Source: Pocillopora damicornis (lineage: Eukaryota). Taken from it: a stretch of DNA of 64,000 nt. The notes beneath the pieces were generated by a model that saw only the letters and a list, made by a program, of their open reading frames with translations, was not told where the DNA came from and ran no database searches. Positions 1 through 64,000 of this stretch are shown here, piece by piece. The position numbers were made by a program, and so were the translations under genes. Each line of letters starts with the position of its first letter. Position 1 is the stretch's first letter. The stretch lies in NCBI RefSeq assembly GCF_003704095.1, contig NW_020845558.1, forward strand, positions 806,001 to 870,000. Reading direction: 5' to 3'.

Positions 1-3000
1 CAGACTGAAAGCCGAGTGAAACTTTACACAGAGCGGAAATTTAATTGCATACATAAAATAGAGTTTACGCACTCTATTTTTATCCGAACACGGGAAGCTT
101 AGTTAAGTGATATCATAAATACCGTCTAGTGCCAACTGATTACCTAAGCCAATAATTGGATCAGCTGTCTGTCGTCGCGACCAGAGCTAAGTTATGCTCG
201 ATCCGAAACTTCACCAGTAAACAATCAGCCTTTTACCCATAACGCGACCAACTTACTTACATCTGCGAAGTACACGCTGTACACTCATTAAGAATTTTTT
301 TATACAGGTATTCAAAATTACATTGGTCAACAAATTCCTTATTATCCAGTTATTTTCTTTTCCCTCTTGCGAGTTATGAACGACCTTCTAACGTACTAGG
401 ATTTGATTACGTATTCGACAAACCAATTAAATATGCTTTACACATTAATATCTTTTAAACGATAAAAAAAGCCACGTGAACAATTTCAAAAATTGCTTTT
501 TGAGCCTTTTTAAACTAGCAAGGACAATAGATAACTTTTAGAGACTTCATAGTCTTGGCTAACCAGAAAACGTTCCCCACCCCCTCCCCACCAAGGTTCA
601 TTAGACCTACTTTGGAAAAAATGCACATCATTTCTATTCAATAGAAATTTTACATTCTTTTGAAAAAATTCATTGTTTACATTCTTGAATCTTGACCTTA
701 TTTAGGGAGAGCACGGCAAAAGAGGAAATGCAAAACGAGTCGAAAAGTAAATTGCAATTTTAGATTTGCATCTCACGGAGGAATATGATCGTTCATATTT
801 TGCATACATAGAATAATTCGCCAGTTCAGCTGATCTGCTGTTATCAGCTTAGAGTATTTGAAACATCTAATTATAGCTGCATATTTTATTCGAACTGAGA
901 GATTTCCGTTTGCGATCAATGCTGTCTTTGGTGAGTTTTCTTTCCAAATACAGATGCGTTAAACTGTGTTATTTCAAAGCGTTTATTGCTCGAGGCTACG
1001 ACACGCTATATTTGGATGATTTCACCTTGTGCTCAACCCATACTTAACATCAGAAAGGGCTGCCAGTGAACATTCTAGAGGGATATGCAACTCTAGCCCA
1101 AAAATTTTTCATCATAACAATAAATAAAGCAGCCTCTTCGCTAAATTCTTCGAAACTGCCGCAAAAATTTGCTGAACCAACTTTAAAAATCCTAAAAAGT
1201 AGAAATATGAACTAAAAACATTTTACACTCGGCAGAAATCCATTAAAAATAACAGGGACTGGGAGATTCTAAGAGTAAAGTCCAGTGAAAAACTACAGCT
1301 ATACAAATTGACCTTAAGGTTTGTGATAACTTATCCAGCCGCTCGATCTTCCGTTTATAAATTTATCCTGGGTTCGTCATTAGCATTTCCCACTTCTTTG
1401 TTTGCTTTTTTGTTTGAATTTTTATCTCGTTTGTTGGTGTATATCGTTTGAGGAAATGGTATTTATAATTCTGTTTATTTTCCTTTTTGCGGCTTATTAG
1501 TATGATTAGAAACCTTAAATGAAAAAGATAGCGTGACTATTGCCATTTCACTGCATTTCATTGGATTTTGCGTAGGTAACTCAAAATATTAATGAAAACT
1601 ATTTTTATTTTTTTATTGAAATAAAAGCTAAACGGCGGAGGGTTGACATTTAATTTTACCTCATCGTCTGATGTTGTTTCAAAACTGCAACCTCATTACG
1701 TAACCAAATACTTCTGAACTACAACATACAAATCATGTCTGGTATGCCATTTCTTAAACATGTAGCGGCAATCAACTGGAATAAAAGAATGACGTCCCTT
1801 TCATTTCTTCCTGAACATCACAATAAATAGTGATTTTCACGTACGATTTTTCCTTTTACGAACACTCAATTATGGCGCAGAATGAATGAATGAATGAAGA
1901 CCTCTTTTAAGGAACAACTAAGGCTTGTTCAGTTTGGAAATTAAGTTTTTCCCGAATATTCCGGAATCACAAATCCCACGAAGTGAAATCAGATCTATGA
2001 AGTACATTGATCCTTTGGTTTTGAGCGAGTGAAAACATATGGTTTGTCATCATTGATCTGTTCGCTGCACAAGAGGCTGATTATTATTCTGTTCTACTCC
2101 TTTCTTTGGGCGAGTTTCGCTTAACGAAACTCAAGATTGAATGAGTAGCCCGATTGAGTTGCGCCCTTCGTGTGTTTAAAATGAAATTTTATTCATTCAT
2201 CAGGAATAATTGAGTTCCAAAAAGTCATCTTTCAGATAATTGATAAATTCCCGCTAATGCACTATTTATACCCTCAAAATCTAAACACTGCACAATTTAA
2301 TCTCACTACGAGGTAAATTTCGAGCCAGATAGAACTGAACAATCAACCACACATTTCCTCATAATATTACTAAAAACAAATCAATTTATCGCCAAAATTT
2401 CTACTTTTTTCGGTTAAACATCTCCAGCTTGGTCAAATATAGCAAAACTGAACCTAATGGATTGCACCCTAAAGGCTCCGCTGTCTTGTGAGAAGGCAAT
2501 ATAAGCAGTACTGATTATATAATGAAATATCATGCATATAATAAAGACTAAGTGCAAATATAGAGGTTTTAAGAAGAGGCTAAGTAAAGCAGGCTAAGTG
2601 CAGAAACTGAACCAGTTTCCGGCGCTTGAAGGGAAATCTCCGTATCATTAACCTGAGATAAAAAGAACTATTAGCTACTGACTTCTATAGCGTTCTTTAG
2701 CAAGCAGGAAGGAGGATGCTGTCAATCGTTTTCTTCTCCTCAAATACTACATTAACCTGAAAAAAACAAAACAAAACAAACAAACAAACGAATGAAAAAA
2801 ATACAAATAAAATATCAAAATCTACCTAATCCAGAAGACATTTTAGGTCAAGCGTTTAGATGTACTGCTCATTTATCGACAATATCCGAGCGTCTTGACT
2901 CGTGAGCCTATCGTGATTTTTTGAGAGACTAAGAGGGTGGAGAAAAACGACTAAAATTTTTTTAATTACACCGGATGCCATTCAAACTCAGCATATCTAG

Positions 3001-4197
3001 CGAGGCTATAATAAATCTAATGGCAACGCGACCATCTGTTTCTGAGTCAAGTTTGGTTCAATTGTCTTGTTAATCAGTCCTGTCAATTCACGACAAAGAG
3101 CCACCTGAACAAAAGGGTTAAATGTCATCCGTTTATCACTAGCAAAACCGAAATTTCAACGCGACGTATTTGAATTTGTTCAGTCCACTGAGTTCAATTA
3201 AAGATCGCTGAAGCGTATATCGATTGTCGTCAAGTTCTGCCGGTGGTGTAGTGAAACACTTTTTTGGGAGAGCAGCGGCCATCGATACTTGGCTTCAAGA
3301 AAATTCAATAACCTTTGTCTGGGATCTTAAGCCACTGGCACTTGGAGCATGTCACGATTTCCTGAGTCGAACTGCTCGTACCTCATCAAGTGGTCGTATA
3401 ACTGAGCTAATTAGAAGCGCAAGGGAAATAGGGAGAACATCAGACCAGTTACAGTTTCTATCAGTGTCTTTGATTTAGAAAACCCCCGTCTTGAAAGTGG
3501 GGCAGCGGTTATGAACTCAGAGACAATAAACAAGTGCCTTTAGTTTCGAGGATAGTAAAACAGGTTCTCTTTGTGGTGTAGTCTGTCATAAAAAAATATA
3601 AAATTACCGAGGAAAAAAGAGAAGTCGATTCATTATGCAGAATAAATAATTGACAATGTTCGGGTTAGGGGCGTCTGCAGTTAAAAGCGAATAAACCAAT
3701 TTGGAAACACTTTTTCTTTGAGTTGAAATAAAGTTTTTTTTGTTGTTTAGCACAGTATTATAGTCTCGAGTATGCCTAATCTTGATATAATGGGGTGTGT
3801 TTCACCTCAGCCAATCAAAATTCAGAGTTTTCCTAAAATATGCGAGGAACGACGTGGTTTACTAATTATTTTTGTATCAACACAATTCAACCAAACAGTG
3901 TACAGAGAAACTTGCATTTGATCAGGTGCTAAATTTGTAACTTGTGGTTCCAAGAAGCCATTAATTGATCCTCTTTTCCAAAAATTATAAAGGAAAATAC
4001 TTTGCGAGATTAAGTATGATTTGAAGACCTTTGCGTTAAAGAAAACATTCTTCGAATTCTATCCCCGTGTTTGGGCATCGAACCACGCGAGCTTCGAATT
4101 CTTCTTGAACAAACGCGTGACGAAAGGAAATGTCATTGACCCCCCTCTAGGAAGAAATTGCTCAAGTCTTTTGTGGGCGCGCCAGGCATAGTTGTGT

Positions 4198-4212
4198 CAT
4201 TCCTCGCATTCT
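4198..4212 (+). promoter_or_regulatory. Tandem TEAD (MCAT) double site CATTCC-tcg-CATTCT upstream of TEAD
   Basis: Matches the cooperative TEAD/Sd double motif with a 3-bp spacer. There is another CATTCC at 4290-4295 and GGAATG at 4977 and 5476 in intron 1. Confidence 0.5.
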
Positions 4213-4584
4213 TTGTTAGCCTCCGTTTTCACTCAAGTAAAGGGCAAGTTGCTAATTCCAGGTGATTTTTCGAAGGACGACGTTACTATCATTCCTCTTG
4301 TATTTTGAAGAATTCTGTGTGGTTAGGTACGTTTCACGAAACTTTGAATGGTTTTAAATCATCCGATAGATTTTCCCCCTTCGAATGTTCGATCGGCCTG
4401 TTGAATCGTTCGAATTTTTTTCATTTTTCCAGACTTGTGCTTCCGGAACGACTGATCAAGCCATCAGTTAGAAGTCTACTGGGTCAGAATAAACAGTATT
4501 TGGAGATTCCCTCCAGCTAAGATCAATTTTTTACTCAGTGTTTCCAACAAAACCGCCAAGATTTCGGACCACGAGGACCTCGAA

Positions 4585-7500
4585 ATGACTAACTCGGCCG
4601 ACGAGGGCAGCGCGACCAAAAGCCCCGTCGACATGGCCAATGATGCCGAAGGAGTATGGTCGCCAGATATCGAGCAGTCCTTTCAGGAGGCTCTGGCAAT
4701 TTACCCTCCTTGTGGGCGGCGAAAAATTATTCTCTCTGATGAAGGCAAAATGTACGGTGAGTGGCGCATTCTTGTCTTCGAATTTGTTTAATTCGTCAAG
4801 CGTCGATTGTTTGAATATTGCTCAACCCGGAAACCTAAACTATGGTCACTAACGAAGTTGCTTGCTCCTTTCGCATAACTCACTTACTTTGAAACTATTT
4901 CTAAAATGAGAAACGGCTGGCTTGTTAAGAATAGAGAGAATGTTGACACTACATACCGCGCTTTCCACGAAGGCATGGAATGGGCAGTCGAGTTGTTTAT
5001 ATCAACTGAACAACGCGATCTCTTGTTGTAATCACTACATATTATTGGCATTCAGCACTCACAGTTTAACACCGATCTCTCGTGGCAGCTGTCCAGCTAG
5101 AGTTCATGAAAATGTTAGCATACTTGTAGGCTTCTTGGCGGTTTTCGCTGAGCAACTAAAAATTCAGCTCCAATGATAAGATGTCACGAACGCTAAGCGT
5201 ACGCAGCTACGCGTGTTCAATTGTTTGAAATATGCTTGCTATGTAACTCGCAGTTTTACATTAACCCCTTACCACAGCGGTTGCATGATCAGTATAACTC
5301 ATCAGTTTTGCTTAATTTGTGTTTTGGAAGACCAACTTGTCAATTTTGTGGGCGATTAAAAGAAGAAGATCATTTTGATCGCCTCAGTTATTTTGTCTCT
5401 CAGAACCGTTGAGATCTCAGGCATAGCATGTGTTTTACATTGCGTTTGTAACAAAGGATCACGAATTATTTTGTTGGAATGCATGTTTAGTTTATTGAGT
5501 GTAAAAGATGGCGAACATTAAATTTTAAAAAACTCAGCTTTTTTCTAACTTTTATGTGTTGTGGAACAAAGACCTCGTCATATTTGTATCTGATTAGTAT
5601 GCCACATGGATAATATTAAGCAACTTGAATAGAATATAATGAAATGCTATGCTGAAAAAAATACGCTACACTGAAACTTAATTTATGAAATGTGCTTTGG
5701 TAATGTCACCCACACTTTTCCTTTTCCTGTAATCTGCATTAAGTCCTTAATGCTTTGTTTCCTTCAAATTCAGTTCAAAATACAGATGAAGTTCATTATA
5801 ATTTTGTATTTTCTTGGCAATATAGTCCTTTCCCCCAGCCACAGTTTAGGCAGTTTTAGTCCTTCATGGGTGATGAAGAAATTTTTGTTCATTGAAAAAA
5901 TATACTTTTCCAATTTTAAAGACCAAGAGTTAAAACAACTGATTTTGTTCTGTTATGTTGAATTTTGAACAAAATTCACACTTTACTTAATTATTATTTT
6001 CATAATTATTGTGCAATTCAAGGAAAGATAATGCCTCTTCAACAAAAGTGTGGGTGGTACAAGTACATGCATACTAAGATCTTACTCTGAAAGTGTTTTG
6101 GCTGATACACCAAGGTAGTAATTTAGAAATCACTGATAATATGAGGAATGGGTGCCAAGTCTCCTAATATACAGCTAACCCTAAAGACTTCTCAAATATT
6201 GATTTAAATTTAAGGCAGTGCGACCACACTAATTTTCCTTTTAATTAAGGATGAGCTAAAGAAACATTGATTGATAATGAGTCTTCCCTATATAATCTAA
6301 ATTAAGCGCCTGTCTTCCTAAATTGTAGAATTCAAGTTAGAGCTCTTTTCTGTTTTTGAATGCAGGCCGTAATGAGTTGATTGCTCGATACATCAAGCTG
6401 AGAACTGGAAAAACAAGAACAAGGAAACAGGTAACTATGTTAAATCTAGGAGTTACAATCAAGATAGTGTTTCGACTCTCAAAGTGGGGAATGAATCTAT
6501 TAATAAGAATATTGACAAATTTCTTAAACTGAAGTTATATTTTTCTCTTTGACTTCAACTTGGCTGGTTCACATCAGTAATAGTAACTTTTCAAAACGTT
6601 TTTCTCCATCAGCCAGTTTTCCTTTTGCATGCACCTGTATCTAGTGATACTGTGAGAAATTCAGAAGAAGGGATACCTCTTGCAGCTTGACTGTTCCATT
6701 TTTTTTTTTGTGGTGCCAATTATGATATTCTTTTTTATGGAAAAAAAAAATTAATGAAAGCTATGATCCCGAAAAAGAGGCTTTTTTTTATCTAGCACCA
6801 GACAAAAGTTCTGATTGGTTCAGGCGGCAATATTTTCAAGCTGGGTGCTTACTGGGTGAAGTTGAGATTTTTCAAATTTTTTTCTTACATAGGTTTCCAG
6901 TCACATTCAAGTGTTAGCAAGGAAAAAGGCAAGGGAGATTCAAGGCAAACTTAAGGTTAGTTACACTGCTTATTTTTTTTTATTTGTGTTTGATAGGTTT
7001 CAAGTCACATTCAGGTGTTAGCAAGGAGAAAACCAAGAGAAGTGCATGCAAAAATTAAGGTTTGTACATAAGTGTATACTGTAGGTGTAAGATTATAACA
7101 CTTAGAGTAACAATTACAAAGAATTACAAGTCAGCAATTACAGTTGTTGAAAACCAAAAGTTGCTTTCGAGCATCCTGTTATAAAGTAACAAAGGACCAG
7201 TTGACCTCAGCACCTGAAGTAGAATAGTACTGTTTGGTTGAAACCTTAGAATCAAAATAAAGTGATTGATTCCGAAGATAAATGGTGTTATTGTATTATT
7301 AGCCATAATAGTATTTCACCATAGGAAATAACCTCAACCTTTCTAAGCTTTTGTATTTCATCTTATCGTTATTGCTTTCCTAATCTCAAACTTTTTTTCA
7401 ATGGTATTTCTAGCTTTCGGAGTTAATTCCAAGATTAATGATTTTTTTATCAATGTCAAATGTAGGACCAGGCTGCGCGAGACAAAGCTCTTCAGACTAT

Positions 7501-10500
7501 GGCTTCAATGTCATCGGCACAAATTGTGTCAGCCTCTGTACTTCACAGCAAGGCTCTGGCGGCAGCTGGAATGCCTGCATTTAACAATGAAAGCCAAGGA
7601 TACCAAGTATGTCCAGTACAATTATAATTAATAGATATCTCAAAACTTTTCACACTACATGTTTCTAAAACTTAACTCTTCAAATTGTATAGTTATCTGT
7701 TGCATGGTCTTTAAGGTCATCAGATAAACCAGCTTAAGTTGAAAATTTTGAATTACTATTTTTTTTCTCAGACTGACCCTTTCGGAAAAGCTAGGTCAAG
7801 ATTTAGTATTTACGAACACTCTGATTAGAGTGCTCTTTGCTCTCTTAAATCAATTAAGGTTACCGGTATTTGGAAGATTGAAAAATTTACTGGGAGTGTT
7901 TTCGGGGAACTGGAAGAGGTCTTTCTGAAATAACTTCATCCTTTTAAATCTTAAAGTAGATTCTTGGGCCATTCCTTTTTCCGGTCAAAATACATGTTTT
8001 TTGTTTATTTTAGCAACAATACTGGCCATCTAGCGCAGGGCAGCCAGTGCCAGGCAGTTATAACAATGCCTCACAAGCTCCATATGGCAGTCCAGGAGTC
8101 CAAGCCAGTGTACCCGGTAGTGTTGTGTCCACAGCTTCAGTTGCAAGCCCCACTGGAGCTGTTGTCAGTACTCCTGAAGACATGGTAAGTTTTCTGTACA
8201 ACGATTTTAACAGGATGGACTGAGATTTAAGGATGTCCGTTGATTGTTGTTTGCCAGGTTGAAGGTAAAACATGAAATTTTTTAAGGGCCGAGTGAGAGC
8301 AAGATGAAGGTTACATCCTATACTATCAACCCTTTACATCCTCACAGCAGTATATGTGTTTTCCATACTTTTATCTGGACATTTCCTATGGTAGTTACAA
8401 AGGGAATTTGTTCAACAATCAGGAGCTTCTTGAGATCATAGTCATTTCCTTTACTCTCATGAATTAAATGTTTGGTTCAGGGGTGTTACTGTCCAGACAA
8501 GTTACATGCTTTTCACCCTGTAAGAGTAGGATAATTTTAGATTCTATTCTTTCATTTTACTTTCTCATTCCATCCAGTACATTAAGAGTGGGATTTGATT
8601 GTCTTTATTTTTTTAATCTTTTTATTATTTTTTTTTTGCAGAGGAGTGTCACACACAGCAGAGGAACTGTATCCTCTACACCACCAACTTTTGCTGCACA
8701 TGGCAGCTCAACATGGCCTCAGAGATCTGTTGAACAGCAGCTAGTAAGTGCACCTATTATTACTGCAGCAGTGTTGTCTAAAGGTCGATTTACACTTTTA
8801 TTATAAGCAATGTTGGCCAATTACTATAAGTATATAATAAATGGTAGATATCCAAATAATAGTCTTAATATTCTTTGCTGTCCACCTCACACCTTCCACC
8901 TTTGCTGTCCACCTCACATCTAAACAGCAGTTTATCACAGTGTTGGTGGCTAGCTTGGTAAATATTCATCACCAAACACCTCCACTTTGGTGAATAGTTA
9001 TTAACTATTACTATTTGGATTTGACTTTCTAGGTCTTTCACATCATTTTTATATTTTGATATTCAAAAGTTGTTATGAAAACCCTTAATAACTAAACATC
9101 ATTATGCACACTTTCCATACTGTTCTCTATACATTCCAACTGGCACTGACCAGGTGAACTCATTCAACAATCAGGAACTGCTTGAGTTGCAGATCATTTC
9201 CTTTATTTTCATGTTCTGAGCATTTGACTCATTAATGATACTGTAAGGGGAATATAGATACTTGTATTAGTCACCAGTGAGAAAAAGAGGGAGAACCTTT
9301 TAGCTCCTCTAACTTTGTGACTTTCATGATTTTAGTTAACTTAATTTCGTTTGATTTTAGCCCCTGCGGCTGGTGGACTTCTCAGCATTTCTCGAACAAC
9401 AGCGAATGGAACCTGAGTCGGTAATTAGAATCTCCACCAGACACATGTTAAGCTATTAATTGCAAATTTAGGATATACACACAGCCCGTAGTGTGTTGCA
9501 TTGGATAGACTGCATTGTCCTTTACAAGTTAACAACTACACATACTTCAAAATCCTAAGTAACTGAAGAAATGTCCAGTAAGCAAGATAATGTGGCAGTG
9601 GAAACAAACAAAACAGCTTTCAAACATTGAAGTTTTGAACAAGTGTCAAGCTTGAATTTTAAACTAAATTCCTCTTCATTCCTTTCCTTTAGTACCACAA
9701 GCATTTGTTTGTTCACTTGGGACCAAACACAGATCTTGGTGACCCTCACCTTGAGGTAAAGCATTTAATTAGAATGCATGGATTGAATAAAATTTTATTG
9801 GTTGTTATTATACTGTGGAATCTCAATTATCCAGACTCATGGGGACTGGGCTGAATAATGTGCATAAATGAAATGGTCCCAAAATAAAACTGAATACATA
9901 TATTAAACCAATGTCAAACAAGAATGAAAGTACACTCTCAAATAACTGTGCATCATTGCCAATACTTGTTAAAGTATTTACAAAATCATTTTACAAGGAC
10001 TACATTTTATGACCTAGAATTCTTACATGTGCACCTTGCTAATTCTTCAATTCTTTGAAGCTGCATTATTGAAATTGTTTCAGTGCATCTACTTGGTTTG
10101 ATGGGAAAGAGTTGTTACAGATCTCATTTGTGAATGATTGACTTTCATGAAAAAATAGGACCAGAGAGGCAAGTCGGGATAATAAAAAAATCTGGATAAT
10201 TGAGATTCCACTGTAGTGGATTGCCAACAATTTCCAACATTATGAACTCTTAATTAGGGCTTGTTTGCACAAAAATATCTGTGGATGTGTGACCAAGCAG
10301 CTTTATCATGCAGTTTGTCTCAGCGGGGCAGTGAAAAAATTTCAACAAGTGGTAACATCGCTATTTTTTTCTTCTTTTGTTGAACTGAAGGCAGTCGACA
10401 TTCGCCAGATTTATGACAAGTTTCCTGAGAAGAAAGGAGGCCTTAAAGAGCTTTATGACAAGGGACCCCAAGCAGTATTTTTCTTGGTGAAATTTTGGGT

Positions 10501-12879
10501 AGGCAGGACTGTCATTATTATTTTTCTGTGTTATGAAGTATGATCCTGATGTTTCTTTGGTTGTTAGTTTTGGTTATAGACACACTTCTTGTTAACCCTC
10601 TAATCCTGAGAGTGACCAGCATGTAATTTCTCTTTACAGTAATACTGCTGAATTATTCTTTAACCCTTTAACTCCTAGATCAAGTTTGTTATTCTCCTTT
10701 CTGTCAACCATACAATTCTTCAGAGAATTTAGTATTGGATCAGCTAATTATCCCCAAATTGATTTTTTTCAATTCTCATCACTAATCTGGTTCACATGTT
10801 ATTGATATAGTAAGGAGAAATTCTGTCTTGGTCACTCATGGGAATTAAAGGGTTATTAAGATCATGAGAATAAACAAAAGGATTACCAACTTGAGAAGCT
10901 TTGATCATAAAATGAATTCTCCTTGTTTGTACCAGGAAAATGTAAGAGAAGAGTATGAAGAATATAGTTACTGATTTTAGGGTGTAAATTAAGGGTTTTT
11001 CTGATTTTCCTTCCTAGGCTGATCTGAATACAAACATACATGATGAAGCTGGAGCATTTTATGGCGTTTCAAGCACGTGAGTGTCTTATTTTTAAATTAC
11101 AGTACAATCATTTTATTGGATAAGTTTTTACACTCACTGAACTACCCATATTACTGTTTCAAATGAAGTTTGGCCATAGATTATTTGGTTTATACTTCAT
11201 TATATGCAAGAAATTGTACATAACCCTGTAAAGTGCCCTAACTCCTTTCCTTAAAATATAACGTGTGTGGGAAATTATTTATAAAAGTAATCCATAGAAA
11301 TCCTTACAAATTTATGGGGATAAATTTACACTGCCACTTGTCACTCAGCCACTTATTTGAACTTGACAGTTAACTAAGGTAAATTGTCACTAATGAAAAG
11401 CCTTTGCTTTTATTCTAGTTATGAGTCAAACGAAAATATGACCATCACATGTTCCACAAAAGTTTGTTCATTTGGCAAGCAAGTTGTGGAGAAAGTGGAG
11501 GTGAGACAAAATGCAAAAGTAATCAATGAAATATCAATCAAAGTCTACTGATCTTGCAAGTTAGAAATTACAATTAGTGGTGAGAATATTGGTGACTGAT
11601 TTAGCCCATTCATGTAGATATTGTGCTGAGTTTCTCTTGGCATTTCAGAGACCCATCATACTAGTAAACAGATATTTTGGACGGCGACCCCATCTTTCCT
11701 CTTTTTTAGTTACATATATGTACTTTGGGTTTAGCAACCAAAATTGAGCTGTGTATACATGTACTTTCTAACATGAATGTGGACTTTTTTTTTCTCCTTT
11801 CTTTCAGACTGAATTTGGCCACTTCGAAAACAGTCGGTTTGTTTACCGCATTCACAGGTCCCCAATGTGCGAATACATGATCAATTTTGTTCACAAACTT
11901 AAACAGTTGCCTGAAAAGTACATGATGAACAGTGTGTTGGAGAACTTCACGATTCTTCAAGTAAGTTAAAGTGTCACAAGGGAACTGATGTCAGTGGGCT
12001 TAAGTGAATATATACTTTGTACAACTTTTCATACCACAACAATGAAATTGTCTGTAGTACCTCTGTAGTGTAAGTTGCAAGATTGTGCTACATTGCATGA
12101 TGTCAATTGTGGCATGTAAGCATTCCACTTTAGTTCTCAGGCTCTTTCCAAGCCAGTACAGTCTTTTTGTATTGTCCAACTTGTTTAGTTGAGTGGACAG
12201 GCTGAGTTTGCAGTTACTGTGGTGAATATGAGGATGCAAATTTGAAACGAAACCAAAACTTTTAACCATTTTGACCCTTAAGATTGCCAAGCATCTATTT
12301 TCTCCTTACATTATTATTCCTGAATCACATAAAGATCATAAGAATAAGGGAAATGATTACTAACTAATAAAGCACCAGGTAATTAATCAAATTCTGCTTG
12401 CTAGAATATGCATACTGATGTTAGGGTGTAAACTCTTTACACCTTAACATCAGTATGCATATTCTCTCTGTTCTCTGCCCATGTCTTGGTTCCGAAAAGG
12501 AGAATTTGTTTAACAATCAAGAGCTTCTTTAGTTGTAGATCATGTCCCATATTCTCATGACCTTAATGTTTTATTCAGGGGTGATCTTGGAAGGAGAAAT
12601 TTCATGCCAGTCACTCTTAGGGATTAAAGGGTAAAGGTAATCAACAAATGGCTGTCAGGATACAGCCCTTATAGCCAACTTGCTAATTTTTTAGACTTGC
12701 TTATAGGGTGTTGGTAAGCTGCTAACAATTCAGCCATATTTAATTTATTTATCATTCATTTGTAGGTATTATCAAACAGGGAGACACAAGAAACCTTACT
12801 CTGCCTTGCCTATGTGTTTGAAGTATCAACTAGCGAACATGGAGCTCAGCATCATATTTACCGACTAGTTAAAGACTAA
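4585..12879 (+). CDS. TEAD: TEAD/scalloped transcription factor (TEA DNA-binding domain + YAP-binding domain), ~450 aa
   Basis: Hand-spliced GT-AG exons with consistent phases: 4585-4756, 6366-6430, [6893-6955 or 6997-7059], 7466-7606, 8014-8184, 8642-8743, 9361-9420, 9693-9755, 10391-10498, 11018-11076, 11419-11500, 11808-11960, 12766-12879. Hallmark TEAD sequences: [103 protein letters not shown] (palmitoylated Cys) and HHIYRLVKD*. Confidence 0.97.
6893..6955 (+). other. TEAD alternative exon 3a ([21 protein letters not shown])
   Basis: 63-nt phase 0/0 exon, preceded by ttcttacatag and followed by gttagt. Confidence 0.9.
6997..7059 (+). other. TEAD alternative exon 3b ([21 protein letters not shown])
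   Basis: 63-nt phase 0/0 paralogue of exon 3a, preceded by a poly-T tract and gatag and followed by gtttgt. The first 10 codons encode identical residues with synonymous changes. Confidence 0.88.
9813..10213. mobile_element. Tc1/mariner-pogo-type MITE in a TEAD intron
   Basis: 23-bp terminal inverted repeats (ctgtggaatctcaattatccaga / tctggataattgagattccactg, 1 mismatch), flanked by TA on both sides; no ORF. Confidence 0.85.
10592..10997. mobile_element. Nested TTAA-type MITEs (inner element ~10660-10855 inside an outer element)
   Basis: The outer element starts ttaaccctc and is interrupted at a TTAA by a related element with ttaacccttta...taaagggtta ends. It then resumes (ttaagatcatgagaat) in register with the other copies in the window. 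Confidence 0.7.
12270..12634. mobile_element. Two back-to-back copies of the ~200-bp TTAA-type MITE
   Basis: Reverse copy ~12270-12432 and forward copy ~12436-12634, both similar to 53675-53886. The junction forms a 30-bp inverted repeat. Confidence 0.75.
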
Positions 12880-15793
12880 AAAATATTATATTAAAAGTAA
12901 CTGCTTTCTAGAACATGTATATGTATATCTTTTTCCTTTGTAAAATTTATTCTTTCAATTTCTTTATATCAAATAACTTGTATTATGTAAATGAAAGAAA
13001 ACATCAGCCATTTGGAGGACTAAAACTATCCATGCAAGATAAGGAAAATTGTTTTAAAGCACATCGATATTGCTTTGGGTTGTGATATTGCATTTTGCTG
13101 TGAGTTATAGGAGCTAGAAATCATTACTTTTAATCAAGACATTTGAGATGACTGTCAGCTTTACTCCAATTGTAAGTTCCAGCCATCAAAAATCTTTTAT
13201 ATTCTCTTGAGATATTAAATACTTTTAATATCGTAAAGGGCAAGTAAAATAGTCCATCTCACAGTTGTGTGCTTGGTTGCCAAGCCTTTGAAAAGGGAAA
13301 TACTGTCCATTTACTCCACCCTTTTAATTCAAGAGACAGGGAGTAAAAGGGTATAGGACTTTTTTTTGTCTGGTGATAAAATCCCTTCACTGTCTGCCAC
13401 ACATTTCTACTTTGGAGTTAAACCAACTGACACCCATTGTTGTTCTTCCTTGTGCTTACTATCTTTCTTCTTGACAGTGCAGTGAGAATGTGAGGAGAAA
13501 TTACTTATTGTCTACTCCAAGGAGTGAAAGAGTTATCTGAAGCTGGCAATGAATCCAGATTGTGAGAAAGATATGAGAAATTTTTTTTTTTCTAGTCAGT
13601 TTTCCAATTTTTTTTTCTTCACTTCTTCTTCTAAATTGCTAAAAATTAGCTTACATGTTCTCCTAGCTGTCCACTGATTGAATGTTAATTTGCTGGGAAT
13701 TGCTGAAGTTAAGTTTTGCAGCTGTAATCACTGGCTGAATGTTTTTTTTTTCCTGTTTTTGTGGATGCTAAACTGCACCATAGTGGTGAATTTCTTTGTA
13801 CTAAGGGGGTTTTGTAATTACTTATAAATGTTCTGACATTTAAAGACTGTTACTAGTGTACTCATTCAAACGATGTAGGCTATTAATCTCTTTTTCTAGT
13901 TAGTATTTTCAAACTAGACATTTTTACATGTGTATCTAAAGCAGTACAGCTTAACTGTACTGAGCATAAAATTGCTTCAAGTTGTGGAGCTTAAGTACTA
14001 GGGGAGTTTTCAAGTGTAAAGTGGTACATATTTTCACTTAATTTCTTATCTCTCTACATTCATGTTAATAGAAATGTCCAATACACTTCTTGTTCTGTTC
14101 TTAGAACATTTATTAGGCAAACACTTAGCACACATCAAACATAAGTAAGAAAGCAAAACTTTGCACAAGTGATCATAATTGTGATGTGAACTAGGTATGT
14201 GACCACACTGTCTAATGAATATCATTCTTAGAAAAAAAAGAAAACCTGTTTTATTCTAATTTTTAACTTAGGTGTTGCTAGGGAAGAAAAACTGGCAACT
14301 GGCTTAGAAAATTCCTTGAAAGGTGCACCATATTTTTGTACTGTGGTGATAGAGGAAATTCTTTAAAAATGGTATATGTTTCCAAACAAAGCAAAAATAT
14401 TATTATATAGATAAACTAAAGTAGTTTAGAGGCAGTTTTCAGTAATTATGCTTGGATCAGTTTTGTTGTTATTGTCAACAAATTTATGTATTATAGGGTA
14501 CTATACAGCTTAAATATATATATTGGACATTAAAAGATTCTTTCAAGAAGCTTTTTCATTCCATGTGTTTTTATGGTGTTCAAACAGAAGATATGCTGTT
14601 TACACCATGTAGACTTACCACAGCCTTCATTGCTAAAAGAAAGTCAGAGCTTCTGTAGTTATTAAAATTTATTATTACAATCATTATTTTTATTCTTATT
14701 ACAACATGGATAACACACAAAAAGAGTACAGAAATTACAAAAAGGAGCAAGTTAACAAAAATACAGAGTACCGGTACACAAAAGAAAAAACTTACTCTAG
14801 AATCTCATGAAGCTTTGAGTAAATCTCTGATGCAATACCTGGCTTTAAATTCTTGTCTTTTTATGGCCCTTTGACCCCAAAGCGTGACTGGCATCTAATT
14901 TCTCTTTACCATATCATCCTTAATCAAACATAGTTCATAAGAATAACAGAAATGATGGCTACCTAAATAAGCTTGATTGTTTAACAAATTATCCTCACCT
15001 GTTCATCACAGGAAATGTTTGGACAAAAGTATAAGGAAAATGCTTACTGATGTTAGGGTGTAGAGGGTTCAAATAAAATGTACAATTTGCTTTTTGTTAA
15101 TACAGTGAAACCTCTATAAGTGGACACCCTTGGGACCTTCCCAGGTGTCCACTTTATAGAGGTTTGTAAAATTGCACAATGTTTGTTAACGATTAACATT
15201 CAACTGTTACTCTGTACTGTGACAAAGTTCCATGTTGTTAATGAAGCTATCTAGAGTTCAAGTTCTCTAGAAGCTAACTAGAGTTCATGTTCATGATTTT
15301 TTGAGGGAAAGGAAAAGTGGAGTTTTCTACAAGAGGAATGAAGGGAAAACTTCAGACCACTTCTTCAAATAGAAATGCAGATCAAAATAAGACAATTCCC
15401 TTGGAGGTGTAACGGAATGACCAATTCACCATAGATAGCAAAAATTTGACATTAAGGCATTCAATTTTGTCATTGAAAGGTTCAGGACAATTCATCCAGG
15501 TGTATGGTAAAATGAGCAAAGCAAAAGAAATTTACTGTCAATCTTGAACTTGATCACTCATTTTTGGTAAAAAAATATTTATTCAACCATTCGTCCATAG
15601 GTCATTCTATGGCCTATGATACAGTGGTATAGAGAGATCTAACCCCAACTATAATGTTCATTAAATTACTCTCAAAAAATATTGCAAAATCGTTTTAAAT
15701 ACCAGACTGGAATTAAAAAAAAACAAAACACCTCCAGGAACATCACCTGGAGACAATCATTTGGGAAATTCTTGTTTTGTATTTAATTTTTTT

Positions 15794-18524
15794 TTAGCCA
15801 AGATGTTCTGCATTGTATAAATAAAAGCACTCAACAAACTCTGGTAATTTTGTTTCCTTTTTGAAATATATTTTCAACTTTGATAGGCCAGTGTTTGGAG
15901 AAGTAAATGAAATTCTCCTTTTGGATCCTGGAGGAAACTTCGAGGGTAAATCATCCATACAGTGGAGCAGAAGCTGCCTTATGAGTCCACCATGAGAAAC
16001 AGCCAGAATATTAGCTAGCTGTGACATCTTTTCTTGTTTTTGTGTGACACATTTTGAGGTCTGTGGCTCATCAATGATTTTATCATTGACACAAATGTCA
16101 TTCTGAATGGAACTGCTAGAGTCACTACAGTGTAAAGTTCCAATTTCATGTATTATGGAGTTCAAAAATTTTGTTGCTCTTTCTTTGAGTTCAGCAACTG
16201 TTTCTCCCTCCTTTGGTGTAAATATGTTTGTCTTCATATTGTTCTCTGCTGCCATTTGTTTAAACCTCTGGTTGGATACTCCTTCTGCTACACCATAACC
16301 CTGGGAACAGAAATAGAAAAAAAATTATTGTGAAATGTTTTTCATAAATAATTTCTTGTCTATTTCTACTTGCTCACTTCAAATTGAGACAAAAAAGAGA
16401 CTGTAAGCAGTTTAACTACAACTGTAAGCAGTTTAACTACAATGAATCTATTTCTCGATGACTACTTACTATGTTATCACGATGAACTATTTTCAATCAA
16501 TATAGAAAACAATTTATCAAAGGACAAACAAACCAAGGGCAGACTCTGAGAGGGTGAAACAAGAAGATGGTATGTACAAATTTAATATTCAATACTCACT
16601 CTCTCTCGCAGACGAGAATCCTCTACAATCTTCATTTGAGAGCAGCAATTGTTTTGATTGATAATCTCCTCTGCAGTCTGAAAGATGCAAAAAGAAATTA
16701 TATTTACCAGTCAGCTAGGATATTCACCCACCAGGTCAGATAACAACAAAAACAACTGACTAATTGAAAATAACAACTAGGAAAATGAGGTACTTCTGTG
16801 GAACCAGATAAATCCTTCTTCAGCTTTCAACAAGAAAAAATTTCCACAGGAACAGTGGTAATTTTCATAAACTTTTCATCCACTCTCTACTGCTGCATGA
16901 CCACTTCCACAACAAGGAAAAAATAGTTTGACATACCTTTCGAGCTCTTTTCAAATCACTTGAGTAAATGTGAGAGAAAACTTCATCATTTAACTTGTTT
17001 CCAGCAAGTTGGGCTTGTTTTATACCTTCATCAGAGAGCAAAGTATCTGTCTGCCCTGCAAAATGATTCAGTCAACTTGTCATCAACACTAATGAAATTA
17101 TAACTCAACCAGTCCAGATTTGTCACAATGAGAACTGAAACTTATCAACCACAAATAAAATATTTTCTCTCAACCATGACTGGTCTTAATGCATTCAAGA
17201 CTGAATATCCAACACCTAAAACAGGGTAATATCCAAGTAACATTCCCAGTTTTCAGATATCACAGATGATTTGTAAAGAAAGTCTTCATTTACATCTAAT
17301 TAAGAATGGCAGAGCCCTTTAGTGCTGTTGCAAAAGAAGAAGTCTTGCTCATTTATAACACCATTTCAGTCATCACCATAAAGTTAACATTCAATGCAGT
17401 AAACATTTTAATGCTAAGAATTTCATAAACTCCTGGTCTAACTCTTGTAAAAAAAAAAGTAATGGATAGCAAAAGCTATGACCTCGAACCAAATGAAACT
17501 AATGCTTATACATTTAATCTTAGACGTAACATTTCATCAAAGCTCAAAGGAGAGATACACTCTTGAAATTTAAAACTGCTTGCTTCTTGTAGCAGATGTC
17601 AGAATTGACAGCTATCCAAGAACAATTTTATACCAAATGGAGGCTTCTGTTTCTCTCTGTAAGAAAAATGTTCAAAATAGTTTGATGAAGGGAACCTTTC
17701 AAGTTTGACAACAAAAAAACAGCCAATCAGGTTATTGTTTTCAATCAAAGTAACTATTTGTAGGATTTACAATCACGGACATTCAGCACGTTTTCACCTT
17801 GAATGATGTTTGCCTTGTTTTCTGGAGTTTCACCACTACAAAAAAAATTTCAGAGTATAAAGAATCAGACAATAACATATAATGTAGTGTTTATCATGTT
17901 AAATTACATTGCTCATCTATATATCAAATCTCGGTTCTGTCCCTCTGGTAATCATTATCCCAATCAGTTCATTTTTGAGGCTCTATAGTAAATAAATAAA
18001 ATTTTAAAGAAGTATGGAAGAGAGAAAAGCTCAATTTTTATCAGAAGTGATAAGGATCTATAAAATTTTCGAAAGGAAGTCACTTATTTCCTCCACAAAA
18101 CCCTGAAAACAACATTTTTTTAACCAGACGAAAACCGAGCAAATTGCAAAGAACTATAAATCATCACAAAGTTCAGCCATGTTTGTTGGATTACGACACG
18201 TCACAGTAACATCTAATTAAAAATAAAATGTTCAGACAATGATTGCATGCGAAGCGTATTTCCCTCTTAAAGGGTTTTTAATGCAGCTACATGTCCCATA
18301 AATTTTATGCCTTAAAATCATGAGAAAGAGAAAAACAGACGTCCGATCGAGCTGTCCTAGGATGAAAAGCACGTTCAGACGGTCAACTCCACTAACTACA
18401 ATTTTTGTTTGCTTATTTCAGTTCAAACAAAGGCTATGAGAGAGAAGTTAACTACTCACTGTCTGACAAGGGTTAGAAGAATAAATGCCGAGCAGCTATC
18501 CCCTGCATCAGTTGCGTCCGCCAT
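15794..18524 (-). CDS. TIGAR: Fructose-2,6-bisphosphatase TIGAR (histidine phosphatase), ~268 aa
   Basis: Exons 18524-18460, 17835-17798, 17055-16937, 16677-16600, 16300-15794 with consistent phases. Motifs LTLVRHGET..N....IQGQ (catalytic RHG), YSSDLKRA, DSRLRERGYGVAEG, FTPKEGET, ILAVSHGG and SPNTGLS match the TIGAR family. Confidence 0.93.
16400..16441 (+). repeat. Perfect 21-bp tandem duplication in a TIGAR intron
   Basis: actgtaagcagtttaactaca x2. Confidence 0.9.
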
Positions 18525-20564
18525 TTTGCTCAACGATACTTAATGGCGACGAAACATCTGTCCCACCCGTGCCTCCCCTCCACCACCACCACCACTACCC
18601 CGATCAAAATAAAATAGATTTGTGCGGTAGAGGCACCCTGGGTAAATTTCGGTTGTTGTGTGGAAAGGTTTTCATTCCTTTTTTTCCTCTTTTTTTTTCT
18701 TTTTTCCTCTATTTGGGTGATGAGGAAATTGAACTCTTTCACTATTTCTTGGCTTCATCATCCATTACTTTTATTTATTTTGTTGTGTTTTGTTTGGTTT
18801 TTATGTTTTTTCTTTTTCAAAATTTTCTAGTACAAGAATCACTGTGGCATTTGATACATAAATAGTAAAAATAGTCACTTACTTCCTGTTATTAAGGGCT
18901 ATAAATAACTACCTGTCAAATTCAAGATCAACCAAGGTTTTGCATGCTCATGAGCCAAGTTCTGCTCGGTTCAACATCTCGGGCAACAACTCTGCATCCT
19001 AAGAAACAGCTTTATCTCATAATTCAATCATCAATGCACCCTAAAAATGATATTGTATCTCATCCTGTAAATGAGAATTGTTCCTTTAAGAACTGCATTT
19101 CTACAAAAATCATTGTGGTCCCAATCCTTCTTTTCAGTGGTAGCTGAAATCTTCAAGAGGGCAACACTCTATCAGTGTTGCATGTAAGGTAATTGTGTCT
19201 TGATTGCAAAATTGATACATGGACTTAAAAATTTCCCACCCTAGTATTGTTTTTAAGATTGTTTTGACAATTTAAATATTATATATCAGGACCCAGAAGG
19301 ATGGTAGGTTCAATCAATACTTTATCACATGACTATAACTAAGGTGCCTATCCACCAATTTTGGTCAAACTTTTCAGTTGCTAAAAATTAAATAAAATTA
19401 AGTTAGATTGCTTCATTCTAAATGGCTGATAACCTTGAATGACCTGAAGTTGCATCCTAAACCACTATACCACTCTGGGCAACATCCTGTAAAAAAGGAA
19501 ATAGGTTATAGCTGTTTATCATGACCCTTGGCGATCTGCCAGATGGTGTTTGACAACAAAAAACTGCTCTGCCAGATTTTCTTCTCAAAATTCAACATCT
19601 CAACATGCAGTCATTCAAGCATCCCTTTATTCAAACTACTTATATGCTTGCAAAAGGCTTGTAAATGAGATCAGTATACCATGATTTTCTCTCAGCAGTC
19701 TGGGAAGGTTGCCAAGGATTTGTAAAGAAATCTACAGAGATAACATGTCTGAATTCACCTGGCAAGTGCAGACATTCTCCAGATATGCTTAATTAAGAAT
19801 GTTGGAGAAAAGCCTACAGACCTCAACTTGTCCCTAATGCCCGTGGCACCATACCGTTCATAGTCCAAAAGGCAAAGTTAAATTTAAGCCCCATAGTCAC
19901 AAGAAAATCTGCTGATTTACATATCAAAACTACCTCTCTCCCGCATGAGCATTTTGACTCTGTTGTTTGGAAACATTCCTCAGAGAATTACAGCATTGAT
20001 TGAAAGAAACGCTAATGCCATTTACGGATACAACTATTCTTTAGGTCAACAGCCTAGTCTGTAGATAAGTACCTACAACTCTTAAAATGCATTCCACAGA
20101 AAAGTGAATTGTGTTTACAAAATATTGGACCAAAGACGATATTTATTCAGTCGCGACCCGTTACCCTCTTCGAGGAAACCGCATACACCAAAGATTTTGA
20201 AGAGCGATGCATACATTTGACGCTGTCGTGTGACGAATTAATAGCTTTGCCGCTGGCACGGAAGATGACTTATTTATAAGTTGTCGCGATAGACAACTTA
20301 TAAATCGATTTTTAAACAAAACAACTTGATCAAAGTAGTGACATTATTTCCCACAAATACATAAACCAGTCATCAAATTGACGCTCTAAAATATATGACG
20401 ATGTTTACTTCTATATATTAATCTATATAAAACTGGCTGGTCAAACGCAGCAAAGATGGGGCGAATATTTAAATTCCTCCAGCCTCTCAATCCAAGATAT
20501 GCCGTGGTATCTTGACCGGCAGCGAATGCAAAACAGGTCAAAGCTAGTCAAAGATATCTTCGCA

Positions 20565-21287
20565 CTACCTTCTCTTCGACATACTAAAAGCTCTTCTAAT
20601 GTGAGCGGGTCTGCTGAGTTCTCCGTTCAAGGTCTTTCCTTTGTCTTTGTCCTTTTTACTTTTGGATTTTTCTCCTTCGCCGATTTGTGTGGCCGACGTT
20701 ATACTTGTAACATGGCTAAACAGACATGGCGTTGATATCTCAACTTTTTTTAGCTTGCGGAACTTTTTTAAACGTTCCCTGTTTGTAGTCGTGGGAAGTT
20801 TATTCAATTCCGGAGCCGAAACAGACGACAGGATTTCTTGCACTGCAGCTTCGACCTCTTTTAAGAAAACATTGGCAGATTCCTCACAATTAAAGCGAAA
20901 CCCCGCCATGGACCCGTCCCCATTAGAGAGCATCAACGTATGAAAGTTCTTTTGTTGTTCGTGGTAGTTAGAGTTCGAAGTGAGGGTTTCTTTCCAAGTC
21001 GCAAAGCCGCTATCTCTCTCTACTAAACTCACATGCACTCCTTTAGGATTCCTCGCCCCACAGTCTCCAGTGCTGATGACTAACACAGGCACTCCACTTC
21101 GCTCAAGGGTCCATTGATTCGAAGGACGATCGATGCTTGGCGGTTGCCAAAGATAAAGGCTTGCTGTTGTTCCGCACACCACAACGCGGTTCGATAAACA
21201 AGATAACGAAAGTTTGATCTTGAAAATATCTTTGTCCGATAAACGTTCGCTCAAGGCATTGTCACTAATCGTCGTCCTCATGGACAT
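20565..21287 (-). CDS. Intronless WH1/EVH1-domain protein with basic region and CRIB-like motif (MESR3-like), 240 aa
   Basis: WH1-like pattern ASLYLW...W....SGVPVLV...ERDSGFATWKETL...Y......FHTL......AGFRF..EESA..F, then RERLKKFRKLKK and ISTPCLFSHVTSI (CRIB-like ISxPxxFxHV, 20700-20738). Resembles Drosophila MESR3-type proteins, from memory. Confidence 0.8.
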   Translation of the reverse strand: MSMRTTISDNALSERLSDKDIFKIKLSLSCLSNRVVVCGTTASLYLWQPPSIDRPSNQWTLERSGVPVLVISTGDCGARNPKGVHVSLVERDSGFATWKETLTSNSNYHEQQKNFHTLMLSNGDGSMAGFRFNCEESANVFLKEVEAAVQEILSSVSAPELNKLPTTTNRERLKKFRKLKKVEISTPCLFSHVTSITSATQIGEGEKSKSKKDKDKGKTLNGELSRPAHIRRAFSMSKRR

Positions 21288-24200
21288 GACTGATCGAAAA
21301 CAGCGAATTCCAACAAGACGTGACCGACGGAGACTTCAAATTAAAAACAGTTCAATTTAAAATACAGACACTGTAGGCAATGCACACCTCCGACTGACAT
21401 CAACCGAAAAATTAGTAGCACCTCAAAGTTGTCACTTGATAATGCGCCATTTTGAGTGAGAGAGCGCCCTTGTGACAAATTCTCCGTTACTTTCTGTCGC
21501 TACAACTGAAGAAACCCTCTTTACGGAAAACATTCATTTACAATAGAGTACAAATGAAGAAGCTTAGTCACAGGAGTATGACGTCACGGCCTTTTTTGCT
21601 TTCGACGGATGTGACTGGGTGCGGTGAACTTCCGGTACAATCGCCTGAGTTGTGAGTCCCCAGACAGGACAACGAAAGGTTACGAGGATCGCAGATGGGT
21701 AAAATCAGGAGAAAAAGAGATAAAATTTTTTTTTTCCAAAATGAAATAAATCAGGAGGATTTTATTAAAGGGGCAGAAAAGTATGACATACCAGAGGATC
21801 ATAGAGGGTCATTCCTCCTTGCATAGAACGTAAATGAAAGGAATGGAAAAGAAAATGAACCAAGTAGTTGCTCCACTTGCAATTTAACTAATCATATCAC
21901 AAAAAGTAACTTTAGCTTCTCTCCAGAGAGACGAAAAGTGGATCTGAATTCCCGTAAGCCGGATAGCGTAAATCATCCCTGGTGTTATGGCATGGCTCTG
22001 TAAATGTTTTAAAAAGAGATATCAACGGGGCTAGGATGGGATTATGTTAGAGAGGACTGGCGGCAAGCAATAAAGAAAGCATAGATCAAATTACAGAGGG
22101 CGACTGGACACTACAAGTAGATTCTTGTACTCTTATCAATCACACATCATTTCAAAATGATTGTGCATTTCGAGGCTTGATCATTTGTTGCGTATTCATC
22201 TGAAATTAACTTTAAAAGCTTCTCTAGCAAGTATTTCACGGCTTGAATTTCTGATTGGTACCTCAAACTCGGTAATTAGGAAAACTGTTAGCTTCGTGTG
22301 ATAGGTAGTGTCCTTGAATAAATAAACGAGAATTTTTCGAGCTAAATGAAAGGCGTATTGTGTTTATCATCCATCACATATTCTTTATTCGAATTTTTAC
22401 CATTTTTATGTTTCATGCGCAGTTGCGGAAATAAGATTTTGTTCCTGTGACAACTAAATGAAAAAAAGACGGATGGCATCACAAAGGAAAATTCTGCTGC
22501 ATCACTGAATGGAAAGTTGCCAATCTTTACGTTCTCTAATAACCACAAGTCTGCTCTTTGACGAAGAACATTTTGATACATTTCGCTTATTTTTTTACCA
22601 TCCGGAACTCCATACTGATAGGACGGATGACATGCCGTAAACAAGTAAATGCAAAAAGTTTACAAGTTTTATGTGAGCCGGAAATTTGTGCTGTCAGATA
22701 ATTTGACCGAACAACGCCTGATCAAGTGTCATGTCTCGTGGCAGTATTGGCGTAAATCAGGTAAATTTCACAAAGTAAATACTGTTCTGATCAGCTTCGC
22801 TATTTGATTTTGGTAAAAATCGGGTAACTTTCTTTTCTTTATTTTGCAATGTCGTCTGTTGTTTGCTTGTTTAGCTGTTTGTTATTTCTTGCGCCTTCTC
22901 TCGTCTCTTCACACCTCCTGGGTTCCTGGTCTCGCCGTCCCGAAAGCTTGTGGCTATCGTCGATATTTTTCAGTCTCTTGTTCAGTGAATTTCATTTCCG
23001 ATCCCTCTTAGTTAAAGTGAGTATTTGACTGGAGATCATTGAAACTAGCCAAATCTGAGTCAGTTCACAATGTTGTTCGTCTTTCAGTAAAAGCATCCGG
23101 TGTTGATATAGCTAAAATGGTTCGTGTCGACATTTTACTCAAACGGAAGCGATACACAAACAGAAAAATAGTTCACTGAAGATGAAGCGCTTGAATCATT
23201 TTGATAATGAACATGTAAAGAATTTTGACGAGAGTCTTGACAAACCTGTCGTTAACCAAGGTGTTTTGTTGAATTTTAATGTTTCCGAGGTTATTCTATA
23301 TAAGTTACTTAATCAGCAACTATTTAATACAAAGGTTTCCTTATCAGCTCATTTCCCATTCAGGTCGAGTGTCCCCTAAGTACTCTCCTCACCACAGCAC
23401 TTGGTCCGATATATTACGAAACTCGAACTTGAATTTTCTCAGACTGTTTAAGTCCTTCGACATTTATTATTACCCAAAATCTCGTCGAAAACTGCAGTAC
23501 TGTTTTCGAAGAGGAATCGTGAATTGCCCACGGTTGATTTGACCTCAAAGTTTATCTTTCACATGCCAAAGCTAAGTCATCACTTACCACAAAGATAGCC
23601 TATAAGGAAAGCCACCCACTGGTGACCACATTTTATTGTGTTGGAAGCCGGCACCGGACATGTGTCACTGATGAAGTACTGAGGTTTGGGGCGACGTAAT
23701 TATGTAGAAACTTCCTGCGAATAAATGCATGCAATTTATTCCAGGAAAATTTTACGAGAGGAAAATTACATTTTATGAAACCGGATTCGAAATTGGGATG
23801 TCGGGATAAGATTCCCAGTGGTTAGAACCTGTTGAAATCTGTTTACGGTATCTTTTGACTTGTAAATAAATGACTAATTAGAGGTAATTATTCATCAATA
23901 CAGAATTGGTCTGTTTAAAGTCTGTGATTTTACGCAGTGTTGAGTCCAATATTAGCTCGACTACACTAAGGAGACACGTCTGAGAATTAAATACCAGCAG
24001 CTTTATTTTTCTCAATAAATTAACTTGAGGAAAGAATTTCTGTACACAATCTGAAACTGATCTAATCTTTCTGTAGATATTATAAATCCTTTCTTAATTG
24101 CTCAGTTAATCTTTTCTGCATTATGAAGTCTTCTAGGTTTCCATTCACGCAGAGTTTAACATGATCATATTTTGAATATTAAATTTCACGCCGTCGACAA

Positions 24201-24333
24201 CGCAATGTACTCCTTAACAAATCAAAGCTCTTGAACTTACATCAGTACCGTCACAACATATTTCATGGCAGCGTTTAAAATTTCTGTCGTTCATATTTAG
24301 CGTTTCTATTTTTCCTAAGGGATTTCAACTTAT

Positions 24334-25209
24334 TTAAAGTTCGGTTGTACATAAATCGGTGACCATCAAGTCTCTTTTCTTAAACACAGGTTCTGTACAT
24401 CGCCTAACCAAACTTAAACTGCGGTGTACGGGCCGCGGTTGGCAGGTGAAAAGTTTGTTGGATGGGTTTTCAAAGCGGCTGATGTCGTTCATGGTTTTCT
24501 CGCACCCCTCAGTTATAGAGACGAGACGTCGATTGTTTTCTTGCGACGCAGTCTTTCCTTCAAACAGTGTCGCTGTTTGTCGTTCGGCTAATTGTCGTCT
24601 TTCGGTGCTGAACACTTGCTGTATCTGAATATTCGATAAGGCAACTGTACACCTTTCAAAAGCAGATTCGTGAGCGCGAGGATGCCTTGGTCTCGGGGCG
24701 ACATTGAACGAGTGTGACCTTGAAGCCGGCTTATGTCCAGATACTTTTGATGCATCTTTACTAAGCGATTTTGATTGAGAAGAAAACACGCTCAGAGCCC
24801 GAAGAACAAGTCTCGCAATTGTTTCATTTTCGTAGCGAATCCCGGCCTTTTCATTAAAGTTTTTAGTACTATTAAAAGTGTGAAAAGTTGGCTGAGGTGA
24901 CTCGATCCTTGTTAAGTCTGCAACTACCGTCTCTTTCCACACAACTGCGCGTGTTTTCAGGGAGGTCAAACAGACTTCAATCCTTTGGCCAAGGCTGTCG
25001 GTATTGTAGATTAAAGCAATTACTCCTCGGCCGACAGTACTCCATTTCTCTTTAGTTGGTCGTCGTAGAATGCTGAGCCGAATCTTGTAAACTAATACCT
25101 CAGCCAAGCATGGGGCGATAACAATTTTATGACGAGGTGTGAGTGTCTTAGCCAAAGACTCTCTAATTCGTTGGATGTCTTCGTCAGTCAAAACCATCGT
25201 AGGCTTCAT
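24334..25209 (-). CDS. Intronless divergent WH1/EVH1-domain protein, 291 aa, with a C-terminal class I PDZ-binding-like motif (TTEL)
   Basis: N-terminal half aligns by eye with WASP-family WH1 and with the neighbouring gene (LTDEDI.RI..SL; KWSTVGRGVIAL; VVWKETV; PTFHTF; KAGIRYENE..A). The tail is Ser/Arg-rich and low in complexity. Confidence 0.75.
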   Translation of the reverse strand: MKPTMVLTDEDIQRIRESLAKTLTPRHKIVIAPCLAEVLVYKIRLSILRRPTKEKWSTVGRGVIALIYNTDSLGQRIEVCLTSLKTRAVVWKETVVADLTRIESPQPTFHTFNSTKNFNEKAGIRYENETIARLVLRALSVFSSQSKSLSKDASKVSGHKPASRSHSFNVAPRPRHPRAHESAFERCTVALSNIQIQQVFSTERRQLAERQTATLFEGKTASQENNRRLVSITEGCEKTMNDISRFENPSNKLFTCQPRPVHRSLSLVRRCTEPVFKKRDLMVTDLCTTEL

Positions 25210-28200
25210 TGGAAATCGCTTTGTTACACCAAAACAAAGGTCTCAAGTGAAGCAGTGTCTCTAATACTGTTATTACAAACCAGATCTAAAGAGAAGTGTC
25301 CAATCAAACAAACAGATTACCGCACTTTAGTATCGCAGTCAATGTACGGGCAAGCCGAGATAGGCACAGTCGCTTTGGAATATTCGTGGCTGGCTGTTTG
25401 CGCTACAAGGGCTTGTGGATTTCCGCTTCGGTGAGAAATTATCTCGGAAATCAAGGCGTGGGAGTAAACAGAAGAGCCATGAGTCATATTTACATGACTG
25501 CGAGTTTGTAAAGCTCTGTTTGTCAACTTGTGGGCAGCGAGAATCCAGCACTTTCCTATGACAGCGTTCTTTGTCTTTTACTCTCGAGAAGACCTGGTAA
25601 CAATTTTACAAAGAACAGAAGTTCGGGTAAAATATTTACCTTGGCTAAAGTCGAAATTGAAAGCTAATTATGGTTGACACCATAATGTGCGTATTTGCCC
25701 TTCGGCGGTACTAGTCTGCTCGTTATTCAAATTTCTATAGATTATATTGTGTGCAAAGCACAGCTCATTCAGTAAGAAGGTCAACAACGGATGTACAGAG
25801 CGCCGACTCCATTTGCACTGGCTGACACCTCGGATCAGCTTATTTTTGTTTGATTTAAGAGGATTGAGACAGTTTTCAAGCTAGTTATTGAAATGCGTAT
25901 AAAAACCAATTTATCAACGTTTTGTTTAAAAGAGCGTGAATAAGTTCTGACAAAGCAGCACAATAGTCTTCCTGTCAAAATTTATTTATGCCGAAAAGCG
26001 GTCCTTTGGGAGAGAGAGCGTGAGGGCAGCGCAGAGTTAGAGCGTGACGCGTGATATTTAGGGAACGATCAATTAGTCCGTGACCCGTGCCTTCAATAAG
26101 ACTTATCAAATGCGAAATGCTTATCTTCCAGCTTTTATCACGAGCCTTCAACTTTTGAAGAGTCTTGTACACTCCTTTCCGTACGCTTCCTCCTGGGACT
26201 TCCTTTTTCTTCTCAGTTTTCCAATTTATTTTTCTTCTCAAGATAGTCTGTTCTACTTAGTTCTTTCTCCTCATCAAACAACTACAACCCAACTTTGTCT
26301 GCCCTACAAGTTGTTCACGTACTGTTCGTCTACTCGAAAGTCTTCTCTTATCATCGTGTTTCTTTTAGTTTTCTAACTAGTGGTCAAAGAAAAATTTAGA
26401 ATTTGACGGCAGGTGGTAAAACGTGAATCGTGTCCAAAGGTATGAATGATCCGTGATCGTGAGTGACTTGTTCCTTCACATATCAGTCAAAATAAATTTG
26501 ATTTTTTCAAAACCGTCAGCCTGTTAGTGTAAAAACGTTAAATGCTGAGATGGTAGTTCGGAATTTTTGCACACGAACGGAAAATTTAAGCATTGATGAC
26601 CTCTAGATTTAAATCAAGAGAGTTTCTGAATCCGAGGTAATTTGATAAAAGATGTGATTATCACATTTCTTAAGAAAAAACAAAACAAAAAATATTCAGT
26701 ACAGCTGATGAAAGATCCATCCCTGCCTCAACGTCGAGACAAAGCTAGGCGCGAAGGTTGGGTAGAAAAGGGAGCCTAAGCTTTGGTCGACAGGCTAGGT
26801 TCAGCAACCTGACAGAACACACAACTCTTTCTATACGACCGTTACTCAAGATTTCGAATCCCTAATGACAATCACAAGAAATTCTAAACTTTAAACGTAT
26901 TAGCACTCTTATTCATGGCGAAGTAATACCGGAAGCCGGGGTTAGATGACCACAAGCTTCGAAAACGAATCTTTTTATGCCAATTCAATTGCAGCCCTAA
27001 AGTTCCAGTTTTCATCTTTCCTGCCGAATCCCAGGTAATAATAAAAAATGTTTCTGTAAATGTATCAGGATTCGTTAATATAATGCCTACGATTTTTAAA
27101 ATTGAAAATGAATCTGCACTCACCGTTTAAACACCGTTCCACGTAGCCCACCTGTGGTTGCCATAACCTAATATCCGAAACTTTGTGATCTAAATATAAT
27201 TAACTAATCCGCGAAAGTAATAGCGAAAATATCTCGCTTTAATGCTATGTAACAGTGATCCGGCCAACCTACAATTTTCCCTCAACCACTTCGATCTCTC
27301 TGATACTCTGGCCCTTTCAAGGTTCCCTACAAAAAGTAAGTTCACAGAAGATTCAAGAAATCTTTGCCTGGAGAGAAGTTAAAAATAAATTTAGCTAAAA
27401 ATTTCTCTTTGTTAGTTAACCGGATAACGACCTGCCCTTTCCTATCTTCTTAATGGTTTTGGGAGGAATTTTAAGATCACGTTCGTAATTCTATCCAAAA
27501 TCTTTGAACTAACAAAGGGGTGAAAAAAAGGAAAAGGAAAAAAAAAAAGGTGAGAACTAACACCCAAGTAGCTCTTTAACATATAATTGATAACTGCTTT
27601 CTCGAAAACGTAAAAAAGCGACTGTTTTATGTATAATAAGTCTCGTTGTGCTTCTCGTGACATGCATGCATTAAGTGCTCGAAGAAGACGGTCGTGAAAA
27701 TATCGGATCCACATCGGTATCTGCGCAAATGCTCACCAAACACTTCTCTAACACAACAACGATCAATTGATGTCAAGTTAGAGAAAATGTTGGAATAGGG
27801 GAGGGGTCGGTGTGTAGTTGCTCAGATACTGACACTGATTCAAAATATCGGCTTCTCAGTCTTATTTGAGCTGGTTGGTAAAATTACGAATAGATGGGAA
27901 TTCTGGCTGGGACAGTTTTTTCGTAAAATATTTGCTAGGAATTTTGTTATTAACTTGTGATAACAGGCAAAATAACCTTGACGTTTTGATGGCCGACAAT
28001 CACTCATCACGGCGTCCTTTTTCTGAGCTCATCTACCCAACAGAGCAGGCGTAATTTTGGCGAGCGAGTGCTCGTTAATTTACGGCCGCCACCTTTGATT
28101 TTAATGGCAGTGGAAGGCTGGGAAGAGAAAGAAATTTTTACCAAGGGGACGGTGGACGGTCAACAATAAGGAGAGGAGTGGGGGTAGGGGAGTGGTTCTC

Positions 28201-29239
28201 AAAAATGATCCAAAATAATCAGGCTAAAGGATTTAATACTTTAATTCTTAGACAAAGATTGTCTTGTTAATGGAAACCTTGTCTATAATCTGATGCAATG
28301 AGTCCATGCAATTTTAAATATCGATATACAGAGTACTTTGTAAGAATAATTCTTCTAAAATTATCTTTCCACCCTTTTTGAACTTCTTCAAACTCCCAAG
28401 ATCTGATTAGCAGACAACCATTTCCTCTTTTAATAGATTATCTAAACTAATCTAAAAATAAGTGAGGATAATCTGTTGTTATATTCTGACACCATACTCT
28501 GGTTAATTTTCATTTCTCCTTAAGACAAATGCATTGAAGTTGTACCATGAGGTTGCATGTTCATCCTAATAATTAACCGAAGATTTCACTCTTTAATTCC
28601 TGGAGGTGATTAACAACAAGTAACTTCTCTCTGTAATATCCATACATTATCTAGAAAACAGGCGATGAGAATACTCAAATTTAGCAGGTTAAAGGTGTTA
28701 TCTTAATCTAACACAAATTTCCCTGACTAAGTTACAAGGAAATGTGTAGCAGCTAGAAGGGAGAATCACAAAACAGATCTTGAGAGTAAAATGGTTCAGG
28801 ATAAAGCCCATAAACTTGTCCTCCAGTTCCCAGTTATCCTGAAAACTTTAAATATGGCAAAACAATAAATACAATTTCTTCCTAAGTTTATTTTGAAATT
28901 TATAGTGACTCTTACTTTTCTTCCCTTGTAAGATGAAGTTCTAAAGAAGGAAATAACTTTTCCAGTCAAATAACACAGACAAACAAACAAATGATGGGTG
29001 CTAAGATATGACAATTACATCATTTGCCTTTAACTGAGTCACATGGCTCTACAATAAAATCTGCTCACTTTGAGCACTTATTGGAGATTCAAATTTCCAT
29101 AGTAAAAAAATGTTTGTCTCTACCAACTCAATCCTTCTTTGTGGCAAAATACTTTTCGCAGCACAAACTTTACTTGATCTGAAAAAAGAAATCTCAGAAT
29201 GTCTGAGAAACAGGGTATACCATATTACTCTGCATTTTC

Positions 29240-30904
29240 CTATGCAGTTTGCTCGTTCTTTTTGTGAGAAAGAATTTGGAAAAAAAGGGATTTATTAAAG
29301 CACACCACTAAGCTTGCCCCACAAGCAGAAAGCACAACATGTGCTGGCTCTTCAGCAGTTTCAATTCTTGAAATCATTTCCCCATCTGGTTTAAAGGCCA
29401 CAATTGAATTACCACTACAGTCACAAACTAGAATTACATTGTTGATTACATCAGCAGTTATGCCAACTGGGTCTAAGAGATCCCTGTTTCCAAAATCAAG
29501 GAGAAATTTACCATTACTGTCAAAGACCATGATGCATTCAAGATCACCATCAGTCACAAAGAACTTCCCTTGGTGATAAACAACATCTTGAGGGCAAGCC
29601 AGTTTATCTTTGCCAAAACTAAATAGAAATCTTCTATCAGGGCTGTAGACCAGAATACAAGATTGCACTTCATCTTCAGGCTCATCGCAGCAGTCTCGAG
29701 GACTTGAGGTCACCAACAGGCGGCCACTACCATCTGTTGAAATCCTTGTAAACTTCACAGAGTCATTTGGTGCTTTGACATATTTTTTGATAAATGTACC
29801 TTCTTTGTCGTAGTGAAGAAGGCGATTACATTCTCGGTTCACAACAATTATTTCTTCATCTTTGGAAAATGTTATGTCCCACAAGTCACCGTATCTAATG
29901 CGGAATGATGTAAGGTAGTCTAATTGTGAAGAGAAGACATGTACATGCCTTTCCTCTTCATCAAGTGCCGCAATCTCACCTGATACACTGGACACCGCAA
30001 AGGCAAAAGTAAAGAATTCAGTTTCGATCGTCTTTGTTACTTCTCCGCAAGTGCCATAGTCAATCAATCCAGCACTGGCTCCAGCGTGGATGTATTTTGT
30101 AACAGACATTGTCAATGTCCCGAGCATTTCAACGCATTTCTCATCTAATTCTAACACCTGAAAATGATTGTAGTATATTTCTGCTTGGCTAGATAGCTTC
30201 CTAGCTTCAAGAGTTCTTGTATCCAAAGTTGAGCTTATTTCTTTTAACTGCTCCTCTAACACATCTCCGAACTTTAAAATCTTTTCAATGTCATCCCCAC
30301 TGAGAATTTCATTTGCTTGCTGGATGGAGCTTCTCGCTTTTTGAAATAAATCGATCATGTCTTCCCTCTGTTTTCGAAGGGAGTCAGTGTCGTAGTTTTC
30401 AGTCATAAAATCGTCAAGCTGAGAAAGCAGAATTTTCCTTTTATCATTTATGAACTGAATAATATTATCAGCCATTGTGTTGATCTCACATATCATAGCT
30501 TGGCTCTGCTCGGTCGCTTTATCGTAACAATCTTCCATATCCTTGACTGCTTTTTCTGCTGCCTCTACCCGCTCTTTACAAAATCTCAAGGCTTCAGTAA
30601 CAGCTTTTTTCTCTTTCCTTGCGGGAGTGTTATCGATCAGACGCAGCAAAAGATGGTTTGTGGGGAAGGCCGACACCCCTAGGGGGGGAAGAAACGATTC
30701 TTCTCGACACTGAGGACATGAAATCCTAATACTGTTTCTACGAACCATGTTCTGCAAACACCGCTCACAAACGTTATGTGCACAGCTTGGAAGACATTTT
30801 GGTTCCTGAAATTCTTCTAAACAGACAGGACAAGTGGTTTCGTCTCCCATAATACTCAAAACTTTCTGAAATTCCTCATGTTCGGATCGAGAGACGCCCG
30901 CCAT
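29240..30904 (-). CDS. Intronless TRIM-like E3 ligase: RING-HC + coiled coil + NHL beta-propeller, 554 aa
   Basis: C3HC4 RING CPVC...LPSCAHNVCERC...CPQCR followed by FPTNHLL; helical coiled-coil region; NHL-like repeats (PQDVVYHQGKFFVTD...IMVFDSNGKFLLDFG; DPVGITAD...ILVCD..GNSIVAF). Confidence 0.9.
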   Translation of the reverse strand: MAGVSRSEHEEFQKVLSIMGDETTCPVCLEEFQEPKCLPSCAHNVCERCLQNMVRRNSIRISCPQCREESFLPPLGVSAFPTNHLLLRLIDNTPARKEKKAVTEALRFCKERVEAAEKAVKDMEDCYDKATEQSQAMICEINTMADNIIQFINDKRKILLSQLDDFMTENYDTDSLRKQREDMIDLFQKARSSIQQANEILSGDDIEKILKFGDVLEEQLKEISSTLDTRTLEARKLSSQAEIYYNHFQVLELDEKCVEMLGTLTMSVTKYIHAGASAGLIDYGTCGEVTKTIETEFFTFAFAVSSVSGEIAALDEEERHVHVFSSQLDYLTSFRIRYGDLWDITFSKDEEIIVVNRECNRLLHYDKEGTFIKKYVKAPNDSVKFTRISTDGSGRLLVTSSPRDCCDEPEDEVQSCILVYSPDRRFLFSFGKDKLACPQDVVYHQGKFFVTDGDLECIMVFDSNGKFLLDFGNRDLLDPVGITADVINNVILVCDCSGNSIVAFKPDGEMISRIETAEEPAHVVLSACGASLVVCFNKSLFFQILSHKKNEQTA

Positions 30905-30970
30905 TGCTGCCAGCTGGAATATTATCCACGTTTCAGTGATTATGCAACTTAGTGCCCAGTTTCCTCACGA

Positions 30971-31227
30971 GAAAGCAGGTAATTTCGTGTTAACAACTAA
31001 GTTTAAAACGTAAATTGGCCACCGTAAAGAGTAAAAAAGCTGACGTTTTGGGCGTTAGCCCTTCCTCCATCGCTCTGACGAAGGGATAACGCTCGAAACG
31101 TCAGCTTTTTTACTCTTTACGGCGGCCAGTTTACGTTTTCAACTCAGTTGTTAACACTTAATTACCTGCTATACTCTCCCACCGACGCAGCACCACAGTT
31201 TCGTTAGAAACCTACCCCCTTTATACA
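30971..31227. mobile_element. Penelope-like palindromic insertion with 10-bp target-site duplication
   Basis: About 91-bp imperfect inverted arms (30974-31064 and 31080-31170) plus a 3' tail. Flanked by the direct repeat TTCCTCACGA at 30961-30970 and 31228-31237. Confidence 0.75.
31072..31105 (+). ncRNA. Minimal type I hammerhead ribozyme motif
   Basis: gct-CTGACGA-agggataacgctc-GAAA-cg-TC^agc: conserved CUGANGA and GAAA boxes, GUC cleavage triplet, stem I gct/agc, short stem II ggg/ctc and a palindromic ACGU stem III, as in Penelope-associated minimal hammerheads. Confidence 0.65.
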
Positions 31228-31404
31228 TTCCTCACGAAAGTTGGACTGATACAAGTCACGTGGGTAACTTTGTGCGGGATAATTTGGTAAACCAACCAGA
31301 GGAGTACTTTTAGACCAACAAGGATAAGGAGAGTTGAAAGATGTTAATTGTAAATGAGCGCACATCTAGCTTTAAGATGTATCAATGGCAACACAGTCCA
31401 GAAA

Positions 31405-31503
31405 NNNNNNNNNNNNNNNNNNNNNNNNNNNNNNNNNNNNNNNNNNNNNNNNNNNNNNNNNNNNNNNNNNNNNNNNNNNNNNNNNNNNNNNNNNNNNNNN
31501 NNN
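31405..31503. other. Assembly gap (N run)
   Basis: Run of N. Confidence 1.
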
Positions 31504-31581
31504 CCCCCCCCAAAAAAAAAAAGTTAATGAAAACATTCAAAAAAGGTAGAATATATGAAATAGGGAGGGTAGGCAAAAGTT

Positions 31582-31894
31582 AGGTAAAGTCTTCACCTGA
31601 TCCAAGTGGGTCACCCAGCCTAAACTTATCCTGGTTTCTATGGCATGATGTGATTAAGATTATTACTCCTCCCTCCTGGATTCCACCCAGTCCATTACAG
31701 GGTTCCCTCCAGCATTTTATCAGGCTTCCCTGACTATCCACCAATACCCAGTCATACTCCTGAGTAGAGAGACACATGGTGAAATTCAGGTGTTTAGCAC
31801 ATGCCCAAGATCACAGTGCAATGACCCCACAGGTCTTGAACCTGGACTTCTTCACCAAGAGTCCAGTGCTCTTACCACTTGCCCACCATGTCTC
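31582..31894 (-). mobile_element. tRNA-derived SINE, degenerate copy
   Basis: Reverse complement is similar to the SINE at 39428-39733 (A/B-box head, cttgggca, ctctctactcagg, aaccctgtaatggact, 3' tail). Confidence 0.7.
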
Positions 31895-32796
31895 ACACTG
31901 AGGGGGTAGAGGGGTGGGTGACTTACTTGAGTAATTGCAGAGGCTACTTAACAGAAAAAGTATTGTCAGCTCCTGCAAACTAATTAAACTTTTCAAAGTA
32001 CTTCCTTTTTGACACCTTTCAAATTATATACCATAAATCAGAGCAGAGAGGAGATTGAGACAGTGATTTTTCCAGTTATAGGAAGAACAAGGTGGAAAAT
32101 CTCTTCATCAAATTTTTCTAACATTTCCACCACCTTACTAAAGAGAAAATTCACAATCAAATCTCACTGTTTCTGGTTCTGCATTTCATTGCTTGAATTC
32201 ATGATATAACTCAAGTTTTACAACAAGTAATCATTGCAACCCTTTTTCTTAACAGCAAAGAATTACCAAACTAAAAATAGCACCAAGATCATCCATAATC
32301 ATAGCTTGTATTTATTCTCTTTATCTAAGAAATACTTATTACAAAACAAACAACCACATAAAGGCTTGCAAAGAATTCTCATGATTGTATTAACTCTTAT
32401 TTAGGTTACTGTAAAAGATTTATGAAACCTATCCTTCTATTCTTAATTATTCATTAATACATCAATAATCCAATTAATTGACTAAACTCAATAGATTAAA
32501 AGGGTTTTAATAACCCACTCTTTAAGTTTCTTCACTACTGGTGTTGGATGGTTAAAACTACCTACATACACCAATATACTGTGCATAAAATACACACACT
32601 CATTATTGCAAAAGGAGTTACTCCTTCATTCTGCTTCTCTTCTAAGCTATGGTCCTGCCCATGAACAATTACCCCCTGTCAACTGCAAAGAAGTAGTTGG
32701 ATTATTATCTTCATTATCAGCAAGACTTTGGTGAAGTCAACCCTTCCAAACAAATGCCTATCACTGACTTGGGATATTTTCCATCTTTAGCCTTGA

Positions 32797-35760
32797 TTAC
32801 TGTCTGACAAGTGAGTAACATACACCTATTCCAACAGCTGCTGCAGCAACACCATATTTCAACCAGGACTCCCAAGAGTTTCTATTGCTCCTTGTGCCAC
32901 TGGCTGGTCTTGACTGTGGACCTTCTTTTCCATCTTTCTCTTCTCTTTCATAATACTTCTTTATGAGACTTTTTGTGTCGTGTATGTCATCCTCGTCTTC
33001 CTCATCAAAGGCAGCCTAAGATTAACAGATAATATTGGGATCAAAATGTAGGATGGATTGTTAAAACCTGGAAACTGGTACAGTCAAGACTAACAACAGA
33101 TGAACCTGTATTAAGCAACACCTTATTAAGCAATGACCTTGTATTAAGCAGTCAGTTGTCAAAGTCCTAAATTTTTCCCCCATAATTACTTCCTAATAAG
33201 TGGGTGACATTGTTCTGAATCCCACAATAAACAGCATGAAAAACTATAAGGTCAAAATAACCTGATAACAACATATGGAAGGTGTTTTCAGTTTTGTACT
33301 CAAAACTAAAATCCACCATTATTGGAAATGAAGTAAAGCCACAGCATTCAGTGGCAGATCCAGACCTTGAGCTAAGGAAGGGGGGGGGGGGGGCTTTTTT
33401 GTTGCTTTCTGCCACTGGTATTGAGATATATGATCTAAGGAGGCCAAAACATTTTCCAGCCAAAGTGAACTGTATTTTGTTAGTAAGTAAGTAAGTAAGA
33501 ACTTTATTTAGAGAGGGTAACACATGACAGTAAAACAGATAAACTAGTGGCCCTCTGTGCTAAAACATCAACCAGGTAATCATAAAACAACTAGGAAGAG
33601 TAAAAAGTAAAAACATTTATTATCTATAGTTAAAAATATATAGAAAAAAATAAGTTAAAAACACAGAGATACCTCAGTCTATAAAGTAACTAAGAATCAT
33701 ACAAAGTATGAACATTAATCCCAAGTCATCTATCATCTAATTTCTCAAAAAAATTCTTTTTTTGCCCCAAAATTCTATTCCTGCTCCTTACCCCCTCCCT
33801 GAGCAGTTTGTACCCTGGCTAATTTTTTCATTCCCCCTCCTACATCAGACCTTAGAGACAGCCTTGTAACTTAAGCCATTTTTTGTTTCCCTTAAGAATT
33901 TGAGTTTGCAAGGATCTACTTTATATTTTTTAGGTACTTACCCATCCTCCCTTCTTTTCTATCCATTCAGCTGTACTCTCTTGTATAAACCTTAAGCTGT
34001 GTTCAGCTAACTGCTCAAGCTGCTTATCATCTAACTCTCCAATAATGGCTATTTCACGAGCAAAATGGCACAATAGTGCAACCTTTGACCAGCCAACAAT
34101 GTGATGATCAAAGGTGAGATGTCTTGCAGCTTTGCAAAATTGTTCGTATGACAGAGATTCTGCTTGAATCATTTTCAAGGGCTCATCTAATAAATTAGGC
34201 ACCATTTCCATAATTTCTTGACTGATCTTGTCCAGTCGTGCAGCAACACGACCCTCGGGAGATAACACAGGAGAAGGAGTGTGGTCACGATCAAAGCAAG
34301 ATTTACATGAAAGCGGTGGAAGCTTAAGCTCATTTGGTCTCTTGTAAAAATCCCTATTCAAACAAACAAGAATGATGTTGATTCCAACCTTTGTTTATAC
34401 CTTATGTTAATACTAATAATAACTTTTTTGAGCCCATAAGTAACAACCAATTGTGTGGCCTCATTGCCTGGTTAGAAAAACACTGATTTTAATAGCAGAG
34501 ATGAGATTGACATTTTAAAAAAACCAAGCAAAAGTCATCATCAGAGACTAGTCAAAATACTTTTTTAATGAAAAATATTTATAAACTTTTTTTAATAAAA
34601 AATTAAAAAGAAATAAATAACTCAAAAAGACTAAATGTTACTAAATATAAAGTGAAGTAAATAAAACAAACATTATTTCCAAATCCATATCTCTTGACTT
34701 GCATCTTAGACACAAGCACAGGGTGAAATGTGACAATAAGACTACCCTGTTTGTCATTATATGTAAATTATCCACTAATTACCAGACATTTTAAAACCAT
34801 AAAGTGCCCAACCGTTTTTATTATCACCCTTAGTGGCGGCTGGTAAGACACGTTTTTTGAAAAAAAGAAGTCAAGAAAAGGAATTCTTATACTAAATGAA
34901 GGCTTGATTAAGTTAAAAGAGGTAGTTTGAAAATCACACTCCTATTCATTCCTCTAAATTAAAATGCAGTGCGTGATTCAGTGGGCTTAGCAATAATTCT
35001 TACTTTCCTTGAAGTTCCGAATGATAGCAGGGGGGTATATCGAACCATTGAACCATTGTAATAGTCTTATAAATGTGGCGATTTTGTGGAGTTTCCTGCA
35101 CTTCAAATACATGGATGCGTCACGATCTGAGATTCACACGTATGAGATTCAGACAGTCGCATTTTACTGTCTTTCCTAATTAATTCACACAGCTGTTCGA
35201 GTTGTGTTTACAAGCGCAAACTATCAGAGAATCTAACCAGGAAACATCTGAACCCCCAAAACGTCATGTTAAAACACCTGAAAATAGTGTACTGCGCAAT
35301 AGACTTGTCATTAAAACGTTCAAACAAAACCGACAACTTACATTTTCTTCTCTGCTCTTCCTCTGAGTTTGTTATGGTCAAATGTTTCAATGTCTCTCTT
35401 CAAGTTCAAGGATAACTTTCGCTGTAGTTTTGCCATTTCCAAAAATTTTTTCCTCTTAGATTCGTAAGCTCCGGCATCGCTAGCACTCTTCGACAGGCCA
35501 ATTATAGCTCTTTTAAGATAAGGTGCCCTGTTCTCAGAATTTGTAAAGTTCCTAGCAGTCAGCCTATCTGCTGGTAACGAACCTAGGTAGTCTAATACTA
35601 CAATTCGAGTTTCCTCCCGAATTCGTTCGAGTGAGGCCCAACGATCAATGTTTGATTTTTCGGGGCCACAGTTTTCCATTTCTTTATCAGAATCTGTATC
35701 CGTAGTAACCTCAGGTGTTCCTTGTGAAATGTATGTTTGTTCTACCGGGTCTTGTTCCAT
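32797..35760 (-). CDS. BCL2L13: Bcl-2-like protein 13 (Bcl-rambo) orthologue, ~349 aa, C-terminal TM anchor
   Basis: Exons 35760-35342, 34353-33942, 33015-32797 in phase. ETRIVVLDYLG (human ETKYVVLSYLG), FDRDHTPSPVLSP (human FDRHTSPVFSP), GWSKV (BH1, human GWNKI), AEWIEKKGGW plus acidic run (BH2), tail anchor WLKYGVAAAAVGIGVCYSLVRQ*. Human sequences quoted from memory. Confidence 0.85.
33480..33556 (-). mobile_element. 3' end of a LINE-like (L2/CR1-type) element
   Basis: Minus strand reads gagggccactagtttatc...gtgttaccctctctaaataaagttc followed by a (ttac)n microsatellite tail. Confidence 0.5.
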
Positions 35761-36793
35761 GATAAAGATATAGAAGAAAGATAGTTCTGGTTGCAATACG
35801 TTATACCATTCTGTAAAAAAATATTGCAAACCGTGGCTGACAGGGAACTGGGTACAAATTCCTCGCGGCCGAGCTGCGCGTGGGCATGACGTTCGCATCG
35901 TGAACTTCCGTCTAAACTTCGCGTCAAAGATTGATTCAGAGGGATTTGTGAAGCAATATATTGCTCTTTTCATGGCCTAGAACATTTATCTCAAGAGCAT
36001 AAGGAGCAATGATTTGGGCTTATGGGAACTTATAGGAGAAAGCCCTCTGTAAATGGTTTTATCTGGAACAATAAAGAGCTGTCAATCGTCATGATCATGG
36101 GGCAATCGATGCTGAGCTCTTGAAACGGTTCTTTCTTTACGCGAGTGAAATTGTTTGACGGTGGTTTTATTCGGTTGAGATAAGGAGCAAATAATGCCAA
36201 GGCCTATAAAAACTTCTATAAAAATTCAGGCTTTTTAAAACTTGTCCCTAAAGCAAACAAACAAACAAGCAACTTGCTCAGGCAATGCCACGTCGCGATT
36301 TTGCTTATTCAGAAATAACATGTGAAAGGCAGATTTCATTCAGGGGAAAGGAAGCGACCTTTTCCTTAGTGCCTCTGCCATCACGATTGAAATTGAAAGC
36401 GAATGGAGGAAATATGGGTTTGACCCCTTCGAGTCACGTGAAATATCCAACACCATAGGCAAACTGCTCTATAGCGATAAAAGCATTTTAAGCGATCAGA
36501 TAATAGCTCTGAGGCTCGAAAAGAGAGGAAGGTTAAAGTTTATTATACGAATATCAAGAGGATGAACACTCGGTAAAGACTGGGCCTGAAATTGGGGGAC
36601 GTGACGAGGCACGATGACGGCATTGTTAAGGGGAAATTGCCGTACACGACGTAAAATTGAGTTTTTCGGGAAAGTCAAAATCTCAGCGGAAAATCGAATT
36701 TCCTGTTTTTCAAAGAATCCTTGAAGACTGCTTTGATCTGCAGAACTTGAACAGATTCAGTAGACCCTTGGTGAGGGAACAAGTGCTTTCGTA
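35761..36793. promoter_or_regulatory. Divergent (~1 kb) promoter region shared by BCL2L13 and the BID-like gene
   Basis: ATGs are 1033 bp apart, head-to-head, and the region is relatively CpG-rich. ISRE-like GAAATTGAAAGCGAAT at 36389-36404, E-box GTCACGTGA at 36433-36441. Confidence 0.55.
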
Positions 36794-63099: not shown

Positions 63100-64000
63100 T
63101 GTCAGAAAACAAACGGTGGTAGGCAGAGCAGAAAATAACTGAGGACGTTTCGGGATGTTTCCAGTTTCACCTGACTAAACTATTAATTCTATGTCTTTCC
63201 ATTTCCACCGTAGAATTAGTTATCCCTGACACCAATTTGCTCCTAATTTAAAAGAACACTGACCGTGGATGACGTGAAAGATTCTAGCAGTGATATAATG
63301 ACAAGCCTGATGGACTGTGGAACGAAGAATTGTTCAAGCGCTCGGTTGTGGACTATCATATGCTGTGTTCCAGAGGCTGAACGAGATCAAACTGGTGATA
63401 ATGAATTCTTACCAGGAATGGTAAAAATAATGGGGCACTGAAAATAACAAGGGACATAGCATAACCTTACCACAAGCCAAAAGTTTTGCCAAAATTGAAA
63501 TTTTAGACAATAAAGATGATTTTAGCCGAGAGAGGATGAGGTCTATTGTCCCAGCTGAATCCACAAGGATCAAAGACTTGAAACGCGATTTTCACAAGAA
63601 CCGTGGAAACTCGTTGAGCTGACGTCAATCGCCCAAGTTCCCTATTTTGCATCGCTACATTCTCGATCCCAACGATTTCGTTTCTTGACTGAAACGATAC
63701 ATGAAAACTAGTGGCCTTCACGACGAGAATGGCCGCATTTTATATATTTCTCAAAGACTAACCTGTATTCAGCCTACATCCTCTTTTTGGTAGACGCCAT
63801 TTTGTCTCCAAAACGAAAATCGAGTGAAGATAGAACTATAACCTTATGAAGATTTGAAAGTTTTAAAATTGTGCTTAGCTCATGTTATTATTAAATTGAT
63901 ACAAAGTTTATTAAAAGAGCAAGATGTATTACCTAGGCAGGGTAAACCACAAACAATGATACGTTATTTACCTGCAACCATCCTACTGCAACGAAACCCT

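Follow-up and report, generated by a model that had tools for sequence, protein, structure and literature searches.

TEAD proteins are the DNA-binding output of Hippo signalling, and tandem copies of one TEAD exon have been described in vertebrates. In human TEAD3 the same 21-codon exon as in the coral gene described here, with the same protein boundaries, is present in tandem copies of which one replaces the other. The pair is listed in the supplement to PMC8373072 as a tandem duplicated exon substitution (event 210, dated Vertebrata) without any invertebrate ancestor, and TEAD1 is absent from that supplement, where TEAD3 is the only family member. The human TEAD3 spacer is 189 nt long compared with 41 nt in the coral, and models that include both copies are common in vertebrates. 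A similar pair in vertebrate TEAD1 had been mentioned in an earlier note on this DNA, which was correct for TEAD1 (exons 4 and 5, at the same place) and holds for TEAD3 as well. The upstream TEAD1 copy has KK at positions 11-12 like coral exon A, and the downstream copy has RK, plus His17 in jawed vertebrates, like coral exon B. In fish TEAD1 the spacer is 90 nt and in frame, against 41 nt in the coral. The available part of a study of mouse Tead1 (bioRxiv 10.64898/2026.04.17.719138) treats the 63-nt exon 4 as a cassette, with a 'full length' form that includes both exons. Since the vertebrate copies are often included together, they do not form the same strict switch as the coral pair.

Steric mutually exclusive exons, as set out in the accessible part of PMC5740500 (57 human clusters; a donor-to-branch distance <50 nt is the steric criterion), are likewise homologous exons with a donor-to-branch distance below the limit and no joining of the two seen. 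The coral case differs from this class in having an intron of 41 nt in all, in showing that intron trapped in RNA, and in a GC donor inside exon A that may provide a bypass. TEAD4-S, which the available part of PMC5867882 attributes to skipping of exon 3, is a splice-made TEAD with one of the two domains, as is the retained coral reading frame described below; TEAD4-S lacks the DNA-binding domain, whereas the coral frame, a predicted protein, keeps it and lacks the YAP-binding domain. The main texts of PMC9741552, PMC5740500 and PMC7954323 gave no match to TEAD, and neither did the supplements to PMC9741552 and PMC5740500, sets that may be incomplete; no TEAD exon duplication is described in the available parts of PMC9410899, PMC5867882, PMC3620549, PMC9947421 and PMC13644364. 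A full-text search, judged by title and start of abstract, gave no match for an invertebrate TEAD exon pair; subscription papers, including older work on TEF-1 isoforms, lie outside its coverage. Both coral isoforms are already in RefSeq as automatic models without a name. The mechanism class is already known, and what is added here is a coral example, a spacer that stays trapped, and a broad distribution of the pair.

The window, which is the whole 64,000-nt stretch of DNA that was analysed, carries a 13-exon TEAD gene, and its host is a stony coral of Pocillopora type. A protein named from Pocillopora (P0131) is 100% identical to the first five coding exons, exon A included. Two exons match the TEA domain (PF01285) above the Pfam cut-off, and the homologs are named TEF-1-like. 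The YAP-binding domain (PF17725) is covered by the mapping of P0131 onto exons of the window up to 12876 and is present in close homologs, and its predicted fold matches TEAD YAP-binding domain structures with an E value of about 1e-32. Exon boundaries past 8743 are approximate. The features of the locus are as follows.

4585-4757, plus strand: TEAD coding exon 1, with the start codon and the first part of the TEA domain (Pfam TEA match; tblastn and exact mapping of P0131; RNA joint to 6367).
6367-6430, plus strand: constitutive upstream exon, with the middle of the TEA domain and the N-terminal basic pair of the NLS (RNA joints to exon A in 7/7 runs and to exon B in 1/7).
6893-6955, plus strand: exon A, 63 nt, phase 0, with helix 3 and the C-terminal basic cluster (from sequence; present in all spliced runs).
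6929-6930, plus strand: internal GC donor-like site in exon A after codon 12 (AAG/GCAAGG; 6/7 consensus positions; breaks in RefSeq models).
6956-6996, plus strand: 41-nt spacer with GT..AG ends, a U-rich tract and a candidate branch A 17 nt from the donor (retained; excision not seen).
6997-7059, plus strand: exon B, 63 nt, phase 0, the second copy, with 6 residue changes in codons 11-20 (from sequence and RNA joints).
7019-7021, plus strand: premature stop met on spacer retention (translation of the retained frame).
7466-7606, plus strand: constitutive downstream exon (RNA joints from A and from B).
8014-12879, plus strand: remaining TEAD exons, with the linker and YAP-binding domain (tblastn of P0131; fold matching TEAD YAP-binding domain structures).

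The two 63-nt phase-0 exons, their translations, their intact splice ends and the 41-nt spacer at 6956-6996 were all as the earlier note had given them. Both exons have AG/GT ends, and they are identical at 50 of 63 nt. Codons 1-10 differ by 2 synonymous changes and no residue change, and codons 11-21 by 6 residue changes (K11R, A13P, I16V, Q17H, G18A and L20I). In being adjacent, homologous and of equal length and phase, they resemble tandem duplicated exon substitutions and mutually exclusive homologous exons. A third copy was absent from positions 4400-12500 of the window, where nothing scored above 15, compared with 99-103 for A and B. An assembly duplication or artefact was rejected, because the stretch containing the pair has a single match in the genome and one contig of X15, an unspliced, DNA-like run, spans 6300-7700 with 1 difference; X15 may be the source of the window. 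At 7023, within exon B, an A>G difference that is synonymous (Ala9) was observed in 4 runs.

The earlier note had read selection from the synonymous changes. Within the window this signal is weak, the 2 changes giving p=0.054, and the stronger comparison is that across species, in which both copies are conserved. A metagenome locus from a related coral, L011, differs from the window in each exon by 4 synonymous and 0 replacement changes (p=0.002 each), for a total of 8 and 0 over both; its flanks have diverged from the window and its spacer is 34 nt. The exon A peptide is identical in models from Porites, Acropora, Oculina and Stylophora. That of exon B is identical in Stylophora, Oculina and L011, and is kept with few changes across six stony-coral genera; the B-specific residues R11, P13, H17 and I20 are kept in Pocillopora and in Acropora/Montipora, with A almost unchanged. 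Pro13 is found in five stony-coral genera and in L011, and Porites has Ser. Both single-exon isoforms were present in 8/8 hexacoral genera with several listed models (Porites, Pocillopora, Stylophora, Oculina, Acropora, Montipora, Actinia and Nematostella), although the anemone second copy is unlike stony-coral B. The second copy is thus present and intact in relatives, a point on which the earlier note had staked its reading, and both copies are under purifying selection. Both isoforms were found in 0/2 octocoral genera and not in Rhopilema, as judged from isoform lists, not genomes. The possibility that B is a dead second copy was rejected, as it is spliced in RNA, under purifying selection and kept across genera. 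The coral exon pair is real, conserved and expressed. One anthozoan-type locus (L010, 2506-2688) has an anemone-like pair in the reverse of the order implied for Actinia, with a 57-nt spacer and Met5 in both copies, which suggests either conversion or a separate duplication.

Eight of 18 listed RNA runs were examined, and 7 of these, from 6 studies, were spliced; all of the data are assembled contigs. Joint positions were reported 2 nt leftward and fit GT..AG at the coordinates given here. The joints from the upstream exon to A (6430>6893) and from A to the downstream exon (6955>7466) were present in all 7 spliced runs, and that from B to the downstream exon (7059>7466) in 4 (X1, X5, X8 and X12). 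The joint from the upstream exon to B (6430>6997) was found in one, X8, at a depth of 223 and with 23 letters on its short side. Each exon is therefore joined to both flanking constitutive exons, for upstream to B in 1/7 runs, and both exons are expressed. All four of these joints had been predicted in the earlier note, as had the absence of one from A to B (6955>6997), which was seen in 0/7 spliced runs; since assembled contigs drop rare paths, a rare joint of this kind could exist. A joint skipping both exons was likewise seen in 0/7 spliced runs, again as assembled contigs. The further claim that only one exon is used per transcript is not supported in that form: an A-to-B joint is lacking in 7 spliced runs, but A and B also occur together in transcripts that retain the spacer, and in some RefSeq gene models codons 1-12 of A run on into B. 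The exclusivity of A and B is not strict.

Retention of the spacer was shown directly in one run and inferred from bin depth in two. In X5 an unbroken contig covers 6927-7060 at a depth of 72.7, compared with 3.1 and 7.8 for contigs of neighbouring introns, and the retained-spacer depth is at least about 25 once words shared with B are corrected for. Bin depth in X12 agrees with retention (27.8 predicted and 27.7 observed, against 21.7 without it), and bin depths in X1 favour it. Contig depth is a poor measure of level, and retention is therefore claimed as presence and not as a share. The retained spacer shifts the frame to the stop at 7019-7021, leaving a 121-aa frame with the TEA domain and without the YAP-binding domain. 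P0003, which comes from a relative and is spliced upstream, continues from A into its own spacer in the same way. The retained-spacer depth is high for a decay target in X1, where the lower bound is about 150 against about 270 for the A-to-downstream joint; in X12 it is only 2-4 times the intron background.

Both outer introns had been removed and the inner one left, as the steric model predicts, which points to the inner intron itself. The entire intron being 41 nt, its donor-to-branch distance is under about 50 nt; from the donor of exon A to the candidate branch A the distance is 17 nt, and the actual branch point could fall within exon A. Other introns of the coral gene are about 270 nt or longer, with approximate boundaries. 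According to the accessible part of PMC6157073 short introns in Nematostella and Acropora have a modal length close to the 86 nt of vertebrates, and the available part of PMC13644364 reports that reduced animal parasites can splice introns under 30 nt. Vertebrate loci with spacers of 90-189 nt have models that include both exons, which fits a role for spacer length. The 41-nt spacer is likely too short for removal, so that one copy would be used per working message. Because this spacer is below the usual intron size, the A and B proteins can be compared in the coral without the vertebrate double-exon form, making the locus a clean test case in which the trapped spacer is a measurable read-out of the steric model.

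The GC site at 6929 would yield a 68-nt, in-frame intron to exon B. Five RefSeq models (P0133, P0135, P0140, P0141 and P0158), from Stylophora, two Pocillopora species and Actinia (three genera), join A codons 1-12 to the second copy; these are automatic models. The corresponding joint from inside exon A (6928>6997) was seen in 0/7 spliced runs, in contigs that can miss it. Rhopilema isoform X2, Lineus isoform X3 and a Hydractinia model also leave the helix-3 exon at codon 12. Judged by its sequence, the internal GC donor is the likely route to the A(1-12)-B models. Two predictions from outside RefSeq, P0138 and P0183, join the whole of A to all or part of B and were taken as prediction errors because they have no read support.

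We consider it probable that the TEAD helix-3/NLS exon has been duplicated in tandem and conserved, that each copy is spliced, and that the 41-nt intron is likely too short to be removed, with full-length TEAD predicted to contain A or B. Where the acceptor of A and the donor of B are both used, the spacer would be trapped and the frame shifted to the stop at 7019, and the stop-bearing RNA would either decay or give a TEA-only protein. The weak GC donor inside A may allow a 68-nt escape, giving a minor product that stays in frame and has part of the helix doubled. Exon B might instead be chiefly a regulatory 'poison' exon whose selection leaves the spacer trapped, reducing TEAD output or yielding a decoy that only binds DNA, the B protein being secondary. 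Retention was seen or inferred in 3/7 runs and the upstream-to-B joint in 1/7, spacer read-through meets a stop in the window and in 5/7 translated paired loci (L005, L010, L011, L017 and L023), and P0003 shows the same product in a relative; read-through is open in two fish TEAD1 loci. However, such a role would not need a B peptide under purifying selection and little changed across six stony-coral genera; most of those genera have annotated B-only models, and the upstream-to-B joint reaches a depth of 223 in X8. We regard this explanation as unlikely.

Slightly less likely again is that A and B are near-equivalent spare copies, both used, whose isoforms have no difference that matters. The changes, mostly conservative, spare the first 10 residues, the helix is the same in the two predicted structures, and many animals appear to have a single copy, but the retention of R11, P13, H17 and I20 in both Pocillopora and Acropora/Montipora fits a distinct constraint on B. 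Because runs differ in their use of B, the choice is probably under some regulation, and this would suit an exclusivity that came from RNA structure or splicing factors and not from spacer length. The predicted fold of 6840-7120 is no better than shuffles (z 0.48), though, and retention with both outer introns gone implicates the inner intron, which makes this last source of exclusivity very improbable.

The base-reading Ser and Gln of helix 3 fall within the identical first 10 residues, and position 13 corresponds to human TEAD1 Ser102, a reported PKA site. Basic positions of the NLS have been defined for Scalloped (PMC3121794, in its available part), and these are basic in both A and B. Since the first 10 residues and the four basic NLS positions are preserved, the two isoforms probably recognise a common DNA motif, with differences likely in affinity, in modification or in the contacts made with partners at the C-terminal extension of the helix; as the base-reading residues lie in the identical part, tuning is expected and not a new motif. 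The earlier note had proposed that the Pro in B would break the helix extension. This was not seen with AlphaFold2, in which helix 77-113 is continuous in both forms with no break at Pro92. The models are weak (mean pLDDT for residues 91-100 of 62 for A and 52 for B; 59-62 overall) and the alignment was mostly non-proline, so the proline break is rejected softly.

Beyond the cnidarians, two variants are listed in 3/3 hemichordates, in the echinoderms Apostichopus, Holothuria, Acanthaster, Patiria, Asterias, Diadema and Antedon, in lamprey, and in jawed-vertebrate TEAD1 and TEAD3. The remaining mollusc, nemertean and spider lists, and those of most protostomes, gave one variant, these being isoform lists and not genomes. 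Among metagenome loci the pair was found in 10/26 and one copy in 16/26 within the sequence covered, many of the 16 being short or redundant; a genomic single copy between both flanking exons was seen only in L008/L027/L029, in L014/L016, and jointly in L009 with L022. Spacers measured 105 nt in L005, 90 nt in L007 and L020, 137 nt in L023 and 189 nt in human TEAD3. In 119 new vertebrate matches both exons were joined in 23 and the spacer was read through in 7, counts that give no frequency because the search ranks double-exon models high. The 90-nt spacer of vertebrate TEAD1 (L007 443-532) keeps the frame, contains no stop and has a similar sequence in animals from teleosts to a viper; it is read through in several models (P0241, P0242, P0252, P0253 and P0266). 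In two spider TEAD models (P0366 and P0370) the next exon downstream appears doubled. The clam Mercenaria (P0471 and P0473) has two variants with clam-specific residues common to both, and its pair is likely a separate duplication.

Given the pair in hexacorals, hemichordates, echinoderms and a clam, the switch is either older than bilaterians or the outcome of at least three or four independent duplications of one exon, and either answer would be of interest to the field of splicing evolution. The exon tree has 21 columns and cannot separate one ancient origin from repeated origins: 2/41 inner branches were strongly supported, and 0/6 constrained trees were rejected (p-AU 0.13-0.53). Grouping coral B with vertebrate B cost 0.3 log units and grouping all hexacoral copies 17.7, neither significant. 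One shared origin is favoured by the match between stony corals and vertebrates in which exon is doubled and in the order of its copies, with KK upstream and RK downstream, by a strongly supported branch that joins coral A, the anemone copies, sponge-type exons and the vertebrate upstream copies, and by the apparent ease of loss, one copy being present in the fish-type locus L013. Repeated independent duplications would account for the clam-specific residues in both clam copies, the reversed order in L010, and the single-copy-like member being downstream in vertebrates and first in corals and ambulacrarians; K/R swaps are cheap, and the available part of PMC9741552 reports frequent convergence for this exon class. 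Shared His17 was dropped as proof of homology with TEAD1 and is probably convergent, because the downstream copies of lamprey and TEAD3 have Gln17. On balance a single shared origin seems to us somewhat doubtful. We offer tentatively, as a fuller version, one duplication before the cnidarian-bilaterian split, with the order kept in stony corals and in vertebrate TEAD1 and TEAD3 and the pair often lost elsewhere, and with the pair tied in corals to a spacer that cannot be spliced out and that also adjusts the dose of TEAD by way of a third, trapped product carrying a stop. If true, the pair would be among the oldest alternative-splicing switches in the recognition helix of a transcription factor.

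Two further observations were made. A spliced antisense transcript on the minus strand runs from GT donors at 5061 and 4955, in TEAD intron 1, to an acceptor at about 2756. Its joints pass over TEAD coding exon 1, and its contigs were present in all 4 runs inspected for it; no long reading frame was seen in this region, which is likely a non-coding exon or a UTR exon of a head-to-head neighbour. Another TEA gene, without introns and encoding 292 aa that gave no match to the YAP-binding domain, was found at L001 838-1716 on the minus strand (G000:C352). It has several relatives of similar length (P0486, P0488, P0490, P0491 and P0493), and it may represent a conserved retro-copy family and a permanently DNA-binding-only TEAD.
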